This document shows positions 1 to 64,000 of a stretch of 64,000 nt of DNA, one piece after another. Numbering within the stretch: the first letter of the stretch is position 1; every line of letters begins with the position of its first letter. Both the position numbers and the translations under genes were made by a program. The stretch is from Candidatus Berkelbacteria bacterium RIFCSPLOWO2_01_FULL_50_28. GTDB lineage: Bacteria > Patescibacteriota > UBA1384 > 2-12-FULL-50-11. The notes beneath the pieces are model-generated. The model was not told the origin of the DNA, made no database searches, and saw only the letters and a list, made by a program, of their open reading frames with translations. The DNA lies in assembly GCA_001774395.1 (NCBI GenBank), contig MEZX01000003.1:9903-73902 (forward strand). Reading direction: 5' to 3'.

Positions 1-37
1 CTTGACAAGACCCGTATAAAAGCCGAACAATCAATAC

Positions 38-892
38 ATGGGCGACGAACTAAATAAAATTGCGATCTTCCAGAAAAAGGAAGTCCGGAAGGTTATTCAT
101 AAAAACGAATGGTGGTTTGTTATTAATGACATTATTGTGGCGCTTACCGATTCCGCCAATCCAGCCCAGTATTTAAAAAATATTCGCAATCGAGATATCG
201 AACTGAATTCGCTTTTTGAGCCGGTGGAAAAAGGGGGGGTTCAAATTGAACCCCCCCTTGCTTTGTCATTCGATACACCGGGTGGCAAGCAAAAACTTTT
301 ATGTTGGCACACCGAGGGTATCTTTCGCCTGGTTCAGTCGATTCCATCACCCAAAGCCGAGCCGTTCAAGCGATGGCTGGCGAAAGTCGGTTATGAACGG
401 GTTCAAGAGATCGAAGACCCAGAGCTCGCCCAAAAACGGATGAAAGCACTGTATAAAGCCAAAGGCTATTCCGACGGCTGGATCGAAAAACGGGTCCGGG
501 GTATTGTTGTGCGGGGAGAGCTAACCGACGAGTGGCAGAAACGGGGAGTGCAAGAAGGCAGAGAATATTCAATTTTGACGGCGGAGATTTCCAGGGCAGC
601 GTTTGGAGTGACACCGTCAGAATACAAAAAACTCAAAGGTTTGGAACGAGAGAACCTGCGTGACCACATGACTGACCTCGAGCTAATCTTTAGTATGCTT
701 GGCGAAGCTTCTACGACTGAAATTGCCCGCGAAGACGACGCTCAAGGGTTCGACCAAAATAAGGACGCCGCCATCCGTGGCGGTGGTGTGGCCGGCCAAG
801 GCCGCAAACAACTGGAGAAAGAAACGAACAAAAAAGTCATCAGCCCGGCTAATTTCAAAGAGGAAACCAGGAAATTGGAGGATAATGCATAA
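38..892 (+). CDS. Bro-N domain protein, DNA-damage-inducible protein D (DinD)-like / phage antirepressor-like
   Basis: 284-aa ORF. The N-terminus (FQKKEVRKVIHKNEWWFVINDIIVAL...NPAQYL) matches the Bro-N pattern, and the C-terminal region (FKRWLAKVGYERVQEIEDPE...EYSILTAEISRAAFG) resembles the DinD family. Confidence 0.55.
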   Translation: MGDELNKIAIFQKKEVRKVIHKNEWWFVINDIIVALTDSANPAQYLKNIRNRDIELNSLFEPVEKGGVQIEPPLALSFDTPGGKQKLLCWHTEGIFRLVQSIPSPKAEPFKRWLAKVGYERVQEIEDPELAQKRMKALYKAKGYSDGWIEKRVRGIVVRGELTDEWQKRGVQEGREYSILTAEISRAAFGVTPSEYKKLKGLERENLRDHMTDLELIFSMLGEASTTEIAREDDAQGFDQNKDAAIRGGGVAGQGRKQLEKETNKKVISPANFKEETRKLEDNA

Positions 893-1570
893 ACTTTCCC
901 CATCTGATTTCGCGTATTTGTACGAGGAGTGCAAGCTTTGCTACTGCTTGAAAGTCAAAGAAAAAATTGGCCAGCCGAGCATGTCGATGCCGGGGGTATT
1001 TTTGACGATGAATTCACTGATGCAAAACAGCGTCGTCGGTAAAAACCTGCGATCGATCTCTGCCGATCTGCCAGATGGCGAAGTAATTAAACAGGAAGGT
1101 TTTGTTAAGTCTCAGCCAATCCCTGGTACTTCTGTGTTTATCGGCGGCAAATACGACTTACTCGTTAAAATTCGGACGGAACGCACACGCTGGTGGATCT
1201 GAAAATCTCTAAACCCAGCGACGGAAAAGCCCAGATGTATCAAAGCCAGCTCTGGGCGTATCAATACGCCCTGGAAAACCCGGACGAAGGCGATCCGTTG
1301 AAAATATCTAAACTGGCGCTGCTAATTTTCTATCCAGAAAGTGTCTTGTTCGAAAACGGTCAGGCCAACCTAACTTTCCCACCGCAGTGGCTGGAAGTGG
1401 AATATAACCACGACGGTTTTATGAATTTTATGAAAGAAGTGAACACCCTACTGGTCGGCCCGTTGCCGGACGAAGGCGAAACCTGCAAATGGTGCGCCTA
1501 CCGCCACAAAGGCGAAGAGATTGCTCACCACCTCCAGTCTTTGCCAACCGGCGACGAGCCACCGTTTTAG
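885..1570 (+). pseudogene. PD-(D/E)XK (Cas4/RecB-like) nuclease with N- and C-terminal Cys clusters, split by an apparent frameshift near 1166-1200
   Basis: GGAGG sits 4 nt upstream of the ATG at 885. Frame A ends ...GGKYDLLVKIRTERTRWWI* at 1202, and frame B from 1169 reads NSDGTHTLVDLKISKP. The composite GGKYDLLVKIRTDGTHTLVDLKISK matches nuclease motifs II-III (D...D-x-K). Cys clusters CKLCYC and CKWC are present. There is a homopolymer aaaa at 1167-1170. Confidence 0.5.
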
Positions 1571-1656
1571 CAAAAATTATTAAAGAAGGATGTGACGAAT
1601 GCGTCTATCACTCGGGCCGAAGCGAAATTTTGAGTGAGTAGTATAATCAAGGCAGA

Positions 1657-2220
1657 ATGAAAAGAAAAAATTTACTATTTGGTGGAGTGCTAGTTCTTCT
1701 TTTAGCTGTTGGGTATATTCTCTACTCACCAAATCAGGCAAGCGAACAAAACACTAGCGTTTCTTCGGCTGAAGAAACTTTTACAGAACTTGATTTTTCT
1801 GCTGAGCAGCTCAAGGATTACTATATCGTCTATGAAAATCCATTCGTGATTGCCATACGAACTTCATTGAACAATTACTTGGACGGGAATATTGATACTG
1901 GATTCGGAGATACCACAACAGCAATCGATTCAAGCACGGGTGATGACGGTACGGTTTACGGCCTAGATTCATTTGACAAGGAATACTATCAAAGTAAATT
2001 CATTGTCTTTGCGAGGAATGAATACAATTGGGGTGGTGAACTGATCAATATCGTATTTGTTGATAAACCGGACAAACTCTTTACTGCATGGATGTACAAG
2101 GGTGCTAGCGGATATGAGATGAGAGGATTCTCGCAAAATACTACTTTCGGTGCTCCTGAAATGAAAAAATTCAATCAACAATACGCAAAATTCTTTAGAG
2201 ATACCGAGCACAGTTTGTAA
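1657..2220 (+). CDS. hypothetical secreted/membrane-anchored protein
   Basis: 187-aa ORF with an N-terminal hydrophobic segment (LLFGGVLVLLLAVGYILY). It lies in an AT-rich segment. Confidence 0.45.
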   Translation: MKRKNLLFGGVLVLLLAVGYILYSPNQASEQNTSVSSAEETFTELDFSAEQLKDYYIVYENPFVIAIRTSLNNYLDGNIDTGFGDTTTAIDSSTGDDGTVYGLDSFDKEYYQSKFIVFARNEYNWGGELINIVFVDKPDKLFTAWMYKGASGYEMRGFSQNTTFGAPEMKKFNQQYAKFFRDTEHSL

Positions 2221-2304
2221 AGAATTAATTCCAACAATCTTAGGTCGCCGGCGGAATCAACCAACCAATCCGCAAATTATGCTGTCCGATAAACTCGCAA
2301 TCAA

Positions 2305-2335
2305 TCCCGGGCTCTGGATTTTCGTGCAATTCTCT
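2305..2335 (+). repeat. copy A of an intergenic ~30-nt motif (cccgggCTCTGGATTTTCGTGCAATT)
   Basis: Shares the core TCTGGAT(T/A)TT..CAATT with the copies at 2709, 3283 and 4391, all on the same strand. Confidence 0.6.
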
Positions 2336-2437
2336 CCCCAACACCTTGACCTTACAGGGGAAATATGAAATAATTCCGACCGTGTTGAGGGGTAATAACA
2401 ACGCAAGTCACATTGCGCTCAATACAGGGAGACAGTA

Positions 2438-2629
2438 ATGCCAGACATGATAACGTTCAGATGGGGAGACAAGCAGTACACTGCTCCCCGGGTAGTACAG
2501 ACCGACGATCTGTTGATCCGGCTTCCCGACGGCACGATCCTCAAGGTTCTGGAGTGGACGAAGGATGATCCGCCCCAGCCCATGTCAATTGGAAATCTGA
2601 GGATCGAAGACGCGACGCAGTCAAGCTAA
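2438..2629 (+). CDS. hypothetical small protein (63 aa)
   Basis: ORF preceded by GGGAGA 5 nt upstream of the ATG. No recognisable domain. Confidence 0.3.
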   Translation: MPDMITFRWGDKQYTAPRVVQTDDLLIRLPDGTILKVLEWTKDDPPQPMSIGNLRIEDATQSS

Positions 2630-2708
2630 AACTCGCACGGTTCTTGCCAGGCGCTCAGCCCCAGTCTACAAGCTGGAGCTGGGCGCCATTTTCATACCCC
2701 AAACTTCC

Positions 2709-2750
2709 ACCCGGGCTCTGGATATTTGCTCAATTTTTCGGTACAATTTG
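2709..2750 (+). repeat. copy B of the intergenic motif (cccgggCTCTGGATATTTGCTCAATTtttcggtacaattt)
   Basis: Same core as copy A, including the preceding cccggg. It lies upstream of the likely TTG start of the next gene. Confidence 0.6.
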
Positions 2751-2784
2751 GCGGCTGGAATATGTTTTCAGCGGGAGGCTCGTG

Positions 2785-3240
2785 TTGCGTACATTTATTG
2801 ATTACTCACACTCCATTTTCAGTTTGGAGCCCGTGGGGGGCGTGTCTAGACAAGACCTGAGTGCGATAGTCGATGCTTTCAAAGCCAAGGGCATTAACCC
2901 CCATGATGAGACCTTCGATAGCGAACAGCATCGAGGAAGAAGGATCTTACTTTCAAGAGAGTGGACACTTAGCGATTTTTCAACCATTGCGACTTGTGAC
3001 TTTCTCTTTGTCCTTCAGGAAGGTGTCCTGACCGAGAAGATGCTACTGGACATAGGTTATTGTCTCAGCGAGACAATCCCAATTGTTGTCGCCGCCAAGT
3101 ACGATATCTACGGTTCATGCATACCACACATCGGTGAGTTTTGTTTGCGTTGGCGGAGAGTTTCCGAGTTAGTCGAGCAAATAGCCGTTGCCGACTTTGC
3201 TAAGCTAAGTCGTAAAATCGCAAAACGAAATCCGACGTGA
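2785..3240 (+). CDS. nucleoside 2-deoxyribosyltransferase-like protein (start uncertain; the six-frame ORF begins at 2644)
   Basis: The C-terminal LQEGVLTEKMLLDIGYCLSETIPIVVAAKYD resembles the NDT-fold signature (D-x-G-T-x-x-E-x-G-Y...kP-v-v). GGGAGG precedes the TTG at 2785. A hairpin follows the stop codon. Confidence 0.4.
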   Translation: MRTFIDYSHSIFSLEPVGGVSRQDLSAIVDAFKAKGINPHDETFDSEQHRGRRILLSREWTLSDFSTIATCDFLFVLQEGVLTEKMLLDIGYCLSETIPIVVAAKYDIYGSCIPHIGEFCLRWRRVSELVEQIAVADFAKLSRKIAKRNPT

Positions 3241-3269
3241 GGGACTTGTTCCCTCACGTCATCCTTTTG
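3235..3269 (+). terminator. rho-independent terminator candidate
   Basis: Perfect 10-bp stem acgtgaggga/tccctcacgt with loop cttgt, followed by catccttttg. Confidence 0.5.
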
Positions 3270-3282
3270 CCCAAACCCCTCA

Positions 3283-3312
3283 CCCAAACTCTGGATTTTT
3301 ACTACAAATTAC
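3283..3312 (+). repeat. copy C of the intergenic motif (aaaCTCTGGATTTTTACTACAAATT)
   Basis: Shared TCTGGATTTTT core and CAAATT tail. Confidence 0.55.
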
Positions 3313-3369
3313 TAAAGAAAAACTGGCTCGGTCGAAACAAGTTCAACCGAGCCGATCCGGGAGTTCCGC

Positions 3370-3579
3370 TTATGTGAGCGGTTCAAGGTTCTCGCAACGC
3401 GGAGTGGGGCAGCGCAGTTCCCCTGGTACGGCCCTGACCGCATTGTGGCAGCTCGGGCAGATGAGGGTTTGCTGGTTCTCCACCAGCTGGCGAACTCCGG
3501 AGTCTGAGTGCAGAACTCCATCCACGCGATTCCACGAATGTTCATCGGCGGGAATTGTCATAAGAACTTTTTGGGGCAT
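3370..3579 (-). CDS. small zinc-ribbon protein (about 69 aa)
   Basis: On the minus strand, GGAGGAAGGAAGTA precedes ATG (MPQKVLM...). The C-terminus has CPSCHNAV...CPTPRC, a 4-Cys ribbon. Confidence 0.4.
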   Translation of the reverse strand: MPQKVLMTIPADEHSWNRVDGVLHSDSGVRQLVENQQTLICPSCHNAVRAVPGELRCPTPRCENLEPLT

Positions 3580-3687
3580 TACTTCCTTCCTCCGTGCGAG
3601 TTTGCACGCTGGGGTAACTATAGACACAGTTACCAAAAAGTCAACGATCCGGTTGGATTACCGCAATATATAAGTTCTAGGAGGAAA

Positions 3688-4356
3688 TCATTTAATGACA
3701 GAACCAGAAATTTGTGAAATTAATGTCGTTTTATCTTGTTGATAATTAGTTGAGTCGGTATGTAATCTGTACTCAATTGAAGAAGCTGGTTGACTATAAA
3801 GGAGAACACACCCAATTTGTACTGATTCGTCAACTCGATCTTCAAGGCAACGATATTTGCCTGTAGAGATGCTCGTTGTTGGAATGATGACAGTTGGTTT
3901 TCTGTTAATTGGGTTTAAGGTTAAGGGGTAGTCCTCAATGTTTTTTGGTACTGCAGCCCCAGATAATTTTAGGTACACAATTAATGATCTAGGGAAGCCA
4001 GTATAGAAATAATCTGTGTAAGCCAGCGTACTGCTATCTACTACATCTTTGTTATCAGCAGCTTGTGAATCTGCAAGGGCTTTTGATTTCTCGTCAGGGA
4101 AAGCCACAGCATTTACGCCTTTCCCGAAAGGCCAGCCAGCTTCACTCATCCAATCATTTTGATTGGGAATAGCTACTTTAGTTTTACCCCCATCGACATT
4201 AATTTTTATTGAGTTGTCAATTGATTCTTCTGTCGTAGATTTTTCTATCCCAGAGCTTTCCTTATCTGGTTGAAGATAGGCGTAAGTTGCGACTACGGCA
4301 ATAAAAATGAATAAGAGCAATACCACTAAAACAAAGATTTTGCGCTGGGAGTTCAT
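3688..4356 (-). CDS. hypothetical membrane-anchored protein
   Basis: An internal Met (MNSQRKIFVLVVLLLFIFIAVV) gives a TM anchor. The rest is Ser/Thr/Asn-rich and the gene is AT-rich. Confidence 0.45.
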   Translation of the reverse strand: MNSQRKIFVLVVLLLFIFIAVVATYAYLQPDKESSGIEKSTTEESIDNSIKINVDGGKTKVAIPNQNDWMSEAGWPFGKGVNAVAFPDEKSKALADSQAADNKDVVDSSTLAYTDYFYTGFPRSLIVYLKLSGAAVPKNIEDYPLTLNPINRKPTVIIPTTSISTGKYRCLEDRVDESVQIGCVLLYSQPASSIEYRLHTDSTNYQQDKTTLISQISGSVIK

Positions 4357-4390
4357 GAATAAATGATAACAATTTTTGCTAAATGTCGCA

Positions 4391-4430
4391 TCGGGTTCTG
4401 GATTTTTGTTCAATTTTTTGATACAAATTG
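4391..4430 (+). repeat. copy D of the intergenic motif (gggtTCTGGATTTTTGTTCAATTttttgatacaaattg)
   Basis: Same core and same orientation as copies A-C. Confidence 0.55.
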
Positions 4431-4441
4431 ACGACTTTTTG

Positions 4442-4738
4442 CTAGCGGTTGGCGGCTAGGGCGTAAGGCAGAAAATACGCATCCCAACTCTTTGTGGTTT
4501 CGCCATATTGGTTATCGCTGTAAAACGAATCGGTAAAGACTTCCCGAATACGAGCAATTTCTTTTAAAAACGGTCTGTTATTCGCGTCAGACAAACTCCA
4601 GTCGAGCAGCTCCAGCGCGCGTTCAGCTGCGCCTTCGGCGCGGCTAACATTGATGCCTTTCCATTTCATCGCTCGGCCGATTTCGCTGCCGATATTGCCG
4701 AATTGATAGTAGATATCATGCGACTGCCAGTCTGTCAT
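4442..4738 (-). CDS. conserved hypothetical protein, downstream gene of a 2-gene operon
   Basis: 98-aa ORF overlapping the upstream ORF by 4 nt (translationally coupled). Confidence 0.45.
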   Translation of the reverse strand: MTDWQSHDIYYQFGNIGSEIGRAMKWKGINVSRAEGAAERALELLDWSLSDANNRPFLKEIARIREVFTDSFYSDNQYGETTKSWDAYFLPYALAANR

Positions 4739-5112
4739 TTCACCAGTTCCGCAATGATTTTTCTAATTTTTCCTTGAATTTGTTGGTCTTCGACCGATCG
4801 GGAACGATTATTCTGTGACGGGCGGATATTGATCATCGAGTCGAATTCAATCAAATCGTCATCATTGGGACGGAGATTAATACCCCAAAGATCATTTTGC
4901 TTTGAGCCTCTCTCAAGTAAGAACGCTTCCTCGTCGGCGTGCATCACTCCGCCAATGGCCATAACACCGGAGTCGATGTCAACAACGGTTTTGACGAGTT
5001 CGCCACCAAATTGCTCATTGGCCTTTTTCTGGAGCAGTTCAATTGAAATGCATTTGTCGATTAGTTCTATTGCCATCAAGGATGATATTAGTTCATTCCG
5101 TCGCTTTTTCAT
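4735..5112 (-). CDS. conserved hypothetical protein (possibly DUF5674-like)
   Basis: 125-aa ORF with a GGVMHADEEAFLLERGSKQNDLWGINL motif. The DUF assignment is recalled from memory, not verified. Confidence 0.4.
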   Translation of the reverse strand: MKKRRNELISSLMAIELIDKCISIELLQKKANEQFGGELVKTVVDIDSGVMAIGGVMHADEEAFLLERGSKQNDLWGINLRPNDDDLIEFDSMINIRPSQNNRSRSVEDQQIQGKIRKIIAELVK

Positions 5113-5152
5113 ACCCTAAACTCTTGACTCTAACTGGTTAAGGAGGTATAGT

Positions 5153-5440
5153 TTGGCCTGTCGCGGAGGTTTAAAACCAGTGAGCAACCACGAACTTTGG
5201 ATGTGGATTTCCGGAGTGATCGGATTCAGTTGCTTCGTGGTTATTCACTTCACGAAGCTCTTAAAGAATCCTCTGTATGCAGGACTTGTACAGCTAGCGT
5301 CCAACGTTTTCGTTTTCGTCAGCTGGGGCTCGGCTTACATTAGCACTCGGGGATCATTCGCCCTTTTTGGAGTCATATTCCCGATTGTGACGGGGACCAT
5401 TACCATTCGCACGTTACTGCGAGCACGACGTCAATCATAG
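5153..5440 (+). CDS. small membrane protein (2-3 TM)
   Basis: AGGAGG sits 6 nt upstream of the TTG start. Hydrophobic segments are present, and a terminator follows. Confidence 0.4.
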   Translation: MACRGGLKPVSNHELWMWISGVIGFSCFVVIHFTKLLKNPLYAGLVQLASNVFVFVSWGSAYISTRGSFALFGVIFPIVTGTITIRTLLRARRQS

Positions 5441-5479
5441 GCGCGAAGAGGATTCCCCTTCGCGCCGCTTCTTTTTGCC
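5440..5479 (+). terminator. rho-independent terminator
   Basis: 9-bp stem ggcgcgaag/cttcgcgcc with loop aggattccc, then gcttctttttgcc. Confidence 0.7.
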
Positions 5480-5631
5480 TAGATTTCCCCTTTAAAATAA
5501 AGAACGAGTGTCCTTTCATGCGGCCGTTCCGTGGCCGCCCCATCTAGTTGCATTATTGGTTCTAACCCATAATCATTCCTAATTCACCATATGCTATATA
5601 TGGCATATGAGCCCAGAAGCCGAGCATTCCG

Positions 5632-5649
5632 TATGTGGTATACCACATA
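5632..5649. promoter_or_regulatory. perfect 18-bp palindrome TATGTGGTATACCACATA, candidate operator of the toxin-antitoxin module
   Basis: The sequence is its own reverse complement. It lies about 60 nt upstream of the antitoxin start. A second near-palindrome, CATATGCTATATATGGCATATG, is at 5590-5611. Confidence 0.4.
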
Positions 5650-5708
5650 AAGTGTATTTGGAGGTTTTTGGGTTGATCTTCGTTTGAAAAATCAATAAGA
5701 TTTACTCA

Positions 5709-5885
5709 ATGAGTCCGACACAGGCGAAAAACTTAGAGTCTCGTATTGACCGCTTGGAAAAGCTGGTGGATGTTGTGTTGCGACAAGACGATCAGGATTG
5801 GCTGAGCGACCCCAAACTCGTCGCCAAACTCGATAAAATTGCTGGCGATAAAACTCTAGTCTCCGAAAAAGCCGCCGGTATTTAA
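5709..5885 (+). CDS. putative antitoxin (58 aa)
   Basis: Small ORF below the 60-aa track cutoff, ending 5 nt before the RelE/ParE toxin start. Palindromes lie upstream. Confidence 0.4.
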   Translation: MSPTQAKNLESRIDRLEKLVDVVLRQDDQDWLSDPKLVAKLDKIAGDKTLVSEKAAGI

Positions 5886-5890
5886 ATCCG

Positions 5891-6157
5891 ATGCCGGAGC
5901 TTTTCTACAAGCCCGGCGCTCTGCGGGTTGTCAAAAAGTTTACTGCCGTAGAAATAACTGAATACAAAAATGTGCTGGCCGAAATCAAGCAGTTTCCTGA
6001 CGGCGGGAAATTTCTAAAGGGTTCGCTGAAGGGCTTGAGGAAGTGGAAATACAAAGTCCGGTCGATTCCCTACCGAATAGTTTACCTATTTGAAAATAAC
6101 ACGATTACGATAATCGCTGTTGGCAAACGCAAAGATTTTTACGAGCTGCTAAAGTAA
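5891..6157 (+). CDS. type II toxin, RelE/ParE family
   Basis: 88 aa. The C-terminal YRIVYLFENNTITIIAVGKRKDFY is the typical RelE/ParE signature. Confidence 0.75.
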   Translation: MPELFYKPGALRVVKKFTAVEITEYKNVLAEIKQFPDGGKFLKGSLKGLRKWKYKVRSIPYRIVYLFENNTITIIAVGKRKDFYELLK

Positions 6158-6223
6158 CCCACCCATCCATAATTCCGTCATCCCCAATTTTCCCTCAATC
6201 CTCTCTGCCGGAGGGACTGAGTT

Positions 6224-8041
6224 TTATTTTTTTGATTTGGCGCGCAAGGATGAGTTCAGGATTTTTTTGCGCAAGCGCAGCGACTTTGGCGTTACTTCCA
6301 ATAGCTCGTCGTCTTCCAGAAAATCGATACACTGCTCCAGGCTCATAACAGTCGGCGGCGTTAATATAGTTGGATCTTCCGAACCAGCGGCGCGCATATT
6401 GGTTTTCTGTTTTTCTTTACAGACGTTCATCTCTAAATCGGTGTCGCGCGAATTCAAGCCGACAATCATCCCCTCGTAAACTGGGGTTTGCGGCAGTATG
6501 AAGGTGACGCCGCGCTCTTGCGCGTTATCCAAGCCAAAGACCAGCGCCGTGCCAGTTTCGGAAGCTATTAAGGCACCGTTTCTCATACGATTGATGGCTG
6601 CACTAACCGGCTCAAAGTGCAGGAAGATAGAGTTCATCACGGCCGTGCCGCGAGAGAGCGTAAGTAAAACATTTCGCAACCCTAAAAGACCGCGGGTCGG
6701 AATTTCAAACAGGAGGCGAGTTGTACCGTCCTCGTTCTCGCTTTGCTTGGTAAGTATCCCTTTGCGCCGACCGACTTCGCCGGTGATTGAGCTGGCGTAC
6801 GGACTTTCAACGTCGACGGTTAGCTCTTCAATCGGTTCTTGTACCTTACCGTCAATAACTTTGGTTATAACTTGTGGTTTGCCGATCTGGAGCTCAAATC
6901 CTTCGCGACGCATGGTTTCAATAAAGACCGACAGGTGCAGTTCGCCTCGGCCGGACAAAATATATTCGTTGTTCTCACCCGCTTCCATTCGAAGCGAAAC
7001 GTTCACTTCCAGCTCTTTCAAAATTCGTTCGTGAATTTTTTGGCTAACTAGTTGCGTGCCTTCGCGGCCGATAAACGGTGACGTATTGGCGGAGACGGCC
7101 ATTTTAAGCGTTGGCTCGGCGATGGCGATGGTCGGCAGGGCCTCAGGACTAGCACCGTCAGCGATCGTATCGCCGATGCGGCAGTTCTTCACTCCGGTAA
7201 GGGCAACAATATCGCCGGAAACTGCTTGCTCAACCTGCAGCCGCTTGAGGCCATGATTGACATAAACTCGGTCGATTTTGGCGTTTTCGCGGAAACCCTC
7301 GGGCGTGCCGATGGAAACGGTCAGCCCTGGCTTGGCGACACCGCGCGTAATTTTGCCGATAGCGTATTTGCCCTGGAAACTATCCCAGTCCAGCGCTGAA
7401 ACGAGCATTTGGAACGGCTCGTTATCGGCCTTGGTCGGGGCCGGTGCGTGCTCAAGAATCGCCTCAAAAATTGGATTCAAATTAGCCGGCTCGTGTTGCT
7501 CGGCGACCGTGGGCATATAAGACCAGGCCTTACCCTCGCGGCCGATGGCGTAATAAATTGGAAATTCCAGCTGTGTGACGTCGGTAGCCAAATCCAAAAA
7601 TAAATTCGAAGTTTCGCGGATGACTTTTTCAATTTGCGAATCCGGTTTGTCGATTTTGTTAATAACCACAATTGGCCGGAGCCCCATTTCCAGCGCCTTT
7701 TTCAGGACGAATTTGGTTTGCGGCATCGGACCTTCTTTGGCGTCGATGATTAGAAGCGCGCTGTCGGTCATATTGAGGGTGCGTTCTACTTCACCGCCAA
7801 AGTCGGCGTGACCCGGGGTGTCGACGATATTTATTTTGATGCCGTTGTAAGATACAGCAGTATTTTTGGCCAAAATTGTGATGCCGCGCTCGCGCTCTTG
7901 ATCGTTGGAATCCATAATCAAGTCTTGCGACATCTCGGCCTCGTTGTCGCGGAATGTTTTTGATTGCTTCAGCAAACCGTCCACCAGAGTGGTTTTGCCG
8001 TGATCAACGTGAGCAATTACCGCGACGTTTCGGATAGGCAT
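6224..8041 (-). CDS. typA: translational GTPase TypA/BipA
   Basis: AHVDHGKTTL and DTPGHADF G-domain motifs. 605 aa with EF-G-like domain order. Confidence 0.9.
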   Translation of the reverse strand: MPIRNVAVIAHVDHGKTTLVDGLLKQSKTFRDNEAEMSQDLIMDSNDQERERGITILAKNTAVSYNGIKINIVDTPGHADFGGEVERTLNMTDSALLIIDAKEGPMPQTKFVLKKALEMGLRPIVVINKIDKPDSQIEKVIRETSNLFLDLATDVTQLEFPIYYAIGREGKAWSYMPTVAEQHEPANLNPIFEAILEHAPAPTKADNEPFQMLVSALDWDSFQGKYAIGKITRGVAKPGLTVSIGTPEGFRENAKIDRVYVNHGLKRLQVEQAVSGDIVALTGVKNCRIGDTIADGASPEALPTIAIAEPTLKMAVSANTSPFIGREGTQLVSQKIHERILKELEVNVSLRMEAGENNEYILSGRGELHLSVFIETMRREGFELQIGKPQVITKVIDGKVQEPIEELTVDVESPYASSITGEVGRRKGILTKQSENEDGTTRLLFEIPTRGLLGLRNVLLTLSRGTAVMNSIFLHFEPVSAAINRMRNGALIASETGTALVFGLDNAQERGVTFILPQTPVYEGMIVGLNSRDTDLEMNVCKEKQKTNMRAAGSEDPTILTPPTVMSLEQCIDFLEDDELLEVTPKSLRLRKKILNSSLRAKSKK

Positions 8042-8043
8042 TT

Positions 8044-9237
8044 TTAGGCGCCAATCCCCACGAATGTTAGAGCCTTGCCGGCTTTATTGATGCGGCCAGT
8101 GCGGCCAATGCGGTGAATATAGTCGGCGTAGTTTTCCGGCGTGTCGAAGTTAATAACGTGCGAAACGTCGGGGATGTCCAGGCCGCGGGCGGCCACGTCC
8201 GTGGCAACTAATATTTCTACACGGTCTTCTTTAAAATCTTTCAGAGCGCGCTGGCGCTGGGACTGACTTTTGTTGCCGTGAATTGAAGCCGTGCCAAATC
8301 CTCGCTCCATCAGAGCGTCATTTAACTTTTGAACGCCGTGTTTTGTGCGGCCAAAAATGAGCACTTTCTTCGCGTCTTCTTGAAGCAAGATATTGTGTAG
8401 CAGGGTCATTTTGTGGAAAGTGTCGGTAAATCGAACGATGTCCTGGTCAACGTTTTGCGAAGTTTCACGTTTTTTGACCGAGATAGTTTCGGGGTTTGTG
8501 GTGAAGCTTTGAATCAGAGCCCGGACCTCGGGTGAAATGGTGGCGGAAAAAAACAGTGACTGGCGCACTTGCGGCAGTTTGGAGATGAGCTCCCGCACAT
8601 CATTAATAAAGCCCATGTCTACCATTCGATCGGCTTCGTCTAGGACGAGATTATTGAAATCGTGCAAGCGCAACGACCGTTGCCCAACGTGATCTTTCAG
8701 TCTTCCCGGCGTGCCGATAACAAACTGGGGGTTACGCCGCAGGGCGTTCAACTGAGTGCCGTAGCCGCTACCGCCCAAGCAAAGGGCCGAGTGGATATTC
8801 ATCCCGCGCGAAAAAGCTTTCAGTTCGTCGTCAATCTGAACGGCTAGCTCTCGGGTGGGAACAACTATTAAGGCTTTTTGTAGGCGATCTTTTAGCATCT
8901 TGTCGAGCAACGGCAGTAGAAACGCCGCTGTCTTACCGGTGCCGGTATCGGCAATGCCGATAACGTCTCGTCCGGTCATAACGATCGGGATAGCCTTATC
9001 TTGAATAGGGGTTGGGGTGACGTAGCCTCGAGCGACTACGCGTTCCAAGACAATTGGGGAAAGCACAAAATCCTCAAACCTGTGAGTTATCGGTTCTTGA
9101 GCTTGATCGGGCACGTCAACCGATTTGTTGACGTACATTGAGGAGTGGACACTCGAAAAGCGCGGTTGTCGCGAGCGACTTCCGAAACCTCTAGAGTTGC
9201 CAAAGCCGCGACTGCGACTTCGCATAGTATTATTCAT
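8044..9237 (-). CDS. DEAD-box ATP-dependent RNA helicase with an RGG/RS-rich N-terminus
   Basis: Q-motif, TGTGKTAAF (motif I), DEAD, SAT and HRIGRTGR motifs. Confidence 0.85.
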   Translation of the reverse strand: MNNTMRSRSRGFGNSRGFGSRSRQPRFSSVHSSMYVNKSVDVPDQAQEPITHRFEDFVLSPIVLERVVARGYVTPTPIQDKAIPIVMTGRDVIGIADTGTGKTAAFLLPLLDKMLKDRLQKALIVVPTRELAVQIDDELKAFSRGMNIHSALCLGGSGYGTQLNALRRNPQFVIGTPGRLKDHVGQRSLRLHDFNNLVLDEADRMVDMGFINDVRELISKLPQVRQSLFFSATISPEVRALIQSFTTNPETISVKKRETSQNVDQDIVRFTDTFHKMTLLHNILLQEDAKKVLIFGRTKHGVQKLNDALMERGFGTASIHGNKSQSQRQRALKDFKEDRVEILVATDVAARGLDIPDVSHVINFDTPENYADYIHRIGRTGRINKAGKALTFVGIGA

Positions 9238-9522
9238 TCTTATTACAGCCTTTCTACTGTTGGTTGGTTTTCCAACCGAGCTCCCGAACAGTAGTGCCGC
9301 CTATCTAACGAGTGGGGCAACAATCCGAAAGCAATTTAGCTTTACTTAGTCCTGGATTGAACCCGAGGAGTCACATAAAGTTCTGCAAGCATAACAGTAA
9401 TATCGGCGAATGTCCAGCTTAAAGGGGTTGGGTTGTGATCTTGTGGTCTATTGTAAAGCAAACTTTACCCCCACACCGAAATGAACTTCGGTGCGGGGCA
9501 GGCATTTTTTATCCCGCCTGCT

Positions 9523-9538
9523 AGGAGGCTTTATGTAA
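9523..9538 (+). promoter_or_regulatory. start-stop mini-ORF (AGGAGG-cttt-ATG-TAA) in the leader of the downstream operon
   Basis: A perfect SD is followed by ATG TAA. It is preceded by a hairpin plus T-run at 9474-9512. Confidence 0.3.
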
Positions 9539-9566
9539 AGGACGCTTTACAGTATACTTTTAGGTA

Positions 9567-10220
9567 ATGGACGGCAAAGTGTTGGTGATTTCCGATACCC
9601 ATTTGACTACAAAATTTAACCCGAAGAAATTCGAGTTGCTACGTGGGCTCATAAATTCGTGCGATCAAGTTGTTATTAACGGCGATTTTTACGAAGGGTT
9701 CGTCATTAATTTTTCCCAGTTCGTGACTTCGCCGTGGCAACAATTATTCCCCATACTGAAACAGAAAAAAGCAATCTATCTGCCCGGAAACCATGAGAAG
9801 AACCTTCCGGATCACGGCTACGAGCAGTTTTGCGACCAAGTTATGGAGAAGTATGAATTCGAGCAAAACGGGGTGACATTCCATGTTTTTCACGGGCACG
9901 GTGTGGACCGAACTTTCGACGTCCGGAATCCAAATTTTCCGAGATTCATCTCTGGGGTTGTCTCTCGGTCGGAAAAAATAGTTTGCGCAGTTTTTGGGCG
10001 TCGCTACACTAAAATCTACAAGTATGAAAACCAAATTCTGAAGAGATGGAAACTCAAAAACCTACCTTTGAATGACTGGCTGATCTGCGGTCACACCCAT
10101 TTAGCCGAACTTGACGAAACGGCAAGATTTGCCAATTCAGGCTTGTTTTTGTCAGAGAAGTTGGCGAGTTACTTAACAATTGAAAACGGTAAAATAGACC
10201 TTCACTACATCGATGGCTAG
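9567..10220 (+). CDS. metallophosphoesterase (calcineurin-like)
   Basis: Motifs ISDTHL, NGDF, GNHE and GHTH. Confidence 0.7.
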
Positions 10221-10821
10221 AGATTATTACGAAGTTTTAGGGGTTTCGCGTTCTGCCAGCGAGCAAGAGATAAAAAAGGCTTATCGAAGTAAGGCCCATA
10301 GACTGCATCCCGATAAAGGTGGGGATAAAGCGGCGTTTCAAGAAATAAACGAGGCCTACCAAGTTTTGAGTGATAAAAATAAAAAAGCCCAGTACGACCA
10401 GTTTGGCTCGGTCGGTCGAGGAGCCGGTGGATTTGGCGGCGCTTCACAACAGGGTGGAGGATTCGGTGGTTTTGACGGCTTTAATGTAAATTTTGGCGGC
10501 GGCCAGAGCCAGGGCGGTTTTGGCTCAATTTTTGAAGATTTATTTGAATCGGCTTTTTCGCAGGTTCAAGTCCAGCTCCAAATTTCGATCCCGCAAGCGG
10601 TTCTCGGCGATACTGTCCGTTTTAAAACTAATTTTGGCGACGAGGTCGAGTTAAGAATCCCGCCAGCTACCCAAGAAGGACAGTCCTACAGGTTCAGAGG
10701 TAAAGGTCAACAAACCCGTCGCGGCCGTGGCGATCTGACGGTAGTCATCCACATAGACATCCCCCGCCGCCTATCTCGCGAACAAAAAGAGCTTTACGAG
10801 CAACTGAAAAGAGCCTCCTAA
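10213..10821 (+). CDS. DnaJ-like J-domain protein lacking the zinc-finger domain (CbpA/DnaJ-like)
   Basis: J-domain with HPDK, a G/F-rich linker, and a C-terminal [27 protein letters not shown] that is DnaJ-CTD-like. Confidence 0.75.
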
Positions 10822-11172
10822 GTCAGCGGCCTGGGAGACCGCATCACCAACAGCTTTACGTTCATCGCTGAGATCGAAGGTCGCTTCAACCGCAACCAAC
10901 GGACGAATCGAAAGGATCGAAACGTTCAGAGCCATCCCCCGAAGGCGATAGCAAGACAAGCACTTGAGCGCTTGCCACCGAGTTTACTCGGCGTCGAGAG
11001 CCAGAGCTCTCACTCGGACGAGTTACAGATCGCTGTTTGGCTTAAACGATCCCCAGGCCTTTTGAGCGCGCTCTAGACTTTCCCAGAGGGGCTAGAGCAT
11101 TGTCAGGTACGCTTAAACCAACCGTATCAACGGTGAAATGGAAATCAAGTCTAAAAAGATTGACCACCCCGT

Positions 11173-12144
11173 TCAGGAAGTGGCCAATTTTGGCGAGATG
11201 GTTTGAGCGCAGAGCTGGCGGTACGCGCAGTATCGATCCATTACTCGCTTCTCAGTGGAGTTGGGTCTTCGACGGTAACGCCGACCACCTTTCCGACGAA
11301 CTGAGGGGTCTTGCAGTGAGGCGAGTAGCTGGCTCATCATCCCGCTGATCTGCACCTGAGTCGCCTTGTCACACAGACCTTTTTCGATCGCGTTGTGAAT
11401 AGCACCGCGAATCTTGCCGAGGTAGCTGCGTGGCAGGATGATGCTCCGATTCTGATTGAGTGTGAATCCAGCGATCTTGACTGGCCCGCGGTTCAGGTCA
11501 AGGATTTGGGTCTTACTTTCATGGATCACCAAACCAGCTTCGCGCATCAGGCCGTAGATGGCCTGGCGTTTCTTCTTGCCGATTCTCGTCATTGACGACA
11601 AGGTGATGTCGTCGAGATAACGGGTGTACGTCAGACCGTACTGCTTGCAGAGCTCTATGAGTTTGCTGTCGAGCAGGACTGCCACGTAGAGATTGTAGAG
11701 ATCGGGCGAGGCTGGTGCTCCAGTGAGCAGGCCGCCTTTGTTGTTAAGACAGTAGCGCTGGAGGAACTGTGTGACTACTTCAGATCCAAATAGATCGCGC
11801 GGCAGAGTTGGATCAAGCTCCAACAAGACCTGGACCAACTTCTCTTCGTCAACTGTTCCGTAAGCATCCTTGATGTCTAACAGCAAAAAGTACCTATTGT
11901 TTCGGTGCGGAAAGATGTTGGTGATTGACGAATGGCCTTTCCTGGCGCCGGTGGCCGCGGAAAGATCGGCTGGTAGCGAACGAAGGTAGCTAATCAGTGC
12001 GCTATGAACCTCTCGCATTTGAGCGTTAGGTGCGGAAATGTGACGACGTTTGGTTCTGCCGCCGAGAGGGTTCACATCCTTCAGAAAGAAGTGACGAAAA
12101 GCTGCTCCCTCGACAGGAGCGGCCAATATTGGTTTGTTTGACAT
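11173..12144 (-). CDS. reverse transcriptase, retron-type (putative)
   Basis: 323 aa. RT motifs: NRYFLLLDIKDAYGTV (motif 2), GLLTGAPASPDLYNLYV (motif 4), TYTRYLDDITLSS (YxDD), VIHESKTQIL (motif 6) and KIAGFTL (VTG-like). SITNIFPH is NAxxH-like. No maturase or endonuclease domain. AGGAG is 6 nt upstream of the ATG. Confidence 0.7.
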   Translation of the reverse strand: MSNKPILAAPVEGAAFRHFFLKDVNPLGGRTKRRHISAPNAQMREVHSALISYLRSLPADLSAATGARKGHSSITNIFPHRNNRYFLLLDIKDAYGTVDEEKLVQVLLELDPTLPRDLFGSEVVTQFLQRYCLNNKGGLLTGAPASPDLYNLYVAVLLDSKLIELCKQYGLTYTRYLDDITLSSMTRIGKKKRQAIYGLMREAGLVIHESKTQILDLNRGPVKIAGFTLNQNRSIILPRSYLGKIRGAIHNAIEKGLCDKATQVQISGMMSQLLASLQDPSVRRKGGRRYRRRPNSTEKRVMDRYCAYRQLCAQTISPKLATS

Positions 12145-12239
12145 CTGTTACTCCTGTTGTGGTTGATGTGAAAGGGCGAAGAATTCCAGCGAAGATGGGG
12201 CAGGGAAAGATTACGACTTACTCTTGGTTGAGTCAAGCA

Positions 12240-12326
12240 AAACTTTTTCAAGATGATATTCCCGGCCGGGTTCGTCTCTCTCGTGAACAAAGAGAGCTGT
12301 ACGAACAGCTAAAAAACTTAAGTTAA
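12240..12326 (+). pseudogene. displaced fragment encoding a DnaJ C-terminal tail (KLFQDDIPGRVRLSREQRELYEQLKNLS*)
   Basis: 16/21 residues are identical to the tail of the intact DnaJ-like gene, in frame to a stop. There is no convincing RBS. Confidence 0.4.
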
Positions 12327-13378
12327 CCGGCGTTGGCTTCGAGAAATTCCAGCACCACTTCTTCTTCGGGCAGCAAACCAACGGTATCTACTTCAAGAGT
12401 GCTGATAGTATCGACTTTGGGGCCATTTCCGCTCAAGAAGCTTTCCAAAACAAACGGGTGGACGTAACATTTACGACAAACGGTGGGCGTATTACCAAGC
12501 TCGGCGGCGACGGTTTTAATCGTGGCAGTGATCAACTTTTTGTTCTCGCGTTCGGTTTTGGCGCGCTGACACTCAGAGAGCAGAATCGCCGCCAAAATCG
12601 TCCCTCGCCAGGTACGAAAATCTTTGGCGGTGAACTCTTCGCCAGATGCATCTTGGATATACTCGTTGACATCTGCCGAATCGATACCGTGCAGGTTGTC
12701 ATCCTCGTCAATAAATTGAAATAGCTCTTGCCCGGGCAAGTCTTGGAGCCTGCCGATCAGGCGAGCCAGGCGGCGATCTTCGAACTCGACGGTGTGAAAC
12801 TGGCCGCTTTTACCCTTGAAGTTGATAGTGACTTTAATCGAGCCAACCTCGACGTGACGGTTACGCAAAGTGGTTAGGCCGTACGATTGGTTTTCTTTGG
12901 CGTACTGCTCGTTGCCGACGCGAATCATTGTTTTCTCGAGTAATTTAACGATTGTCGCTAAGACCTTTTCCCGTGGCAGGCCCTGCTTGTTCATGTCTTC
13001 GGACATTTGGGAGCGGATTTTTGGCAGAGCCTTGCCAAATTCGATTGTTTTTTCAAATTTGGACTGATCGCGAAATTTTAACCAGTCGGGATGGTAGCGG
13101 TACTGTTTGCGGCCTTTCTCGTCGGTGCCGATTGCTTGCAGATGGCTGTTAGCAACGGGCGAGATGACGACATTCTCCCAGCCCGGCGGCAGGACGAGCG
13201 AACGAATTCTCTCAAGCGTTTCTGGTTCGGTGATGTTTTCGTCTTCTTTTTTGTAATAGTAAAACTTGTCGCCGCGTTTAGCGCGTTTGATTGTTAGTTG
13301 GTCTTCGCGAAAGTAACGCAACCCGGCCTCTTTGGCCGAAGCGACCGGGTCGCCGGTAAGCTCAATGACGTTTTCCAT
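12323..13378 (-). CDS. DNA topoisomerase IB (poxvirus/eukaryotic-type)
   Basis: 351 aa. GKSGQFH, the catalytic region AELGNTPTVCRKCYVHP (active-site Tyr), and an N-terminal DNA-binding region. Confidence 0.7.
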   Translation of the reverse strand: MENVIELTGDPVASAKEAGLRYFREDQLTIKRAKRGDKFYYYKKEDENITEPETLERIRSLVLPPGWENVVISPVANSHLQAIGTDEKGRKQYRYHPDWLKFRDQSKFEKTIEFGKALPKIRSQMSEDMNKQGLPREKVLATIVKLLEKTMIRVGNEQYAKENQSYGLTTLRNRHVEVGSIKVTINFKGKSGQFHTVEFEDRRLARLIGRLQDLPGQELFQFIDEDDNLHGIDSADVNEYIQDASGEEFTAKDFRTWRGTILAAILLSECQRAKTERENKKLITATIKTVAAELGNTPTVCRKCYVHPFVLESFLSGNGPKVDTISTLEVDTVGLLPEEEVVLEFLEANAG

Positions 13379-13479
13379 TGCGGTTAGTGTAGCACATCAG
13401 ATTCGAGACTCGACTTGGCTGATTGGGGCGGCAGTTCGTTGGACAAACGGTTGCCCGAGCTTGGGGCCCGGGCAATTGG

Positions 13480-14010
13480 TCATTCATCGATGATCTGGCC
13501 GATTACGATCTTTTTTTCGAGGCACTCGTCTTTAGAGGTGAAAAGGAAATAACCGGTCAGGATTTTCCCATCAAGAACTGGTTCAATCCAGCTCTCATCC
13601 TCTTGCCACATCTCGTGGTAGGGGATGTTGTGACGCTTCCACCACTTTGGTGCCATCTCTTCGCTTTCAGCTGGATCGCCCTCCCACTTTTCAGCCTCGT
13701 AGACGTAGCATTTCTGATTCCATCTCTTCTCCGGTGCCACGTCTGAGAAGTAGAAATACAGAATTGCCACCAGCCGAACCTTGATGAGGTCAGTGCCAAG
13801 TTCGTCTCTAGTTTCACGAACAACGCAATCTTCCGGCGATTCGTTCAGCTCTTCCTCGGTTTTTCCACCAGAGAAGTTCCACTTGCCTTCCCCAAAACCT
13901 CGTTTCTTCATTGCCAAGTTCACCAGATCGCCCTTGCGAATGATGCCCAGAGTGGTTTTGCGCAAACTACCAACATGAGCCCTGCGATGCTCTGTAAGGT
14001 TCATAGTCAA
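13480..14010 (-). CDS. NUDIX hydrolase
   Basis: Nudix box GGKTEEELNESPEDCVVRETRDELG. Confidence 0.7.
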   Translation of the reverse strand: MTMNLTEHRRAHVGSLRKTTLGIIRKGDLVNLAMKKRGFGEGKWNFSGGKTEEELNESPEDCVVRETRDELGTDLIKVRLVAILYFYFSDVAPEKRWNQKCYVYEAEKWEGDPAESEEMAPKWWKRHNIPYHEMWQEDESWIEPVLDGKILTGYFLFTSKDECLEKKIVIGQIIDE

Positions 14011-14046
14011 GTTGTAACCAAAAAAACTAAGAGAAACAATATCGGT

Positions 14047-14082
14047 TTATAAAAAATAATGCGCGGCCACCGGGGGCCGCGC
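14047..14082 (-). terminator. rho-independent terminator for the minus-strand gene ending at 14096
   Basis: 8-bp GC stem gcgcggcc/ggccgcgc. On the minus strand it is followed by a U-run (plus strand ataaaaaataat). Confidence 0.65.
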
Positions 14083-14095
14083 AAAGGAGTCGGGC

Positions 14096-15538
14096 TCAGA
14101 CAGTATTGCCAAGCAGGTATTCGATTGCCTGCTTAGCACCGTATGAGTCGTTCGGACCATCCATCAGGAACGGGAGAAAATCCAGATTTCCCGCAGTTAC
14201 GACCGCGGGCTCTCCCTTGTTGCCTAATCTGGCCGTGACCATCAGACCATTACAGAGACATCCCCTGCCGACGGTATCTTCGAGTTTCCCGCCCTTAGCG
14301 GTATACTTCTTCTCCGGTTCGGCGGCGCATCTGTAGCCGATGGAACCGTCTGGCTTCTCGTACAGAGAGACCAGAGCGCACTGATTACAGACGCGATCTC
14401 TCTTCCTGAAGACCTCTGGGTCAGCGATCGTCCCTTCCAGCTCTACAACTTGAAAAGGATATCCTGTTGGAGAGATGTCCATATCAGTACGAACTTTCAA
14501 TGTGCCATTGTACCCCTGCCTCCGAACTTCGCGGCGAATTTCAGGATCCATTCCGGAATCGTCACTGAAAGCAAACATAGAGCCGACTTGGATGCCCATT
14601 GCGCCGACCGACAGTGCCCAGCGGAGTCTTTCCGGTGAGGCGCAAGAACCACCGATATAGAACCGCACACCGAGTGCGACGAGCTTGGCATAGTCGACAA
14701 CATCCTTTTCGCCGTAGACAAGAATTTGTTCGCCGTCAGCGTTTATCGCGGGGGTTCTCGGCGGAGCGTTATGCCCGCCAGCCGTTGGCCCTTCAACGAC
14801 AAGAGCGGCGATATCTCCTTCGATCTTCGTCGCAAAGAGAATGGCAAGGGCGGTCGAGGCAACGATGGGAATGAATCCCGGCTTCTTCATCGGCGGCAAT
14901 TCGCTTCCGAAGAACTTTTTGGGATCAAAACTCATCGCATACTTCTTGGTCTTTCCGTCGATACCGGCGTAATCTACGTCGTAGTGGACTACTCTTCCTT
15001 CGGCGATCGCGTCGATCACGTCAGGGATTTGTCGCGGTATGCCAGCACCCACGGTTACGAAGTCCACACCAGCCATCATCGCACCAAGGATACCGCACAT
15101 CAGTGACATGGAAATTTTCGCCATGTAGTTGATGCTGACCGGATTACTGTGTCCCTCTTTCGCTAAGTAGACAAAGGCGTAGTTAGCGCAAATTGTCAGA
15201 GCGATCAAGCGAGCCGGGGGTTTGACAGTAAAAACTGGTTTACCCTTGTACTTTGCTCCAGCCGGAATCCCGCCTTCGACGAAATACTCGTCAAGCACCC
15301 CTTTGGCCATATTCTGGAACGGAAAAGTTGCCAAAGCGCGTCGAAGGTGTCCACCTAGATCGCCTTCTTGCAAAAGCCGCGCTAGCAGAATATCTGCACC
15401 GACACCCGACACGGTACCAAGTTGGCCAAGCATCGAGACGATTCGTGCTAGCGGCCAGATCGAGATATTGAATCCCATCCCTCCCTGGATAACCCGCGGG
15501 AGGCAGTGGACTTCTGTCGAACTGTTAAGTTTCTTCAA
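14096..15538 (-). CDS. nitronate monooxygenase / FabK-like enoyl-ACP reductase II family (NMO, 2-nitropropane dioxygenase-like)
   Basis: IQGGMG and VVEGPTAGGH motifs. 480 aa. Visibly GC-rich. Confidence 0.65.
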   Translation of the reverse strand: MKKLNSSTEVHCLPRVIQGGMGFNISIWPLARIVSMLGQLGTVSGVGADILLARLLQEGDLGGHLRRALATFPFQNMAKGVLDEYFVEGGIPAGAKYKGKPVFTVKPPARLIALTICANYAFVYLAKEGHSNPVSINYMAKISMSLMCGILGAMMAGVDFVTVGAGIPRQIPDVIDAIAEGRVVHYDVDYAGIDGKTKKYAMSFDPKKFFGSELPPMKKPGFIPIVASTALAILFATKIEGDIAALVVEGPTAGGHNAPPRTPAINADGEQILVYGEKDVVDYAKLVALGVRFYIGGSCASPERLRWALSVGAMGIQVGSMFAFSDDSGMDPEIRREVRRQGYNGTLKVRTDMDISPTGYPFQVVELEGTIADPEVFRKRDRVCNQCALVSLYEKPDGSIGYRCAAEPEKKYTAKGGKLEDTVGRGCLCNGLMVTARLGNKGEPAVVTAGNLDFLPFLMDGPNDSYGAKQAIEYLLGNTV

Positions 15539-15637
15539 CGCATCACCTCCTTTAGGGTATGCGGGATTATTTTAACTGCTGAGGCTGGCAAAAGATATGG
15601 ATTAGAGATTATGCTCTTGCGCTCGCCAATCATCAAT

Positions 15638-15815
15638 AACCGAAAACTGGCGACTGCCACAGCGATTTCAAAGCTTGGCGAGAAATCGGAGCGTAGCGAG
15701 ATCCTTCCGGTGGCGAGGAGCCGGTTTTCACCTCTCCCCGAAGGGAAGCGTGGCCAGGTATGGGGTGTGGGGAGGTAGGGGCGGCCTTCGCAACTACGAG
15801 CCCCTCCTCCCCACA
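15638..15815 (+). ncRNA. structured RNA element, copy A (candidate cis-regulatory leader or ncRNA)
   Basis: Homologous to the minus strand of 26851-27090, with compensatory changes in stems (cgatttc/gaaatcg vs cggctttcg/cgaaagccg; tgtggggagg/cctccccaca vs tgtgggggcc/ggcccccaca). Confidence 0.45.
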
Positions 15816-15919
15816 AAAAAGCTGCGGTGCAGTTGCAAACTCACACCGCTGAAAGCGATAGGAACCATTTGACACTCAACCCAGTTGCTTGGATACTAAT
15901 TTGTAGGAGGAACAAGAGA

Positions 15920-16450
15920 GTGCAAGCTGTACCAAGTTGGGACCTATTCTTAACCATCTTTTTCATTGTTAGCATCGGCTACTCCTTTGTGTTGCAACGC
16001 GACAAGGTGGTGGTGACGTTGTTGGCGATTTATGCTGGAATTGTTGTCGCTACGGTGATTGGGCCGTCGGCTCAGGATTTTTTCCAAGGCAACAAGACTG
16101 TTGGTGACCAGCTATTTGTGAAGGCGAACGCCAGCCCGTTCTCAGTTTCGGCAGGACTGTTTATTCTGACGACAATCGTTGTCTCGGTTCGCTCGGGATT
16201 GGGCCGCGGTGGCTCAAGTTCTAGTTCGAAACTTTCAGCCTTTGAGTTGGCGCTGTTTAGCTTTTTGAATTCGGCTTTAATTCTGACGGCGATCTTCTCG
16301 TTTATGGATAAAGAGGCGGCGACCCAGTTTGCCGCTCACTCACGAATTGCCCGAATTTTCATCGACCGTGAGCTTTGGTGGACAATCGCACCGATTATTG
16401 CTCTGGTGGCCACCGGGGGCTTGGGCAAGAGCCGAAGCTCGGATTACTAA
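15920..16450 (+). CDS. multi-pass membrane protein (hypothetical)
   Basis: AGGAGG sits 9 nt upstream of the GTG. Several hydrophobic helices. The ORF track starts further upstream at 15827. Confidence 0.5.
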   Translation: MQAVPSWDLFLTIFFIVSIGYSFVLQRDKVVVTLLAIYAGIVVATVIGPSAQDFFQGNKTVGDQLFVKANASPFSVSAGLFILTTIVVSVRSGLGRGGSSSSSKLSAFELALFSFLNSALILTAIFSFMDKEAATQFAAHSRIARIFIDRELWWTIAPIIALVATGGLGKSRSSDY

Positions 16451-16501
16451 AATATCGCGCAAAAAACTGCCGGCACTGAGGCCGGCTTTGGATGTGCTTA
16501 A

Positions 16502-17093
16502 CTACGACTTGGACAGATTTCTTCTTTCAGAGTCGTGGCTTTCCGTAGCAATGGCATAGAGCAGGCCGAGGAAGTGCTCACGCTGAACCACCAGCTTCCA
16601 ATACCTCTCTTCATTCAGGGAGCGGTATTTCTGATCAAACTCTCTGTCGACATCGATTGGTTTTCTGTGGTTCACATGCATCAGGTAGTTATGGTGAGCG
16701 ATCATGGCGATGAACTTACGCGTACTGATGACACGTTCGCTTCTCTTCGGGAGATGATCCCAGATTTGGGCAAAACGTCTCAGGGCAAGACTCTCCGTTT
16801 CCTCGAGCAACCTTTTCGGAGGTGCGATCCGGTCAGTATCTGGGTCGTCCTCAAAGCCCAACAAGTTACCTTCCAGTTCCAGCGAACCAATTCTGGTCCG
16901 ACAGCCACTCATCTGGTACCGATAGCCCAGATCGGTCGCCGTCGCCCATTGAAAGAGGTAGAAAACCTCCTGAATCAGGCGCAGATCGTTCGGGCTGAAG
17001 TGATGGTCGGTGTGCCCGGCCAGATGCAAGGGATCCCATAATAGGGTCAAGATTTGCCAAAGCTTTCGATACTCTTTTCTCATATATCTCCTA
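16502..17093 (-). CDS. hypothetical protein (GC-rich, possibly horizontally acquired)
   Basis: AGGAGATAT-ATG at 17093. About 197 aa with no confident domain. The upstream extension of the ORF to 17320 looks spurious. Confidence 0.4.
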
Positions 17094-17473
17094 AAGTGCA
17101 GACGGTGGCCGCCTCGCCCCACACAGCTTCGTGTGACGACGGGCGGCCGGATGACGAACGTCGGCTTACTCTTTGTCGTGCCGAGAGCCCTCGGGCAGCC
17201 GAGCGGGACGGCGATTCTTGGCACCCTGCAACAATCTTCTTGGCAGAATGCTGAACCCTCGTATCTCGGAGCGCCGGGAAATAATCCCCATTGCTCTCTT
17301 GCTCGTTGTATGGTCGACAAAGTCTCTTCCGTGTTTACTCAAGAGTTTCCCTCCAATGGTCTCTTACCTAAGCCGGATGTAAACCCGAGCCTAAGAGTAG
17401 CCATCCTAACAGATTGCGGGGGCAGAGTCAACGCGGGTTCTTTGTTTTTTCACGGTGTGTTAACCTGTGATAA

Positions 17474-18064
17474 ATGGCTATCAGCAAAGAAGAGCAGCGA
17501 ATCATCACGCTCGAGCAAGAGATTGCCCGACTGCGTGAACAGCTAACCACCGACGAGTTAACCAAGATACTCAACCGCAAAGGGTTGATGGAGCTGCTAA
17601 AGCCCTGGGCGCGCGAGGTTGGTTTCCAGCTATCTCACCCAGATCGTCGTAAGGCACTAGTTGTTCGGGCGCTATCGCTGGTTTTTGTCGACGTCGATCA
17701 TTTCAAAAAAGTAAACGATACGTTCGGCCACCAAGCTGGGGATCTGGCGCTAAAAAGTATCGCCAAAGTTTTGAAAGAGAACGTCCGCGAGATTGATATC
17801 GTTGGTCGCTACGGCGGCGAAGAGATTGTGCTGGGGTTAATTGGGGCAAACCTGCAAGACTCCCGAAAAATTGCCGAACATTTACGGGTTAAAATCGCCG
17901 AAAGACCGATCAAATACAAAGACGAAATTATTAAAATTACCGCTAGTTTTGGTGTGTCTGCACTCTCAGCCGATCTGAATTTGGATGCACTGATCAAAAA
18001 AGCCGACGAAGCGCTCTACCGCGCCAAAAATTCCGGCCGCAACAAAGTGGTTACGGCCAATTGA
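17474..18064 (+). CDS. GGDEF-domain diguanylate cyclase
   Basis: RYGGEEI (GGEEF variant) and DVDHFKKVND, with an N-terminal coiled-coil. Confidence 0.8.
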   Translation: MAISKEEQRIITLEQEIARLREQLTTDELTKILNRKGLMELLKPWAREVGFQLSHPDRRKALVVRALSLVFVDVDHFKKVNDTFGHQAGDLALKSIAKVLKENVREIDIVGRYGGEEIVLGLIGANLQDSRKIAEHLRVKIAERPIKYKDEIIKITASFGVSALSADLNLDALIKKADEALYRAKNSGRNKVVTAN

Positions 18065-18206
18065 GTCGAAAGGAGTTTTGAGGTAAAATTTGTACTTAGA
18101 GGAAGCACTCGCAACTGCAAAATGCGGAGAAAATTATCCCATTTTTCGTTGCTTCCGTTCGGCAGTTGCAAAACATTCACCGGATGTTTTGCTTAGGTTG
18201 CCTCAT

Positions 18207-18278
18207 AGGCTCGTAGCTCATTGGTAGAGCGTCTCCCTTTTAAGGAGAGCGTAGCGGGTTCGATTCCCGCCGGGCCTA
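18207..18278 (+). tRNA. tRNA-Lys (anticodon TTT)
   Basis: Acceptor aggctcg/cgggcct, anticodon loop cttttaa, T-arm gcgggttcgattcccgc. Confidence 0.8.
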
Positions 18279-18327
18279 CAACAGAACGAATATCGTTGGA
18301 AGCCCAAGGGAAATGACTGAAAGGAGT

Positions 18328-18412
18328 ATTCCCGCCGGGCCTACAGCAGAATGAAATAACTCTTGGAGGACGGGTGGGAACTGAACGAAGTGAAGATTCC
18401 CGCCGGGCCTAC
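18328..18412 (+). repeat. two tandem degenerate repeats of the tRNA-Lys 3' end (attcccgccgggcctac) with about 67-nt periodicity
   Basis: A 17-nt exact match to the tRNA 3' end occurs at 18328-18345 and 18396-18412. The intervening spacers are also related. Confidence 0.7.
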
Positions 18413-19344
18413 TAATCCTTTGGTTTTTGCAAATAATTAAACGCACTTGTTGCGGCGACGGCGCCCATGGCGGCGGCGGTGATGTCTTGTTTGAAATGGC
18501 CAAAGAAGTTGGTGGAGTCACCGGCGGCATAAATCCCCGGGATGTTGGTTTCCATTTCGTTATTGACCGCGATATAACCGTAATCATCGAGTTTGACATC
18601 CAGTTTCGTTGCCAGTGCCATCTCCGGTACGGCGCCAATTTCCACGAACAAGCCGTCCAAAACAAACTCTTTGCCTTCCTTGGTTCTGACGCCAGTTAGC
18701 CGATCGTTGCCGAGTAGCTCGACGATTTCGGTTTCAAGATGGACCTCCACTTTGCCTGAATTAATAAATGGCTGTAATCGAGCCATATTGACCGGCTCGG
18801 GTTTGAGTGAGTTTGTAATTTCAATAATGTGAATTTTCTCCGCATACTGGACGGCCAAATTTGCTCCTTTGATCGCCGCATCACCGCCGCCAACGATGCC
18901 GATAGTTTTACCTTTATAGAGCGGGCCGTCGCAGGTGGTGCAGTAATGAACGCCTTTGCCCAGGGCAAAATCATCTTCTTTCGGTAGCTTTAATTTGCGC
19001 CTCGCAGCGCCGTGAGCAAAAAGTAAAGTTTTAGCGGCTACAGTCTGACCCGACTCAGTTCCTAGGCTGAATGTTTCGCCTGTTTTGTCTACCGAAATAA
19101 CTTTATCGTGAAGTACTTTGGCACCCAAAGATTCGGCTTGGTCCTTCACTTTCATAATCAAATCGTACCCGTCGATTTCTTTATATCCCGGGTAGTTTTC
19201 AATTGTCCAAGCAGAAGCCGTTGCGCCACCTGGCTCGTCGCCAATTATTACCGTTCTCATCTCGTAACGGCCCGCATAAATTGCGGCCGACAGTCCGGCC
19301 ATGCCGGAACCAATAATCGCGATGTCAAATTGGATGTCACTCAT
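18412..19344 (-). CDS. trxB: thioredoxin-disulfide reductase
   Basis: GSGMAGLSAA FAD motif, CTTCDG redox centre and GGGDAA NADPH motif. Confidence 0.85.
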   Translation of the reverse strand: MSDIQFDIAIIGSGMAGLSAAIYAGRYEMRTVIIGDEPGGATASAWTIENYPGYKEIDGYDLIMKVKDQAESLGAKVLHDKVISVDKTGETFSLGTESGQTVAAKTLLFAHGAARRKLKLPKEDDFALGKGVHYCTTCDGPLYKGKTIGIVGGGDAAIKGANLAVQYAEKIHIIEITNSLKPEPVNMARLQPFINSGKVEVHLETEIVELLGNDRLTGVRTKEGKEFVLDGLFVEIGAVPEMALATKLDVKLDDYGYIAVNNEMETNIPGIYAAGDSTNFFGHFKQDITAAAMGAVAATSAFNYLQKPKD

Positions 19345-19425
19345 CAGTCCATAAAACATACTAGTTTTTCTACACACGTTCAAACCTCGTTGTCTTTGCC
19401 GCGAAGAGCTTGTTACAATGACCCA

Positions 19426-19926
19426 ATGGGTAAGGCCATTCGAAACACCTTTTTCACGGTACTTGTTATTGCCTCAACAGCGGCGGCGGTTGGCTGGGAT
19501 CGTCAGCAGACGCGCAATAATGACCCGATAGTTATTAGCGAGCGAGTGCTAACGTCCCCAGTGACAACAGAGGAATCGCTCAGCTTGCCCCTAACTCTCA
19601 GACTCACTCGTCCTTACGTTAAGCTGGGGCAGATCCAGAGCATTCTTGTAAAAACAGTGCCTTTTGCAAGGTTAAAAGTTGTGGTTATCAATCCCGACGG
19701 TCGGGTCAACAGCACCCAAACTGTTCAAGCAGCCGCCGACGAACTTGGCGAGTACGTCTCCCGTTTCAAGCTCAACGATTTCCATGATCTCGGTGTCTTT
19801 CAAGTTGTTGTCGAGGCTAATCTTGATACCCAGGTGTCGCGGGTGAAAGCCAATTTTGTCCTGCAAAGTTGGACCGACCCGATCGAGCCACAGGACGCTG
19901 GTTACATCTACCCCCTTGTGCCGTAA
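19426..19926 (+). CDS. hypothetical secreted protein
   Basis: Internal Met with a signal/TM segment (FFTVLVIASTAAAV). The upstream part of ORF 19108 overlaps trxB and is likely spurious. Confidence 0.4.
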   Translation: MGKAIRNTFFTVLVIASTAAAVGWDRQQTRNNDPIVISERVLTSPVTTEESLSLPLTLRLTRPYVKLGQIQSILVKTVPFARLKVVVINPDGRVNSTQTVQAAADELGEYVSRFKLNDFHDLGVFQVVVEANLDTQVSRVKANFVLQSWTDPIEPQDAGYIYPLVP

Positions 19927-19961
19927 GCCCAAGTGCGTTAAGAATTACAGGTGTCAATTTG

Positions 19962-20918
19962 ATGAAACATTATCCTAAAGTTGTGGCAATTGGCGGAGGT
20001 ACAGGTTTAGCAACGCTGTTGCGAGGTTTGAAATACTACCCCGTGAGTTTGTCTGGAATTGTCACGATGACCGATAACGGCGCCTCCTCGGGCCGACTCT
20101 CGCGCGAAATGGGCACTCTGCCGCCGGGGGATGTGCGCAAATGCTTGGCGGCACTCTCCAGCGACGAGACGCTGATGACGAAACTCTTTGAGTATCGATT
20201 CGATCGCGGTCGCGGATTGTCGGGGCATTCGTTGGGCAATCTGCTGCTGTTGGCGCTCTCGGACTTAACGGGTGATTTTGAATCCGCCATCGAAGCATGT
20301 GGCAAGATCCTGTCGATCAAAGGAGAGGTTATCCCCTCAACTTACGATCACGTGAGCCTGGTTGCGGAACTGAAGAACGGCCTGCAGGCTCTGGGGGAAG
20401 TTGAGATACCAATTCTCGGACACCGTTTTGGCATAAAGAGCTTGTCACTTCTGCCGCCAGATGCTGGTGCTAACCCAACCGCCTTGCGGTTTATTGAAAG
20501 CGCCGATCTGATCCTAATCGGACCGGGTAGCCTATACACCAGCATTCTACCTAACTTCTTAATCAAAGACCTGCGTCGGTCTTTTAAGAAATCGACGGCC
20601 GTAAAGTACTACATCGCCAACGTCTCTACGGAGCGCGGCGAGACGGAAAAGTTCAGTATCGAAGATCATGTTGCCGCGCTGCGAGAACATATCGGTTCAT
20701 CCCGGCTTGACGGAGTGATTGTTAACACAAAAATTTTAAGTAGCTCAAAATCCGAGGGTAACTTAGGCAGTGTGCGTAACATCACCTCGGAAGGAAAAAC
20801 GGTCGCGGGAGTGCCAGTAATGGCAACTGATATTGTCGACGAGAAAAATCCGCTTCACCACGATCATAAAAAGTTGGCGGCCGCAATCTGGCAGGCTTTT
20901 ATCAGCCAAGACACTTAA
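19962..20918 (+). CDS. YvcK/CofD-like gluconeogenesis factor family protein
   Basis: KVVAIGGGTGL...MTDNGASSGRLR...LPPGDVRKCL signature. Confidence 0.75.
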   Translation: MKHYPKVVAIGGGTGLATLLRGLKYYPVSLSGIVTMTDNGASSGRLSREMGTLPPGDVRKCLAALSSDETLMTKLFEYRFDRGRGLSGHSLGNLLLLALSDLTGDFESAIEACGKILSIKGEVIPSTYDHVSLVAELKNGLQALGEVEIPILGHRFGIKSLSLLPPDAGANPTALRFIESADLILIGPGSLYTSILPNFLIKDLRRSFKKSTAVKYYIANVSTERGETEKFSIEDHVAALREHIGSSRLDGVIVNTKILSSSKSEGNLGSVRNITSEGKTVAGVPVMATDIVDEKNPLHHDHKKLAAAIWQAFISQDT

Positions 20919-21811
20919 CGTTTATCGTCAATTATCGCGCCGGTCTTTGGGTTTATCGACAGCTTAACCGTCAACGGACTAGCCGGAATTCGTTTAATAA
21001 AACCGGTCGTCACGAGCTCTGGCAAGCTGTCGGGAACGCGGGAATTCACCCGACGGAATTTTTTCACCGCGTCCTCTAATTCAAAAACTATCTTCAAGTG
21101 AGCAACGTATTTGGCGGCCCGCTCCTTAACAAAAGCCGAATCGGTCGTTTGATAAACGGTCCTGAATATCTCGTAGGCTAGTTTTCGCTCGTCACCTAGA
21201 TTGTAATATATTCCAACGAATAGCTTGACGATCGGCGGCGCACCCGGCAAGACGGCGGCTTTTTTGAACTCCCGAGCCGCATTGATGTAGTCCTTCTTTT
21301 GCATATGGTAGACGAGCCCGGTGTAGTACGGCATTTCCCAGGATTCGGGCAGGTTTTTCTCGCCCTTTTTGCCAAGAGCAATGGCTTCGTCGACAAATCC
21401 CTCACCGGGCAAAATTATCAGTCCGGTCTGGTAAGCCTGGGTGAATTTCGGCGAGAGATCTGTAACCAGGTTGAAGAGCTCGGCTAGTTTGCGATATTTA
21501 CCGTACGGATCGCCGCCGCCGTAGTACTGAATCGTCTTTAGCCAGTAGTAGTCGGCAACAAACTCGGTAGCGCCGAAACTGACGGCACGGGCCAATACTG
21601 GGGAAAGCGGTTGGGGCTCGATGTACTGATTAAAAGAAACGTTAATTTTTGGGTCGCCGTATCGTCGCCAGGTATCGTAACGAATCTGGACAACGTAAGT
21701 TAGTACTAGCGCTACAATAATTAGTAAGACCGAGAAGCGCTGGAAGGAGAAAAATCGAGACCCTTCGGCTTCGCTCAGGGTAAAAGATCTAGACGATTTT
21801 TTAGAATTCAT
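20915..21811 (-). CDS. membrane-anchored hypothetical protein (TPR-like)
   Basis: N-terminal TM helix. No confident domain. Confidence 0.45.
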   Translation of the reverse strand: MNSKKSSRSFTLSEAEGSRFFSFQRFSVLLIIVALVLTYVVQIRYDTWRRYGDPKINVSFNQYIEPQPLSPVLARAVSFGATEFVADYYWLKTIQYYGGGDPYGKYRKLAELFNLVTDLSPKFTQAYQTGLIILPGEGFVDEAIALGKKGEKNLPESWEMPYYTGLVYHMQKKDYINAAREFKKAAVLPGAPPIVKLFVGIYYNLGDERKLAYEIFRTVYQTTDSAFVKERAAKYVAHLKIVFELEDAVKKFRRVNSRVPDSLPELVTTGFIKRIPASPLTVKLSINPKTGAIIDDKR

Positions 21812-22565
21812 GGCGACGAAACGCAGCCATTCCCAGTAACAGCACGGCGACGGTGTAGGCAACGAAATAGAGTAGAATCATCACCATCTGTCCGGCTTCG
21901 GGCTGAAAGCTAAAGGCCACTTCATTGCGTAGGTTAAACTTTTCTAAGTTCGGGAAAACATAATATACAGACTCCAGAACGTAGCGGACTGCGGGCGTGG
22001 CCTTCTTGGCCATCAGCCAAATTGTTGTACTGGAGTGGCCGATCAGGGCGAGGCAGAAGGTGTAAATTGCACTTGCAAGCGGCGTAGTGAAACTACTGAA
22101 AAGTAGCCCCACGGCCGTTAGCAACCAGGCTTCCAGGATAACTAGAAGGATTGCTAAAGCGGCGATGAAGTTAAAAGCATGGGTTTTGAAGGCCATAATC
22201 GAGAGGAAGATTACGCCCATTATCACTCCCGAAACCAGCAGAGTTAAACATAATCCAAAGAATTTTCCCAGATAAAATGCTTCTCGCGAAACAGGTTTAC
22301 TCAAGACGAGGTAGACTGTTTTACGCTCGATCTCTCGCCACACCAACTGCGTACCGATAAATAGAGTAATAATCAGCTCAAACACCAGAATGGCAGTTAG
22401 GCTGAAATCTCCAATTACTCGGACGTCTTGGCCGAGCGAGACCGACCCGGCCAACAGGCTGGCGGCGACCGTTAGGACCGCAAAGGCAATCAAAGAATAG
22501 AAAATCCGATCGCGAATAGTCTCGCGGAAAGTGTTAAGAGCGATTGTTTTGATGGTTTTAATCAT
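21801..22565 (-). CDS. ABC-2 family transporter permease
   Basis: Six predicted TM helices. It overlaps the upstream ATPase gene. Confidence 0.65.
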   Translation of the reverse strand: MIKTIKTIALNTFRETIRDRIFYSLIAFAVLTVAASLLAGSVSLGQDVRVIGDFSLTAILVFELIITLFIGTQLVWREIERKTVYLVLSKPVSREAFYLGKFFGLCLTLLVSGVIMGVIFLSIMAFKTHAFNFIAALAILLVILEAWLLTAVGLLFSSFTTPLASAIYTFCLALIGHSSTTIWLMAKKATPAVRYVLESVYYVFPNLEKFNLRNEVAFSFQPEAGQMVMILLYFVAYTVAVLLLGMAAFRRHEF

Positions 22566-23283
22566 CGTAGCGAATTGTCTCAACAAACATCTCCTCGAGG
22601 GTTTTGTAGCTACTTCCAATTAGCTTTTTCGGCATCCCTTGGCGGATTATCTTTCCGTTATTCAATATAGCAATCTCATCACAGATCTCTTCGACGTCGG
22701 CAAGAATATGTGAGCTGAAAAATATTGTGGCGCCGCGTCTTTTTAGGTCAAGAAGGAGTTTCTTGAAGTCGAGCCGCCCAAGCGGATCGAGCCCGTCGAG
22801 CGGTTCGTCCAGAACCAGCAGTTTCGGCTCGTTAATCAACGCAACAGCAAACGCCAGGCGCTGAAGCATTCCCTTGGAGAATTTTCTTACCGGCAACTTA
22901 CTGGAAGAACCAAGACCAACTTTCTGCAGCAGGTCTTTGGTGCGCTTTTTGATGATTTTTTCATCTAAATCGAATAAGTTTCCCGCGAAATCCATCACTT
23001 CGGCGGCATTTAAGTGGTTATAAAACTGCGGATTCTCCGGCATAAAACCAATCAAACGCTTGGCTTCGAGGCTATCTGAGGGCAGATTTTGAACTGTCGA
23101 TGTGCCCGAATCAGGAAAAAGCAAGCCGACAATCATTTTTACCGTCGTGGTTTTGCCAGCGCCGTTGGGGCCAAGAAACCCGAAAACCTGTCCTTTTTTC
23201 ACCGTCAGTGAGATGCCGTTAATCACCTTTGTTTCGCTGGTTCGGGTAAAATAGGTTTTGTGGATATTTTCAAGGATTAGCAT
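22558..23283 (-). CDS. ABC transporter ATP-binding protein
   Basis: Walker A GPNGAGKTT, signature LSKGMLQRLAFA, Walker B LLVLDEP. Confidence 0.85.
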   Translation of the reverse strand: MLILENIHKTYFTRTSETKVINGISLTVKKGQVFGFLGPNGAGKTTTVKMIVGLLFPDSGTSTVQNLPSDSLEAKRLIGFMPENPQFYNHLNAAEVMDFAGNLFDLDEKIIKKRTKDLLQKVGLGSSSKLPVRKFSKGMLQRLAFAVALINEPKLLVLDEPLDGLDPLGRLDFKKLLLDLKRRGATIFFSSHILADVEEICDEIAILNNGKIIRQGMPKKLIGSSYKTLEEMFVETIRYDD

Positions 23284-23311
23284 CTTGTAAAACCTACCAT
23301 ATAATTAACCA

Positions 23312-24073
23312 ATGAAGCAAAGCAAGGGTCGGATGGTTGCCGTTGTTGGGCCAACGGGAAGTGGCAAAACAAAATTAGCGATTCACCTGGCCAAGAAGTT
23401 CAATGGGGTGATAATCTCGGCCGACTCGCGGCAGGTTTATCGTGGGCTGGATATTGGCACTAACAAAGAGGGTACACCTGGCAGGTGTGATGACCAACCC
23501 TGCCGAACCATCGACGGAATTGGGCAACTGCTGATCGATATTGTCGATCCGGGCGAGCGCTTCACTCTCCACGACTGGTTATTACAGGCACGTTATTGGT
23601 TAGAACCGATAATGGAAAAGGGACAATTACCAATAATTGTTGGCGGCACCGGGCTGTATGTGACGGCGCTACTGGAGGGCTACAAATTGGGCGGCGGTCG
23701 CGGCGCTAAAAACAATCAAGCGGTCGATTTTGAGTCACTGATACTAATGCCGGACATCGACAGGGTAGTTTTGAATGAGAAGTCTGACAAGCGTTTTGTA
23801 AAAATTTTTGACGATTTAATCGCTGAGACAAAGCGGTTACTAGAAAGCGGCGTTTCGGACGAGTGGCTTGAAAAAATCGGTCTCGACTATCGATACGCCC
23901 ACCGAAATGTCTCCGGACAATTAAGCCGCAAGGAAGCGATTGAGCAATTTCAGACTGCCAGCCGTCAGTACATCCGCCGACAGATAACCTGGTGGCGGCA
24001 TCACGGAAAAGTACACACCCCCGCAAGTGCGGCAGAAGCAAGTAGCCTGGTGTCTCGATTTCTAAAGGGTTGA
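23312..24073 (+). CDS. miaA: tRNA dimethylallyltransferase
   Basis: GPTGSGKT P-loop and ISADSRQVYRGLDIGT. Confidence 0.8.
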   Translation: MKQSKGRMVAVVGPTGSGKTKLAIHLAKKFNGVIISADSRQVYRGLDIGTNKEGTPGRCDDQPCRTIDGIGQLLIDIVDPGERFTLHDWLLQARYWLEPIMEKGQLPIIVGGTGLYVTALLEGYKLGGGRGAKNNQAVDFESLILMPDIDRVVLNEKSDKRFVKIFDDLIAETKRLLESGVSDEWLEKIGLDYRYAHRNVSGQLSRKEAIEQFQTASRQYIRRQITWWRHHGKVHTPASAAEASSLVSRFLKG

Positions 24074-24195
24074 GCCGGCTATCCTTCCCTGGACCACCGG
24101 CTCGTCAGGATGAGGGAATGCCACGGTTGAACACTCCGAATGCATTGTAGCATTTCTTGAAACTGGCCAAATTTAGGCTAAATTGAAGTTATGGA

Positions 24196-24852
24196 TTGGA
24201 GGGGGAATTGAAGTGTCCGGTTTGTGGCGGCGAATTTGACGGCGTAACTTTTCGCTCGCGCTCAGGCTCGTCGATTTACGCTAAACGGTGCAATCAGTGC
24301 AGCGGTTTTTGGTTTGAAAGAGAACCGGCATCCGACCTCGAGCTTTCTTCGGTGTTAGAACAAGATTCTGCTTCCGCAAATTACTCGATGAAAAATACCG
24401 ATCTTGTTTGTCCGCAGGATCAGTCGCTTTTGGAAGAAGTTGACAGCAGTGAGCTGCCGGCGGGCAGTCGCTACTGGCGCTGCAACGACTGCGACGGCAG
24501 TTTTTACCCCAAAGGCCAGCTCGCTACGCTCTCGGAATGGCGCGCTAAAAATTCCGCCCACGTCTCAGGGGGCCCATTGAAACCAAATGTGGCGATTTCG
24601 TCGGTGCTGGTAGTCGCTTTGGTTGGGCTAGTGGGTGCCTCGGCGGGGAAGATTAGCGGTTTTTCTGCCGCGACAGATCAAGTGTTGCCGACCCTTGGAC
24701 CAAGTCTGGGGACACTAATTCTGCTGGCAGTTACCTATGTAGCCGGAACGATCCTGGCAATTTTAGGCCGCAAGGTGGCCGTGGTAGCCATGGGTTGGGG
24801 CGTTATTTCCATCTGTTTGGTTGGTTTTTTCGTGGTAATCTTTGGACCATAG
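24196..24852 (+). CDS. zinc-ribbon domain membrane protein
   Basis: CPVCGG...CNQC and CNDCDG Zn-ribbon pairs, with 2-3 C-terminal TM helices. Confidence 0.5.
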   Translation: MEGELKCPVCGGEFDGVTFRSRSGSSIYAKRCNQCSGFWFEREPASDLELSSVLEQDSASANYSMKNTDLVCPQDQSLLEEVDSSELPAGSRYWRCNDCDGSFYPKGQLATLSEWRAKNSAHVSGGPLKPNVAISSVLVVALVGLVGASAGKISGFSAATDQVLPTLGPSLGTLILLAVTYVAGTILAILGRKVAVVAMGWGVISICLVGFFVVIFGP

Positions 24853-24988
24853 CCATGGGTAATTATCGAATATTCTAATTATCAAATAACCAAAAAATGA
24901 CGAAACCACTAAATCATCAACTTTTGGAGATTAGTACATTTGGAAATTTTTCGATGATTTGGTTATTCGAAAATTTGGTTATTCTGTA

Positions 24989-26506
24989 ATGGCTTTGGCC
25001 AAAATTCGCAGTGCGGTGGTCAGCGGAATTAGTGCTACCGCAGTCGAAGTAGAGGTTGATGTTGCATCCGGTCTGCCGGGGTTTATTATTGTTGGTTTAG
25101 CTGATAAGGCAGTAGAAGAGTCGCGCGAGCGAGTGCGTAGCGCTATCAAACACTCCGGCTTTAGCTTTCCGCTGTCACGTATTACCGTCCATTTGGCGCC
25201 TTCGGAGAAGAAAAAAAGCGGTGTTCATTTTGATCTGCCCATTGCCTTGGCAATTCTTGTGGCCGACGGCCAGCTGAAGACTAAAACCCTTCCTACCAAC
25301 GCCTTGTTCCTTGGGGGTCTGTCGCTCGACGGCCGAACTCAGGCAATCAACGGCACGCTCGTGCTGGTGGAGTGGGCACGGAACAACGGGTTTGATCGAG
25401 TGGTACTGCCAAGTGAGAATTACGAAGAGTCGTTACTTGTTGAGGGCATCGACCTAGTCCCAGTTTCTTCCTTAAACGAGGTAGCCGAGCTGATATTGCA
25501 CGACACCCTACCGCCCAAACCCACTCCGTCTCTGCGACATGCCGAAGAAGATCATTCAACCGACTGGTTGCAAATCCAGGGACAAGAAAAAGCCAAGCGG
25601 GCTGCGGTAATCTCGGCTGCCGGCGGTCACAATCTGCTAATGGAAGGGCCGCCCGGGGCCGGCAAGACGCTGATTGCCAGAGGTATTAGGGCGCTACTAC
25701 CCGCTCTAAATCGGGATGAGAAAATTGAAGTTGTGAAAGTTCACAGCGTTGCCGGCGAGCTTGACCGAAGTGCGCCGGTTGATTCGATCGGTCGGCCGTT
25801 TCGCTCGCCGCATCACACCGCGAGCCATATCTCGATTGTTGGCGGCGGCACACATCCGCGGCCGGGTGAGATATCGCTGGCTCATCACGGAGTCCTGTTT
25901 CTGGATGAGCTACCAGAGTTTAATCGCTTGGTGACGGAATCGTTGCGTCAGCCGTTGGAGGACGCCGAAATTAATGTGGCTCGGGTTAACGAGTCGGTTC
26001 GTTATCCGGCCAATTTTATGCTGGTAGCGACGATGAACCCCTGTCCGTGCGGCTGGTTTGGGTCGGCTACTCACGAATGCATCTGTAGCGCTCACGCGAT
26101 TAGTCAGTATCGCAAGAAAATTTCTGGCCCGATTATGGACCGCATTGATATTTACCTAAACGTGCCGGCTCTGCCGATCGCAAAACTCCAGAATCCCGAG
26201 TCTCATTCGAAGGAGCTCCAGACCTTGCGTCAGCTGATCGCCCAAGCCCAAGATTTGGCTCGCCAACGTAACGGCAAAGTACTTAACGGTCGGATTTCTC
26301 CGGCTAGTATTTCCAAAATCTGCCAGACCGATCCGGCAGCGGCGAAACTCATCGAACAAGCAGGGGATAAATTCGGTCTCACCGGTCGCGGCTATCATAA
26401 ATTACTGCGAGTCGCTCGAACAATTGCCGATTTGAACCACCACGAGAATATCGGAGTTTCGGAAGCCGCCGAGGCGCTGCAGTATCGCTTCAACCGAGCC
26501 AGCTAG
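24989..26506 (+). CDS. comM: YifB/ComM family Mg-chelatase-like AAA ATPase
   Basis: N-terminal Lon-like domain, Walker A GPPGAGKT, and the C-terminal ChlI domain. Confidence 0.8.
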   Translation: MALAKIRSAVVSGISATAVEVEVDVASGLPGFIIVGLADKAVEESRERVRSAIKHSGFSFPLSRITVHLAPSEKKKSGVHFDLPIALAILVADGQLKTKTLPTNALFLGGLSLDGRTQAINGTLVLVEWARNNGFDRVVLPSENYEESLLVEGIDLVPVSSLNEVAELILHDTLPPKPTPSLRHAEEDHSTDWLQIQGQEKAKRAAVISAAGGHNLLMEGPPGAGKTLIARGIRALLPALNRDEKIEVVKVHSVAGELDRSAPVDSIGRPFRSPHHTASHISIVGGGTHPRPGEISLAHHGVLFLDELPEFNRLVTESLRQPLEDAEINVARVNESVRYPANFMLVATMNPCPCGWFGSATHECICSAHAISQYRKKISGPIMDRIDIYLNVPALPIAKLQNPESHSKELQTLRQLIAQAQDLARQRNGKVLNGRISPASISKICQTDPAAAKLIEQAGDKFGLTGRGYHKLLRVARTIADLNHHENIGVSEAAEALQYRFNRAS

Positions 26507-26823
26507 TTGCTAAGACGAAGCGTTTCGTACACCCAGTTACCAAGTTGAGTGTCGTAGGGAGTTGTTCGTTTGGTGATCACTGCTCCGATAAACAGCACGG
26601 CGATTATCGCCACGCAAAACATTGTTCGTTTCAGTCCAGTGACGGCCGGTGTTTTGATCGATACGTCGTCGTGGCTTTCGACAATCGCGGTTTCTGTTTG
26701 AGGCGCTGTAACAATCGCCGCGCTCGGTTCGGCAAAGCTTACCACCGAACCTTGATTGATCTGCTGAAGTTGGATCTTTTTAGCCAACTGCGCTTGGAAT
26801 TTTTTCTTGTTTTTCTTAGACAT
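26503..26823 (-). CDS. small lysine-rich membrane-anchored protein
   Basis: Internal Met MSKKNKKK, with a single C-terminal TM helix. Confidence 0.4.
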   Translation of the reverse strand: MSKKNKKKFQAQLAKKIQLQQINQGSVVSFAEPSAAIVTAPQTETAIVESHDDVSIKTPAVTGLKRTMFCVAIIAVLFIGAVITKRTTPYDTQLGNWVYETLRLSN

Positions 26824-26850
26824 CGAGGATATCTTAGGGTTCTTTTTGTC

Positions 26851-27090
26851 CAAACACAAGGCAATTTTGTGGGGGCCGGGGGCCTAGTTGCCGTTCGACG
26901 CTGCTCACGGTGCCGAGCGAAGTCGAGGCACGAAGCGGCCCCGAGGCCCCCACACCCCCTGCCCCGCACGCTTGCCCCAGGCGGGTGGAGAAAACTGGCT
27001 CCTCGCCACCGGAAGGATCTCGCTATCGCTCCGGCTTTCGCAAAGCGAAAGCCGCTGTGGCAGTCGCCGGTTTTCGGTTGATTTTATAGT
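26851..27090 (-). ncRNA. structured RNA element, copy B (homolog of 15638-15815), sitting as the leader of the minus-strand gene 26823
   Basis: The reverse complement aligns with copy A over about 110 nt at high identity, then with covarying stems. Copy B has a larger loop in the distal hairpin. Confidence 0.45.
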
Positions 27091-27117
27091 TGGTGGAGGG
27101 TAGAATTGTAGGGAACT

Positions 27118-27189
27118 GCGGGAGTAGTTCATCGGTAGAATGTCTCCTTGCCAAGGAGAAGGCAGCGGGTTCAATTCCCGTCTCCCGCT
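27118..27189 (+). tRNA. tRNA-Gly (GCC)
   Basis: Acceptor gcgggag/ctcccgc, anticodon loop ttgccaa. Confidence 0.8.
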
Positions 27190-27248
27190 CAAAATTTCCC
27201 GTTAATTCGTAGAAAAAGGGCTCTACTACAGGTAAAATACAGACGTTC

Positions 27249-27319
27249 GGCCAGGTGCCCGAGTGGTTAGGGAGCGGTCTGCAAAACCGCGTACAGGGGT
27301 TCGATTCCCCTTCTGGCCT
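27249..27319 (+). tRNA. tRNA-Cys (GCA)
   Basis: Acceptor ggccagg/tctggcc, anticodon loop ctgcaaa. Confidence 0.75.
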
Positions 27320-27493
27320 CACTAGCCGCCAAGGCGGCAATCACCGAATAACCAAATAAACTAATAATCAAAATAAATCCTAGTTAGTATCCTGATTTTG
27401 TTATTCGGAAATTCTTTGAAAATTTGATGATTTGGTTATTTTATAATTCCAAATGGTTGACCGATTCATCTTCTTGGTCTACTATTTGTCAGA

Positions 27494-27709
27494 ATGGCAA
27501 ATTTCTTGCAGGTTACGTTAATCGTTTCCGGCATCCTGCTGATCATCTCGATCCTTCTTCAACACCGCGGTAGCGGTCTTGGTGGGGCATTTGGTGGTGA
27601 GAGCACTTCTTACCGCAGCCGTCGTGGAATTGAGAGCTTGCTTTACCGTCTGACGATCCTGTCCGCGGCGGTATTCCTGGTGGCGGCCATCGCCCGCCTC
27701 TTCGTCTGA
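27494..27709 (+). CDS. secG: preprotein translocase subunit SecG
   Basis: 71 aa. LLQHRGSGLGGAFGG motif and two TM helices. Confidence 0.7.
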   Translation: MANFLQVTLIVSGILLIISILLQHRGSGLGGAFGGESTSYRSRRGIESLLYRLTILSAAVFLVAAIARLFV

Positions 27710-27717
27710 ACCCCACG

Positions 27718-29019
27718 ATGAAAATTCCAAATCTACGTCGAATTTTTCAACGATTAAGTCGACTGGTTTGGGAGTATGAAAAAGTGTTATTGGCACTTCT
27801 CTCGATAGTTATCGTCATATCGGGCACGTTTTGGTATCGACAGTTTGCGTCAACCAGGAGCGATGCGCCCTCTGTTGGCGGGACGGTAATTGTTGGGGTG
27901 ATCGGCGGCCAGGAGGAGTTGCGCTTAATTGCTACCCGCCTAACTAAGGCCGGCTTATTCTCCATCGACCGCGATGGCAAATTGCAAAATCTTCTTGTCT
28001 CTTCCTGGAGTGTGAATCGCGCACAGACGGAGTTCAATTTCAAACTACGACCGAGTGTAAATTTAGATGAGATTTCATCGGCGTTGCAAAGTCAAACTGG
28101 AGTACTCGGTCAGGCCATCGTGAGTACAAGAAAAGGACGTCTAGTTATTAAAGTAAGCGAAAGCAACCCAAGCTTGCCGTTGCTCCTAGCACGGCCTTTT
28201 TTTGACTACGGCTCTTACAAAGTTAGCAACAGTAGTAACACCACCGCGGTTTTTGTGCGCAACACTCGCGAGGATGCTCTGCCGGCCTTTATCAATAAAG
28301 TAGTGGTTCATGCCTATGAGCAAACTGAGGATCTGAATAATGCGCTCAAGAGGCGGCGGTTGGATATCGCAACGAGCAGTGAGGGGATTGAACAACCAAG
28401 CGGTTACACTACTTACAACGCCAATCTAAGCCGTTACTACGCTCTCCTGTTTAATACGAATCGTTTCTCACTGCGCGACTCGGCACTCAGGCAGCGTCTT
28501 ATCCAAAAGAAAAAGCCTCTCAATACAGCAATATTCTCGCTCATCTCGCCCGATCAGCAGCCGCAGAGGACATTGGCAGAGGCTTTGGTCTCGCGGTGGA
28601 AACTCCTTGGCGCAAAGGTAAACCTCAGCCTAAAGCCGCAAGATGAGATCGCGACAGGTATCGCTCCGGCTCGCAACTTTGACGCCATGGTTATCGGGCT
28701 CGACTACGGTTTTGAGCTGGATCCGTACTACTTCTGGCATTCCTCGCAGCTTCGCATTATGGGTAATAATTTTTCTGGACTTAACAGCCCCCAGATTGAT
28801 AAGACGCTTGCAAAGATACGCCAGAGTTTGAACGCCAGTACTCGTCGCAACCTCCTCATTCAGCTTCATAGCGAGATTCGTCGCCAGGCCGCCGGGAGAA
28901 TCCTCCAACAAGAGAGCGTGAAATTTGTCGTATCGTCGGGGGTGAGGTTCGTTCCGCCGTTTTTGGCTTCAACGACCGCGGATATCTTCCAAGCCCTGCC
29001 GCTTTGGTCGGTGAAGTAG
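27718..29019 (+). CDS. membrane-anchored protein with a solute-binding-protein family 5-like region (hypothetical)
   Basis: N-terminal TM helix. DYGFELDPYYFWHSSQ is SBP_bac_5-like. Confidence 0.45.
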   Translation: MKIPNLRRIFQRLSRLVWEYEKVLLALLSIVIVISGTFWYRQFASTRSDAPSVGGTVIVGVIGGQEELRLIATRLTKAGLFSIDRDGKLQNLLVSSWSVNRAQTEFNFKLRPSVNLDEISSALQSQTGVLGQAIVSTRKGRLVIKVSESNPSLPLLLARPFFDYGSYKVSNSSNTTAVFVRNTREDALPAFINKVVVHAYEQTEDLNNALKRRRLDIATSSEGIEQPSGYTTYNANLSRYYALLFNTNRFSLRDSALRQRLIQKKKPLNTAIFSLISPDQQPQRTLAEALVSRWKLLGAKVNLSLKPQDEIATGIAPARNFDAMVIGLDYGFELDPYYFWHSSQLRIMGNNFSGLNSPQIDKTLAKIRQSLNASTRRNLLIQLHSEIRRQAAGRILQQESVKFVVSSGVRFVPPFLASTTADIFQALPLWSVK

Positions 29020-29118
29020 TGAAAAACCGTTCTTAACTGGTATAATTAGCTGTGTCCATTGCCCGGATGGCGAAATCTCCCTATTGGTTGAATTCGCCAC
29101 CCGGAAAGAAGAGCCATT

Positions 29119-29201
29119 GCCCGGATGGCGAAATGGTAGACGCGCACGCTTCAGGTGCGTGTGAGCGTAAGCTCATGGAGGTTCAAGTCCTCTTCCGGGC
29201 A
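29119..29201 (+). tRNA. tRNA-Leu (CAG)
   Basis: Acceptor gcccgga/tccgggc, anticodon loop ttcaggt, long variable arm. Confidence 0.8.
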
Positions 29202-29204
29202 CGA

Positions 29205-29288
29205 GCGCGAGTGCTGTAATTGGTAGCCAGGCATCCTTGAGGTGGATGTGGGGGTAACCCCGTGGAGGTTCAAGTCCTCTCTCGCGCA
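29205..29288 (+). tRNA. tRNA-Leu (GAG)
   Basis: Acceptor gcgcgag/ctcgcgc, anticodon loop ttgaggt, long variable arm. It lies 3 nt after the previous tRNA. Confidence 0.75.
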
Positions 29289-29316
29289 CAGATCGAAAAA
29301 ATAGGGCTGTAAAGCC

Positions 29317-29345
29317 TTGAAAAAGTAATCATACTGTAGTAAGAT
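29317..29345 (+). promoter_or_regulatory. sigma70-like promoter candidate (TTGAAA-17-TAAGAT) for the maoC-like gene
   Basis: The hexamers are spaced 17 nt apart, and AGGAG lies upstream of the 29380 ATG. Confidence 0.3.
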
Positions 29346-29379
29346 TCGCCCAGTTCCTTAGGAGCTAAGGAGTAGCATA

Positions 29380-29772
29380 ATGGTTTTCAAAACCGTAACT
29401 CCCGAGATGATTGAGGCATTTGCCGAAATCTCGGGGGATCGCAACCGCCTGCACTTCGATGACGTGTTTGCCAAGAAGACTTTGAACGGAAAGTGCAACG
29501 GTCGGATCGCCCACGGCGCATTGATCTTTGCCTTACTCAGCGGTTACATCGCCCATGAGTTTGGCGATGGCACCACGGTCCGCAAGGCCGAGTGCTGTTT
29601 CAAACTGCCTTTCGAGCCGGGTGACGGTGCGGGCTTCTCTCACACCATTGTTGCTTCCCGAACAGTAGGATCGGCCGTGCTCGCTGACGTTGAGGTAAGC
29701 GTCGTCAGACAGCGCGGTGGAGTTGAAGAGGTTGTTGGCAAGACGGCACTCGTGCTCTTGCAGCCTCTCTAG
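29380..29772 (+). CDS. MaoC-like (R)-specific enoyl-CoA hydratase / hot-dog fold dehydratase
   Basis: NRLHFDDVFAK...GRIAHG hydratase motif. Confidence 0.7.
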   Translation: MVFKTVTPEMIEAFAEISGDRNRLHFDDVFAKKTLNGKCNGRIAHGALIFALLSGYIAHEFGDGTTVRKAECCFKLPFEPGDGAGFSHTIVASRTVGSAVLADVEVSVVRQRGGVEEVVGKTALVLLQPL

Positions 29773-29791
29773 CCCCCGGCAGCTTCCAATC

Positions 29792-29832
29792 AGTGCCGCG
29801 GTGGATGTTCCACCTCGGCACTTCTTTATATA
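29792..29832 (+). terminator. rho-independent terminator
   Basis: 14-bp imperfect stem agtgccgcggtgga/tccacctcggcact, then ttctttatata. Confidence 0.6.
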
Positions 29833-29865
29833 CCAAGAAAAATTAGCTAAAATACTTTAGTAGTT

Positions 29866-29937
29866 ACGCCGAAGTAGCTCAGTGGTAGAGCACGCCCCTG
29901 AAGAGGGTGGTGTCGTCAGTTCGATTCTGACCTTCGG
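29866..29937 (+). tRNA. tRNA-Phe (GAA)
   Basis: Acceptor gccgaag/cttcggc, anticodon loop ctgaaga. Confidence 0.8.
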
Positions 29938-29954
29938 CACGACATAATCAAAAA

Positions 29955-30509
29955 ATGTATAAAGAAGTTGAGATAAAAGCAAAATTAACCGATCCAGCCA
30001 AAACCCTAAAACTTTTAGCGAATTTTGGCATTGAGTTTGGCCCGCCTATCCACCAACACGATAAAATATTTTCTCCTCGCGATCTTGAAGACTTCGGAGC
30101 ATTTCATCAAGGCATAAGTTTTCTCCGTGTTCGACGACAAGACGACGACGCCTTTTTCACCCTCAAGAAATCTGAATTAAATGAGCTGGAAAGTACAGAA
30201 ATCGAGACGAAAGTTAGTGACCCCGAAGCAACCGAGAATATTATCCGCGAAGTTGGGTATGTGTTCTCGACAGAAGTTCGCAAAACTCGCCGCAAAGCCA
30301 AGCACAACGACACCGAGCTATGCTATGACGAGGTGGAGGATCTGGGTACGTTCATCGAACTGGAGCGGATTATGGAAATGGGCAGCGACGTCGAGAAAGC
30401 CCAAGGCGAGTTGTTCGAATTCTTGAAACAATTTGGGGTGGACGAGGCCGATAGAGTCACCAAGGGCTACGACACACTAATGCTTACTCTGGCCGACAGC
30501 AAACAATGA
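29955..30509 (+). CDS. cyaB: CYTH-domain protein / class IV adenylyl cyclase (CyaB-like)
   Basis: N-terminal EVEIKAKL (E-x-E-x-K), CYTH fold length. Confidence 0.65.
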   Translation: MYKEVEIKAKLTDPAKTLKLLANFGIEFGPPIHQHDKIFSPRDLEDFGAFHQGISFLRVRRQDDDAFFTLKKSELNELESTEIETKVSDPEATENIIREVGYVFSTEVRKTRRKAKHNDTELCYDEVEDLGTFIELERIMEMGSDVEKAQGELFEFLKQFGVDEADRVTKGYDTLMLTLADSKQ

Positions 30510-30829
30510 TCACTATCGAAGACTTTCAAAAATTAGACATTCGCATCGGCACGATAAAAAGCGCCGAGCGGCTTGAGGACTCAAAAAGACTCCTGAAGCT
30601 AACTGTCGACTTTGGCGATGAGACACGAACGATTCTAGCCGGCATTAGCAAAACCGTGGAAGACCCTGAAACGCTGGTCGGTAAACAGTCACCTTTTCTC
30701 TTTAATCTTGAACCGAAAGAATTAGCTGGCGTCACCAGCGAAGGAATGATGCTCTGCGCTTCCAGCGATGATGCCCCCGTTATGCTGTCTCCAGTAACCG
30801 AAGTGAAACCAGGCAGTCAAATTTCATGA
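30506..30829 (+). CDS. tRNA-binding protein (CsaA/Trbp111-like, EMAP/Myf domain)
   Basis: LDIRIGTI...ETRTILAGI...EGMML motif. Confidence 0.7.
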   Translation: MITIEDFQKLDIRIGTIKSAERLEDSKRLLKLTVDFGDETRTILAGISKTVEDPETLVGKQSPFLFNLEPKELAGVTSEGMMLCASSDDAPVMLSPVTEVKPGSQIS

Positions 30830-31314
30830 CAGAATTTTTCACGAGCCGATTTGCTACTATCGATAACTATTTCCAAACCCAGCATTTTTGGGACACGGGC
30901 TGGAAGAATCTCTTTTCGTGGAGTTTTTGGAGCGAAGGCGCTCCATCGCCAGATTCGCAGTACTATCTATTCACCGCGATACTACTGGTGCTCTCAGTTG
31001 GATTACTTATTTTTTGGCGAGTAAGAATAAAAAAAGCCCACAAAATTACCCCCGTTTTCCAGCTTCCGTTAGCCCAATTGGCCAACATTATCGCGTTCGT
31101 GATAATTATCGGCATTACCTATTACTTCTTTCGCTCTCAGGGCATCGTTTACCTGTCGAGCCGCTTGGTAGTCCTACTCTCGCTGATTGTTGCAGCCCTG
31201 TGGTTAGGCTGGGTGGCAATCTATTTGAAGAGGGTCGCTCCGCGCAAACAATCTCAGTACCTTGAACAAGAGCGCTTTTTCAGGTATATTCCATCAAAGA
31301 GGAAGAATAAATGA
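30826..31314 (+). CDS. hypothetical membrane protein
   Basis: 3-4 TM helices. Confidence 0.45.
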   Translation: MTEFFTSRFATIDNYFQTQHFWDTGWKNLFSWSFWSEGAPSPDSQYYLFTAILLVLSVGLLIFWRVRIKKAHKITPVFQLPLAQLANIIAFVIIIGITYYFFRSQGIVYLSSRLVVLLSLIVAALWLGWVAIYLKRVAPRKQSQYLEQERFFRYIPSKRKNK

Positions 31315-32426
31315 GCAGCCCAACATCCACAACTAAAACCCCCACAACCATGGCCGAGCTCGTCGAGCTACTCGGCGACAAGCTAATTCCATTTACTGAT
31401 GGCGATGTCATCGACGTTATCATTCTTTCCACTTCTAAAGATTCAATTATGGTTGATGTTGCCGGCCTGGCGACAGGCATCATTCCCGAAAAAGAGTTCT
31501 CCGCCGAAGCCACCCGTTTGAAAGCCGGCGACAAGGTACGAGCCTACGTAATGACGGCTGAAAATGATAAGGGTTACGCCATTCTCTCGTTGAAACGCGC
31601 CGAAAAAGAAAAGCTGTGGAACATGCTCGAAGCCCGCAATACGACCGGTGAGATTATCGCCGTCAAAATTGTTCAAGCCAATAAGGGTGGGCTGGTTGCT
31701 GAGTACGGCAACATGCAAGGCTTCATTCCGGTAAGCCAGCTTTCCGCCAAACACTACCCTCGTGTGAACGGCGACCGCGCTAAGATTAAAGAAAAGCTTG
31801 AAGAACTCATCGGCCAAAGCATTGAAGTAAAAATTATGAGTTACGACCGTGGCAGTAACAAGATCGTATTTTCAGAGAAAGCCGTCGGCGACGCCGATCA
31901 AGAAGAGAAGGCGAAACAGTTCACGATCGGCCAACACGTTAAAGGTAAAGTAACCGGCATCGTAGATTTCGGTCTCTTTGTCGACATCGGCGAGATGGAA
32001 GCCTTGGTTCACATCTCTCAGGTTTCCTGGCAGCGCGTTACCAACCTTAAAGAAAACTTCCAGGTTGGCCAGGAAATCGAAGCAGAAGTAGTTAATGTAG
32101 AAGGCAGCCGTGTTTCACTTTCAATCAAAAAGCTTCAGGCCGACCCATGGCAGAGCGAAGTGAAGAACTTTGAAGCCGGTACACTAGTGAAAGGCGAGAT
32201 TGTGACCGTGACGCCGTACGGGGCGTTTGTAAAATTGTCAGAAAATATGGTCGGACTTTTCCGCACGACAGCGCCAGCTGAGGGCGAAGAGGCGCAAGCG
32301 CCTGTTGTAGAAGGTAAAACCTACGACTTCGAAATTGTCTCTATCGAGCCGGAGCTGCGGAAGATCTCCCTGAAGTTGGCTGAGAGTAAAGCAAAACCGC
32401 AGAAAAATGCTAAATCTAAAAAGTAA
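31311..32426 (+). CDS. rpsA: 30S ribosomal protein S1 (four S1 domains)
   Basis: Repeated S1 motifs (G.V..I...G.FV.....G..H.S). Confidence 0.8.
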   Translation: MSSPTSTTKTPTTMAELVELLGDKLIPFTDGDVIDVIILSTSKDSIMVDVAGLATGIIPEKEFSAEATRLKAGDKVRAYVMTAENDKGYAILSLKRAEKEKLWNMLEARNTTGEIIAVKIVQANKGGLVAEYGNMQGFIPVSQLSAKHYPRVNGDRAKIKEKLEELIGQSIEVKIMSYDRGSNKIVFSEKAVGDADQEEKAKQFTIGQHVKGKVTGIVDFGLFVDIGEMEALVHISQVSWQRVTNLKENFQVGQEIEAEVVNVEGSRVSLSIKKLQADPWQSEVKNFEAGTLVKGEIVTVTPYGAFVKLSENMVGLFRTTAPAEGEEAQAPVVEGKTYDFEIVSIEPELRKISLKLAESKAKPQKNAKSKK

Positions 32427-32862
32427 CTCGAACGGTTTCGAAATAAAGGGTACGGAAAAACTGCTTTTGACTGGCTCGAAACTTTCTCTGGGCGATCTAG
32501 AAGTTTCTTCTCCCGGCGAATACGAACGTGGCGGCGTGGAGATTATTTACGGTCAGTCAGCGTCTTTAATTGTTTGGGAGCGCCTGGAAATAGTTTATGT
32601 TTTTTCAGGAGATAAACCATCAGGTTTTGAAAAGGGACAGTTTTCGCCCTGCGATATTTTAATTATTGACGGTGAAGCAACAAAAATGGAAAAGGCTCAG
32701 GTGAACGAGCTGCTCGAGACGTACGACCCAAATATGGTAGTTTTCCGCGCCTCGCACGTACCTACCGGAATCGACGCAAGCAAAAGCGAACCAGTTGAAT
32801 TACTGAAGCTAAGCGCTCAAACGCTTCCTTCGGAGGGGAGAGAGATCGTTGTTCTGACATGA
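32407..32862 (+). CDS. hypothetical protein
   Basis: 151 aa, coupled to rpsA. No confident domain. Confidence 0.35.
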   Translation: MLNLKSNSNGFEIKGTEKLLLTGSKLSLGDLEVSSPGEYERGGVEIIYGQSASLIVWERLEIVYVFSGDKPSGFEKGQFSPCDILIIDGEATKMEKAQVNELLETYDPNMVVFRASHVPTGIDASKSEPVELLKLSAQTLPSEGREIVVLT

Positions 32863-33800
32863 GCCCGGAAGCCGACGTTTCACGGCTTGTCAGTAGCGCC
32901 CGCCAAATCAATATAATTGTCCACCGTAATCCCGACGGTGATTCGCTTGGCTCCGCTCTTGCCCTGAAGCAAGCCTTCCCAAAAAAGAATATTCGATTGT
33001 TCTGTAAAAGTCCGATACCTTCCGTATTCACTGCAATCTTGGGCCCAATTGAGACAGCCGAACGGCTGGAAAACGCTGACCTGATAATGGTCGTGGACTG
33101 TTCGGAGTTGCATCACACCGGTTACGCCCAAGAGCTACCAAACGCCACCAAATCTGGCTCGCCGCTGGTTGTGATTGATCATCATCGGCAAGGGAACTTA
33201 GTTAAATTAGCCGCGTTTAACTGGTGCGACAGCACCGCATCGACAACAGCCGAACTGGTTAGTCAGCTCCTAGGTAATATGCGTATCGCTTTAAACGCCG
33301 AAATTGCGACTTCCTTGCTACTTGGACTCTACACTGACACCGGCGGTTTCCAGCACCCAAACACCAACAGCGCCACATTACGTCTGGCGGGTCACCTGAT
33401 CGGATGCGGGGCAAAATTACAACAGATCACTGAAAGCCTGGCCGCAAGGCGTAGCTTAATTCAAACAAAACTTTGGGGATATGCCATGAATACCGTTGAA
33501 ATCGATAAAAAAGGGCTGGCCTCGGCAAGGATAAGCCGTCAAACCATGAAAGACCTTGGCGCTGGCGCTGAGGATGCGGCAGGATTGGCCAACTTACTCT
33601 GCCTAACTAACGAGGCACGAGCATCGTTAGTCTTGGTGGAAACCGACTCCGGCTGGCGGGGAACGTTACGGACACGACACAAAGATATGAATATGCACGA
33701 GCTGGCGACGCTCTTCAACGGCAAGGGAACACGGCGAAGTGCCGGTTTCTTAGCGACAAACGAGCTAATTTTAGGTAAAATATTGGACGAGCCAGTGTAA
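32859..33800 (+). CDS. DHH-family phosphoesterase (NrnA-like)
   Basis: HRNPDGDSLGS, DHH and GGH motifs. Confidence 0.75.
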   Translation: MSPEADVSRLVSSARQINIIVHRNPDGDSLGSALALKQAFPKKNIRLFCKSPIPSVFTAILGPIETAERLENADLIMVVDCSELHHTGYAQELPNATKSGSPLVVIDHHRQGNLVKLAAFNWCDSTASTTAELVSQLLGNMRIALNAEIATSLLLGLYTDTGGFQHPNTNSATLRLAGHLIGCGAKLQQITESLAARRSLIQTKLWGYAMNTVEIDKKGLASARISRQTMKDLGAGAEDAAGLANLLCLTNEARASLVLVETDSGWRGTLRTRHKDMNMHELATLFNGKGTRRSAGFLATNELILGKILDEPV

Positions 33801-33806
33801 AAATTG

Positions 33807-33889
33807 GCCGGGGTGTTGGAATGGTAGACAATAGTGACTTAAAATCACTTGCTCGTAAGAGCGTGCGGGTTCGAGTCCCGCCCCCGGCA
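33807..33889 (+). tRNA. tRNA-Leu (TAA)
   Basis: Acceptor gccgggg/ccccggc, anticodon loop cttaaaa, long variable arm. Confidence 0.8.
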
Positions 33890-33981
33890 CGACCGATTGG
33901 GGTTCGACTGCGAGCCGTCCTAGGCGGCGAGAAGTTGGAGTTCACTGAAAGTGGACGGAAAATCCCCACCTCGGGCACAGA

Positions 33982-34053
33982 GGGCAGTTAGCTCAGTGGT
34001 AGAGCGTCTCGTTTACACCGAGAGGGTCGTAGGTTCGAATCCTACACTGCCCA
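33982..34053 (+). tRNA. tRNA-Val (TAC)
   Basis: Acceptor gggcagt/actgccc, anticodon loop tttacac. Confidence 0.8.
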
Positions 34054-34063
34054 CTTTTTTCAC

Positions 34064-35212
34064 TCACGGACTTCCATCCGAGCGAACCAGTTTCTCGAAT
34101 ACCGATATCTGGCGGTTGAGCATTAGCTTGATGGAAAAATTATCTTCGACGAATTTTTTGGCTTTGACGGCGAACCTCTTTTTCGCCGATTCGTTGGCTA
34201 AAGCATCTTCCAGCTCGACGGCATACTTGTTTTCGTCACGCACCACAACTGCCAAACTGTCCGGATAAACTTCCGGCTGAATCGGGGAGTCGAGCGCCAC
34301 CACCGGAGTTCCGGCCAACATAGCCTCGCCGATCACCAGACCCTGCGTTTCGGTTTGCGAAGCAAAGACAAACGCATCACTCCCGCCGTAAATACGCTGG
34401 GTATCTTCTTTTGGTAGCGGGCCGGTGCAAATTACTTGGTTCTCAACGCCAAGCGATTTCGCATCCGCCATCGCTTCGTCCAAATCACCGGGTCCCACCA
34501 ATAACAAAACTGCGGTTTTTTGCCGCAATACCGGCGCACACATCGTTAACAACTTGGTGATATTCTTTTCTTTCGAAACCCGACCGACATAAAGCAAGAT
34601 TTTTGACGCCGGGCTGAAATGAAACCGCGCCGCCAGTTCCAAGCGAGAAAAATTATTACTTGGCATCGAAATGCCCGTAGGAATAACATAAATCTGTTTT
34701 TTGACGCCGTAAGCCGCTAGTCGTTTCGCAATAACTTTGCTTGGGGTAATTACAGCGTTCATCGCGTTAGCGACAGTTTTGGAGCGATGCGCCATCACCC
34801 GAGCACCAGCCTCGCCAGCGTAAAGTCGGCCGTACTCCTCAACCATAGTATGATAGGTAAGAACTCTCGCCTTCTTAGAGCGTTTCATCAGTCGTTCAAA
34901 AGCATTCTCCGACCAGGTAAGGGTGTGTAACCAGAAAGCGTCCGGCTCAAAACGAGAGATGAGGTCTGCAAACTCACCCGCCGCGGCAGCGCCAAACATC
35001 CGTTCCTTCTTATGCATCGCCGAGAGAAACCAGCGACTAATCGGCGAGGCAACGATAGGATGGTGCTCTGGCCGGACTTGGCCCATAGCGTAGCGTGGCG
35101 CGACGATCGCTATCTCATGTCCGGCACGAACGAATCCATCGACACTTGTGTTGATTGACGTTGTAACGCCGTTTGCCAGCGGATAGGTTAACGACCCCAC
35201 CAGAATTTTCAT
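34064..35212 (-). CDS. glycosyltransferase family 4
   Basis: The C-terminal E-x7-E region (GLVIGEAMLAGTPVVA) is typical of GT4. Confidence 0.75.
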   Translation of the reverse strand: MKILVGSLTYPLANGVTTSINTSVDGFVRAGHEIAIVAPRYAMGQVRPEHHPIVASPISRWFLSAMHKKERMFGAAAAGEFADLISRFEPDAFWLHTLTWSENAFERLMKRSKKARVLTYHTMVEEYGRLYAGEAGARVMAHRSKTVANAMNAVITPSKVIAKRLAAYGVKKQIYVIPTGISMPSNNFSRLELAARFHFSPASKILLYVGRVSKEKNITKLLTMCAPVLRQKTAVLLLVGPGDLDEAMADAKSLGVENQVICTGPLPKEDTQRIYGGSDAFVFASQTETQGLVIGEAMLAGTPVVALDSPIQPEVYPDSLAVVVRDENKYAVELEDALANESAKKRFAVKAKKFVEDNFSIKLMLNRQISVFEKLVRSDGSP

Positions 35213-35218
35213 ATCTTT

Positions 35219-36241
35219 TTAGGACTTTCGCGAGGAGCCGAACGTGTGACGAATAACTTGCCAATCTTCAGCAATCACGGAGATTACTGCCGCCATCGGT
35301 ACACCGAGCAAGATACCCATTAAGCCGTAGAGCTTGCCGCCAACCAGAATCGCCAGAATAACGATAAATGGATTTAGGCCAACGGCTTTGGACATGACTT
35401 TCGGAACGATAATATTACCTTCAAGCTGTTGCACGATAATGTACACTATCAAAACCAAAAACCCCTGGAGCGGTGAGGCCACCAAACCGACAATTACACC
35501 CGGAATTGCGCCGAGCCACGGACCCAGAATTGGCACAACTTCGGTTAATCCAGCCCAAACGCCAAGGGAGAGAGCGTAATCTGACCCAACAATAAGCAAA
35601 CCAAGCGTGATTAATACCCCGACAATTAGCATTAGTAGCAGCTGTCCCCGTACCCACGAGCCGAGTTTTCCGGTAATTTTACGCGTTGTCTCGGCTAGCG
35701 CTCCGTGCCATTCGGCTGGCAGAATTCCCTTGTAAATTCTCCTCAGGCCGTCCTCTTCCAGCAACAGGTAGAAACTCAGGACAATCACTGTAATTACCGC
35801 CACTACACCGCTCACAACTCCCACAGTTCTCGTGAAAAGGAATTCGCCGATATTGCTTAAGTAACTCGAGATTTGGTTGATGTTTCTTACGGCCACGTCA
35901 GCCATCGACGACAGGAAACCAGACGGCTGTTGCGATAGCTTCTCGGTATAGGCTGGCAAATTAGCGCTGAATTGCTGCAACTGATCGATAAACGGCGGAA
36001 TAATCAGCGAGAAAATCATCCCGAGCAGGACGAAAATAATTACAAAAACGGAAACGACTGCTCCAGGACGGGTGATGGTTTTGGCCCATCGATCAACGGT
36101 GGGAGACAGACCGGCAACGATGATTAGGACCAAGAATAACAGCACCAACACATCGCGAATGGCAAAGAGAAACCAAACGCCTAGTAAAAACAGGGCTATT
36201 CGAACCAGAGTCGAAGTGGATATCTCTATTTTCGTTGTCAT
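35219..36241 (-). CDS. AI-2E family transporter (PerM/UPF0118)
   Basis: 340 aa with 7-8 TM helices and the family topology. Confidence 0.7.
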   Translation of the reverse strand: MTTKIEISTSTLVRIALFLLGVWFLFAIRDVLVLLFLVLIIVAGLSPTVDRWAKTITRPGAVVSVFVIIFVLLGMIFSLIIPPFIDQLQQFSANLPAYTEKLSQQPSGFLSSMADVAVRNINQISSYLSNIGEFLFTRTVGVVSGVVAVITVIVLSFYLLLEEDGLRRIYKGILPAEWHGALAETTRKITGKLGSWVRGQLLLMLIVGVLITLGLLIVGSDYALSLGVWAGLTEVVPILGPWLGAIPGVIVGLVASPLQGFLVLIVYIIVQQLEGNIIVPKVMSKAVGLNPFIVILAILVGGKLYGLMGILLGVPMAAVISVIAEDWQVIRHTFGSSRKS

Positions 36242-36299
36242 TAGCTTTAGTGTAGAAGAAAACGCGTTGCAGTCAAACTACTGTCGGGTCCTGTGAGCT

Positions 36300-36375
36300 T
36301 GGTCGGGGATGCCAGACTCGAACTGGCGGCCTCCGCGTCCCAAACGCGGCGCGCTACCAACTGCGCCAATCCCCG
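36300..36375 (-). tRNA. tRNA-Pro (TGG), CCA encoded
   Basis: Reverse complement: acceptor cggggat/atccccg, anticodon loop tttggga, T-arm gccagttcgagtctggc, 3' CCA. Confidence 0.8.
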
Positions 36376-36607
36376 GCCAAGCTCACGATCATCAGCAGGC
36401 GCGCTTCCTGGGCTCGACCGTCGTAAGTATACGACAGGGTCTCGCCCGCCTCAACGAATCGAAGCAAAGCAGTTTGCTTCTTATTACCGTTTCGGCCCAA
36501 CTGCCCGCCCGCAACGCCAGCAAGCTTGTCTTGCGTGGCGGGCGCGGCGCCACACCCCGAAGAGCTCTATCTTACCTGAATTCAAGAGAAAATGGAGGGG
36601 CTAGACT

Positions 36608-37015
36608 CTACAAATACAGCCGTCCGATCGCGACAATGACAACGAAAGCGACCAGCGAGGCCCAGGTTAGAACCGGCAAGCCTTTAAGCGCTTCAGAATT
36701 ACCAGCAATGCCCGATGAGACTTTAGCATCGATCAAACGCACCGCCACCAGATAATCAAGGACTATTAATCCCATTTTTACCCAAAACCAAGGATTGGTG
36801 CCGGTATCCTCCCACTCCACATAGGCCATGTAAACACCGGTGATAACAAGCACCGACATGCCGTAGATGCCGAACCGACGGACAAACTTAATCGCTTTTA
36901 GTTTAAACCCGTCAAGCGGCCTAGAAACGGAAAATGCCAGCGAAAAAAAGACTACACCAACTACAACGCAGGCACCGAGAATGTGAAGCAGTAAGACAAT
37001 ATCGTGCAATTCCAT
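36608..37015 (-). CDS. hypothetical membrane protein
   Basis: 4 TM helices. Confidence 0.45.
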   Translation of the reverse strand: MELHDIVLLLHILGACVVVGVVFFSLAFSVSRPLDGFKLKAIKFVRRFGIYGMSVLVITGVYMAYVEWEDTGTNPWFWVKMGLIVLDYLVAVRLIDAKVSSGIAGNSEALKGLPVLTWASLVAFVVIVAIGRLYL

Positions 37016-37669
37016 CTAACCTCCTTGTAATGTTAACTCGTCCGTCAGAGCATTTTTGATCTCCGTGGAAGAGCTTTGGTCAGAGCGGAAAGTGAAAATC
37101 ACCCACGGGTTGATTCCAGCTGGTTGGTACAGTTTGAAAGCGTATTTTAGCCATTTTTGGGTAACCGTACTTCTGAAAATATAGGCATTTCTGTAGCCGT
37201 AGTACGGCTCGTCGAGCAGGGTGATTGTCTGGCTCGTCACACCAGTATCCCTAACAATATATTTTGGGAATATTTTGGTTGAGCCGTTGGTCTGAACCAA
37301 CCGCATTTCTAAATCAGCCGGCTCGTCGCTAGTGGTGCCGCTCAATCTCCAATCAATTTTGGCGCCGTTACTGGTGTCAATTGTCCACGAGCCGGGGAAA
37401 TCGAACGTAATACCGAAGCTCTCAACCGTCAAGATAGTGTTTTCATCGTCGATCTTTACCACCACGCCGCCTTCTAGCTCAGCTGCTTCGGCAACGTCGG
37501 CGGCCCGGTTGCCAGCGTGTTCAACCGTTAAAGTTTCCACTTTTTCGTGCACGGTAAGCTTGGCGTACAGATAGCCGTACGCTAAGTAGAACAGTCCAAG
37601 CGCAATGGCAATAACGAGCACAACAAGTAGCCAGCGGCGCCGGTTTTTTGGTTCTTGGTTATCTTCCAT
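37016..37669 (-). CDS. hypothetical membrane-anchored protein
   Basis: N-terminal TM helix. Confidence 0.45.
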   Translation of the reverse strand: MEDNQEPKNRRRWLLVVLVIAIALGLFYLAYGYLYAKLTVHEKVETLTVEHAGNRAADVAEAAELEGGVVVKIDDENTILTVESFGITFDFPGSWTIDTSNGAKIDWRLSGTTSDEPADLEMRLVQTNGSTKIFPKYIVRDTGVTSQTITLLDEPYYGYRNAYIFRSTVTQKWLKYAFKLYQPAGINPWVIFTFRSDQSSSTEIKNALTDELTLQGG

Positions 37670-37719
37670 ACCCTAACGATACACGAGTCCGTCGCCCAGG
37701 GCGACGTTGCGGCTCGAGG

Positions 37720-38355
37720 TTAGTCCGCGATCTTGAAGGTAGCGACGACGTTTTTGGAATCAGCGTAAACGGCTGTTAGATCGTCAGGAATGGCCTGGGC
37801 TTGGCTCCAGCCCCAGTAGTAGCTAGCGTTGTGGCCAAGTTCAGTTGGTATGTTAGCCTCCTGCTGAGACAGAGTCCATTGGGCTGGCGTATAAACTGAT
37901 ACCGCAAAAGCACTGGCGTACTTAGCGTCGTGGGTTGAATCAGCGTTCACCCAAGTGTCTTCCGTTGAAGTTGTGGGCATCTCAAAGTAACAGGTGACCA
38001 CAGCGTACCCCGGCTGCGGGTCCATATCCGCTTGCAGAATTTGTTTCACTTTGTGACCGGTCCATTTGGCACCAAATGTCAGATCAAAACCGTATGCGGC
38101 TGTATCGCCGCAAGCCACAAGGTTTTCATCAGCTGCGGTAATTGATGTGGTGGCCGGGGTTTTGGTGGTTTCCGGCGGATTCGTATTCGCAGTTTTCTTA
38201 GGCACTATGGAGTCGGATGTTTCGTCGGGCGCGGTGTTCTGCTGGTAAACCAAGTAACCCAAGACTCCTACCAATACTAAAGCAAACACCAATAGGAGCG
38301 TCTTCAAGCTCGTGCTGGCGTGATCGTGATTGGGCAGTTCGTCGTTCAGAAGCAT
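37720..38355 (-). CDS. surface protein paralog 1 (conserved TM anchor HASTSLKTLLLVFALVLVGVLGYLV)
   Basis: The N-terminal 45 aa are nearly identical to those of the next gene. Confidence 0.5.
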   Translation of the reverse strand: MLLNDELPNHDHASTSLKTLLLVFALVLVGVLGYLVYQQNTAPDETSDSIVPKKTANTNPPETTKTPATTSITAADENLVACGDTAAYGFDLTFGAKWTGHKVKQILQADMDPQPGYAVVTCYFEMPTTSTEDTWVNADSTHDAKYASAFAVSVYTPAQWTLSQQEANIPTELGHNASYYWGWSQAQAIPDDLTAVYADSKNVVATFKIAD

Positions 38356-38358
38356 TTT

Positions 38359-38913
38359 TTAGTTAGTAAGTTTGAAGGTAGCTGCAACGGTGTCAATCTT
38401 CAGGTTCACGGCTTTTGTCTCCCAACTCACCGGAAACGCCTGCGCGTGAGAGTATCCAAACACGTAGGTATCATTGGCTGCCAATCTAGTCGGTGTTGGA
38501 CCTTCATCATTCTGGAAAGCATTCCAAATTTTTGTCGGATATGCGCCGACAACCATCACCGTCGTATAACCAGCGATCGTCCTGGTCGTTCCGTCCGAAG
38601 TGCAGTTATCGCTTGCCGCACACGGCACAAAGAACTCGACATTTTTTATTGTCGGTTGGTCAGGATCGCTCCAAGTAGATGTCTTATACCCCGTCCAGGT
38701 ACTATTCAACTTCATGGTGTATCCGTGGGTAGTGTTGGTGTAGGTTAGGACGCTGGCGGTGCTCTGCGTGCTATTATCCACCTCCTCCGGCGCAGTGTTC
38801 TGCTGCCAAACAAGGTAACCTAAGACTCCTACCAGCACTAATGCAAATACCAGCAGCAACGCCTTCAAACTCGTACTAGCGTGTTCGTGATTTTCTATTC
38901 CGTTTAATTCCAT
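38359..38913 (-). CDS. surface protein paralog 2
   Basis: MELNGIENHEHASTSLKALLLVFALVLVGVLGYLVWQQNTAPEE. The C-terminal ATFKLTN tail is shared with paralog 1. Confidence 0.5.
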   Translation of the reverse strand: MELNGIENHEHASTSLKALLLVFALVLVGVLGYLVWQQNTAPEEVDNSTQSTASVLTYTNTTHGYTMKLNSTWTGYKTSTWSDPDQPTIKNVEFFVPCAASDNCTSDGTTRTIAGYTTVMVVGAYPTKIWNAFQNDEGPTPTRLAANDTYVFGYSHAQAFPVSWETKAVNLKIDTVAATFKLTN

Positions 38914-38935
38914 AAATTCCCCCTTCGACTCCACG

Positions 38936-39127
38936 CTAGTGTGTTTGAGGTACGACGTCAACTCCTGGGGCAGCCGCTTGCTGATCTACTTCGTCATAGA
39001 TTAGTTTAATTTCGCTTTTTTGACTAACAACAAGATACCCCAGGGCTCCGATTAGAATTAAGGCAAACACCAGCAGCCACAGCTTGAGCCCTGCTCCTAC
39101 TTCGTTTTCACCCATTGAAAACATCAT
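38936..39127 (-). CDS. surface protein paralog 3 (short, possibly a fragment)
   Basis: LKLWLLVFALILIGALGYLV is the same anchor family. Confidence 0.35.
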   Translation of the reverse strand: MMFSMGENEVGAGLKLWLLVFALILIGALGYLVVSQKSEIKLIYDEVDQQAAAPGVDVVPQTH

Positions 39128-39233
39128 ACTAAAACGTGTTTCTCAGAAAAGCGTTAATTGACTACAAAGCCCCTGGAGAATATACTGCCAGATGAAAGTA
39201 GAAAAATGACCAACAAGATAACGAAAGGACAGT

Positions 39234-40721
39234 ATGAATTCAACAACTATCGCGATACTCGCGGCCGTAGGGGGTATAGTCGGGGGCTTTATTGTGCGCC
39301 AAATACTCTTAACACGCTCGCAGGAGGATTTAGAGAGTAAGTCGAAGGAAATCATTTTAGAGGCCAAAGAAGAGGCTCTAAAAATACGCGAGGAAGCCAA
39401 GAAGGGCGACGCGGACCACAAGAAGGAGTTAGACAAAGTCGAAAGCCAGCTGCGAGAGCGGGAGGCTTCTTTGGAGCGCCGGATGGAAAAAATCGAGAGT
39501 GAAAAAAGCCAACTCGAAGCCGAGTCAGAACACTTGGACTTGGCCAAAAAGGACATCACCAAACTGCACGAGGATCAAGAGAAGGAGCTGGCCAGTATCG
39601 CTAAAATGACGCGCGACGAAGCAAAGGATCGCTTGTTGAAAGAAGTGGAAAAAGACTATTCCGAGGATATTATTCGCAAGATCCGCTCGATGAAAGAGCA
39701 GATGAAATCCACCTGGGATGCCGAAGCCAAAGAGATTATTGCTACCGCCATCGAACGGCTCGCTACCGAGCAAACTGCCGAAATGACGGTGTACTCCGTT
39801 CACCTGCCAAGCGACGAGATAAAAGGCAAGATCATCGGCAAAGAGGGCCGCAACATTCAGGCGTTTGAAAAAGCGACAGGGGTAGATTTGGTTGTGGACG
39901 AAACGCCCGAGACAGTTACCGTGTCGAGCTTTGATCCGATCCGCCGAGCAGTGGCCGTAAAATCCTTGCAGATGCTCATTAAGGACGGCCGCATTCAGCC
40001 AGCCAAAATTGAAGAGTTTGTGAAAAAAGCCCAAAGCCAAACCGAAGACGAAATTAAAGAAGCTGGCGAACAGGCCGTGGCCGAAGTTGGACTGGGAGGC
40101 ATTCACCCAGAGTTGGTAAGGTTGCTCGGCTCGATGAAATTTCGCACTTCTTACGGCCAAAACCAACTTGCTCACGCCATCGAAGTTACCCACATTGCCG
40201 GACAGCTAGCCGAAGAAATTGGGGCTGATGTGAATATCTCCAAAAAAGGCGCGCTGTTGCATGATATTGGTAAAGCCGTCTCACACGAGCTGCCTGGTAG
40301 TCACGTTGATGTTGGCGTAGAGCTAGCTCGTAAGTACGGGATGAGCGAAGCGGTAATCCACTGTATCGAAGCCAGCCACGAGGACATTGATGCCAAGAGC
40401 GTTGAGGCGATTCTCTCGCGAGTGGCCGACGCTATATCGTCGGCTCGTCCGGGAGCGCGACGCGAATCTACCGAGCAGTACATCAAGCGCATGACCGATT
40501 TAGAAAACGTCGCCAATGCCTTCACTGGAGTGGAAAAATCATTCGCCATTCAGGCTGGTCGCGAAGTACGAATACTAGTTAAGCCCGAATTGATTGACGA
40601 TTTAACCGCGATGAAACTGGCTCGCGATATTGCCAATAAGATTGAGGCGGATCTGCAGTATCCTGGCACGGTGAAAGTTAACGTCATCCGCGAAACACGG
40701 TTTGCAGAGATCGCGAGGTAA
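39234..40721 (+). CDS. rny: ribonuclease Y
   Basis: N-terminal TM helix, a coiled-coil, a KH domain and an HD domain (LLHDIGK). Confidence 0.85.
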   Translation: MNSTTIAILAAVGGIVGGFIVRQILLTRSQEDLESKSKEIILEAKEEALKIREEAKKGDADHKKELDKVESQLREREASLERRMEKIESEKSQLEAESEHLDLAKKDITKLHEDQEKELASIAKMTRDEAKDRLLKEVEKDYSEDIIRKIRSMKEQMKSTWDAEAKEIIATAIERLATEQTAEMTVYSVHLPSDEIKGKIIGKEGRNIQAFEKATGVDLVVDETPETVTVSSFDPIRRAVAVKSLQMLIKDGRIQPAKIEEFVKKAQSQTEDEIKEAGEQAVAEVGLGGIHPELVRLLGSMKFRTSYGQNQLAHAIEVTHIAGQLAEEIGADVNISKKGALLHDIGKAVSHELPGSHVDVGVELARKYGMSEAVIHCIEASHEDIDAKSVEAILSRVADAISSARPGARRESTEQYIKRMTDLENVANAFTGVEKSFAIQAGREVRILVKPELIDDLTAMKLARDIANKIEADLQYPGTVKVNVIRETRFAEIAR

Positions 40722-40739
40722 ACCTCGGCTTCACCGCAA

Positions 40740-41096
40740 TCAGCTGTCGGCTCTCAGCTTTTTTGAGAAAGATCCAAGCTGCTTTCTTAAGGCGTAGTGC
40801 CTGACCATCAGTGACTCATAATTGAGTCGGGTGAGATCTTTAGCTACATCTAAGCACGCCGTAACCTCGTAAACTGACCCAAGGGCGTTGTGAATATATC
40901 GATTAAAATCCTTGTCAGAATTTTTACCAGAACCCTCGGCAATATTCAGGACGACCGATAGTGACGCCCGTCTAATTTGATTAACTAAGTATTCAAGTTC
41001 ACGAGGAAATTTCTTAGTGAACTCGAATATCTCTTTATGAAGCTCTTTGGCTAGCTGGTAGACACGGAACTCATTAAATCGAAAATCTTCGGTCAT
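40740..41096 (-). CDS. four-helix-bundle protein (23S rRNA IVS-associated family)
   Basis: 118 aa with VYQLAKEL...LNIAEGSG motifs. Confidence 0.55.
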   Translation of the reverse strand: MTEDFRFNEFRVYQLAKELHKEIFEFTKKFPRELEYLVNQIRRASLSVVLNIAEGSGKNSDKDFNRYIHNALGSVYEVTACLDVAKDLTRLNYESLMVRHYALRKQLGSFSKKLRADS

Positions 41097-41163
41097 ATTA
41101 CTATCCTAGCTGAAAGCTGACAGCCGCTTGCTGATAGCTACTAAAAGCCTTACGCTTTTAGTA

Positions 41164-41379
41164 ATGGACAAAGCGGGTTTGGCAAAAAAATTAGCGTCGG
41201 CTAGCCAGCTATCTGACGCGGAGGCTACTAAGTTTATCGATAGCTTCTGCGCTACTCTTGCTGAAAACTTTCGCCAGGGCGAGAAAGTGGTAATTGCCGA
41301 TTTTGGTAGCTTTTTCGTCCGCGAAGATAAATCTGTGCAGTTCAATCCCAGCGCCAAACTCAAAGAAAAAATCGGCTAG
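41164..41379 (+). CDS. hup: HU/IHF-family DNA-binding protein
   Basis: MDKAGLAKKLA...VADFGSF...FNPSAKLK. Confidence 0.75.
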   Translation: MDKAGLAKKLASASQLSDAEATKFIDSFCATLAENFRQGEKVVIADFGSFFVREDKSVQFNPSAKLKEKIG

Positions 41380-41470
41380 TCGCCTCTCGACTCACTTTGT
41401 TCGCTCGAGGTTTTTCGGCAGTCTCTCGTAAGATACGAGCTTACTTCGAGCCTGTCGAGAAGTGCCCCCC

Positions 41471-41513
41471 GCAGGAGTTGCACCTGCGACCATTTCAAGC
41501 TTTTCTTTGGCGG
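41471..41513 (+). repeat. 43-bp direct repeat R1 (gcaggagttgcacctgcgaccatttcaagcttttctttggcgg)
   Basis: Identical 43-mer to 42632-42674. Both resemble the complement of the tRNA-Arg 3' end (ggcgccccc/tggcaggaNNNNgacctgc). Confidence 0.8.
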
Positions 41514-41647
41514 AGTTCGGATGTACTGAAATTTTAGCGAATTTCGGTCTTGTAGGTAGAGCCTTTGTTCTTTGAATTATCAAATAGAAAAACGCGCCAA
41601 AGGTCTAAAGACATGGCGCGTTTGGCTGGCGGGAGATGCGAGGTGGA

Positions 41648-42316
41648 TCAGCCGGTGAGGTACGCGAGAAGCGCAGCCCAGTTCTTGGCGCGGACCGTGT
41701 CGGACCGCTTGCTGTACTCCTCGTACTCCAACGCCTTCGAGAGATCCTGCGGGTCGAATCGATCGACCCAGTTCCTCGTGTTGGAGAGGAGTACCTTGCT
41801 ACCCTCGACCGTGAAGGCCGTGGGGGCACTCTCGCCACCGTCGTAGTTGAAGGCATCGAAGCAGGCAGAGGCGGGATGCGAGTGGTGGCTGCAGTCGGTG
41901 AAGACGGCGACATACTTCGCACCGGCTCTGACCGCGGCCAGCAACCCGATGAAGATGCCGACGGACATCTCCTGTCCCATGAACTGCGCCCCATCCGGAC
42001 CTTGCGCCTGCTGTGAAGCGGGCACGAGGAGATCTGTCAGAACGACATCGAAGTTCGGGTAGGTGGTCGCCTGCTCGTTCGCCGCTTCCACGGAGGTAAA
42101 GTATTCGGCCTTCTTTGCCTCATCGTCGGATCGATAGGGGTCGAAGTCGCCGAACTGCAGTTTGAGAGCAACCGAGGCCTTCTGGTAGTCGCACTGTGGT
42201 GTGAGCAGCCTTTGCGCCTCGTCGTAGGTGTCGACGACCGTGAGGTCGTGGTTCTTGAGTTGGGCTTGGGCGGCTGCGAGATGGATCCTGTTGTCATCGA
42301 ACAATAGAATACGCAT
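41648..42316 (-). CDS. response-regulator receiver (REC)-like protein, GC-rich cassette
   Basis: N-terminal MRILLFDDN...VLTDLLVP is REC-like. It is markedly GC-richer than its surroundings. Confidence 0.45.
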   Translation of the reverse strand: MRILLFDDNRIHLAAAQAQLKNHDLTVVDTYDEAQRLLTPQCDYQKASVALKLQFGDFDPYRSDDEAKKAEYFTSVEAANEQATTYPNFDVVLTDLLVPASQQAQGPDGAQFMGQEMSVGIFIGLLAAVRAGAKYVAVFTDCSHHSHPASACFDAFNYDGGESAPTAFTVEGSKVLLSNTRNWVDRFDPQDLSKALEYEEYSKRSDTVRAKNWAALLAYLTG

Positions 42317-42631
42317 GGCTTAATCCTCCATTCGGTTGGATTTGTGATCCCGTCCACTCGACATGAGTAGCGCGTCAGATACCTGAATCAGATGTCCAAT
42401 GTGCTACTCACAGAGTAAACTAAAAAGGATTTCCCACTTTTTCTCCCGCTTTATCAAAGAGCTATCTGTAATTTAAGGGGAAATTCATCGCCTCAAATTA
42501 TGTGTGAGTATAGCGTATGGTGTCTATCCTGTAAAGCCCGACTGACTACGATTTGATCTCTGCTAATAACCAACTAAAAAGCCCTATTTCAGGAAATCCT
42601 TCACTATTAACTCCTTTAACGTGGCGCCCTC

Positions 42632-42674
42632 GGCAGGAGTTGCACCTGCGACCATTTCAAGCTTTTCTTTGGCG
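42632..42674 (+). repeat. 43-bp direct repeat R2
   Basis: Exact copy of R1, preceded by ggcgccctcg, which matches the complement of the tRNA-Arg 3' end. Confidence 0.8.
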
Positions 42675-42677
42675 GCG

Positions 42678-43580
42678 CTAAAATCGTGATTTACTCAATT
42701 TCCTATCCAAATCTTCTAAATAATAATATGGCGCCGATTGTAATTCAATCGCTCGTTTTACCTCTTCCAAGGTTTGCTTTTTGTTCCTCTTCGCGATTTT
42801 CAACAAGAGTGCAAAGAAAGTGCAGTTTTCATGTTTTCCAGTTTCTTGCACATTCAACATTTGAATCAAAATCGGCACTAAAGTTCTTGATGGAATTTTT
42901 AAAACTCTTGCAACAAATACTTTATCGTCAAAGATTTTATCTCCAACCTGTTCGATTTTTTGTAACACGATTTGCAGTTTCTTTGCTTCCAGTTGGGGTA
43001 ATTTTTCAAGATAAGGTTTTATGTTTATCTTCTTTTGATCAATCAGCTCTTTTTCCAAAAGTGCCACCACCCACTCATTAGAAACATTTATCAAACTATG
43101 AAAATTACCCAAACCATTTTCTTTAACGACATAAAACCAGTTTTTCCAAGATTTAAGCTGGCTTTTACAATATTTTTCAGAAAACTTGGCATAAGCCGAT
43201 GTCTTCTCCGTTGGTACATTTCGAGTAAGAGAAAAATCAAATTTCATTTCTCCTACAAGCGGCTTAAATCCTTTCTTCGTGGGGTTGATTTTGCCAAGAA
43301 TCTTTACCCTCGCTCTTCTAACTTCGGGGTGTGGATTCAGCAAACTGACCTCGTCGCCAGTAAAGCCGTGCGGAGGAAATACGATAATTCTCTTTACAAA
43401 TCTCGCATCCTCGCTTTTCAAACGAACAAAAAAGCAAGCTGGTCTTGTAATTACTTCTGCTTCTCTGTTGCCAAGAACTTTCTTGAAAGTTTTTTGGAAA
43501 AGCGAAGATGTATAAATTTCATAGAAATTGGATTGCATAGCATGATTAAAGAGTTTTCTTCCCCCAAAATTGAATACCAA
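42678..43580 (-). CDS. hypothetical basic protein (AT-rich, tRNA-Arg-adjacent island cargo)
   Basis: 300 aa with no recognised domain. Its 3' end overlaps R2. Confidence 0.4.
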   Translation of the reverse strand: MVFNFGGRKLFNHAMQSNFYEIYTSSLFQKTFKKVLGNREAEVITRPACFFVRLKSEDARFVKRIIVFPPHGFTGDEVSLLNPHPEVRRARVKILGKINPTKKGFKPLVGEMKFDFSLTRNVPTEKTSAYAKFSEKYCKSQLKSWKNWFYVVKENGLGNFHSLINVSNEWVVALLEKELIDQKKINIKPYLEKLPQLEAKKLQIVLQKIEQVGDKIFDDKVFVARVLKIPSRTLVPILIQMLNVQETGKHENCTFFALLLKIAKRNKKQTLEEVKRAIELQSAPYYYLEDLDRKLSKSRF

Positions 43581-43631
43581 TTAGTTGTCGAGCGAAGCGA
43601 GGCGAACCAAAACTCTTTGACTTTTCCTTTC

Positions 43632-43706
43632 TGGCGCCCCCGGCAGGAATCGGACCTGCATCTACAGCTTAGGAGTCTGTAGCTCTGTCCATTGAGCTAC
43701 GGGGGC
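43632..43706 (-). tRNA. tRNA-Arg (CCT), CCA encoded
   Basis: Reverse complement: acceptor gcccccg/cgggggc, anticodon loop ctcctaa, T-arm gcaggtccgattcctgc, 3' CCA. Confidence 0.75.
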
Positions 43707-44209
43707 GTAATTACTTACTATTATACTTTTACGGCGGTAGGTAGCACGCTACCCACCGCCGCGGTCAGAGGAGAAGCCAGTCGTCCGGATTATCCGAATC
43801 CGATCCGGTCCAGGGCCCAAGCCCCAGAAGCAATACCCCACAGGGTCGATCATAAGACTGTGAGTGACCAGGAGTTGCCTCACGCGTCGTTTGAGTGACT
43901 GGTGCTGGAGTCTGCTTTGTGATCGGTTTCGTATGGAACCGTTCGTACCAACTCCTTCTAAGTTGCGATAGGCTCGTTAAAAGAGCCATTTTCCCCTCCT
44001 TGGGAATCCCGTAGGATGTGAACAATCCTAGTCTTTCAGGTAAAATATGTCAAGCTTCGACTTTGCTCTCGTTCGAGTCTGAGCCTGAGGGCTCATCCCT
44101 CACCCTTCGACTCTGCTCGGGGTGCCCTGAGTGATATTGAATGGGCAGAGTCAAAGACAGCTTGACTCTGAGCCAGTCGAACGAGTCAAGCAAGCGGAGT
44201 TTCCGCTAT

Positions 44210-44282
44210 CGGGCTGTGGCGCAGTTGGTAGCGCGCGTCGTTCGGGACGACGAGGTCGTGGGTTCAAGTCCCGCCAGCCCGA
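44210..44282 (+). tRNA. tRNA-Pro (CGG)
   Basis: Acceptor cgggctg/cagcccg, anticodon loop ttcggga. Confidence 0.75.
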
Positions 44283-44284
44283 CA

Positions 44285-44779
44285 ATGAGAGAGAAGATTA
44301 TAGCGCTGGTAATTCTAGCCCTGCTCACCGCAGGTGGTGGGGTGGTTATCGGTGCGGCAAAAAGTGATCGGGCCACACTAAAAGCCAGTAGCGAGCTCCA
44401 GCAGGCAACCATAAAAGTCGGCAAAAAAACTTTCACGGCCGAACTGGCACTAAGTGTGGCCGAGCAAGCGCAGGGTCTTTCGAACCGCCCATCAATGCCA
44501 AAAGATCACGGCATGCTTTTTGTCTTTACTCGCCCCACGTCGCCCCCGTTTTGGATGAAAGATATGCAGTTCTCGATTGACATCGTCTGGATTCTGCGCG
44601 ATAGGGTTGTCGGCATCTCGCCTAATTTACCGATCCCCAAACCGGGCACAAAACCAGAAAAACTACCAATCTACTCGCCGCCATCGCCGGTTGATTACGT
44701 GCTCGAGCTACGAGCAGGCCAGTCGAGGGGTGTCCGGATCGACGACATCGTGACAATTCTCAACCCTCAAGCAATCTAG
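44285..44779 (+). CDS. DUF192 domain protein
   Basis: MPKDHGMLFVF...PFWMKDMQFSIDIVWI...VLELRAG. The ORF-track start at 44141 overlaps the tRNA. Confidence 0.6.
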   Translation: MREKIIALVILALLTAGGGVVIGAAKSDRATLKASSELQQATIKVGKKTFTAELALSVAEQAQGLSNRPSMPKDHGMLFVFTRPTSPPFWMKDMQFSIDIVWILRDRVVGISPNLPIPKPGTKPEKLPIYSPPSPVDYVLELRAGQSRGVRIDDIVTILNPQAI

Positions 44780-45169
44780 ATGACTTTCTCGGAAACCGTG
44801 ATCGGGATTATCCGCAACATCCCGCGCGGGAAAGTTGCCACCTACGGTCAGGTTGCGGCCTTAGCTGGCAGCCCAAGAGCAGCTTTGATGGTTGGTCGAA
44901 TCTTGCGATACGCAAGCGAGCGCGAGCAATTTACCTCGAGCCCACCTGTCCCGAGCCGAGTCGAGGGAGTCGAGAGGCTGCCGTGGCAAAGAGTGATTAA
45001 CTCGCAAGGTCGGATTTCAATTATCAACATCAGTTATCCAGCCGAACTTCAGGCCAAACTTCTGCAAGAAGAGGGGGTAAGGGTAACTATGCGCTCGAAT
45101 AGCTACTTCGTCGACCTGGGAGAATATTTGGTTGCGCTTGACCGATTGGAGTTTACGCCTAAGATTTAA
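44780..45169 (+). CDS. alkyltransferase-like (MGMT DNA-binding domain) protein
   Basis: GKVATYGQVAALAGSPRAA...PWQRVINSQG, and it lacks the PCHR cysteine. Confidence 0.6.
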   Translation: MTFSETVIGIIRNIPRGKVATYGQVAALAGSPRAALMVGRILRYASEREQFTSSPPVPSRVEGVERLPWQRVINSQGRISIINISYPAELQAKLLQEEGVRVTMRSNSYFVDLGEYLVALDRLEFTPKI

Positions 45170-45180
45170 TTAGGAGGACT

Positions 45181-45525
45181 ATGGAAAAACAACAACGAGC
45201 GTGGGGCGAGTGGGCGTTTGTGCTGGGACTGCTATTTGCGATCTTTTTGGCATTTTTCCCGAATTTGCTTGAATCGGGAACTTCGGGCGTTGTCTTGGTG
45301 ATTCTGGGAGCAATTGTTGGACTTTGGAACATCACCTCTAAAGAGCGGGCAGAATTTCTGGTTGCCGCCATCGCCTTGATGCTTATTGGATCGGGCGGTC
45401 TGCAACAGATTCCGACCGTTGGACCGGCCTTGCGAGACTTCGCCGTAAATCTGTTTGCCTTTGTGGCGCCAGCAACGTTCGTGGTGGCAATAAAAGCGAT
45501 CATCGACCTTGGCCGACGCGCGTAG
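45181..45525 (+). CDS. hypothetical membrane protein
   Basis: 3 TM helices. Confidence 0.45.
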   Translation: MEKQQRAWGEWAFVLGLLFAIFLAFFPNLLESGTSGVVLVILGAIVGLWNITSKERAEFLVAAIALMLIGSGGLQQIPTVGPALRDFAVNLFAFVAPATFVVAIKAIIDLGRRA

Positions 45526-45609
45526 ACATTCGAAAGTTGACGGTATTTCGGGTAGAATCACCTTACCGCGGGTGTCATATCTCCCCAAGGGTCATATGAA
45601 CCTCGCTTT

Positions 45610-45681
45610 GCGGGTGTCATATAGCGGTTATTATGTCAGTTTTCCAAACTGAAAACGGCGGTTCGACTCCGCTCACCCGCT
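45610..45681 (+). tRNA. tRNA-Gly (TCC)
   Basis: Acceptor gcgggtg/cacccgc, anticodon arm tcagt-tttccaa-actga, T-arm ggcggttcgactccgct. Confidence 0.7.
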
Positions 45682-45685
45682 CAAG

Positions 45686-46141
45686 ATGAGAAACTGTGAA
45701 GTTTGTGAGGTGCTCAAAAAAGATTTGGACGTAATTTTTGATAGCAAACATTGGCGCGTGTCACTGGATGCAACCGACCAGTATTACCTTGGTCGATCGT
45801 TTGTAACAGCTAAGCGGCACGTTGATGATTTGGCCGAGTTATCAAAGGAAGAATGGGAGGACCTGCGAAGCGTGATGAAAAAGTTTGAAACGGCGGTTCG
45901 CGGTGCTTTCGGCGCAATCTTATTCAACTGGAGCTGCTTAATGAATGGTTCGTGCCAAGAGAAACCGTACAATCCGCACGTCCACTGGCACGTTCGGCCG
46001 CGATACGACAAAAAAGTTATAGTTGCAGGCGAAGAGTTTGCTGATAACGAGTTCGGCCATCACTACGCCCGCAGTACCAGCCGCACCGTTGAGCCCAAAA
46101 CAAAAGCCGAAATAATCAAATCTATCCAGAAGTTTTTGTAA
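45686..46141 (+). CDS. HIT-family protein
   Basis: Histidine triad NPHVHWHVRPR. Confidence 0.7.
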   Translation: MRNCEVCEVLKKDLDVIFDSKHWRVSLDATDQYYLGRSFVTAKRHVDDLAELSKEEWEDLRSVMKKFETAVRGAFGAILFNWSCLMNGSCQEKPYNPHVHWHVRPRYDKKVIVAGEEFADNEFGHHYARSTSRTVEPKTKAEIIKSIQKFL

Positions 46142-46159
46142 TCAAACGTGTGATGGCTT

Positions 46160-48157
46160 TTATTTTTTTAAAATCCTCACGATACCATTATCAGCATCTA
46201 CCTCAATCTCGTTCCCATCTCTGAGTAATTTTGTGGCGACTTTGGTACCGACGATACAAGGCTTGTTCATTTCTCTTGAAACAATCGCAGCATGAGAAGT
46301 TAAGCCGCCTTCGTCTGTAATAAATGCCGCTGCTTTTTTCATCGCCGGCAAATACTTAGGCATAGTCATCGCTGCGACCAAAATATCTCCCTCCTTAACT
46401 TTCGGAAGGTCTCGTGTGCTTGAAACGATTCTTACGATACCCTTGGCTTGGCCTTTGTTTGCTACCTGTCCTTTTATTTCATTCTCTGTTACTTCTGCTT
46501 TTCCAGATATCACAGATTCTTCTTCCTCTAGAATTATTCCTAATTTTTCAAGATTATCGTCTAAATTGCCAGTAAAGATTTCGTTTTTGTAAAATATGAA
46601 TCCTCGTTTCCTCTCTTCTATTTTGGAGATGATATCTTCACTCTCTATCTCACCGCTCCATATTTCTTCTGGTAAAACGAAACGTGCACTATCTTTGATT
46701 TGGGGGAAGCTTGCTTCCATAAATTCTTTGAAAACCGCTTCTGGCGTTTCGTTATATTCTTGAGTTTGGCTTCTTGCTGCATAGGCCAGATGCTTTAACT
46801 CCTCATCTACCGGCAAAGCCGGAATCATAAAAACTACTCCGATATAAGCCCAAATTGAAGCATATCTTTCTTGAAATTGTCTTAGTTCCTCAACATTTTC
46901 TAGGAGTTTTTCTCCAGTGAAATATTTTTTTAACTCTTTGAAGCTAGAAATAAAACTTTCAATTTTTTCTGACATCCTGTTCTTATCACTACTGTTTTGT
47001 ATCACTGCGCCAAAAAGCCTTTTTAGCTCTATTGGCTCATAGTAAATCTCCACCAGATCCTCACCGCGATACACTGCACACGCTTCCTCCACTGACTCCC
47101 CTATGATTTTAGGAAGCTCTTGATTCATCGCCCGATACCACGTCGCCACACGGAACAGGGAGTACTCCCTTGCATGTTCTTTGGTAAATTTTCTTTTCAA
47201 GCGGGGCTCGGTTTTCCTGAGAGTGGTTATGGGTCTACTTTGGACAATATAGAATTTGCCTTGCTCAAATGCCCATTCAACGTCAACGGGAAAGCCGTAG
47301 TGCTTTTCAATGCTAATTACTTTTTCCGAAAGCTCTAGGATTTCCTTATCGGACAAAGCTTGTTTTTTTCCTTTTTCTTTTGGAATATCGTGCCATTCAT
47401 TGCCTCCGCTTTTGGCGCGATAAAATCCTCGTGATTGTGTTTGAATATTTTTGTCTATAATCCGTAGAGGTTGTTTTTCTACAACATAACTATCGGGCGT
47501 AATTTGTCCTGAAACGATTGCTTCGCCAAGCCCGAACCCTGCTTCAATAATGAGCTGGTTTCTGTCCTGTGTTACTGGATGAACGGAAAAAGCGATGCCC
47601 GATTTTTCGCTCTCAACCATTTTTTGTACAACAACGGCGACGGATATTTTTTGCTTGTGTAATTTTTTTTCAAAGCGGTAGAAAATGGCACGTGACGTGA
47701 ATAATGAAGCCCAACAGCTTTTCACATTATCAAGTAAATTTTCTTCCGTAGTATTGAGGTAACTCTCCAGCTGTCCCGCCCACGCCGCATTGGCAGAATC
47801 TTCTGCAGTAGCCGAAGACCTAACCGCCACATATTTTGCACCGAGGTTATCGAAGAATTTTTGGATTTCGCTTGTTAAATCCTCTGATATCTTTGCCCCG
47901 AGAATAAGCGCTTCGATTTTTTCCGAAGCGTTTTCAACACTATGAAGTTCTTTGTGATTGACCGAATCTAGAATTGACTCAATTTCAATATCTAGATTTG
48001 ATTCTTCTAAGAATTTTTCAAATGCGTTAGCAAGGATTACAAAACCCGGCGGCACAAGGATGCCCGACTGTGTCATTTCGCCAAGCGAAGCTCCTTTCCC
48101 TCCAGCTAGAGAAACATCATTCTTGTTGATCTTATTGAAATTACGTAGGAATCCCAT
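46160..48157 (-). CDS. PEP-utilizing enzyme family (pyruvate, water dikinase-like)
   Basis: N-terminal PPDK-N-like ATP-grasp region and C-terminal mobile-domain motif GGLTSHAAIVSREMNKPCIVG. Confidence 0.7.
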   Translation of the reverse strand: MGFLRNFNKINKNDVSLAGGKGASLGEMTQSGILVPPGFVILANAFEKFLEESNLDIEIESILDSVNHKELHSVENASEKIEALILGAKISEDLTSEIQKFFDNLGAKYVAVRSSATAEDSANAAWAGQLESYLNTTEENLLDNVKSCWASLFTSRAIFYRFEKKLHKQKISVAVVVQKMVESEKSGIAFSVHPVTQDRNQLIIEAGFGLGEAIVSGQITPDSYVVEKQPLRIIDKNIQTQSRGFYRAKSGGNEWHDIPKEKGKKQALSDKEILELSEKVISIEKHYGFPVDVEWAFEQGKFYIVQSRPITTLRKTEPRLKRKFTKEHAREYSLFRVATWYRAMNQELPKIIGESVEEACAVYRGEDLVEIYYEPIELKRLFGAVIQNSSDKNRMSEKIESFISSFKELKKYFTGEKLLENVEELRQFQERYASIWAYIGVVFMIPALPVDEELKHLAYAARSQTQEYNETPEAVFKEFMEASFPQIKDSARFVLPEEIWSGEIESEDIISKIEERKRGFIFYKNEIFTGNLDDNLEKLGIILEEEESVISGKAEVTENEIKGQVANKGQAKGIVRIVSSTRDLPKVKEGDILVAAMTMPKYLPAMKKAAAFITDEGGLTSHAAIVSREMNKPCIVGTKVATKLLRDGNEIEVDADNGIVRILKK

Positions 48158-48282
48158 TTGATTGACATTCTATCAGTTTTTCGCCGCCACACATTCTGGC
48201 GAGCGGGCAAAACTCTGTGGCAATGTTTATCACGGTAGATAACCCTAGAACATCCCGAAAAAATCGGTATACTGATTTCACG

Positions 48283-48660
48283 ATGCCGCGGCCGATTAGA
48301 ATCATTTTATTAGTCGCCTTTCTGCTCCTCGTTGGTGGAATAATTTGGGGCGTCGTTGCTAGTCGCGACAGCAAAAAAGCTGCAATGACAAACACATCAA
48401 AAGACAAAAACCTCATCGGTACGCCGGTGACGAGAACCACAGAACCTAAGACCACGAAAAACAAAAACAAGACCGTGTCCAAAAAGCCCATTCGATCCCT
48501 CGACCTTGCTCGCGGTAAACAGGATAAACAGGTCGCGAAACGGTTTGTCTGGATTATTACTACTTACGAAGAAATCTACGAAGTGTCGTTTAGCGAAGCC
48601 TCGGCTTCCGCCGGAGTAAGCTCCGATGGTTCAGCCTGGGCCGTAGCCCAAGCTTGGTAG
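48283..48660 (+). CDS. hypothetical membrane-anchored lysine/threonine-rich protein
   Basis: Internal Met with a TM helix. Confidence 0.35.
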   Translation: MPRPIRIILLVAFLLLVGGIIWGVVASRDSKKAAMTNTSKDKNLIGTPVTRTTEPKTTKNKNKTVSKKPIRSLDLARGKQDKQVAKRFVWIITTYEEIYEVSFSEASASAGVSSDGSAWAVAQAW

Positions 48661-48699
48661 ATCCTTTTTGTTCTTCACACACCCAACAGGAGGCCCAAC

Positions 48700-49305
48700 A
48701 TGGCCCGTCCCGCATTAAAGCAGATTCTTACCGGTACAATGACAGTTCTGCGCTCCGTGGTAAGCAAACCGTTCGACTTGGGAGACAAGACTTCAGCCCT
48801 TGAGTCTCTATCGCGCAAATACGTCCGATTGGTGCTGACGCGAAAGAAGATCGAGGGATACGAGGAGGAAGCCAAGAAGGAGATGATCGCGCTGCTTGGA
48901 CCGCTTGCCGACCACGTTGTTGAGATTTCCCTCATATACCGCCGAAAGCGGATAAGCCGCGTCGCCTGGTGGATGAATCGCTTCAAGTACAATATCGATG
49001 CGCTTTGGGATCGCCTCAAGTATGGGCACGAAGAAGCTTTCTATGACAACGTCAAGGAGGGTACAGCTTTCCGGATCGTTGTCCCGACGACACAACGAAC
49101 GAGAAAGCTAACCATCCAACGGTTTGAGCAGTTTATTCGGCAAGGCTTTCCCGGGGCCGACATAACGGCCTTTGCCCACTCCGACTTGGAAGTGATCGTC
49201 GATGAAGCAGGTCTTACCAATTACGCCGCAGAGCACAACATATCACTTTCGGGCACACGCAAGGCGGTCTACAACCTTTCCGTCAGCACCGACAAGCTCG
49301 AGTGA
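48700..49305 (+). CDS. hypothetical protein
   Basis: 201 aa with no recognised domain. Confidence 0.4.
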   Translation: MARPALKQILTGTMTVLRSVVSKPFDLGDKTSALESLSRKYVRLVLTRKKIEGYEEEAKKEMIALLGPLADHVVEISLIYRRKRISRVAWWMNRFKYNIDALWDRLKYGHEEAFYDNVKEGTAFRIVVPTTQRTRKLTIQRFEQFIRQGFPGADITAFAHSDLEVIVDEAGLTNYAAEHNISLSGTRKAVYNLSVSTDKLE

Positions 49306-49352
49306 ACAGCCAATCTCCGCTTCCGTCCCAGCCTCGCGGCTGGGACACTATG

Positions 49353-51149
49353 TTATCTGCGCAATAGTTCCACAAACACGTTAGACGGGACTTCGACGCG
49401 GCCGAGCAGGCGCATTTTTTTCTTACCTTTTTTCTGTTTATCGAGCAGTTTGTTTTTGCGCGTAACATCGCCGCCGTAGAGCTTGGCAGTCACGTCTTTG
49501 CGCAGGGCCGAAATATCGGCCCGAGCCAAAATTTTAGCGCCGATGGCCGCCTGAATTGAAACTTCGAAGCTCTGACGAGGAACTAGCTCTTTCAAGCGAC
49601 TGACCATATGGCGACCGAACGCCAATGATTTTTCGCGAATTACCTGATGCGATAGAGCGTCCACTGTTTCGCCACCGATTAGCAGATCGACGGTGACCAA
49701 ATCCGCTGGCCGATACTCTTTGAACTGATAATCCATTGAGGCGTAGCCGCTGGTAGTGCCCTTTAACCGATCATAAAAATCAACGATGATTTCAGACAGT
49801 GGCGCATCAAAATAGGCGATAAGCTGTTCGCCAACGTACTCAACGTTTAGAAAAACACAGCGGCTCTGCGCAGCCAGCTCCGAAACCGGGCCGAAGTAAT
49901 TTTTCGGCGCCACAATTTCTAAGCCCACCCACGGCTCGAGCGACGTTTCACCATCTTTTTGGTAGGCGACAGTGGGAGTGGTAACTAGAACGGTAATATC
50001 AAACTCGCGCTCCAAACGCTCTTTAATAATTTCCAAATGGAGCAGCCCCAAAAAACCGATCGTGTAGCCCGGTCCAAGAGCTTTGGAATATATCGGTTCG
50101 TAAGTTAGCGAGGCATCGGTCAGCTTCAGTTTGCCAAGTGCCACCCCTAGCAAAGATTCTTTTTCCGGCTCGGGAAAGAACGATGCGTAGACCATCGAGC
50201 GGACGGTTTTGTAACCCGGCAGTGGCCCAACGTCGCTATTTTGCGCGACGATTGTGTCACCGACGCGGCAATCAGCGACTTTCTTTAATCCGGTGGCGAC
50301 GTAGCCAATTTCGCCGTTGGCCATTCTTGGAGTTTCAACCCGTTTAAGCTGCAGATAACCCACCTGCTCCGCTTTAAAATCGACGCCGGCAACGCCCATT
50401 TTCAACATCTCGCCCTTGTTAAGAGAGCCATCGACTACTTTGACGTAGGCGACCACGCCCAAGAATTGATCAAAAAACGAATCGAATACTAACGCGCGGG
50501 TCGGCTTATCGGCATTGTTGGCCGGTGCGGGAACTCGTCTGACGATCTCCTCCAACAGCTCGTCCACCCCTTCGCCGGTTTTGCCGGAAACGAATATAAT
50601 CTCCTCCAAATCGCAGCCAAGCAGGTCCATTAAGGCTTTAGCGGTGTCTTCGGTCTGTGCCGTCGGTAGATCAATCTTGTTAACTACTGGAATAACTTTT
50701 AGGCCCAAGTCACGCACCAAGTTCAAATTAGTAATCGTTTGGGCCTGGACTCCCTGGCTGGCGTCAACCAGCAAAATTACTCCTTCAACCGCGGCGAGCG
50801 AGCGGGAAACTTCGTAACCGAAATCGACGTGGCCGGGAGTATCAATCAGATTCAACTGATAACCAGTCGAATCCGCAGTTTTCAATTCACAATTTTCAAT
50901 TTTCATATTTTGAGAATTGTTTAGGATTTCGGATTTAGGATTTAGAGTTTGCGTATGTTTTGCTTTGTAAAACATACGCGCCGGGTTTAGTTTGATCGTG
51001 ATGCCGCGCTCGCGCTCTAACTCCATTGTGTCGAGTAGCTGCTCACCCGAGCCAACTTTAACCGCACCAGTTTTTTCTAGCAGTCGATCGGCAAGGGTAG
51101 ATTTTCCGTGGTCCACATGGGCAACGATACAGAAGTTCCTTACTTGCAT
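49353..51149 (-). CDS. lepA: elongation factor 4 (LepA), with an about 25-aa in-frame insertion in the G domain
   Basis: NFCIVAHVDHGKSTL and DTPGHVDF motifs and the LepA C-terminal domain. There is an extra segment KAKHTQTLNPKSEILNNSQNMKIENCELKTADSTG. Confidence 0.9.
   Translation of the reverse strand: MQVRNFCIVAHVDHGKSTLADRLLEKTGAVKVGSGEQLLDTMELERERGITIKLNPARMFYKAKHTQTLNPKSEILNNSQNMKIENCELKTADSTGYQLNLIDTPGHVDFGYEVSRSLAAVEGVILLVDASQGVQAQTITNLNLVRDLGLKVIPVVNKIDLPTAQTEDTAKALMDLLGCDLEEIIFVSGKTGEGVDELLEEIVRRVPAPANNADKPTRALVFDSFFDQFLGVVAYVKVVDGSLNKGEMLKMGVAGVDFKAEQVGYLQLKRVETPRMANGEIGYVATGLKKVADCRVGDTIVAQNSDVGPLPGYKTVRSMVYASFFPEPEKESLLGVALGKLKLTDASLTYEPIYSKALGPGYTIGFLGLLHLEIIKERLEREFDITVLVTTPTVAYQKDGETSLEPWVGLEIVAPKNYFGPVSELAAQSRCVFLNVEYVGEQLIAYFDAPLSEIIVDFYDRLKGTTSGYASMDYQFKEYRPADLVTVDLLIGGETVDALSHQVIREKSLAFGRHMVSRLKELVPRQSFEVSIQAAIGAKILARADISALRKDVTAKLYGGDVTRKNKLLDKQKKGKKKMRLLGRVEVPSNVFVELLRR
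50885..50985. repeat. AT-rich low-complexity insertion with an 11-bp perfect hairpin and 8-nt tandem repeats inside lepA
   Basis: ggatttcggatttaggatttagagttt, then gcgtatgtttt-gctttgt-aaaacatacgc. It encodes the extra LepA loop. Confidence 0.5.
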
Positions 51150-51955
51150 CGTTGTTGAATGTTTGCCAAGCAAAGTTCTACTTGACGTTTTCTAGTTTGA
51201 TGTAGGAGATGGGGATTGATCATATCAATAAATAGTTTTAGAGAGGCTGCCTCATTAACGTTAATTCGCCACAAGTCTTGATTGATGGGTTTTCCGCCAG
51301 GCCACTTAGATCCCGCTACGGCGATTCTTCGCAGTATAGAACTAACCCCCCTCCTTATCAAGAAGTCATGGATATTCATCAGAATCTTTTTGTCGTAAGA
51401 ATCAATCTTGAATCGGGCACGCCCCTGGTTGAGAATGAAATTTCCTTCGGCGTCAGTATAGCCCGCGATGTACGACTGAAAAGTCTTGTTTGATGATAGG
51501 AGCCAGCACGGCATTTGCTTCTTCTCGGTAACTAAAAAAAGGAAAGTCCGGTTCAAGTAACAGTTGACGTGAAAACCGTTGGATTCTGATCTAGAAACAC
51601 TTACCCTTCCGTAGCGTGAAAAGACTTCTTCCAGAATTACTACTTGCACTTCTTGGGTAGTATGACAACGGGCAACCACGGTTTGCTCTCCGGGAAGTGT
51701 GTAAGTGTTCAAATCTCCATCGGTCAGTCCGAGCATATAAGCTTTCTCGGTTACATTTCCAGAGAAGTTAGCCCTGGGGAATCTTATCCTCGCCTGGCTC
51801 GCTGATTTACGAGGTATTGCCAATTCCCTAATTCGGTTGATTACGGTCATTGGGTCACAACTATAAATCCTGGCAATTTTTATTGTTGACAGACCCTCCT
51901 CCCAGTAAAGTTTTTCTAGAACCCTTTTTGGGATATTGATTTTGGTTCTGCTCAT
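51140..51955 (-). CDS. LAGLIDADG-family homing endonuclease (free-standing) with an N-terminal HTH
   Basis: Two LAGLIDADG motifs, YMLGLTDGDLN and IAGYTDAEGNF. 271 aa. Its end overlaps the lepA start by about 10 nt. Confidence 0.65.
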   Translation of the reverse strand: MSRTKINIPKRVLEKLYWEEGLSTIKIARIYSCDPMTVINRIRELAIPRKSASQARIRFPRANFSGNVTEKAYMLGLTDGDLNTYTLPGEQTVVARCHTTQEVQVVILEEVFSRYGRVSVSRSESNGFHVNCYLNRTFLFLVTEKKQMPCWLLSSNKTFQSYIAGYTDAEGNFILNQGRARFKIDSYDKKILMNIHDFLIRRGVSSILRRIAVAGSKWPGGKPINQDLWRINVNEAASLKLFIDMINPHLLHQTRKRQVELCLANIQQRCK

Positions 51956-52118
51956 TTATATATCTATATGATAGCACAATTCATGGCAGAAACTTCACAG
52001 TATTTCACTCAGCACTAGTTAGTGCGAGTTAGGACCCACCAAAAAACGCCGAGAACTAACGCCAATAGTAAAAACAGCCCGACCAAACAGCCCCAGCTGT
52101 TGCGATGCCGATAACGAT

Positions 52119-53732
52119 CTACTTCGGTATAGAAGCCGCCCGGTTGGGATGAATTATTCGCCATTGTTCCAGTTTAAACACCTTACTCCACACAAAATAG
52201 AAAGCCAGTCCTACACTCAGAGCGAAGATGATTTCAACTAAGTTCTGCGCTGACGCTTTCGGCGTTAAGCTGTGCGAAAGCGTGGGGGCAAGGAGGTAGG
52301 TAACGCGAATAACCAACGCAAAAATTATCGAGCCCAACGCTACCAACGGGAAGTTAACCCGCCCCTCTTCATCGGACCAGATCAAGCTTATCGGAAGCTT
52401 CAAGCTAACCCACAACGCGACGGCGTTAACGGTAGAGCCAACGGAAAACGCCAGCGCCAGTCCGGCGGCACCAAGATCGGTCTGCCGAGCGAGCAACAAT
52501 GCCAGAGCCCAGGCAACGGCAATCGAAAACAGGCTGATAACCGTCGGGCGAACGGTATTACCCCGAGCAAAATATACTCGCGCCAGCAAGAGAATACAGC
52601 CCTGGAAGAATAGTGAGACGACGAAGAATTGAAATGTTCGAGTTGCCAGAGCTAGTTCGTGTGAACCGATACTGTGCCCAACACTAATGTAGAGATCGAT
52701 AACCTGTCCGCTGGAAAACAGCAGGAATATTGTTACCGGTAAAAATATAAAGAGGATTAACCGTAGGGCCTTGCCGATAAGCTGGCGAAATTCTGAGTCT
52801 TTGCCCAGCGAAACATGGCGAGCGAAATCTGGCAGCACCGCCATCGCCAACGTATTGGCAAGAAGCAGAACTGGCGCTGTCTGCAGGTCGTCGGTTAGCC
52901 GATAAATTGCGATAGATCCCGCTTCAAAGTGAGACGCAATGCGGTAAAACGCCAACAGCAGCATTTGATTGCCGGTCAGCGACAGAGCCCGCGGTATCAT
53001 CAAACGGATCACCCGCCGAACGTGAGCATCGACTATCGAGAGCTGAAAACGGAACTTCCAACCCAGGCCGATGAGCGTTGGCAGCTGCACCAGAACGTGA
53101 GCCACGGCACCCAAAATAACCCCCAAAACTAACGCCGGTAATCCAAAGCGCGGGATGAGCATTGCTCCAGCAATAATGGCGATGTTATAAATCAACGGGG
53201 ACAGAGCTGAGGCCAAAAAATAGCGCTTCGCCTGCAGGGCCGAACTAATCAGCTGCGAAACGGTAAAAAGTAACGGACTTAAGAGAAGAATCTTTGCCAG
53301 GCTTGTTGTCGCGGCAACGTCGGCGTTGGCAAACCCAGGCAAGATGGCATTCACAAAGAAGGGCATGGCCGCAAATAGAACCACCATCGCGATAGTGATT
53401 GCGACAAATCCCGTCGAAATTAAAGTGTTAAAGGCCCGCCAAAATTTTTCCTGGTCTCCCTTTGTGTCGAGCTCCACCAGTAACGGCACGACGGCCGAAG
53501 ATAGGGCACCGACGATAATAAAGTTGTAGAAAAGATCCGGCAAGGCAAATGCAGCGTAGTAACTGTCAAGCGGCCCGATAGTGCCGTAAGTTACACCAAC
53601 CCGGTTGGCTATAACAATGTTTCGCACAAGACCCAACACACTACCAACAAGCGAGGTAACAAACAGTATCCCCACCGCCTGTTTCAGGCCATTACTGCGG
53701 TGCATCAGGCTCGTGAGGCTACGAACGCTCAT
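52119..53732 (-). CDS. murJ: lipid II flippase MurJ (MviN)
   Basis: 537 aa with 14 TM helices and MurJ-like conserved Arg/Asp positions. Confidence 0.8.
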   Translation of the reverse strand: MSVRSLTSLMHRSNGLKQAVGILFVTSLVGSVLGLVRNIVIANRVGVTYGTIGPLDSYYAAFALPDLFYNFIIVGALSSAVVPLLVELDTKGDQEKFWRAFNTLISTGFVAITIAMVVLFAAMPFFVNAILPGFANADVAATTSLAKILLLSPLLFTVSQLISSALQAKRYFLASALSPLIYNIAIIAGAMLIPRFGLPALVLGVILGAVAHVLVQLPTLIGLGWKFRFQLSIVDAHVRRVIRLMIPRALSLTGNQMLLLAFYRIASHFEAGSIAIYRLTDDLQTAPVLLLANTLAMAVLPDFARHVSLGKDSEFRQLIGKALRLILFIFLPVTIFLLFSSGQVIDLYISVGHSIGSHELALATRTFQFFVVSLFFQGCILLLARVYFARGNTVRPTVISLFSIAVAWALALLLARQTDLGAAGLALAFSVGSTVNAVALWVSLKLPISLIWSDEEGRVNFPLVALGSIIFALVIRVTYLLAPTLSHSLTPKASAQNLVEIIFALSVGLAFYFVWSKVFKLEQWRIIHPNRAASIPK

Positions 53733-55066
53733 CAGCGGCTACGCGCTAATTTCCATAACAACGCCGTCAAGACAGCCAGAAGAGCCAGCAGACCGATCAG
53801 AGTTGCCACTACGTTTTCACTTAAGCTTAGGATGAATTGATTACCGCTGGTCGCTTCTTTGGCGATTAGGTCAGGATCGAATATCACCGCTTGGCTGCCT
53901 ACTTCCTGGTTACCGTTGGTTGCAGAGATAACAACGGCATGGCGATTCGTCCCAGTGTACTCAACCGTTGCCTGATACAACCCATCCACTTCCGAGAGCG
54001 GTAGAATTTTTACCTCCCCACGCGAGGCTTTTAGCGATAAGGTTTTTTGCAGATTTCCGAGCAGATTGCCCTCATCGTCCTTGGCCGTAATATAGACCTT
54101 CACTTGATCCCTGGCGGTGGCCGGAAAAACTTGAAACGAGTACTGATCGACATTGAGGTTCCGACTGATCGCCACCGTCTGAAAGCTCTTTACCGCTCCC
54201 AGCAGCTTACTGCTTCCCTGCGAATCGGTTGTCGCAACCTGATAGTAATATGTTTTAGCGCTCTCCAGGCCGGAGAGCTTCAAGGCATGATACATCGAGG
54301 AAGAGCTACTTTCGACAGAACCAGAGAGCGATGAAGTCAAGCCAAAGTTTACGACCACCCTGCCAGAAAACTGTAATTTCACCAGAACGATAGCCGCCTG
54401 CGGTAGGGCAATCTCATCGGTTGAGACCAAACGCTGCAGACCAAAGCCCGAGTTTGTCGGGGTCGGCTCGGTGCTCTCACTTGCTACGATCGGACTGGCA
54501 CCCGACGGTGCAATCGTTAGCACCGAATTCTGAACCGAATTAAGCGCGTTATAGACCGCTGTGGCGTCGCTGGTCATCAATGCAATTGCACTCCGCGTTG
54601 GGTCAATCTTGATCTCGGCCGGACCGTTCTTTAAAGGTCGGAAAACAAATGTGGCGAAGACTGAGCGCGTAGATAAGCTTGATACTGCCGCACCGCTAGG
54701 AACAGCTACCCAAAAGACCGTGCCCGGACTTTTATCAATTTTGGCAGTCGTCCAGCCCGAGGACGGTTTGACTGAATCTAATGATAGGGCGGTGGGGTCG
54801 TAGTCGATGCTGACTTGAATGCCCGCCCCCAAGGAAGAGGCATCAAAATCTGACTGCAACACAAGAGAGAGCGGTTTGCCGAGCGGGGCAACTAACGTTG
54901 TTGGAGTAAAGTGCAGAGCGCCGTTCACAGACTCCGCCTTGAAGACAATTCGTTGCAGAATCGCTGAGCCAACAAGTAAAATCACGGTGATTATAACGAC
55001 GATCGTAAAAACCAGTCGCTCCGACCGGAGAGGTGTCCGGGCTTTCATAAAACGTTCTCCGCCCAA
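53732..55066 (-). CDS. cell-surface protein with a cohesin-like domain and Ig-like repeats, plus a C-terminal TM anchor
   Basis: N-terminal TM helix, cohesin-like segment FTPTTLVAPLGKPLSLVLQSDFDASSLGAGIQVSIDYDP, C-terminal hydrophobic anchor. Confidence 0.45.
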   Translation of the reverse strand: MGGERFMKARTPLRSERLVFTIVVIITVILLVGSAILQRIVFKAESVNGALHFTPTTLVAPLGKPLSLVLQSDFDASSLGAGIQVSIDYDPTALSLDSVKPSSGWTTAKIDKSPGTVFWVAVPSGAAVSSLSTRSVFATFVFRPLKNGPAEIKIDPTRSAIALMTSDATAVYNALNSVQNSVLTIAPSGASPIVASESTEPTPTNSGFGLQRLVSTDEIALPQAAIVLVKLQFSGRVVVNFGLTSSLSGSVESSSSSMYHALKLSGLESAKTYYYQVATTDSQGSSKLLGAVKSFQTVAISRNLNVDQYSFQVFPATARDQVKVYITAKDDEGNLLGNLQKTLSLKASRGEVKILPLSEVDGLYQATVEYTGTNRHAVVISATNGNQEVGSQAVIFDPDLIAKEATSGNQFILSLSENVVATLIGLLALLAVLTALLWKLARSR

Positions 55067-55590
55067 GGTTGACCATCCGGCCGCGTTTCGCCCACTTTTT
55101 TACCAATTCTTACCAGCGCCAGATCGATTACATCAATCCGACCATCGGCATTGATATCCGTTGCACTGTTGGAATCTGGCGGTAGAGCAAGCCGGCTACG
55201 AACTATCTTTTCGTCGCGTCCATCGATTGAATTATCACCCGTCACGTCGCCCACAGTAATTGCCAGTCGATTCGCTTCGTCAACACGGAGGGCTAGTTTG
55301 CCGGCGAGGACGCGGGCAACTTTAATAGTAACTGTTTGAGCTTCTAACCCAACCAAACTATCGGCTGCGATAAACCGGCAGGCGTTAACTTGTTGCATGG
55401 CGTCAAGCACTACTCTGTTATCGTTATCGGTAGCAACTATCCACGCCTCTTTCGGGCAGAACTGTCCGGGCAGATTTGTTAGCTCTACCGTAGTTGCTAC
55501 ATCGTCGTCCCTCGTCCAGAACAAAATCCCGCCGACCAACGCCAAGACAGCAACTAACAGCACCGCCCCAGTCAATCTGTTGCCTTTCAT
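55045..55590 (-). CDS. dockerin-repeat-containing secreted protein
   Basis: Paired Ca-binding dockerin repeats GDVTGDNSIDGRDEKIV and DINADGRIDVIDLALV. Confidence 0.5.
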   Translation of the reverse strand: MKGNRLTGAVLLVAVLALVGGILFWTRDDDVATTVELTNLPGQFCPKEAWIVATDNDNRVVLDAMQQVNACRFIAADSLVGLEAQTVTIKVARVLAGKLALRVDEANRLAITVGDVTGDNSIDGRDEKIVRSRLALPPDSNSATDINADGRIDVIDLALVRIGKKVGETRPDGQPWAENVL

Positions 55591-55667
55591 AAGCTAAGCC
55601 TACCACAGGAGCGGCCAAGGCGTCACTGACGGTGACGGATTGATACATTTCAGGCTACGATGGAAAG

Positions 55668-57263
55668 ATGAGGAGACTCTTAATACTGTTCCCGTTCGCT
55701 ATTCTAGGGGCGCTCCTCTTTTCTGGCCCGGCGTACGCCGGAGACACGCCGGTAATAGATTTACGGGTTGAAATCGAGCTCCAAGCCAGTGGGTACGTCA
55801 ACGTTAACCAATCGCTGAGCTATTCAGCAGAGACCCCGCTCAACTGGAAGATCTTCTCACACGCCCGAGACGTTTCTGTCGTTGCCGACACAAAAGAGTT
55901 GGGACGCGCCGACTGGAAGCTCTCAAGTAAAAATGGGGCAAATGAGTTGACCACCACAGAAAGCTCTTCCCAGTGGACAGTTCGCTACTCGGTAAGCTCC
56001 AACCTCATCCGTCAGCAAGATCGCGATCAGTTTTTTCTGAAAATCGTCGAAAATCCCGGAGTGCCAATCTACTCCAGCGAGATTCTTTTTCTCTTGCCAC
56101 CGGGGGTAACCAGCGAGTCACTGAGCGGTAACCTATACGCGATAGGCGGGGTAAGCGGAGCGACTTTCACCAAAATTGATGGGGGAAAGCTCCGTTACCA
56201 AACTGAGTTTGCGGGCCCGCAGGCGCTTCTTACAATCAACGCCAGTTGGCCCAAGTCAGTTCTTAAGCTCAGCCTCTTTCAGGAGCTCCGTCTGGGCTGG
56301 CTTAACCTTGATTTCTTGCCGTGGATTATCCTTGGCTTAGCGCTGCCTCTGGCGAGCCTGATTCTCTTGGCCCGCTTATTCATCAAACAAAGGCGAGACG
56401 AGACAACCCCGCCTAGTTTGCCAACGACCGACAGCCCCCCCAGCGCCCTGTCACCGGTTATTGTTGGGGTGTTAATTCATAAGAAAATCTACCCCGAAGT
56501 AATCGCCAGCTTACTCGTGGATTTCTGCGTCCGCGGCTACGCCGTTATCGTCAGAAAGGGAGGCGAGTACTACCTCGGTCGCCGCAAAGCCGCTGACAGC
56601 CGCCTGGAAGATTGGGAGAGCCACATTTTTGATGAGTTATTTCCGACGCTCCAACTAACAACTTCCAGCGACGACTTGAGGCAGCTCAATAAGCAAACGC
56701 TCTTCAGCCCGCGGATTCGCGCTGCTTTTTCCCAGATCTATCAGGTAATCACGGAAAAACAGTTTTTCGCCGAAAATCCGCACGTTACCCGAGTACGTTA
56801 CAAGCTTTTGGCCTTGGGTTTCTATTTTGCCGCTCTAATTGGCCTGGCGTGGGTCGCCGTAACCGACGCCTCGCCGTACTTGACCGTTCCCCTCGTTGGA
56901 ACGCTGATAGCTTCTTGGCTAATAATTAAGCTGACCCCCAAGCTCATCCGTTACACCGACTCCGGCAAACAGGCCCGGCTGGCATGGCTCTCGTTCGCTG
57001 GGTATTTGGGCACCAAGAACCGTTCGGGCATTGAGACGGCCCGAAATCAGACTTTCGAAAAATACTTGCCGTACGCCGTGGCCCTGCACAGCACCGAACC
57101 GTGGGCGGAGCGTTTTGCCCATTCAAGCACTGCCTTAATACAGCCCGACTGGCTGATCACATATCAAGACACCGCGCCGGAACAGCTCACTGAGGAAATT
57201 ACCAAATTTACCAAGGCCATTTCAAAAAAAATCGCCACGCTACGCGGACCGTTAGTAAACTAG
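55668..57263 (+). CDS. DUF2207-family membrane protein
   Basis: Signal peptide, a large extracellular domain, a TM helix, a cytoplasmic segment and C-terminal TM helices. Confidence 0.55.
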   Translation: MRRLLILFPFAILGALLFSGPAYAGDTPVIDLRVEIELQASGYVNVNQSLSYSAETPLNWKIFSHARDVSVVADTKELGRADWKLSSKNGANELTTTESSSQWTVRYSVSSNLIRQQDRDQFFLKIVENPGVPIYSSEILFLLPPGVTSESLSGNLYAIGGVSGATFTKIDGGKLRYQTEFAGPQALLTINASWPKSVLKLSLFQELRLGWLNLDFLPWIILGLALPLASLILLARLFIKQRRDETTPPSLPTTDSPPSALSPVIVGVLIHKKIYPEVIASLLVDFCVRGYAVIVRKGGEYYLGRRKAADSRLEDWESHIFDELFPTLQLTTSSDDLRQLNKQTLFSPRIRAAFSQIYQVITEKQFFAENPHVTRVRYKLLALGFYFAALIGLAWVAVTDASPYLTVPLVGTLIASWLIIKLTPKLIRYTDSGKQARLAWLSFAGYLGTKNRSGIETARNQTFEKYLPYAVALHSTEPWAERFAHSSTALIQPDWLITYQDTAPEQLTEEITKFTKAISKKIATLRGPLVN

Positions 57264-57799
57264 CGCGCCGGCAGCCGAAACAGCGGATTATTGCCTACCT
57301 TACCGATAATATACGAACGCGGCACCGCTCCCCAAGCCCGGGAGTCCGAGCTCACAAAACGATTGTCCCCTAGCACAAAATATTCGTTACTCGTCAGCCG
57401 TCGCTTTAGGTCCGGTCCGGTCGTGATGCTCTGATCAAGATAGTTTTCGTCCAGAGTCCAGCCATCAATCGCAACGCGTCCGCTTCTTATCTCCACTTTC
57501 TCGCCCGGCAGGGCGATGATTCTTTTGATGAACCGTTTTTCGGTTTCACCGGGAAAGTACATTGCAATGACGTCAAAACGCTCGGGAGGTTTCAGTCGGT
57601 AGCTTATTTTATCTATCAACAATACCTCGCCGTCGAAGTAATTCGGATCCATGCTTGTTCCGCGAACGACCAGGGCCGAGTAGAAAAAGTAGTGCGTTAA
57701 TAACCCCAGTACCAAAATAACGGTCGCCAGCTTGGAAAAATCATAGACCCAGCCCAGGCGCCAAAACAACTTCTCTGCGGTTTGAGGATGTAAATTCAC
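57260..57799 (-). CDS. lepB: signal peptidase I
   Basis: GTSMDP (Ser box) and GDNRFVSSDSR motifs. Confidence 0.8.
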   Translation of the reverse strand: MNLHPQTAEKLFWRLGWVYDFSKLATVILVLGLLTHYFFYSALVVRGTSMDPNYFDGEVLLIDKISYRLKPPERFDVIAMYFPGETEKRFIKRIIALPGEKVEIRSGRVAIDGWTLDENYLDQSITTGPDLKRRLTSNEYFVLGDNRFVSSDSRAWGAVPRSYIIGKVGNNPLFRLPAR

Positions 57800-59598
57800 A
57801 CTTTCAGTGTAGCAAAGAGCTCTCGCAACGGCTCGTCCTCAAGCGTCTCAACCTCAAGTAATTTCTTGGCAATAGCGTGAAGACCAGTAAGATGTTTTGT
57901 GAGCAATTTCTGCGCCTTCACCCATGCTGTGGTGATCATCTTGTGAATCTGGTCGTCAACTTGCGCAGCCAATTTTTCGGAGTAAATCTTGTGCGAGCCA
58001 AACTCCCTGCCCAAAAACACCATCTCCTCTCGCTCACCGAGTTTGATCGGGCCGATCTCGCTCATGCCGAATATCGTCACCATCTCGCGAGCGATTTTGG
58101 TCGCTCGTTCAAGATCGTTAGCGGCACCAGTTGTGATATCTTTGAAAATCAACTGCTCGGCCGCGCGGCCGGCAAGCAGTGCCACCAACTCTTGCTCAAA
58201 TTTTGACTTCGGAATAAGGTGACGCTCCTCCTGGGGCAGACTCAAAGTGTAACCCAAGGCCATCCCTCGCGAGACGATCGAAACCTTATGAACGTCGTCC
58301 AGTTCTGGTAGTAGGTGGCCGACAACCGCGTGGCCAGCTTCGTGGTAAGCCACAATCTCCCTTTCCCGTTTCTTCAAAAGATGACTGGTGCGCTCCGGGC
58401 CCAACATCGTCTTGTCGATCGAAGCGCGCAGATCGCGTTGCTCAATTTTCTTCCTATTTGCCCGCGCCGCCAGGATCGCCGCCTCGTTAACAACGTTACG
58501 CAAATCAGCGCCTGAAAGGCCTGGTGTGGACTTAGCTATCTCGCCAAACTCGACGGCTTTATCGATCGGCTTGTTTCGAGCATGGATTCGCAGGATTTCT
58601 GTGCGCTCCTCACGATCGGGTAAGTCAAGTACAACTTTGCGATCGAATCGGCCCGGACGCAGTAGGGCCGGGTCCAAAACGTCGGGGCGGTTCGTAGCAG
58701 CCAAAACAATTACATTGGCTTCGGTATCAAAACCGTCCATCTCCACTAGAATTTGATTTAGCGTCTGCTCACGTTCGTCGTGCGAGCCGCCCAAACCGGT
58801 GCCGCGCTGGCGTCCAACGGCGTCAAGCTCGTCAATAAAAATAACCGTTGGGGCGGATTTCTTGGCCTTGGTGAAAAGATCCCGCACTCGGCTAGCTCCA
58901 ACGCCGACAAACATCTCGACAAATTCCGAGGCCGAGATCGAGAAGAAGGGAACTCCGGCCTCACCGGCAACAGCTTTAGCAAGCAACGTTTTACCTACCC
59001 CAGCTGGCCCGACGAGTAGCACCCCGTGCGGGATCTCCGCCCCCAACGCTCGAAATTTGGCTGGATGCTTGAGAAACTCCACAATTTCCTCCAACTCTTG
59101 TTTGACGTGTTTTAGCCCCGCCACGTCTTTAAAGCTGACTGGCTTTTTACCGGCGTACATTCGCGCGGTGGTTTTGCCAAACGACATCGCCTGCATATTG
59201 CCGCTTCTGGCTTGTCGGGCGATAAAGAAAAGGAAAAGCCCGAGCAAGAGAAATGGCACGAAGATGGAAAGTACAGTTGTCCAAACTGCCCCCGAAGTTC
59301 CAGAACGAACGTTGATAATCACATGTTCCGGCGTAATGCCATAGTCTTTTAGCCCCTGGCTGGTTTCTTTTATAGCAACCTGCTTGGTACCGTCCTTGAG
59401 CGTAGCGGTAATTTTATCGCCATCAACCGTAACTTCTTTTACTTGTTTGGCCGCGACTTCATCAGCCAACTGTGAGATCGGTATTTCCTTTATGTCGCTT
59501 GAACGGGAAAAATTAAATAAACTCCAAAGAACCAACATCAAAAAGACGAAGGTTAGGACGGTAAAAGTTTGGCGCCAGAAGCGGTTTCGATTAGTCAT
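57796..59598 (-). CDS. ftsH: ATP-dependent zinc metalloprotease FtsH
   Basis: AAA Walker [12 protein letters not shown] motif, HEAGHA zinc site. Confidence 0.9.
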
Positions 59599-59730
59599 GG
59601 TAATTGACTAACACTACTTGCGATTTGTGATTCATGCTCCAAGTATTTTAGCTAAATTTGAACAATAATTCAAAGGCAACGCCGTCGGTCAACCTAGATT
59701 TTGCCGTTACGGTAAGATATAATCTTCCCT

Positions 59731-59803
59731 AGCGGGGTGGAGCAGTGGTCAGCTCGCGTGGCTCATAACCACGAGGTCGTTAGTTCGAATCTAACCCCCG
59801 CTA
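59731..59803 (+). tRNA. tRNA with CAT anticodon (elongator Met or Ile2)
   Basis: Acceptor agcgggg/ccccgct with the 1-72 pair intact (not initiator-like). Anticodon loop ctcataa. Confidence 0.7.
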
Positions 59804-59809
59804 CAAAGA

Positions 59810-59846
59810 CAATAGTCCGCCGAAAAAGCGGGCTATTGTTTTTTAG
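59810..59846 (+). terminator. rho-independent terminator
   Basis: 11-bp stem caatagtccgc/gcgggctattg (one G-U), then tttttt. Confidence 0.75.
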
Positions 59847-59889
59847 CAGATAAAATGAAGGCCCGGCGCGTGCCGGACCTCTTTGTGGG

Positions 59890-60459
59890 CTATGAAGGCC
59901 CGATGAACATCGATCTGTCGATGAGTTGCAGCGATTCCCGGACTTTCTGGGTGATCGCTTGGCGACTCTCCAGCTCCCGAACGAGCTCGGGAGGAAGCTC
60001 GAACTTGATCTTGTAACCCGCGTAGGATGCGATGTAACGTTTGCCAGTCTCAAAGTGCCAACTCGCAACTCGCATCAACTCGCGCTCCACGGGGTGAAAA
60101 ACAAATCGCAATAGCTCGTAAGCCTCACACCCGCTTATGGTCCAGTGCGGTGAGTCCGTGATGCTACAAATCCGCCGTAAATCCGTTAAGGAGAATACCG
60201 GATGCACTGACAGCATATAGCGCCAACGCGGCGTTAGCCTAAGGTAGAACTTGCCCTTAGCACCGTTTTCCACCAGCGTGTAGGCGTAGCTCCACCTTCT
60301 GGTAAGCTTTCTCACCTCGTCATCGCTTAACTCCGAATATTCTTCGCTGGATACCTCCAGACACGGGTACTCTCCCCGAAGCTCGGTCGGCTTTGGCGTG
60401 CCGCTGTGCCAATGGTCAACAACGATATCTTTCACAATAGTAAGAATCAAAGCAGTCAC
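59890..60459 (-). CDS. hypothetical protein between two CAT-anticodon tRNAs
   Basis: 189 aa with no recognised domain. Confidence 0.4.
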   Translation of the reverse strand: MTALILTIVKDIVVDHWHSGTPKPTELRGEYPCLEVSSEEYSELSDDEVRKLTRRWSYAYTLVENGAKGKFYLRLTPRWRYMLSVHPVFSLTDLRRICSITDSPHWTISGCEAYELLRFVFHPVERELMRVASWHFETGKRYIASYAGYKIKFELPPELVRELESRQAITQKVRESLQLIDRSMFIGPS

Positions 60460-60594
60460 CTCCTAAGAGGACTTACAAGCGATGCTTGCAGGGCAATAGT
60501 AGCGATTTTCTTTCAGTTTATCAAGTGGAATGGGGGATAATTTGCCCAAGCTACTTCATCAAATGGGTGATTATTGGTAAAATTAACAGGATTT

Positions 60595-60668
60595 GCCGGG
60601 GTAGCTCAGTTGGTTAGAGCACAACACTCATAAAGTTGAGGTCGCGAGTTCGATCCTCGCCCCCGGCA
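60595..60668 (+). tRNA. tRNA with CAT anticodon (Met/Ile2/other)
   Basis: Acceptor gccgggg/ccccggc, anticodon loop ctcataa (A31-A39 mismatch), T-arm gcgagttcgatcctcgc. Confidence 0.65.
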
Positions 60669-61064
60669 CTACGAACCGAAAAAGTACTTCCACCACTTAG
60701 AAAGACTGCTCTCTGGTTTTTCCCTCACGGGGGCAGCGTCGTGATAGATCTGGTCGCTCACTATCGAACCAGAAGATGGTTCTTTTGGTAGCCCTTTGAC
60801 GAGAAGAACTTTTTCGTTGGTTTTTCTTAATCCTAAACGACGCCTGGCCTCAAGCTCTTTGTAGGTGGCCGTCTTGTAGTAATCGATCAGTAGCTCGAGT
60901 TTTTTCTTTTGGGTTTCCAGCTCGGCCGTTTTTTGTTTGGCCGAATCTAACCTGGAACCTATCTCGTGGTTGCGAATGATGAGCCTAGCGTTCGAATAAA
61001 CGGCAAAAACAAAGAAGACTGCCAGGGCTAAACGGGCTAAGTTGTGACGTAAGAATGCAGCCAT
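60669..61064 (-). CDS. FtsB/DivIC-like septum formation initiator (putative)
   Basis: N-terminal TM helix followed by a coiled-coil (AKQKTAELETQKKKLELLIDYYK). Confidence 0.45.
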   Translation of the reverse strand: MAAFLRHNLARLALAVFFVFAVYSNARLIIRNHEIGSRLDSAKQKTAELETQKKKLELLIDYYKTATYKELEARRRLGLRKTNEKVLLVKGLPKEPSSGSIVSDQIYHDAAPVREKPESSLSKWWKYFFGS

Positions 61065-61115
61065 CGGTAATAAGTCTAACATAACAAAAACGACCCCGTT
61101 GGGGTCGTTTTTGTT

Positions 61116-63317
61116 TTAACGTCGGCGCTTTCGGCGCCCGGAACGTTTTGCCGTTACCGGCTTAGTCCGTCCCCTCGTCTGGTCGAACGATTCTTCGGCC
61201 GTTGGCTGTAGTGAACGCGAAAGCGCGTAGAACGTCGCGGCGATCACCAACAACAGAACCACTACCACAAACACTCGCGGCCAGTCTTGACTGTTGGTCG
61301 CGTCAACCTTAGTCGGCTGAGGCTTGGCGGGATCTTCCGGAGAGGGCGTTTCCGCCGCGTGCGCTTTTGGTACCAACACAGCCTTTGCGGTTGCTGGAGG
61401 CGCTTCAATTACTTCCCTCGCGCCGTCAATCGCACTTGTCTGCGTTACCTGATGGCCGTTTACCCACCCGGCAGTAACGTTGACGCCTTCAACCAAAGCC
61501 AGAGTAAAGACATTACTCTTGGAGGCAGGGTTACCGTACTTATCGAAGGCATAAACCGCAAACTCGTACGTATGTCCGACCGGCAAGTCGAGCCGCACTG
61601 TCGTGGCTGTTAGGTCGAATGTTTTCGTTTCAATACCGCCCTCAGCGCGATAGCCAACCTGGTAATAAGCTGAGTCGGCTGAACCTAAGCCCCAACTAAT
61701 CGTTGTGCGACAGAATTGATTTGGACAGCTGGCTGCGATCTTTTGGAGCGTGGCTGAATTGGGCCCAACAGTATCGTTGAAGGCCTGCACCGCGCTACTT
61801 GAGTTATTACCAGCGTCAATTGCTTGAACGTTGACGACGCCGTACAGATTGTCGCCGATAGAGACCGCCGGAAAACTACCATCGGGGTTTGACGCCACCG
61901 AGCCAAGCAGTATCACTCCCGGATCGGCCGGATTGCGATCAAGGACGTTGATCGTCGAGGTTTCCGAAACTGCTCCGGAGAGCCCGTACACGGTATCAAC
62001 AGTCCCCGGTTTGTTCTGGTTCGTCTTTATCTTCGTCAGAATAAGAATCGGCGCCAAGTTGTCTAGCGCCTGGCCGTTAACTGGTCCGACCGGGGCAGAT
62101 TCAAGGCCGCTGAAGTCAATCGCCACAGCCTTAAACTCGTAAGTCGCTGGGACGTTATTCAAGCCGTTTACCACCGCGCTTGTTAACAGCGCGGTATTTA
62201 GCGGCGTCCAATCAACTTCGCCAACTTCGCGATAGTTAAGCTCGTAGTTAGTTACGTCTAAGGACACTGAGGCGTCCCAAGAAGCGTTTACGGCACCGCC
62301 GTTGTCGCTCGGCACGTCAGTTACAGCCAGGTTGGTGGGCGGCTGTGGAACAGCGATGTCTACCGTGAAGCCGTCGCTTGCGGCAACACTTCCCGTTAAA
62401 CCGGCTCCGTTTGTCGCGCGTACTAGACTGTAGTACTTCACGCCGCTTATAGCACTGAAGTTGAGTGTGGTTGCAGTGACCGAACCAACGTCGGTGAACC
62501 CGACCACATCTGCTGTACTCGTCGTCAGGCCAAGGCCGGCTTCATAGCGAGCTACTCCCGATTCTGGGTCAACGAACCCGCTCCAATTCATGCTGATACT
62601 GGTAAGGTTGTTGCTCCAGTCGATGTCTACACCGGTGCCGTCGTTAACGATACCGCCGAGCGGTGCAGTTACATCGCTATCGTTATTTGCCCTGGGCGAA
62701 GCGTTGTCGATCGCTCCCAAATCTAAATTGATTTGAGACGCCGAATCGTGCCAGCTTGTTTCAAGTAACCCATCAGTAATGACGATGTTGCGTTCCATCG
62801 CCTTCTTGATCGCTAGGTTACTGCCCTTGAGCGGACTACCGCCCGAGCCGTCACAACCAGCCTGATCGATCACGGTTGGTGGGTCAGTCGGGAACGGGTT
62901 TTGCAATTCCATATAGACACTCGACCCGGCTTGGCAGGTGTTACTAAGAGAAACACTGGTCGTAACCCAATCAGACGCAACATTGAGAACCGAATTCTCG
63001 TGATTCAAATCGTAGTTGCTGATCAGGAAATAGCCGTTCCCTTCGATACTGTTGCCAGCCGGAATTGTCAGAGTTCCATTACTGGGTGCAGCATGGGTCA
63101 ACTGCCAGCCAGACAAGTCAATCGCATCGCTGGTGGTGTTACGCAGTTCAATCCATTCGTCAGCTGTACTTGCCGCTGAGCCCATCCACATCACTTCATT
63201 TATCACTACTGTCTCGCCCGCCGCGTAAGCGCGCGAGATGTTCATCGTTTCGGCAATGATTGCTCCTTGCAGGACAAGCAAAAGTACCAAGAAACGAATG
63301 AATATTTTCTTAAACAT
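61116..63317 (-). CDS. large cell-surface protein with a lamin-tail domain, Ig/FN3-like repeats, and a C-terminal TM anchor plus basic tail
   Basis: LTD motif VVINEVMWMGS...DEWIELRN. AGGAG precedes the ATG at 63317. C-terminal FVVVVLLLVIAATF then RRKRRR. Confidence 0.6.
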   Translation of the reverse strand: MFKKIFIRFLVLLLVLQGAIIAETMNISRAYAAGETVVINEVMWMGSAASTADEWIELRNTTSDAIDLSGWQLTHAAPSNGTLTIPAGNSIEGNGYFLISNYDLNHENSVLNVASDWVTTSVSLSNTCQAGSSVYMELQNPFPTDPPTVIDQAGCDGSGGSPLKGSNLAIKKAMERNIVITDGLLETSWHDSASQINLDLGAIDNASPRANNDSDVTAPLGGIVNDGTGVDIDWSNNLTSISMNWSGFVDPESGVARYEAGLGLTTSTADVVGFTDVGSVTATTLNFSAISGVKYYSLVRATNGAGLTGSVAASDGFTVDIAVPQPPTNLAVTDVPSDNGGAVNASWDASVSLDVTNYELNYREVGEVDWTPLNTALLTSAVVNGLNNVPATYEFKAVAIDFSGLESAPVGPVNGQALDNLAPILILTKIKTNQNKPGTVDTVYGLSGAVSETSTINVLDRNPADPGVILLGSVASNPDGSFPAVSIGDNLYGVVNVQAIDAGNNSSSAVQAFNDTVGPNSATLQKIAASCPNQFCRTTISWGLGSADSAYYQVGYRAEGGIETKTFDLTATTVRLDLPVGHTYEFAVYAFDKYGNPASKSNVFTLALVEGVNVTAGWVNGHQVTQTSAIDGAREVIEAPPATAKAVLVPKAHAAETPSPEDPAKPQPTKVDATNSQDWPRVFVVVVLLLVIAATFYALSRSLQPTAEESFDQTRGRTKPVTAKRSGRRKRRR

Positions 63318-63503
63318 ATTTCTCCTTCTAGTTGTTAAGGGACCAATCCCTCCAACCTTCAACAAGTTCAGGTTGACCCTGAGCCGAGTCGAAGGGTTTA
63401 TCCTGAGCCCTGTCGAAGGGCAATACAACCCTAGAAGTTCACCCCTAAGACGTAGCCTTAAAATAGCGAATATCCGCTCCTTGTCAAACAGTTACCGGTA
63501 ATC

Positions 63504-64000
63504 CTACGTCGCCCTGGTCGAAAGAAAATTGAGGAAGTTCCGTACGGTCGTTATGAATTCCCCTGAGAGCTTATCGTAGCTGCTTTGAGCGAACGTGAAA
63601 TTAAGATAGATGGCCTGATTTTGGGTAGGAACAATTACCATCAGATGGTCCATTGTTGCGTTGTTGTTAACCGTTGTCTGCTGGTAGTGAACTTCAACGA
63701 CGTTGAATCCCGCCCGCCTAACAGTTTTGTTACTAATAAGCGTGAATCCTTTCAATTTTTGCGCCAACGAACCAGCGATGGTCTTGGAGAGAGTGCGAAT
63801 GTCAGACCCCTCGGTGAATGTTCCTTCCACAATCCGAACAAAGTACGAGGCGCTTGGGTTGGAGCGCGACGCAACCGCTATAATCCCGGCCTTGCTATCT
63901 GCCTTGGTGAGCTCTTGTTTCTTCCACGACTGTGGATAGCTACTGCTGATTGTCGTCAGGTGCTGATACGACTTCAGATTGGCCTTGGCCTTAACGTAAC
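63504..64000 (-). CDS. hypothetical protein (5' end beyond the window edge)
   Basis: The open frame continues to the window boundary. Confidence 0.35.
   Translation of the reverse strand, partial: YVKAKANLKSYQHLTTISSSYPQSWKKQELTKADSKAGIIAVASRSNPSASYFVRIVEGTFTEGSDIRTLSKTIAGSLAQKLKGFTLISNKTVRRAGFNVVEVHYQQTTVNNNATMDHLMVIVPTQNQAIYLNFTFAQSSYDKLSGEFITTVRNFLNFLSTRAT

Follow-up and report, generated by a model that had tools for sequence, protein, structure and literature searches.

Putative mobile promoters (PMPs), discussed as a form of promoter reuse (Matus-Garcia, Nijveen and van Passel 2012; commentary PMC3575422), are recognized as stretches of at least 50 nt with at least 80% identity that lie upstream of non-homologous genes. 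Integron arrays and CALINs carry short same-orientation repeats between small heterogeneous cassettes, some with reversed genes and promoters of their own. Mosaic repeats of the Correia, ERIC or BIME type are short, dispersed intergenic mosaics of blocks with hairpins, some providing promoters, and Xer-dependent modules (dif/pdif, IMEX arrays) are small groups of genes bordered by arrayed short sites, the island itself having no integrase.

Here we analyse a repeat in a 64-kb stretch of DNA of Candidatus Berkelbacteria RIFCSPLOWO2_01_FULL_50_28 (the window, meaning the whole of that stretch), for which a preliminary description had proposed promoters for an alternative sigma factor, attC-like cassette boundaries or a small dispersed repeat. 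Judged from sequence, there is about an even chance that its four repeats represent one intact and three damaged copies of a promoter-plus-leader unit of ~75 bases. With similar confidence, we take the module to be regulatory DNA that is reused at a hotspot of gene exchange, and not an integron-like recombination site.

Results

Four co-oriented copies in the window

The core CTCTGGATTTTTG occurs on the + strand at 2312, 2716, 3289 and 4396 with at most one mismatch, and the 64 kb hold no fifth match at the same stringency; a degenerate 19-nt pattern gave three matches against 0.54 expected, a number attained in none of 100 shuffles. A sequence-only model of the module, trained on five complete copies and run with filters off, recovered the same four copies (Table 1; E = 0.013 for C) and no others in the 64 kb, the best remaining match scoring 7.3 bits (E = 0.25). 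As first described, all four fall between called genes, face the + direction whatever the strand of the neighbouring genes, and in A and B carry a preceding CCCGGG; in copy C, however, the CAATT of that description is in fact CAAATT, which derives from the -10-like TACAAATT. Copies before housekeeping genes, which the description had named as the mark of an ordinary promoter element, were not seen in the 64 kb, and none lies at the window's tRNA genes. The repeat itself is real, and small and dispersed as had been proposed, but it occurs only within the variable islands that related genomes carry. The search of the source genome covered the 64-kb window; scans of whole collections, outside which the source genome apparently lies, used one strict pattern.

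Table 1. Features of the repeat-bearing segment and its flanks (window coordinates)
Feature	Position	Strand	Remarks
PD-(D/E)XK nuclease gene, left conserved flank	899..1570	+	Frameshifted near base 1169
187-aa gene	1657..2220	+	N-terminal hydrophobic segment; 38.5% GC; left of first repeat
Hairpin GCGGAAT-CAACCAACC-AATCCGC, then AAATTATGC	2251..2273	+	Left-arm block of copy A
Copy A	2306..2331	+	CCCGGG + CTCTGGATTTTCGTGCAATT; 22.9 bits over model positions 4-33
Separate sigma-70-like promoter TTGACC-17-AATAAT with TG	2346..2374	+	Promoter prediction
63-aa ORFan gene	2438..2629	+	54.7% GC
Terminator-like hairpin, then ATTTTCAT	2650-2687		After 63-aa gene; from sequence
Copy B, complete module	2710..2784	+	56.7 bits; TGGATA 2719-2724, 17-nt spacer, TACAAT 2742-2747, leader TTGGCGGCTGGAA, predicted 5' hairpin 2754-2772, GGGAGG 2773-2778, TTG start 2785
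151-aa gene, nucleoside 2-deoxyribosyltransferase (NDT) / N-glycosidase superfamily	2785..3240	+	Behind module B; 46.9% GC
Terminator-like hairpin	3234..3260	+	Overlaps stop codon of 151-aa gene
Copy C	3283..3310	+	CTCTGGATTTTTAC fused directly to TACAAATT; 11.4 bits
Terminator of Zn-ribbon gene	3325..3353	-	Prediction
69-aa CxxC...CxxC protein (Zn-ribbon-like)	3370..3579	-	57.1% GC
Zn-ribbon gene's own promoter TTGACT-16-TATAGT	3644-3617	-	Prediction
222-aa protein, N-terminal membrane anchor	3688..4356	-	38.6% GC
Copy D	4389..4437	+	TGGATT 4399-4404, 17-nt spacer, TACAAA 4422-4427; 49.3 bits
98-aa gene + DUF5674 gene operon, right conserved flank	4442..5112	-	Homology

Anatomy of the module

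The motif first noticed covers the -35 and the spacer, half of a longer module in which CTCTGGATTTTCGCTCAATTTTCCGRTACAAT is followed by a leader (TTGGCGGCTGGAA...TTTCAGC, with a 5' hairpin), GGAGG and a start codon; in fuller form the upstream half is CTCTGGATTTT-CGCTCAATTTTCCGR-TACAAT, after which the leader starts with TTGGCGGCTGGAA. Two (G/A)ATTTTC direct repeats, 11 nt apart, lie within the core. The spacing TGGATW-17-TACAAW is retained despite spacer substitutions in B and D and in copies from the related contigs L051, L020 (590-641), L037 (11430-11480) and L053 (756-803), and TACAAA, with the final T missing, replaces TACAAT in D, C and L037_1. In copy A the module's first half alone is recognizable and the -10 is missing. 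Copy C, an orphan between two convergent terminators with a homologous block in L051, has a 12-nt spacer deletion that leaves 5 nt from TGGATT to TACAAA, and in copy D the TACAAA is followed by ~10 nt of diverged leader with no gene behind, the copy ending 5 nt before the convergent 98-aa gene's stop codon (4442-4444).

TACAAT stands 36-37 nt from the start codon in four copies, before three non-homologous genes (those of the 151-aa protein, an L020 secreted protein and an L037 147-aa protein), and TACAAT, leader and GGAGG are kept together before all three; C and D, like seven further orphans, lack this placement. Between B and the orthologous L051 module, whose downstream genes share 81% protein identity, CTCTGGAT is identical at 8/8 positions and TACAATTTGGCGGCTGGAA at 19/19, against six changes in the 26-nt spacer region, and such conserved blocks beside a changing spacer are the pattern expected of a promoter. 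B has the two hexamers 16-18 nt apart of a sigma-70 promoter and was scored by a predictor as the sigma-70-like TGGATA-17-TACAAT (9/12 matches). The promoter reading is thus supported for the complete copy B, but nothing points to the alternative sigma factor originally suggested, the geometry being sigma-70-like. RNA polymerase would be expected to start ~7 nt after TACAAT.

The product encoded behind B had been described as NDT-like, and remote homologues and predicted fold agree. Although a direct Pfam search with the 151-aa protein itself gave no match, 34 of its 37 remote homologues match PF05014, the profile reaches PDB NDTs at E about 5e-6, and the structure model (pLDDT 89) matches MilB (E 5e-6, TM 0.66-0.68) as well as BcmB and NDT structures.

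A hypervariable slot

The copies punctuate a hypervariable slot between the PD-(D/E)XK gene and the DUF5674/98-aa operon. The left flank has nucleotide homology with L042, L047 and L037; its frameshift is evident from tblastn with the intact L047 protein, of which residues 1-95 match in frame 2 but 96-228 in frame 1. The segment 1600-5500, characterized at the outset as an AT-rich island, is indeed lower in GC than the window (45.0% against 49.6%, second lowest among 301 windows of 3900 nt), but its composition is a mosaic. Per-gene values of 38-57% (Table 1), together with the differing cargo in the window, L042, L037 and L047, indicate that the slot turns over. Cumulative GC skew has no turning point at the island. 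The genes of the segment are as the preliminary description had them. The 187-aa gene gave no match in a Pfam search, the homologue search with the 63-aa gene returned itself alone, and the predicted promoter at 2346..2374 likely serves the latter; TGTTATCAT lies 6 nt upstream of the ATG of the 222-aa gene. Bro-N genes adjoin the slot in the window, L042 and L051.

Copies in related Berkelbacteria

Six further Berkelbacteria-like contigs carry the module, giving 18 copies over 7 loci, and orientation is uniform within each locus. These related groundwater Berkelbacteria place it before unrelated accessory genes: B and L020 599-653 are 89% identical over 55 nt with unrelated proteins downstream, a pair that falls within the PMP definition, whereas B and D within the window share 82% over 45 nt only and D has no gene. 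Homology between the window and L051 (2715-3247) sets in a single base ahead of CTCTGG and extends 7 nt past the stop codon, so that the module moves together with its gene.

Half of the copies (9/18) have no co-oriented downstream gene, four to five of them lying between convergent genes, and in L020 two + strand copies divide three - strand genes. By manual tally, intact promoter geometry is found in 4-5 of 8 gene-linked copies versus 2 of 9 orphans (D and the L053 copy). The position of D beside the stop codon of a 98/99-aa gene recurs in at least four genomes (window, L053, L037 and L042), the L053 copy being near-perfect at 53 bits, so that D is no fresh relic.

Candidate identities

The early suggestion of an attC-like cassette boundary holds in so far as the copies do occupy cassette junctions; the attC part does not. 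The imperfect palindrome is absent, folding of the four copies as single-stranded DNA giving z = +0.83, 0.00, +0.71 and -1.28 on one strand and +0.26, +0.11, +0.75 and -1.65 on the other, and by eye the core GTTRRRY is missing from every copy. A dif/pdif site (28 bp, two 11-nt dyad arms around a 6-nt centre) was rejected, the core repeats being direct, not inverted, with no skew switch. A coding remnant was also rejected: the + frame reads GLWIF(A/V)QF and varies at the third base, but start and stop codons are unconserved, and in the L051 orthologue the stretch from motif to gene contains a 1-nt indel. Terminal inverted repeats and target-site duplications of a MITE or IS-derived element were not found around any copy by repeat search and flank alignments. 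With Rfam 15, only tRNAs reached the gathering score in the window, and nothing relevant appeared at E <= 5 in 1500-6300.

Discussion

The reading that we favour, and to which we would give roughly half of our confidence, is that the motif is the upstream half of an expression module reused before unrelated accessory genes, with B a working copy and the other three incomplete. B would supply the 151-aa NDT-like gene with its promoter and leader; A would retain the first half of the module alone, upstream of a separate promoter; C would have lost its spacer by deletion; and D would have kept correct spacing with a weakened -10 and no gene, as cargo genes of differing composition were swapped in and out of the slot. 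The incomplete copies would presumably be inactive or weak, and co-oriented copies may double as homology anchors during cassette exchange. Counting against a promoter are the weak match of the -35-like TGGATT to TTGACA and the gene-less copies, ill-suited to such a role when they lie between convergent genes; moreover, A, L020 6058 and L029 have kept the module's first half better than its second, which simple decay fails to predict.

Those gene-less copies would be less awkward for a recombination junction for circular or incoming cassettes, with the copy by the 98-aa gene as resident site, a hypothetical site-specific recombinase, or RecA acting on 45-55 nt of shared sequence, as the enzyme, and promoter activity secondary or additional. 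We consider this rather unlikely, although there is one copy per cassette boundary regardless of gene strand and all 18 are co-oriented within their loci. The conserved copy by the 98/99-aa stop codon has different DNA on its left in each of four genomes; two direct copies flank a lone cargo gene in L042 and L037, and the DUF5674/99-aa operon itself in L053; and both the window and L051 have [module + 151-aa gene] next to [module + terminator], but in swapped order. Copies are also closer to those of other genomes than to same-genome neighbours, which suggests that they arrived with their cargo. Yet the Pfam list for L001, which spans -5.3 kb to +15 kb, includes no integrase, transposase or resolvase, the core has neither dyad symmetry, single-strand hairpin, GTTRRRY nor a dif-like arm, and 45-55 nt at 82-90% identity is scant RecA substrate. 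Eighteen same-strain contigs from different samples are identical in arrangement, with no presence/absence polymorphism among them, and the best-conserved complete copies resemble expression signals, not recombinase sites. Distinctly unlikely is the broader proposal that CPR bacteria have a gene-cassette system without an integrase, its junctions formed by co-oriented copies, with a ~50-nt module at the 5' side of each cassette; if it were true, cassettes would insert at, or swap between, resident copies, the resident site would abut the DUF5674/98-aa operon, and a single sequence would be both recombination site and promoter for whatever lands behind it.

The 20-23 nt core is common to all copy types, and its two T-rich 7-mers, spaced one helical turn, resemble sites of winged-helix response regulators, so that it might be an operator through which a DNA-binding regulator controls the island's accessory genes together, promoter parts being incidental. 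By manual tally ~13/18 copies have one or more gene starts within ~250 nt, on one strand or the other, and the regulator might be island-encoded, for example one of the Bro-N proteins beside the slot. This is quite improbable in our estimate: Bro-N, a candidate regulator only, is missing from several of the loci compared, the core overlaps the -35 in B but lies ~15-35 nt upstream of it in A, the four to five copies in convergent gaps have no nearby gene start, and the uniform orientation is left unaccounted for. Very improbable, finally, is a miniature non-autonomous mobile element of ~90-110 nt (hairpin, linker, motif and sometimes a second hairpin) that, like Correia or ERIC elements, carries an outward-facing promoter. 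L047 does contain an 88-nt unit twice, at 93% identity and with a hairpin at either end; its left hairpin and TAAATTNTG, the left-arm block of copy A, are also seen ahead of copy A and, in L053, ahead of the copy at the D position, and L047 and L029 share a second hairpin block, ACACCCC..GGGGTGT, with ATGGTTTAGG after it. Against such an element stand the missing terminal repeats and duplications, blocks that vary in order and combination, the absence of a transposase, the few copies confined to islands, and scans of viral and mobile contigs that returned nothing.

The favoured promoter-leader module differs in its own way from each of the described systems. Unlike integrons and CALINs, it has no attC palindrome or single-strand fold, GTTRRRY or intI, and the repeat lies at the 5' end of its gene where the integron repeat lies at the 3' end. 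Unlike Correia, ERIC or BIME repeats it lacks terminal inverted repeats and target duplications and occurs as a handful of copies in accessory islands only, and unlike Xer modules it has no 11-6-11 dyad and no skew turning point at the island. With PMPs it shares near-identical upstream DNA (89% over 55 nt) before non-homologous genes, across genomes and without a known mobile element or Rfam family; beyond them, it adds a -10, a conserved leader and a ribosome-binding site, and its copies, half of them gene-less, are co-oriented per locus at the cassette junctions of a single hypervariable slot.

A proposed reused promoter-leader module

The four same-strand copies of a short motif reported in the preliminary description are confirmed: CTCTGGATTTTTG, with at most one mismatch, lies at 2312, 2716, 3289 and 4396, always on the forward strand, and has no fifth match anywhere in the 64 kb. 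A 19-nt degenerate pattern gave 3 matches against 0.54 expected, and copies B and D share 82% identity across 45 nt. When a sequence-only model of a longer module, built from five complete copies, was run over the window with filters off, the copies scored 56.7 (B), 49.3 (D), 22.9 (A) and 11.4 bits (C), and the next-best match 7.3 bits (E = 0.25). Because scores drop off beyond these four, the motif is restricted to 2.1 kb of the window, and the same scan of the 64 kb placed none ahead of the 14 tRNA genes or housekeeping genes.

Copy B lies upstream of a 151-aa gene whose orthologue on the related Berkelbacteria-like contig L051 has 81% protein identity. Nucleotide homology between the two loci spans window positions 2715-3247, starting 1 base before CTCTGG and ending 7 nt past the stop codon. 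Upstream of the gene, CTCTGGAT is kept at 8/8 positions and TACAATTTGGCGGCTGGAA at 19/19, while the 26 nt separating them hold six changes and the leader a single 1-nt indel. The spacing TGGATW-17 nt-TACAAW is held in B, its L051 counterpart, D, and copies on the related contigs L020 (590-641), L037 (11430-11480) and L053 (756-803), and a promoter scan identified copy B as a sigma-70-like site. The leader 3' of TACAAT, TTGGCGGCTGGAA-nnn-GTTTTCAGC-RGGAGG, is common to four copies ahead of three unrelated genes, namely the 151-aa gene (window and L051), a secreted-protein gene (L020) and a gene for a 147-aa signal-peptide protein (L037), with TACAAT always 36-37 nt ahead of the start codon. The mRNA 5' end is predicted to fold into a 7-bp hairpin in three of these four leaders; as the stem never varies, it has no covariation support. 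Together, the anatomy and the shared leader indicate that the motif as first described is, at the level of sequence, the -35/spacer half of a putative promoter-leader-RBS module.

Table. Copies of the module in the window and other features of the region
Feature	Contig and position	Elements and context
Copy A	window 2306-2331 (+)	first half of module only; followed 15 nt later by a separate promoter, TTGACC-17-AATAAT
Copy B	window 2710-2784 (+)	complete; TGGATA 2719-2724, TACAAT 2742-2747, hairpin 2754-2772, GGGAGG 2773-2778; TTG start 2785
Copy C	window 3283-3310 (+)	TGGATT to TACAAA only 5 nt, a 12-nt deletion; between two convergent terminators
Copy D	window 4389-4437 (+)	17-nt spacing kept; -10 is TACAAA; ~10-nt leader, then stop codon of convergent 98-aa gene
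98-aa gene, last codons	window 4436-4457	antisense TTGGCGGCTAGG
Module leader	window 2735-2756	TTGGCGGCTGG
-10-like boxes	window 4357-4380 (-); L020 6002-6025 (-)	6-7 nt from ATG; TGTTATCAT before the 222-aa gene, GATACAAT before the L020 136-aa gene
Second hairpin block	L047 5211-5297, 4197-4284, 6665-6703	3' of motif
Second hairpin block	L029 ~5455-5495	5' of motif
151-aa orthologue and 428-aa gene	L051 4201-5939	overlapping genes
PD-(D/E)XK nuclease gene	window 885-1570	frameshift near base 1169
Intergenic gap, 268 nt	window 5441-5708	hairpin 5441-5465; AT-rich near-palindrome around 5588-5611; perfect 18-nt palindrome TATGTGGTATACCACATA 5632-5649
Toxin-antitoxin pair, type II	window 5709-6157	58-aa ORF and 88-aa ParE-like toxin; between island and typA
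Reverse transcriptase and topoisomerase	window 11173-13378 (-); L037 4159-6724	syntenic pair
Heliorhodopsin gene	L042 10430-11215 (= L029 5559-6344)	motif copy 55 nt upstream
Restriction-modification region	L001 15113-20378	adjoins window start on its left

The separate promoter near copy A probably serves the 63-aa gene. The antisense end of the 98-aa gene resembles the module leader, a likeness that could be due to chance or to microhomology at a junction.

A hypervariable slot and its cargo

The same locus is present on eighteen aquifer-metagenome contigs; nine of these strain contigs, when compared, agree in gene order and at 99.7-100% of positions, and yielded no usable variation. More distant relatives were found by motif scan (L020, L029) or by way of proteins homologous to the 98-aa and 151-aa products (L037, L042, L047, L049, L051, L053). 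The window copies occupy a slot whose left boundary is a PD-(D/E)XK gene, frameshifted in the window, and whose right boundary is a DUF5674/98-aa operon. L042, L037 and L047 retain both flanks (69-89% nucleotide identity), and the cargo between them is wholly different in each: heliorhodopsin and a glycosidase, five other genes, and one gene, respectively. The stretch that begins 5.3 kb before the window and ends at base 15,112 holds no integrase or transposase. The segment had been described as an AT-rich island, and its mean GC is indeed lower than that of the window (45.0% vs 49.6%), but its composition is a gene-by-gene mosaic (38.5, 54.7, 46.9, 57.1 and 38.6% in gene order).

Residues 1-95 of the intact L047 nuclease match the window in frame 2 and residues 96-228 in frame 1, and the gene is also called as two ORFs on the strain contigs. 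The heliorhodopsin gene occupies an equivalent slot in a genome whose public record is labelled Saccharibacteria; since its DUF5674/99-aa genes are 76% identical to the Berkelbacteria window at the DNA level, that label may be a binning error. Beyond the window start on the source-strain contig (L001) lie type I restriction-modification genes (HsdS, a DUF4062 protein, HsdR) and genes for a DUF6994 and a Bro-N protein, so the whole neighbourhood looks like a defence/accessory island. On the other side, the 268-nt gap separates a 95-aa membrane ORF from the toxin-antitoxin pair. Further along, a 323-aa reverse transcriptase (RVT_1) adjoins a bacterial type IB topoisomerase; as repeats of at least 40 nt are absent from the 9-18 kb region around it, there is no sign of the template and variable repeats of a diversity-generating retroelement.

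Among the cargo, the 151-aa protein had been called similar to nucleoside 2-deoxyribosyltransferases (NDTs). It has no direct Pfam match; 34 of its 37 remote homologues match PF05014, its profile matches solved NDTs at ~5e-6, and its structure model matches the CMP N-glycosidases MilB and BcmB as well as NDTs (pLDDT 89 with 37 sequences from an exhaustive search, 37.7 with 3), and the assignment therefore stands. For the 69-aa protein, described as a Zn-ribbon miniprotein, the CxxC...CxxC pattern is present but zinc-ribbon matches are weak. Homologue searches found the 63-aa protein to be an ORFan and the 151-aa protein to have only two close clusters, which leaves few orthologous upstream regions to compare. 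On L051 the 151-aa orthologue overlaps the start of a 428-aa gene with an NmeDI_C (restriction-endonuclease-like) domain; its window counterpart has no such partner and ends in a terminator, the left arm of which falls inside its last codons. The -10-like boxes of two reverse-strand genes lie so close to ATG that their sequence suggests leaderless mRNAs in these bacteria.

Promoter or junction

The repeat is real, and our preferred reading, at roughly even odds, is promoter reuse in a hotspot of cassette turnover: a single promoter-leader-RBS unit would have been reused ahead of different accessory genes, with copy B intact here and the other three impaired. Of 18 distinct copies counted in seven genomes, 8 have a co-oriented gene start downstream, 1 runs off a contig end, and 9 point at the 3' end of a convergently oriented gene, which strains a simple promoter reading. 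A role at recombination junctions, as main rival or as an addition, seems to us improbable, and a function as cassette junction or homology anchor is kept in view by several observations. Copies within any one locus all share one orientation. On L020, two forward-strand copies lie between three reverse-strand genes. Copies are closer to copies in other genomes than to their same-genome neighbours, and copy C with its terminator block is homologous to a block on L051 beside different genes. A copy abutting the 98/99-aa stop codon recurs in the window, L053, L037 and L042, which argues that copy D is an old, positionally conserved feature. At this position the L053 copy scores 53 bits with a perfect TGGATT-17-TACAAT, and L042 and L049 carry a decayed -10; D and its counterparts might drive antisense RNA.

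A second recurring intergenic block has ATGGTTTAGG 3' of a hairpin, which is either ACACCCC-GC-GGGGTGT or a longer stem, CCATAT...ATATGG. Such hairpin blocks, recurring around some copies, reveal a family of mosaic repeats.

The attC-like reading offered in the preliminary description was rejected: the copies have no single-strand fold on either strand, no GTTRRRY and, within the integrase-free stretch given above, no intI. A coding remnant, suggested by variation mostly at every third base and a forward frame GLWIF(A/V)QF, was likewise rejected: neither starts nor stops are conserved among the copies, and the L051 orthologue carries a frame-breaking indel. A dif/pdif site was rejected for want of a dyad or skew switch, a MITE for want of terminal inverted repeats or target duplications around the copies, and sigma-54 spacing, DnaA box and Chi-like readings on inspection of spacing and symmetry. 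Three viral-contig scans gave nothing to indicate phage origin, and the motif matched no Rfam family. A genome-collection scan with GGGYTCTGGATWTTNNNNCAATT returned 22 single matches, where chance alone would give ~17, and just two of them, L020 and L029, turned out to be related; a metagenome scan returned 5 chance-like matches and missed the source strain itself.

Significance and comparison with known systems

Bacteria of the Candidate Phyla Radiation cannot be grown alone, and to our knowledge almost nothing is known of their promoters, leaders or gene-exchange mechanisms. The module supplies a concrete predicted expression signal for Berkelbacteria (-35-like hexamer, 17-nt spacing, TACAAT, hairpin leader and strong RBS) and marks a defined hotspot of accessory-gene turnover, where restriction enzymes, secreted proteins, heliorhodopsin and the NDT-like protein are among the cargo. 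If co-oriented copies are also cassette-exchange sites, they would represent a new way to join signals for recombination with signals for expression; the evidence so far points to recycled regulatory DNA.

The nearest described phenomenon is promoter reuse by putative mobile promoters, defined as sequences ahead of unrelated genes that are 80% or more identical across 50 nt or more; some are shared between taxa, and the mechanism is unknown (PMC3575422). Copy B and the L020 copy, 89% identical over 55 nt, fall within that definition. Unlike putative mobile promoters, however, the module takes in the -10, leader and RBS, many of its copies are gene-less, and the copies, uniformly oriented, sit at junctions within a single hypervariable slot.

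Follow-up and report, generated by a model that had tools for sequence, protein, structure and literature searches.

Retrons are currently understood as three-part toxin-antitoxin-like defense systems and are mined as genome-editing tools. In a 64,000-nucleotide stretch of DNA from the candidate phyla radiation (CPR) bacterium Candidatus Berkelbacteria bacterium RIFCSPLOWO2_01_FULL_50_28 (hereafter, the window), a gene for a retron-type reverse transcriptase (RT) lies between an intact dnaJ-like gene and a displaced, co-oriented copy of the dnaJ tail, with a topoisomerase IB gene (topIB) next to it. Which of these elements belong together, and how did the RT come to lie at the 3' end of a housekeeping gene? 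A first-pass annotation of this DNA, which had placed the RT and the two tails where we find them, was right in what it observed, in calling the RT retron-type, and in its account of a split-off tail, but not in the site of the noncoding RNA (ncRNA), in topIB as a partner, or in reading the duplicated tails as a signature of the RT. We propose that the locus is probably a minimal retron consisting of the RT and a downstream ncRNA of ~245 nt, with no effector in cis, which was brought by recombination into a hotspot at the 3' end of dnaJ. The features of the locus are as follows.

10213 to 10821, plus strand: intact, short dnaJ-like gene (open reading frame [ORF] of 202 aa, with a J domain, a G/F region, and a partial C-terminal domain)
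10753 to 10821, plus strand: replacement dnaJ tail that now ends the gene (first copy of the direct repeat, with its core at 10768-10810)
10817 to 11063, minus strand: candidate retron-like ncRNA unit D, 3' of the RT (fold, covariation, and CM R1)
Within ncRNA D, minus strand: 5' arm of the closing stem from 11059 and hairpin core at 11020-10925 (coordinates checked)
Within ncRNA D, minus strand: UCAGCG at 10871-10866, end of the 3' arm at 10829, and CGCUGA at 10828-10823
11121 to 11148, minus strand: promoter-like TTGATT-16 nt-TACGGT ahead of ncRNA D (putative, read from the sequence)
11159 to 11188, minus strand: terminator-like hairpin and T run across the RT stop codon (terminator scan)
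11173 to 12144, minus strand: retron-type RT of 323 aa (profile and PDB matches)
12145 to 12254, minus strand: RT leader, unstructured, with an AGGAG ribosome-binding site (fold z and sequence)
Within the RT leader, minus strand: weak promoter-like TTGACT (12236-12231)-17 nt-TAATCT (12213-12208) (sequence)
12255 to 12326, plus strand: displaced original dnaJ tail fragment, ~23 codons and a stop (tblastn and direct repeat)
12323 to 13378, minus strand: topIB (Pfam domains Topoisom_I and Top1B_N_bact)

The RT contains RVT_1 as its sole Pfam domain, together with the motifs RYLDD, SITNIFPH, and KIAGF. Profile comparison with PADLOC, NCBIfam, and PDB confirmed its retron-type character, with only retron models and structures as best matches. 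All of the top 25 RT matches in PADLOC were retron RT models (the best being RT_II-A at 2.5e-33, with RT_III-A and RT_VI also present), NCBIfam returned retron_St85_RT (8e-32; 110 bits, which is below the cutoff of 235), and 13 of 13 PDB matches were retron RTs, led by that of retron Ec86 (6.5e-17). The motifs are variant spellings of those of retrons, with N-I-F-P-H for NAXXH and I-A-G for VTG; NIFPH aligned to NATPH of Ec86 and KIAGF aligned to KVTGL, and among 14 homologues N..H was invariant and I-(T/N/A)-G was conserved. The variants N-I/V-x-x-H and I-T/A-G align to NAXXH and VTG, respectively. Scores against many retron type models were similar and low (60 to 114 bits), and no type-specific RT model stood out among the PADLOC profiles. 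The RT is retron-type but fits no defined retron type. Two other kinds of retroelement were rejected. For a group II intron, the RT scored far below the cutoff of model TIGR04416 (36.7 versus 300 bits; 2.6e-9), and no intron RNA family in Rfam was found at 10700-12500. For a diversity-generating retroelement (DGR), 10000-13500 contains no notable repeat apart from the dnaJ tail, and the reported RT matches include no DGR model. The NCBIfam models Drt2 and Drt3a gave 32 bits (cutoff, 390) and 33 bits (cutoff, 200), respectively, with E values of ~5e-8.

An msr/msd ncRNA had been expected in the 178-nt gap upstream of the RT, where folding was to reveal a1/a2 repeats, but this gap folds like its shuffles. 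The region 12145-12345 had a fold z of -0.01, with 91 of 200 shuffles folding as well, and the gap yielded no Rfam or CM match. Of the features noted there, the ctctct/agagag hairpin and the GC palindrome (12261-12270) do exist, but within the remnant of the dnaJ tail. A direct repeat also exists, but it comprises 9 nt (aattccagc; 12182-12190 and 12345-12353) rather than 10 nt at 12184-12193, and a repeat of this kind does not exceed chance expectation. Relatives carry an upstream ncRNA unit (unit U; 9719-9969 in L011 and 1420-1668 in L013), which is missing from the window.

The structured RNA lies instead downstream, in a ~245-nt segment 3' of the RT and on the RT strand (11063-10817; fold z = -5.1). 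This unit, ncRNA D, has a long closing stem (dG of -32 to -34 kcal/mol), four covarying hairpins, and the invariant motifs UCAGCG and CGCUGA, the second of which is located 1 nt from the dnaJ stop. Compensatory changes affect 10 of the 30 pairs of the hairpin core, a level matched by none of 500 shuffles, and 96% of the hairpin-core cells are paired, compared with 34 to 50% when the partners are slid. The closing stem also covaries across related units in the consensus structure. In 19 of 23 motif-defined units, the best pairing partner of the 3' arm is the 5' region of the same unit, and the mean dG is -29.4 kcal/mol for own-arm pairing versus -19.5 kcal/mol for mismatched arms. CM R1 scored 105.8 bits on ncRNA D (E = 2.9e-23) and matched all five RT loci with an RT identity of at least 61% (e.g., L011, whose RT is 63% identical to that of the window); the 16 RT-less dnaJ loci gave no CM match at an E value below 0.1, and no Rfam family matched ncRNA D. 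The same motif pair was found beside RTs of 40 to 46% identity (L015-L019, L047-L049, L055, L065, L069, and L074). RNAs built in this way are confined to the vicinity of RTs of this clade, with one to three units per RT, located upstream and/or downstream, each a contiguous RNA of ~210 to 290 nt. Their interior is a multi-hairpin junction rather than a single long msd stem, and the closing stem looks like the a1/a2 inverted repeats of retrons. At the inner end of the 5' repeat, where retrons have a conserved branching G, UUAAGC/UUAGC follows the 5' arm in the window, in L012, and in units U and D of L011, and it is absent from unit U of L013, unit D1 of L014, and others.

To judge from its flanking signals, ncRNA D seems to be transcribed from a promoter of its own that follows the RT terminator. 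The TTGATT-TACGGT signal is a weak consensus match that was not flagged by a consensus promoter scan; in an alignment, TTGAyw-N16/17-TAnnnT occupies the equivalent place in L012, L011, L014, and L013. A hairpin and T run also follows the RT stop in L011, L013, and L014. Loss of the upstream unit, the lack of an effector, and the rarity of the element (15 homologues at E values no higher than 1e-10 among 5.8 billion proteins) would suit an inert relic, i.e., an RT cassette that is a decaying passenger with no present function. That reading is very improbable, however. The RT ORF is intact and 100% identical on 23 contigs from many samples, a dN/dS of 0.13 against the RT of L012 shows purifying selection, and compensatory changes keep ncRNA D paired.

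A unit of TopIB, ncRNA, and RT had also been suggested. In such a three-part retron, topIB would supply the effector, the 178-nt gap would hold the ncRNA, and the whole would integrate into dnaJ. Consistent with this model, topIB is directly upstream of and co-oriented with the RT in both the window and L011, and a topIB of the same orientation lies two genes downstream of one distant RT (L088; 35% identity). No topIB accompanies the three RTs most closely related to that of L088, however, and topIB of the window falls outside the inserted DNA because the displaced dnaJ tail sits between it and the RT, with the TAA of the tail fragment (12324-12326) and the topIB stop (12323-12325) sharing 2 nt. 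In L026 and L027, dnaJ and topIB are directly convergent without an RT, which is the empty site that the first-pass annotation had suggested looking for, whereas in L013 the cassette and tail fragment are located beside other genes. The two genes are not conserved together: topIB was present at only 2 of 47 clustered RT loci and was absent beside about 55 related RTs. It is lacking in L013, L015-L019, and L102-L104. TopIB remained unmatched in PADLOC, and the gap assigned to the ncRNA has the fold z of -0.01 given above. The three-part model is thus largely refuted and retains hardly any credibility. Judged from gene order, topIB is the ancestral convergent neighbor of dnaJ and not part of the retron. 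Neighbor clustering, gene tables, and Pfam scans of neighbors revealed no gene that recurs beside the 47 related RT loci, and no effector domain is fused to the RT among its Pfam domains. Apparently, no effector gene accompanies this RT clade.

The dnaJ-like gene is the anchor and target gene of the insertion. Its product matched Pfam DnaJ (5.5e-24) and, over profile positions 78-152 only, DnaJ_C; orthologues were found in 16 related genomes, some with and some without the RT. The displaced tail (plus strand) encodes DIPGRVRLSREQRELYEQLKNLS* and was recovered by a tblastn search of the dnaJ tail against the 64-kb window (E = 8e-6). The top direct repeat of 10000-13500 is this same tail (10768-10810 versus 12273-12315; 43 nt, 81% identity). 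As had been noted, the two copies differ mainly at synonymous positions: synonymous changes account for 7 of the 8 mismatches in the 43-nt repeat (p of ~0.001 in a rough calculation assuming that ~30% of random changes are synonymous), the last 17 codons contain 10 synonymous and 5 non-synonymous nucleotide differences, and four pooled comparisons of intact and displaced tails yielded 57 and 16, respectively. The junction between the displaced tail and topIB in the window is the same as that of the empty site in L026, and the original tail still abuts topIB as in L026 and L027, supporting the earlier view that the insertion detached the resident tail of dnaJ and provided a substitute. The duplication is no signature of an RT element, however, since RT-less L020 and L021 also carry displaced dnaJ tails, in these cases around other cargo, an observation that the first-pass annotation had itself named as a refutation. 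Cargo at this hotspot includes the retron, an NMO-family oxidoreductase, and secreted or membrane proteins, and the displaced fragments begin at dnaJ residues of about 133, 168, 178, and 190. Across the genomes compared, the anchor gene is conserved and the cargo varies, the orphaned 3' fragments keep the orientation of the anchor and join at different positions, and the copies have diverged from genome to genome.

The direct repeats of the dnaJ 3' end on both sides of the cargo, and the reuse of one gene in several genomes, could also point to site-specific cassettes that carry a copy of the tail and enter an att site in the dnaJ 3' end by means of a tyrosine or serine recombinase encoded elsewhere; a XerC-like integrase adjoins two distant RT loci (L015 and L016). 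We regard this explanation as quite unlikely. No recombinase ORF was found in 10822-12254, no integrase in or beside the cassette, and no tRNA or tmRNA near the insert; the fragments have four boundaries rather than one core, and the repeats are diverged over their entire length, with a longest exact core not above 8 nt. The tail duplication fits dnaJ-anchored recombination with foreign DNA and not site-specific integration, given the scattered junctions and the predominance of synonymous differences. Homology-facilitated illegitimate recombination leaves orphaned 3' ends (PMC5361080). From the scars at this locus, we infer a route that would have started with dnaJ and topIB converging stop to stop. 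The donor would have been DNA of a related genome carrying a dnaJ 3' end and the RNA-RT cassette, with dnaJ used as the homology anchor and illegitimate joining at the other end. The working dnaJ tail would thereby have been replaced and the resident tail left as a fragment beside topIB, and RT-less relatives would have taken up other cargo at the same hotspot. Later deletions could be an alternative source of the variable fragment lengths.

In the minimal retron that we favor, the RT would bind the hairpin core of the ncRNA, prime on the 2'-OH of a G at the inner end of the 5' arm, and copy part of the 3' half of the ncRNA into msDNA. With no effector encoded in cis, the complex of RT, RNA, and cDNA may itself be the active agent or regulator, or it may work with a partner encoded elsewhere. 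Its role is likely phage defense. This is the weakest step of the proposal, and it is a guess because the systems described are tripartite and this retron would lack an effector. The RT and ncRNA might instead form a functional pair without classical branched msDNA, producing long or repetitive cDNA (as with DRT2 and DRT9) or low-level regulatory cDNA (as has been reported of type VI retrons). The two-component organization without an effector, the several RNA units on either side of an RT, the multi-hairpin interior, the complementary UCAGCG and CGCUGA motifs, which could circularize or template-jump, and the presence of RT_VI among the top matches are in line with this reading, as type VI retrons are reported to yield no abundant msDNA (10.1101/2025.10.22.683967). 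It is nevertheless unlikely, given that the RT resembles retron RTs much more than those of DRT2 or DRT3 (32 to 33 bits) and that the terminal closing stem and adjacent UUAGC of several units would correspond to the classical retron priming geometry, as in Ec86. A tentative extension of the minimal-retron reading, possible but doubtful, is that the CPR clade represents a new retron type without a protein effector, in which one to three separately transcribed ncRNAs would serve each RT, the cDNA or ribonucleoprotein would be the output, and the UCAGCG/CGCUGA pair would be mechanistic (a pseudoknot or a priming or termination switch), with no counterpart in described retrons.

An RT that functions with one or more independently transcribed template RNAs alone, in ultra-small CPR bacteria, would widen the known retron architectures, and an effector-less lineage prompts one to ask what function a retron serves when no effector is present. 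The clade also offers compact new RT/ncRNA pairs and an RNA family defined by a closing stem, a hairpin core, and two invariant hexamers. The hotspot suggests a form of gene gain without obvious mobile-element machinery, in which the end of a housekeeping dnaJ gathers foreign cargo and the displaced tails form a readable trail. It also calls for caution with gene neighborhoods: adjacency would mislead here, as the conspicuous TopIB is no more than a long-standing neighbor of dnaJ.

Like known retrons (Ec86/Eco1 of type II-A, St85/Sen2, Ec107, and type VI), this system has a retron-clade RT whose motifs align to NAXXH, YxDD, and VTG, and the RT is paired with a contiguous structured ncRNA whose ends would form an a1/a2-like inverted-repeat stem. 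Unlike in the classical msr-msd-ret operon, the ncRNA is 3' of the RT, from which a terminator-like hairpin separates it, and a promoter-like signal of its own precedes it. Tripartite retrons (types I to XIII) differ in having an effector gene, which is lacking here, and the RT falls outside the defined types. The host, a CPR bacterium, also sets the system apart from described retrons; DGR RTs are said to make up ~80% of the RTs in CPR (PMC8632793). DRT2 (UG2) and DRT9 (UG28) similarly have two components, an RT and a structured ncRNA, with no separate effector, but the RT clade here is different (Drt2, 32 bits versus a cutoff of 390). DRT2 and DRT9 are associated with long or repetitive cDNA synthesis. 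As in tRNA/tmRNA islands, the target 3' end is duplicated on both sides of the insert and the gene stays intact, but there is no integrase and no identical core, the junctions are variable, and the cargo is only 1.4 kb. Prophage phiR73, which is integrated at selC and carries retron Ec73, belongs to the same group of elements. Rhs, CDI, and T6SS effector-immunity loci likewise combine an anchor, variable cargo, and co-oriented orphaned 3' fragments of the anchor, and their displaced 3' ends derive from other strains and are attributed to homology-facilitated illegitimate recombination (PMC5361080). Unlike in those loci, the anchor here is a housekeeping co-chaperone gene rather than a polymorphic toxin, and the cargo is unrelated to the function of the anchor.

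The reverse transcriptase (RT) gene lies between two copies of the 3' end of dnaJ (here, tails) and next to a topoisomerase IB gene (topIB). This layout, including the tail remnant, had been described in the first-pass annotation and was confirmed at the locus:

10213-10821, plus strand: short dnaJ-like gene (open reading frame, ORF)
11173-12144, minus strand: RT, 323 aa (ORF)
12255-12326, plus strand: dnaJ tail remnant ending in ...DIPGRVRLSREQRELYEQLKNLS*, between RT and topIB
12323-13378, minus strand: topIB (ORF)

The TAA of the remnant and the topIB stop codon share 2 nt. The window belongs to a Candidatus Berkelbacteria (CPR) genome, and a protein of the bin RIFCSPLOWO2_01_FULL_50_28 matches the RT at 100% identity. 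Copies of the RT protein with 100% identity occur on 23 contigs from many samples, and the arrangement is the same throughout. Of the direct repeats in the region, the strongest is the tail pair (43 nt, 81% identity), in which 7 of 8 mismatches are synonymous; the nucleotide differences across the last 17 codons number 10 synonymous and 5 nonsynonymous. The intact gene encodes a 202-aa short form of DnaJ that combines a J domain and a G/F region with just the final half of the DnaJ C-terminal domain; the zinc-finger region is absent. This short form is common to all 16 related genomes, which were recovered with the C-terminal half of dnaJ as the query. Elsewhere in the window, a ParE-like toxin gene (approximately 5891-6157, plus strand) has a small upstream partner (an adjacent 58-aa ORF) and adjoins a bipA/typA-like GTPase gene, according to the gene table of the identical contig L001.

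The RT is intact and constrained and, as had been proposed, of the retron clade. Its sole Pfam domain is RVT_1. The best 25 PADLOC matches are all retron RT models (e.g., RT_II-A, 2.5e-33; RT_III-A, 9e-31; and RT_VI, 5e-30), every one of the 13 PDB matches is a retron RT, and the NCBIfam match to retron_St85_RT (8e-32) is under that model's cutoff. Other NCBIfam models scored just 36.7 bits (group II intron RT; cutoff, 300) and approximately 32 bits each (Drt2 and Drt3a). In an alignment with Ec86, NIFPH lies opposite NATPH (the NAXXH motif) and KIAGF opposite KVTGL (the VTG motif), and equivalents of both motifs are kept in 14 RT homologs. When a best-fitting retron type was sought for the RT and its relatives, none stood out (60 to 114 bits versus many types); the RT is a retron-clade enzyme outside the defined types. 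Comparison with the 87% identical copy at the related locus L012 gave a dN/dS of 0.13, indicating purifying selection. A phage origin was rejected, with no close relatives found in INPHARED (best, 29 to 32% identity) or IMG/VR.

A retron RNA (msr/msd) had been expected in the 178-nt gap upstream of the RT gene. Folding of 12145-12345 (minus strand) was no better than that of shuffles (z = -0.01), and the gap had neither an Rfam nor a covariance model (CM) match, which together rule it out as the noncoding RNA (ncRNA) site. A direct repeat reported there is present, but it is 9 nt long, its coordinates and length had been misstated, and it is no more than expected by chance. The structured RNA was found downstream instead. 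On the RT strand, the 350 nt between the RT and dnaJ stops fold with z = -5.1, and this stretch is conserved at every locus with an RT at least 61% identical to that of the window (L011 to L014). It contains a retron-like ncRNA of approximately 245 nt (here, unit; RNA and RT together, cassette) that is conserved, covarying, and specific to this RT clade:

11063-10817, minus strand: ncRNA unit (fold, covariation, and CM)
10871-10866, minus strand: invariant UCAGCG, unit motif
10828-10823, minus strand: invariant CGCUGA, directly 3' of the stem and 1 nt from the dnaJ stop

The unit has a long closing stem, in which the 5' arm GGCCUGGGGAUCG... pairs with ...CGGUCUCCCAGGCC, and a core of four hairpins with compensatory changes. 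Both sides changed in 10 of the 30 core pairs, and 0 of 500 shuffles attained this level; 96% of cells are paired, versus 34 to 50% with the partners slid. The G-U pairs of the unit are consistent with the RT strand. A CM of the core found units only next to RTs of the window type, with no match at a significant score in the rest of the 64-kb window and none at E < 0.1 among 16 RT-less dnaJ loci. UCAGCG and CGCUGA are exact reverse complements and recur as a pair in approximately 20 units of other loci. They may pair as a pseudoknot or an alternative helix; because neither motif ever varies, they offer no scope for covariation. In all loci compared, the RT stop is followed by a hairpin and a T run, 3' of which lies a promoter-like TTGAyw-N16/17-TAnnnT, read by eye and weak by consensus. 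The ncRNA would be transcribed independently of the RT, and 2'-OH-primed reverse transcription would convert its 3' half into a putative msDNA.

Of the 18 nt at 10843-10860, in the 3' part of the ncRNA, 16 are complementary to the stretch of the RT gene that encodes the ITNIFP (NAXXH) motif (11908-11925). Antisense pairing with the RT mRNA was rejected: the complement occurs in the window and L012 and is absent from L011, L013, and L014, and, being so limited, is probably due to chance. Two ORFs of the RT-dnaJ spacer, of 41 aa (11042-11167) and 54/62 aa (10771-10959), were likewise rejected as small effectors. The 41-aa ORF is interrupted by a stop in L012 (read from the alignment), the equivalent L011 spacer has no ORF of at least 60 aa on the RT strand, and covariation shows the spacer to be RNA.

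The RNA family extends beyond the window. L011 and L013 have a second, paralogous unit upstream of the RT, in the canonical position (CM E value, approximately 2e-7; fold z = -4.3), and L014 has two tandem units downstream (1206-1483 and 1617-1861); in the window, the upstream unit was lost and only the downstream unit was kept. Units of the same design (an A-rich lead, a unit-specific closing stem, YCUCAGCGR, and CGCUGA) also adjoin RTs just 40 to 46% identical:

Upstream of RT: L017/L018, L047-L049, L055, L065, L074
Two to three in tandem, upstream of RT: L015/L016 (L015, approximately 5361-5981; L016, 4978-5982)
Downstream of RT: L019, L069

The arrays of L015/L016 occupy the 1-kb gap from a XerC-like integrase gene to the RT; several template RNAs per retron-type RT are unusual. 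Both arms of the stem vary from unit to unit with complementarity kept. For 19 of the 23 motif-defined units, the best partner of the 3' arm is the 5' region of the same unit (mean, -29.4 kcal/mol versus -19.5 kcal/mol for mismatched arms), and a chance motif match at another place in the window gave the result expected of a negative control. Rfam 15 contains no such family and returned nothing for the window region, L011, L014, L016, and L017 except tRNAs elsewhere.

TopIB had been raised as a possible retron component. This idea did not hold: topIB lies outside the tail-bounded insert, and at the RT-less loci L026 and L027, dnaJ and topIB are convergent, stop to stop, providing the empty site that the first-pass annotation had called for in related genomes. 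The empty sites, with the absence of TopIB from other RT contexts, rule it out as an effector. In L011, TopIB adjoins the RT because the insertion site is shared, and an old tail fragment again lies between them. In L013 (a 2.9-kb contig), the cassette and tail fragment adjoin genes for an acidic 89-aa protein and a secreted protein, with no topIB between or beside them. The contexts of more distant RTs are unrelated, and clustering of neighbors within 3 kb of 47 RT loci revealed no recurrent family; the largest cluster was a permease (four related loci), and TopIB occurred at two. At L088 (3944-6540), an overlapping 229-aa ORF and then a co-oriented topoisomerase IB gene lie downstream of a 35% identical RT; this adjacency is probably a coincidence because it is not kept in the RT's three closest relatives (L102 to L104), which lack TopIB. 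Fused effector domains were sought in longer RT relatives, and Pfam revealed none except a DnaG-type zinc ribbon in one (P0015). The clustering, context, and domain results thus suggest that RTs of this clade have no effector in cis. A putative defense-type role would be performed without an adjacent effector.

The dnaJ-topIB site is ancestral, and in Berkelbacteria-like genomes, the 3' end of dnaJ is a hotspot of repeated insertion, with or without an RT. The region 3' of dnaJ is highly variable among the 16 related genomes, none of which has the RT. The flanking tails had been read as the signature of an RT element; however, RT-less L020 and L021 also contain displaced tails, those of L020 around a 352-aa secreted protein. 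Hotspot cargo was found at three loci:

L020, 7295-8567
L021, 7283-10121
L011, 11340-13163

The cargo (the 352-aa secreted protein, a small membrane protein, and an NMO-family oxidoreductase) is followed in each case by a displaced dnaJ tail with a different start residue; fragments start at approximately dnaJ residues 133, 168, 178, and 190. Three tails occur in L011, where the arrangement is dnaJ, NMO, fragment B, RNA-RT-RNA, fragment A, and topIB. The NMO gene of the L011/L021 type travels with the fragment starting at residue 133, and the NMO-family genes of the window (14096-15538) and L011 (11617-13113) are approximately 40% identical and differently positioned around dnaJ-topIB.

The proposal that the insertion supplied a replacement dnaJ tail was borne out. 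In every case, most differences between the intact and displaced tails are synonymous (synonymous to nonsynonymous, 10:5, 15:3, 17:6, and 15:2); therefore, the copies diverged as working genes in different genomes and did not arise by local duplication followed by decay. Cassette GC content (52 to 55% versus approximately 50% in the flanks) is not distinctive, so a compositional anomaly was rejected; this unremarkable composition would agree with a related donor. The RT has diverged far more between the window and L011 (dN, 0.32) than have the flanking TopIB (0.06) and DnaJ (0.10), which suggests fast evolution or cassette exchange. Site-specific integration at dnaJ is the weaker alternative; the insert contains no recombinase, and 9000-14500 contains no tRNA or tmRNA target. 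The tail pattern is consistent with dnaJ-anchored recombination in which the far end was joined illegitimately. This route was also put forward to explain the orphaned 3' ends at T6SS, Rhs, and CDI loci (PMC5361080).

Follow-up and report, generated by a model that had tools for sequence, protein, structure and literature searches.

A modular, multi-copy family of structured non-coding RNAs in some Berkelbacteria

The analysed window, a 64,000-nt stretch of contig MEZX01000003.1 from Candidatus Berkelbacteria bacterium RIFCSPLOWO2_01_FULL_50_28, carries two copies of a structured element: copy A at 15640-15833 on the plus strand and copy B at 27077-26864 on the minus strand. The forward strand of the element is defined here as in the preliminary description of this DNA, that is, plus for copy A and minus for copy B. 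As had been described, both copies are co-oriented with a downstream gene encoding a membrane or membrane-anchored protein; no Pfam family was found for either downstream product.

Members of the family to which the two copies belong are approximately 145-250 nt long and are built of four parts, D1, D2, D3 and, often, D4. D1 is a long 5' hairpin closed by helix P1 (GAAAAC/GUUUUC), which is often followed by a purine-rich internal loop, and its apical module is interchangeable, with five classes observed. D2, a small domain, contains the weak helix P5, a hairpin of 3 bp (P6) and an almost unvarying AGCGUG. D3, a GC-rich hairpin, has 16-18 bp and the loop CUUCGCAAC (loop consensus G(G)C(C)UUCGCAAYU). 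An A-run follows D3 and leads, in seven copies besides A (six full ones and the truncated L030), to the small GC hairpin D4, which occurs in the versions GCCGC-UGGAA-GCGGC, GCGGC-UGUAG-GCCGC and GCGAC-GCA-GUCGC (the last in L080a, L097c and L030). An insertion of 33-35 nt carrying the hairpin P3 is found in D1 of A, B and L079a and is absent from the 5' hairpin of L017, L028 and L030; an extra hairpin in the D3 loop is common to B and L079c. The features of the two window copies are listed below, copy A on the plus strand first, followed by copy B on the minus strand.

15633-15639, plus strand: A/T-rich -10-like box TCAATAA of copy A, just 5' of CCGAAAAC (read directly)
15638-15664 and 15696-15722, plus strand: the two 27-nt blocks shared with copy B
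15642-15729, plus strand: D1 of copy A, class I long form (predicted fold, P1 pair table)
15642-15651 with 15720-15729, plus strand: helix P1 (predicted fold, pair table)
15652-15653 and 15718-15719, plus strand: tandem GA/GA internal loop (predicted fold)
15654-15660 with 15710-15717, plus strand: helix P2 (predicted fold)
15663-15669 with 15682-15688, plus strand: inserted P3 hairpin (predicted fold), which the short-form relatives lack
15696-15722, plus strand: conserved apical block of D1
15730-15765, plus strand: D2, with P5 (ACCU/AGGU), P6, AGCGUG and a G-rich linker (covariance-model alignment)
15737-15739 with 15743-15745, plus strand: P6 with a GAA loop (covariance-model alignment, pair counts)
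15766-15815, plus strand: D3, with an outer stem of 10 bp, a bulged U, an inner stem of 6 bp and the conserved apical loop GGCCUUCGCAACUACGA
15816-15833, plus strand: A-run, then D4 (GCUGC-GGU-GCAGU), weaker than D4 of other copies
15869-15897, plus strand: putative sigma-70-like promoter TTGACA-17-GATACT between copy A and the gene (10 of 12 consensus matches)
15905-15910 and 15920, plus strand: ribosome-binding site and GTG start of the downstream gene (ORF and exact protein confirmed)
27081-27088, minus strand: A/T-rich -10-like box TATAAAAT of copy B (read directly)
27079-27053 and 27023-26997, minus strand: the two 27-nt blocks shared with copy A
26990-27075, minus strand: D1 of copy B, class I long form (sequence, fold, pair table)
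27075-27066 with 26999-26990, minus strand: helix P1, with one C.A mismatch
27053-27045 with 27041-27033, minus strand: P3 hairpin
26955-26989, minus strand: D2, with P6 as GCC/GGC, then AAGCGUGC
26868-26954, minus strand: D3, with the extra hairpin in the apical loop between CUUCG and GCAACUA
26864-26867, minus strand: A-run after D3, with the ATG of the downstream ORF at 26823

The -10-like box of copy B overlaps an opposite-strand promoter-like site (TTGATT-17-TAGAAT) for tRNA-Gly. As for the spacing to the downstream genes, the distance of about 100 nt given for copy A is correct (D3 ends at 15815 and the GTG lies at 15920), and the 30 nt given for copy B has to be corrected to about 44 nt (from the end of D3 at 26868 to the ATG at 26823).

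The presence of two repeat copies at these positions was borne out. Pairwise alignment of A and B gave 77% column identity over about 320 nt, and two exact 27-nt blocks, AACCGAAAACYGGCGACTGCCACAGCG and GCGAGATCCTTCCGGTGGCGAGGAGCC, each occur exactly twice in the window, in copies A and B (zero occurrences expected from shuffles). The fold z-scores were -2.8 for A and -4.0 for B. Three compensated helices had been claimed, of which two stand. Helix P3 shows double substitutions (CGAUUUC/GAAAUCG in A against CGGCUUUCG/CGAAAGCCG in B), as does the outer stem of D3 (UGUGGGGAGG/CCUCCCCACA against UGUGGGGGCC/GGCCCCCACA), in both cases according to the directly read sequence and the predicted folds. 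The third claim, for the Y:R position of gaaaacYggc/gccRgttttc, does not hold: copy A has U.G there and copy B a C.A mismatch, so that one pair is broken and not compensated. P1 as a helix is genuine; in other copies its sixth pair is C-G, A-U or G-C, and its upper part covaries between L028b and L080a. Reverse-strand ORFs run through both copies (15535-15816 and 26545-27081), but 2-nt length differences shift their frames between the copies, so the element is not coding. Copy A is unchanged over the entire compared region in eleven other contigs of the same strain, and in five further same-strain contigs it is partial or replaced by a scaffold gap. Logan unitigs break inside copy A, as expected for a repeat.

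Searches for relatives yielded 10 further full copies and one truncated copy in contigs of related Berkelbacteria. Counting A and B, the family thus comprises 12 full copies (A, B, L017, L028a, L028b, L079a, L079b, L079c, L080a, L080c, L097a and L097c) and the truncated L030, a deletion variant in which D1 is fused to D4. Of the 16 loci obtained by scanning metagenomes with a 19-mer, three were true relatives (L017, L028 and L030), and a profile search detected the second, diverged copy in L028, a Berkelbacterium with a MetRS identity of 62% to the window organism. The syntenic metG regions of relatives contained three copies in L079, two in L080 and two in L097. The MetRS of L079 is identical to that of the window organism, which indicates the same or a near-identical organism; the window organism has at least five copies in the 85 kb sampled. 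Class I of D1 is represented by its long form in A, B and L079a and by its short form in L017, L028a and L030, class II by L028b and L080a, class III by L079b and L079c, class IV by L080c and L097a, and class V by L097c.

The distribution of the family is patchy. Covariance-model and profile searches found no copy in the sampled regions of L075, L076, L077, L081, L082 and L083 (L075 and L082 are both from the complete genome CP066697.1). Two exact patterns gave only chance coding matches among the GTDB species representatives, the first of them containing the long-form GAG and therefore being unable to find short forms. No family member was found in viral contigs with four patterns, and blastn gave no match in phage and plasmid collections. 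A weak model match at 229-296 of the window proved to be an ordinary terminator hairpin, and in L081 a match to GATCCTTCCGGTGG is part of a long hairpin that is unrelated to the family.

For the analysis of base pairing, a covariance model was built from eight hand-registered copies with N as padding; larger alignments were fitted by the model, with the seed registered by hand. With the 12 copies on the model, 91.5% of the cells pair, and 17 of the 26 pairs are changed on both sides, with 42 doubly changed cells in total; since the alignments are fitted to the structure, these pair counts lean towards it, and the copies, being related to each other, do not represent independent events. None of 500 shuffles of the 12-copy alignment reached the observed scores, and in slid controls, with the partners moved by 1-3 columns, pairing fell to 42-56%. 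Across the 12 copies, D3 is 94.5% paired, with 13 of its 18 pairs changed on both sides, and P6 is 100% paired, its middle pair being CG, GC, UA and AU; P5 is weak, with only 76% pairing. A further pairing, of the D2 junction with the D3 loop (GGCC/GGCC, GAC/GUC), is proposed. The two L097 copies, which had not been used in model building, still fit the model.

Loops and junctions are conserved in the family, stems vary, and lineage-specific hairpins are inserted inside loops. Additionally, G.U pairs outnumber A.C oppositions on the forward strand (18 vs 5), and all 10 copies tested fold better on this strand than on the other (the sums are -803.9 vs -717.6 kcal/mol). This G.U excess and folding asymmetry mean that the forward strand is the one on which the structure is read, either RNA or, possibly, single-stranded DNA. 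Loops that are conserved, stems that covary, hairpins inserted into loops and a bias in strand together form the signature of a functional RNA. There is thus strong evidence that the element is a structure-constrained RNA whose helices are kept by compensating mutations, and the original argument for a functional RNA, as opposed to a decaying DNA repeat, gains the support of covariation across 12 copies.

The element does not match a known RNA family, as had been suspected; this was confirmed with the Rfam covariance models. When the window was searched with Rfam 15 (4227 models), the only matches at the gathering threshold were 14 tRNAs. At E<=10, the two copies gave chance microRNA- and snoRNA-type matches far below threshold, and at E<=1 the only match over the elements at four other loci (8 copies) was Chlorobi-1, with 19.6 bits against a threshold of 50. 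SRP RNA, 5S rRNA, T-box, K-turn, group II domain V, H/ACA and twister or hammerhead RNAs were set aside, either by the null Rfam result or because their defining motifs do not fit. An anti-Shine-Dalgarno loop (CUUCC) was likewise rejected, as the folds of short class I and of class II copies place UUCC in the apical stem and not in a loop. Searches of the literature on structured RNAs of Berkelbacteria, CPR or Patescibacteria brought up no account of the element.

A retron-type reverse transcriptase is encoded at 11173-12144 on the minus strand of the window. It is separated from copy A by 3.5 kb and three genes, the spacer upstream of it is not unusually structured, and no reverse transcriptase was found near the other 10 full copies in the 2-21 kb sampled around each. 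Moreover, P1 encloses D1 only and not the whole RNA, and the element was therefore rejected as a retron msr-msd.

The forward-strand bias would also be compatible with a folded DNA strand, because the G.T wobble is tolerated in folded single-stranded DNA. The element could then be a recombination or transposition site, a single-strand hairpin substrate comparable to attC or to the ends of IS200/IS605, bordering accessory genes. The position of copies at synteny break points, beside variable small genes and tRNA genes, and the stronger conservation of structure than of stem sequence would suit such a site. However, no integrase, Y1 transposase or IS110-type recombinase adjoins any copy, and P1 (GAAAAC/GUUUUC) is unlike the R''/R' boxes of integron attC (RYYYAAC/GTTRRRY), the copies being dispersed and not arranged in cassette arrays. 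An IS110-type bridge or guide RNA was rejected in the same way, as neither a recombinase nor an effector gene is present in any flank, and complementarity of D1 to its own flanks is not above the cross-copy controls (the longest match averages 7.3 nt, against 8.4 nt in the controls). The invariant loops of D2 and D3 are also left unexplained by a DNA site, and we consider it a very doubtful explanation.

The preliminary description had suggested a riboswitch-like leader, that is, a cis-acting element controlling the downstream membrane-protein genes. The co-orientation of both window copies with such genes, at about 100 and 44 nt, and the high, aptamer-like conservation of the class I D1 apex speak for it. 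The wider context does not. Behind six of the 12 full copies (L017, L028b, L079b, L079c, L080c and L097c) lies the 3' end of a convergent gene, and the co-oriented downstream genes of the remaining six are unrelated, encoding a membrane protein, a small transmembrane protein, rsmA (three times) and dnaX. The putative sigma-70-like promoter is located after copy A and ahead of the membrane-protein gene; in L030, TTGACA-17-TAATTT, as read directly, likewise separates the element from mraZ. In L075, L076 and L077, the gene orthologous to that of the 176-aa membrane protein has only 49, 102 and 82 nt upstream of it, and the model and nhmmer detected no element in front of the orthologues in these three Berkelbacteria, although one of the genomes may lack the whole family. 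A terminator/antiterminator or a Shine-Dalgarno-sequestering alternative fold is not evident either. Convergent or unrelated neighbours, the intervening promoter and the orthologues without the element led us to reject the leader idea, which we regard as largely refuted and extremely improbable. The element is independent of any one neighbour, and no protein family is shared among the neighbours of all copies.

Signals at the borders of the copies were also considered. A TAnAAT-like A/T-rich box is located 1-8 nt upstream of (C)CGAAAA in 13 of 13 copies; it is known from direct reading, since the consensus scan for a complete -35/-10 promoter upstream of the copies gave none and provided no -35 partner. 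Three copies (L017, L079c and L080c) are preceded by a hairpin and U-run of the upstream gene (read directly), and these copies would therefore need their own promoter. At the 3' side, D4 is followed by A-rich sequence, and a canonical hairpin with a U-run is present in some copies only (in L017 it is shared with the convergent fba); a clear intrinsic terminator was not found after most copies.

According to another explanation, the element is transcription punctuation, with D1 (A-tract, GC-rich hairpin, U-tract) as a bidirectional terminator or insulator and the rest accessory. Indeed, D1 is flanked by GAAAA(C/A) on its 5' side and by (G)UUUU(U/C) on its 3' side, the consensus scan flags the 3' half of D1 as terminator-like in L017 and L079, and many copies are located between convergent genes. 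At the same time, the U-tract is only 4-5 nt long and is paired to the A-tract within P1, a separate hairpin and U-run are already present directly upstream of L017, L079c and L080c, D3 is followed by an A-run and not by a U-run, and terminators have no need of invariant loops, AGCGUG or class-specific apices. Termination as the main role is, in our opinion, very improbable.

Exchange of the 5' module is one feature of the evolution of the family. The G5-rsmA spacer is occupied in three species (L079, L028 and L097) and the CvpA-mnmA spacer in four (L079, L028, L080 and L097), and both loci are empty in L081, L082 and L083. The MetRS proteins of L080 and L097 are 89% identical, yet of these two organisms only L097 has a copy in the rsmA spacer, which is empty in L080, and their CvpA copies differ in D1 class. 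L028a and L097a, both located at rsmA, have the flanks and D2-D3 in common with unrelated D1 interiors (class I vs class IV); different D1 sequences at an orthologous locus indicate that modules have been exchanged. L028b and L080a carry an identical class II apex (25 nt), with two double changes in the stem below it (the MetRS proteins of these two organisms are 65% identical), and an identical class IV D1 (50 nt) is shared by L080c and L097a, which occupy different loci. Within a class, the apex is nearly invariant across copies and species, and the stem beneath it covaries. L028a and L028b have only the scaffold in common, as do L079a and L079b/c. L079a and L079b are arranged head to head, and copies are found at synteny break points beside accessory genes, some of them beside tRNA genes.

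The patchy distribution, the head-to-head pair and the reassortment of modules also fit a repeat family. The most serious rival explanation, which we judge possible but clearly not probable, is a structured intergenic repeat of the BOX/ERIC/Correia kind, spread and shuffled by recombination, with no dedicated function in trans; in such a case the co-transcribed hairpins would, with the same limited likelihood, affect the stability, processing or termination of mRNA. The element is indeed multi-copy, intergenic, modular, RNA-folding and variably present, and a dedicated RNA function is still compatible with these properties. Several copies per genome, the different loci filled in the organisms with 89% identical MetRS, the optional modules and the deletion variant L030, the D1 swap at one locus, the synteny break points and the unitig breaks inside the element can all be counted in its favour. 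On the other hand, the divergence of copies that share a genome is old, with 77% identity between A and B and far less between L028a and L028b. Diverged copies with pairing kept by double substitutions and with fixed loops point to long-term selection on RNA and not to recent copying. Near-identical copies would be expected of a MITE, which was set aside on the basis of the 77% identity of A and B; terminal inverted repeats spanning the unit were not found, as P1 closes D1 only, and inspection of the 13 copies by eye revealed no target-site duplication, the comparison with empty sites being limited by divergence. Moreover, two loci are occupied in three or four species, and strand asymmetry is superfluous for a repeat acting at the DNA level.

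Copies A and B thus belong to a hitherto undescribed family of structured RNAs, non-coding and with several copies per genome, in a subclade of Berkelbacteria. The explanation we prefer, and which we consider about evenly balanced between right and wrong, is that these are stand-alone, modular small RNAs. Each copy would most likely be its own small transcription unit on the forward strand, with its own promoter, and the element would act in trans as a free RNA and not as a leader to the gene that follows. In favour of stand-alone units are the six copies that face a convergent gene, the hairpin and U-run ahead of L017, L079c and L080c, the -10-like box in front of every copy and the putative promoters of the genes behind A and L030. 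The constant part (the base of P1, D2 with AGCGUG, D3 and often D4) may serve as a scaffold for a common partner, probably a protein, and the apical module of D1 may determine the target or partner specificity of each paralogue. A search for antisense targets by 11-mers in 85 kb of the same genome gave nothing above chance. A more specific version, to which we assign a low probability, is that the constant scaffold is bound by a dedicated protein and the exchangeable D1 cassettes direct this protein to RNA or DNA targets. Such a system may be functionally analogous to guide-RNA or snoRNA-type systems and would be unrelated to the known ones.

The genomes of bacteria of the candidate phyla radiation are tiny, their intergenic spacers are very short, and their regulatory RNAs are, to our knowledge, almost uncharacterised. 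A multi-copy RNA of 150-250 nt takes up space in such genomes; compensatory changes maintain it, and parts of it are conserved above the level of a housekeeping protein, so that it is presumably important to its hosts. The family offers a concrete, covariation-supported target for metatranscriptomics of Berkelbacteria and for searches for partner proteins, and its exchangeable 5' module is an unusual feature. Should it turn out to be no more than a structured repeat, it would, to judge by the searches, still be the first of its sort described for this lineage, and it is a practical cause of assembly breaks.

Compared with known systems, the element resembles BOX, ERIC and Correia (CREE) repeats in being multi-copy and intergenic, without an ORF, 100-250 nt long and modular with optional sub-units, in its strong RNA folding, in occurring in either orientation to its neighbours and in its patchy presence among relatives. 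It differs from them in having no sequence similarity to them, a low copy number (about one per 15-30 kb where present) and deeply diverged copies with conserved loops, covarying stems and a clear strand bias, in lacking terminal inverted repeats that span the unit, and in the two loci kept in three or four species. With bidirectional intrinsic terminators it shares the A-tract, GC-rich stem and U-tract of D1; however, this stem is longer and more elaborate and has invariant apices, the U-tract is short and paired, and D2-D4 have no counterpart. Like riboswitches and other cis leaders, the element is a compact, covariation-supported intergenic fold that is sometimes located directly upstream of a gene, but a consistent gene association, an evident expression platform and a match to an Rfam riboswitch are all absent. 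The streptococcal csRNAs, Vibrio Qrr1-5 and Listeria LhrC1-5 are likewise stand-alone intergenic units with several paralogues per genome and with a conserved scaffold and paralogue-specific parts. These RNAs are shorter (about 90-150 nt) and have promoters, rho-independent terminators, single-stranded seeds and known targets, whereas the element is larger, almost fully helical and non-homologous to them, and its status as a small-RNA gene is putative. Finally, the combination of a constant scaffold with a variable module, in several versions per genome, is reminiscent of the IS110 bridge RNA, the omega RNA of IscB/TnpB and crRNA-tracrRNA. This comparison is an analogy and not evidence of relationship. 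The variable module of the element, which has no complementarity to its flanks, falls into a few conserved classes and is not free-form, and neither an effector nor a recombinase gene adjoins the copies.

Copy A, the plus-strand member of the RNA element family at window 15640-15833, lies at a break in synteny with the related Berkelbacteria locus L077 (window 13480-15538 versus L077 8860-10001). The membrane-protein gene directly abuts the type IB topoisomerase (Top1B) gene in L077; their counterparts in the window are separated by copy A together with two genes, one NUDIX and one NMO-like. The copies in the CvpA-mnmA spacers are likewise accompanied by small accessory genes that differ from species to species. 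The Top1B gene adjoins a reverse transcriptase (RT) gene:

Window 11173-12144, minus strand: reverse transcriptase, 323 aa; best PADLOC matches, retron RT clades II-A, III-A and VI
Window 12323-13378: type IB topoisomerase gene

The 178-nt spacer 5' of the RT gene (window 12145-12322), where the msr-msd RNA of a retron would be expected, showed no unusual structure (z = -0.2).

Three Logan unitigs of the window organism (L006, L015 and L016) have their start or end within copy A, in its conserved class I block; the repeat is thus shown to interrupt de Bruijn assembly in this organism.

Copy B, on the minus strand (window 27077-26864), starts 41 nt from a divergently oriented tRNA-Gly(GCC) gene and overlaps the promoter-like site of the latter. 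The 64-kb window carries 14 tRNA genes, several of them grouped in small clusters; example regions are as follows:

Window 27118-27320: tRNA gene region
Window 29119-29289: tRNA gene region
Window 33807-34054: tRNA gene region

Within the ten full copies that were compared (1,685 nt), the tetramers AGCG and GCGA occurred at about three times the mononucleotide-shuffle level (32 and 30 observed, respectively, against about 10 expected), being located mainly at helix-loop borders. This excess may reflect a repeated recognition motif or else simply the shared ancestry of the copies. The junction of the small domain D2 may also form a tertiary pairing with the loop of the long GC hairpin D3 (window 15752-15755 with 15783-15786 in copy A). 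The candidate pairing is GGCC/GGCC in copy A and in the related copies L079a and L028b; L079c would have GAC/GUC, and the remaining copies just GC/GC. The change in L079c is compensatory, within a small set of related copies.

A long hairpin of a different kind, CCCCGCACU...AGUGCGGGG, was found in two species (L079 6894-7040 and L081 6750-6815), 3' of a 158-aa gene that itself lies 5' of a G5-domain gene; the L081 version contains GATCCTTCCGGTGG by chance. A marginal match to the covariance model of the family was rejected as an ordinary terminator-like hairpin:

Window 229-296: GGGGGGG-loop-CCCCCCC, then a T-run

One family member is truncated:

L030 97-330: truncated member in a related Berkelbacteria locus

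Here, the 5' hairpin D1, of class I, is represented by its 5' portion, which is joined directly to the module of the small hairpin D4, AAAGCCGCGACGCAGUCGCAGAU, also present in copies L097c and L080a. The element is followed on its 3' side by TTGACA-17-TAATTT, a run of GTGG repeats and, close behind, mraZ. These repeats, just 5' of mraZ, resemble MraZ boxes.

Follow-up and report, generated by a model that had tools for sequence, protein, structure and literature searches.

A GC-rich, structured two-copy repeat at a tRNA-Gly promoter of Candidatus Berkelbacteria bacterium RIFCSPLOWO2_01_FULL_50_28: a candidate small insertion element

Between a gene for a small lysine-rich membrane protein and a divergently transcribed tRNA-Gly gene, the genome of Candidatus Berkelbacteria bacterium RIFCSPLOWO2_01_FULL_50_28 contains a GC-rich sequence with a pronounced fold, which is one of two related copies in the window (the whole stretch of 64,000 nucleotides that was analyzed). 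Exact protein look-ups assign the window to this organism (GCA_001776175.1, Rifle aquifer). The first-pass annotation placed this sequence at 26840-27117 and regarded it as the leader of the small gene. CPR bacteria have very small genomes packed with genes, in which repeats and mobile DNA are rare, and the locus raises the question of what the element is and whether it belongs to the gene downstream of it.

Reading and aligning both regions delimited a homologous unit narrower than the interval first proposed, as follows (positions refer to the window).

26865..27079 (-), copy B of the repeat unit, defined by its homology to 15638-15820; the right edge is possibly at 27083.
15638..15820 (+), copy A of the repeat unit, defined by its homology to copy B, with a GC content of 0.60.

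The description of copy B as the minus-strand homologue of copy A was borne out by blastn (80% identity over 155 nt, E 2e-29), and a repeat search resolved the similarity into blocks of 27, 59, and 29 nt (96%, 85%, and 76% identity, respectively). The core of the element is present exactly twice, and a 23-mer taken from it had 2 exact occurrences in the window against 0 expected. In the sense orientation, copy B reads 5'-AACCGAAAAC...CCCCCACAAAA-3'. The unit measures approximately 185-215 nt in the two copies, and the GC content of copy B is 0.67, compared with 0.50 for the window. The similarity between the copies stops sharply at both ends, and the two loci are unrelated. Copy B was identical in 11 independent assemblies of the organism and copy A in 8; because each is identical in every independent assembly, neither is an assembly artifact.

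A covariance model covering the 5' domain of the element (R2), applied without filters to the entire window, recovered the two copies at 118 and 114 bits, and the next match reached 16 bits. No third copy was found in the window by this model or in flanks of approximately 20 kb (an extension of 10 kb on each side), approximately 84 kb in total. The top model match outside the window (19 bits, contig L022) lies inside the 3' end of a coding sequence. The element was not found by blastn or the covariance model in the loci of relatives. In exact-pattern scans of GTDB (one genome per species) and of JGI metagenomes, the only matches were chance ones to DNA of high GC content; exact and gapped pattern scans of viral contigs (IMG/VR) gave no copy, and blastn against a phage database gave no match. 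By these searches, both copies are known from one species, and the element appears to have no relatives in the genome, metagenome, viral, and phage collections.

The two copies have the same architecture according to minimum free energy (MFE) folds, inverted repeats, and a table of helices, and both fold below shuffled controls (z-scores of -3.4 and -2.3 for B and A, respectively), in agreement with the initial view that the element is structured and repeated. The main parts of copy B are listed below.

26990..27075 (-), domain 1, from the MFE folds, inverted repeats, and helix table.
26997..27025 (-), the 29-nt core, UAGCGAGAUCCUUCCGGUGGCGAGGAGCC, at 15694-15722 in copy A and identical in both copies.
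26868..26954 (-), the terminal GC-rich hairpin, from folds, inverted repeats, and sequence.

Helix P1 (GAAAACCGGC/GCCAGUUUUC in copy B; GAAAACYGGC/GCCRGUUUUC common to both copies) is followed by a symmetric 2x2 GA/GA internal loop and by helix P2 (CUGCCAC/GUGGC-G-AG). P2 closes a junction that bears the variable helix P3 (a 10-bp hairpin in B) and a P4 region, and that also contains the segment GGAGCG(A)UAGCGAGAUCCUUCC. Located 3' of the junction are a linker rich in C that contains a short hairpin, CCC-N4-GGG, and then the conserved string AAGCGUG; the last part of the element is the long G/C hairpin followed by an A-run. Structured regions are thus present near both ends, the left one being a branched domain. 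No terminal inverted repeats were found, as every inverted repeat corresponds to an internal helix and the termini are not complementary. Candidate target-site repeats are AAAAT for copy B and ATT for copy A, neither of them flush with the ends of homology.

The core is the longest run identical between A and B; a run of 29 was reached in 342 of 100,000 shuffles of the match pattern, and such a core is improbable under a uniform identity of 75%. The terminal hairpin has the base UGUGGGG/CCCCACA in both copies and spans approximately 87 nt in B versus approximately 50 nt in A, with a distal part approximately 35 nt longer in B. The expansion of this hairpin in copy B had been correctly recognized, but its supposed loop of about 60 nt is actually a folded extension of approximately 50 nt with three sub-helices. 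The helices are paired in both copies except for one C-A mismatch in P1 of B, at the single variable pair of that helix, which is U-G in A. Compensatory changes were identified in P3 (A-U in A to G-C plus C-G in B) and in T1 of the terminal hairpin, where the next three pairs above the base change from AGG/CCU in A to GCC/GGC in B. The fold is kept between the copies by compensatory change, and the core is kept in sequence. Predicted fold energies slightly favor the sense strand over the antisense strand (-117.8 versus -114.8 kcal/mol for B; -82.3 versus -79.4 kcal/mol for A), as do a few G-U pairs that are valid on the sense strand only.

Additionally, the G-runs on the sense strand of copy B at 26936-26965 (-), GGGG-CA-GGGGG-UGU-GGGGG-CCUC-GGGG, constitute a canonical four-run G-quadruplex motif, made up of the 5' arm of the terminal hairpin and the linker just upstream of it (to about 26965). 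Copy A has three G4 runs plus GG at 15761-15785 (+). A quadruplex could possibly compete with the terminal hairpin.

The element is spanned by several open reading frames in each copy. A search for protein-level conservation and for further copies, with five translated frames against 1.84 billion representative proteins, gave a single match, which was the same locus in another assembly. Because this sole match is the locus itself and the indels that distinguish the copies put them in different frames downstream of the core, the open reading frames overlapping the element are non-coding artifacts, as the first-pass annotation had read them. A search of Rfam 15 at the gathering threshold returned tRNAs only and no family for the element, and relaxing the cut-off to E<=10 gave only noise for both copies. 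The element contains a ZTP-like motif (CCGCCUGGG, in B only), a T-box-like motif (GGUGG), and an SRP-like motif (CCGGAAGGA, on the antisense strand); these likenesses are superficial and without any Rfam match. A TR/VR pair of a diversity-generating retroelement was also rejected, given that neither copy codes for protein and the mismatches between them show no adenine specificity. No intrinsic terminator was found on the sense strand, where the 3' hairpin is followed by A-runs and not U-runs (ACAAAA in B); a weak candidate terminator is present on the antisense strand at 27061-27080.

The surroundings of copy B comprise the following features.

26503..26823 (-), the small protein gene (106 aa), supported by conserved position and sequence in relatives.
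26831..26859 (-), a promoter-like motif of the small gene, from an alignment of four genomes.
27078..27106 (+), the predicted present promoter of tRNA-Gly (TTGATT, 17 nt, TAGAAT), from a promoter scan and the alignment of relatives.
27118..27190 (+), tRNA-Gly(GCC), divergent from the small gene.
27249..27320 (+), tRNA-Cys(GCA).

The two tRNA genes are on the strand opposite to the element, as originally described. The distance from the element to tRNA-Gly is 34-38 nt, and the 27 nt given earlier is obtained only if a weakly similar flank (CNCCAA) is counted. The 106-aa protein has a lysine-rich N-terminus and one C-terminal hydrophobic helix, and a word-based protein search with it matched only itself. 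Its gene is nevertheless real, being conserved by position and sequence in three relatives. The syntenic contigs of these three related Berkelbacteria (L024, L026, and L028) were reached via homologues of ComM, with identities of 61-66%. In each of them, ComM is followed by an opposite-strand gene of 104-114 aa with the same design and a C-terminal ..ALRLSN, facing tRNA-Gly(GCC).

The spacer between the small gene and tRNA-Gly is 73, 73, and 82 nt in the three relatives, which have no element, and 294 nt in the window, or 79 nt when the unit is subtracted. Because the spacers of the relatives match the window spacer minus the unit, parsimony suggests that copy B was inserted in this lineage after its split from the sampled relatives; the term insertion is used here in the sense of parsimony only, since even the nearest relatives are distant at the level of ComM.

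The promoter-like motif of the small gene consists of a -35 box TTGTGT (26854-26859), 17 nt, and a -10 box TAAGAT (26831-26836), and separates the element from the ATG at 26823. In the alignment of the four upstream regions, a CTTG(T/C)-type -35 is followed 16-17 nt on by a TA-rich -10 hexamer, and the end of the -10 is 7 nt from the ATG here and 6-11 nt in the relatives. This promoter is deduced from conservation and was not flagged by a simple promoter scan. Its position implies that the small-gene mRNA would be leaderless or have a very short leader. Because the conserved promoter stands between the element and the ATG, the element is outside the conserved transcript of the small gene.

In the relatives, the alignment places the -35 of the tRNA-Gly promoter over the same ACACAAG motif, and the insertion of copy B parts this ancestral -35 from the conserved native -10, TAGAAT. 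The -35 now predicted straddles the end of the unit, and the -10 is the native one that is conserved in the relatives. We infer that TTGATT-N17-TAGAAT drives tRNA-Gly.

Among these genomes, the stretch from tRNA-Gly to tRNA-Cys is a hot spot of variable content. It is only 58 nt long in the window and contains repeated tRNA-Gly 3'-end fragments in L028 (11939-12310), an HD-domain gene in L024 (10420-11249), and a gene of 240 aa in L026 (12057-13134). In addition, a 12-mer, ATTTGGTTATTC (<=2 mismatches), clusters in the AT-rich intergenic regions 24884-24984 and 27346-27441 and occurs in either orientation; three of the sites are found upstream of ComM and the other three in the gap from tRNA-Cys to secG. 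In the whole window, 16 matches to it were counted against 5.9 expected, and the clusters may be binding sites of a regulator.

Copy A is located between an NMO-like gene (14096-15538, -) and the promoter of a gene for a membrane protein of 176 aa.

15869..15897 (+), the conserved promoter of the 176-aa gene (TTGACA-N17-GATACT), downstream of copy A.

Orthologues of the 176-aa gene are present in L026 and L024 (76-81% identity), and an orthologous start region is present in L043. All of them have an invariant ATTGACAC -35, a GATACT-like -10, and a ribosome-binding site, and all are without the element. The distance from dnaJ to the orthologue is only 50 nt in L026; in L043, the sequence upstream of the NMO-like gene directly meets TTGACAC, with no counterpart of window positions 15608-15865 (approximately 260 nt), which hold copy A. 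A TTGAT-type -35 facing outward is predicted at or next to the 5' terminus of the unit in both copies. The opposite orientations of A and B, 11 kb apart, raised the possibility of a composite transposon or an inversion, which was rejected because the gene order between them matches that of the relatives.

Copy A borders a block of 5.1 kb that is absent in L026 and contains genes for a reverse transcriptase (RT), a topoisomerase IB, a NUDIX protein, and the NMO-like protein. The RT has 323 aa and is of the retron type (Pfam RVT_1; PADLOC RT_II-A, 2.5e-33; NCBIfam retron St85 below the cut-off). Homologues of the RT were found at 61-87% identity, and those on the three contigs examined (L043, L044, and L045) at 62-87%. 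The RT unit is composed as follows.

10822..12326, the whole unit.
11173..12144 (-), the RT gene.
10822..11172 (-), a structured RNA.
About 12255..12326 (+), a dnaJ-like remnant.

The region of approximately 350 nt located 3' of the RT folds very strongly on the RT strand (z = -6.3 versus -3.35 on the other strand). It is conserved, with several compensatory pairs, next to the RT homologues of L044 (91%) and L043 (77%). A duplicate of approximately 55-75 nt of the 3' end of a dnaJ-like gene flanks the unit, and L043, L044, and L045 also carry this remnant next to the RT. Just upstream of the RT, both the window and L043 have a topoisomerase IB gene. The RT unit may represent a retron-like island of unusual layout, in which the RNA is placed 3' of the RT and which is integrated at the 3' end of dnaJ.

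Other repeats and gene-content features of the region were recorded. At 18207-18412, the 3' end of tRNA-Lys(UUU), ATTCCCGCCGGGCCTAC, is found twice more downstream at spacings of 65-68 nt, and these repeats resemble scars of integration and excision at a tRNA. Repeats unrelated to the element include a 50-nt direct repeat at 96% identity (41464-41513 and 42626-42675), a 110-nt direct repeat at 81% identity (38222-38331 and 38783-38892), and a 36-nt inverted pair (44088-44123 and 63376-63411), one arm of which is just upstream of tRNA-Pro. Approximately 1.3-8.4 kb upstream of the left end of the window (L029, 1605-8777), a complete type I restriction-modification system (HsdM, HsdS, and HsdR) with a DUF4062 gene adjoins genes for a Bro-N protein and a ParE-like toxin. 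The left edge of the window appears to be a neighborhood of defense and mobile genes.

Several explanations of the element were weighed against this background. The first-pass annotation implied a cis-acting structured 5' leader, such as a riboswitch or attenuator, of the small lysine-rich membrane protein gene. The element does match such leaders in size, in having several stems around a junction whose core is conserved, and in preceding the gene on the same strand with no terminator between them; read-through from further upstream could possibly transcribe it with the gene, and in copy A the 3' strand of the core, GUGGCGAGGAG, can pair alternatively with the 3' arm of the terminal hairpin. 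This alternative pairing is not kept in B, however, no expression platform (a terminator or a helix sequestering the ribosome-binding site) was found on the sense strand, and Rfam gave no riboswitch match. The orthologous small genes of the three relatives are without the element, the conserved promoter leaves almost no room for a leader, and copy A is likewise upstream of the promoter of its neighbor. Both copies thus fall outside any conserved leader, and the genes downstream of them are unrelated to each other. This leader interpretation is not supported; it is largely refuted, and we regard it as very unlikely. The retron-type RT, 3.5 kb from copy A, suggests another assignment, in which the element would be the msr-msd RNA of this RT and copy B an orphan second template. 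The element resembles msr-msd RNAs in its length of approximately 200 nt and in joining short hairpins with one long hairpin, but it has no a1/a2 terminal inverted repeats, and three genes and the dnaJ remnant separate copy A from the RT. Moreover, covariance-model and blastn searches found no element beside the RT homologues in L043, L044, and L045, which instead share the different structured RNA immediately 3' of the RT. This assignment is contradicted and scarcely credible. It is also highly improbable that the element is a SINE-like retroposon, that is, a mobile structured RNA copied and inserted by the neighboring RT. The three-way junction with its tandem G-A loop and the G-rich hairpin would then be the structured RNA, the A-rich 3' tails (ACAAAAAA in A, ACAAAA in B) would mark reverse-transcribed copies, and insertion would have taken place next to promoter -35 boxes. 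If true, this would be a bacterial SINE-like retroposon in a CPR genome.

The copies could instead be scars or end sequences of larger integrated islands, at the tRNA-Gly locus for B and at the dnaJ/retron island for A. The position of copy A at the edge of the 5.1-kb block, the different cargo between tRNA-Gly and tRNA-Cys in each relative, and the repeated tRNA 3' ends nearby are in line with this possibility. We nevertheless consider it improbable, since B is on the 5' side of tRNA-Gly and not at its 3' end, neither block has a partner repeat at its other end, the homologous RT islands are without the element, and no integrase was found among the annotated genes of the approximately 84 kb examined. 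The main rival is that A and B are paralogues, both encoding a new structured small RNA that would act in trans or as a protein-binding scaffold, with sense transcription from a putative -10-like box approximately 25 nt upstream (GATTAT in A, TACAAT in B). The conserved junction with its identical 29-nt core, the stems that vary with compensation, the variable length of the distal hairpin, the slightly better sense-strand folds, and the G-U pairs valid on the sense strand only all favor an RNA. On the other hand, the promoter scan gave no sense-strand promoter, the A-runs after the 3' hairpin leave the element without an intrinsic terminator, no homologue was found in the other genomes or metagenomes searched, and the variable P1 pair, U-G in A and a C-A mismatch in B, means that pairing does not decide the strand. 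We judge this explanation possible, though rather unlikely.

The single most likely reading, which we hold with moderate confidence, takes the element for a small repeat that is non-autonomous and either mobile or duplicative. Its foreign GC content, its sharp bounds, its presence at two unrelated promoter-proximal sites, the empty orthologous sites, the hairpins kept by compensatory change, and the outward-facing TTGAT at the 5' terminus fit an insertion element. The weak points of mobility are that there are two copies only, that none was found outside the species, and that terminal inverted repeats and a clear target duplication are missing. No transposase, integrase, or recombinase domains were found among the annotated genes of the approximately 84 kb examined, and no Y1 transposase, RAYT, or TnpB among the genes with Pfam calls in the same region. 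All assemblies are identical, with no presence/absence polymorphism of the element, and mobility is thus undocumented by strains. The pattern of conservation, in which the junction is kept and the stems vary with compensation, is no worse a fit to a functional RNA than to a transposon, and the mobile-element and small-RNA readings are not mutually exclusive.

The element can be compared with known small repeats. Like the Rickettsia palindromic elements, REP/BIME, and Correia-type repeats, it is short (100-250 nt for these families), non-coding, rich in GC or hairpins, and intergenic beside promoters or RNA genes; diverged copies of these repeats also keep their hairpins, and an element end can likewise give a promoter hexamer. 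It differs from them in having two copies, no terminal inverted repeats, no clear target duplication, and no cognate transposase in view, and its 5' domain is a multi-helix junction and not a simple palindrome. The PATEs derived from IS200/IS605 and the REP-RAYT systems share with it the lack of terminal inverted repeats, the different structures near each end, and the conservation of structure over sequence; they also have no target duplication, and no convincing one was identified for the element. In contrast to these, the left flanks of A and B share no target motif of 4-5 nt, the left-end structure is approximately 90 nt long and branched, and no gene for their enzymes was found in the 84 kb examined. 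A MITE would have terminal inverted repeats, which the element does not. Membership in any named family is not demonstrated, and at least one defining feature is absent for each of MITE, riboswitch leader, retron RNA, and Rfam families. The element is best read as an orphan, GC-rich, structure-constrained non-coding insertion or repeat, possibly mobile and possibly expressed as RNA.

By parsimony, the element entered the back-to-back promoter region of tRNA-Gly and the small membrane protein gene after the lineages split, parting the ancestral tRNA-Gly -35 from its -10. The TTGAT at the terminus of the element would supply a -35, and the expression of tRNA-Gly probably survived the insertion because this box is at the correct spacing of 17 nt. 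The hairpins, as single-stranded DNA or RNA, may be what selection or a mobilizing enzyme sees, and copy B would not regulate the downstream gene as its leader.

The riboswitch or leader reading of this locus can be dropped. The wider significance of the element is limited for now because it has two copies in a single species; if it is expressed, it would be a new lineage-specific RNA. As a structure-constrained insertion in the promoter of an essential tRNA, apparently giving a replacement -35, it is a small example of how the compact genomes of CPR bacteria tolerate insertions.
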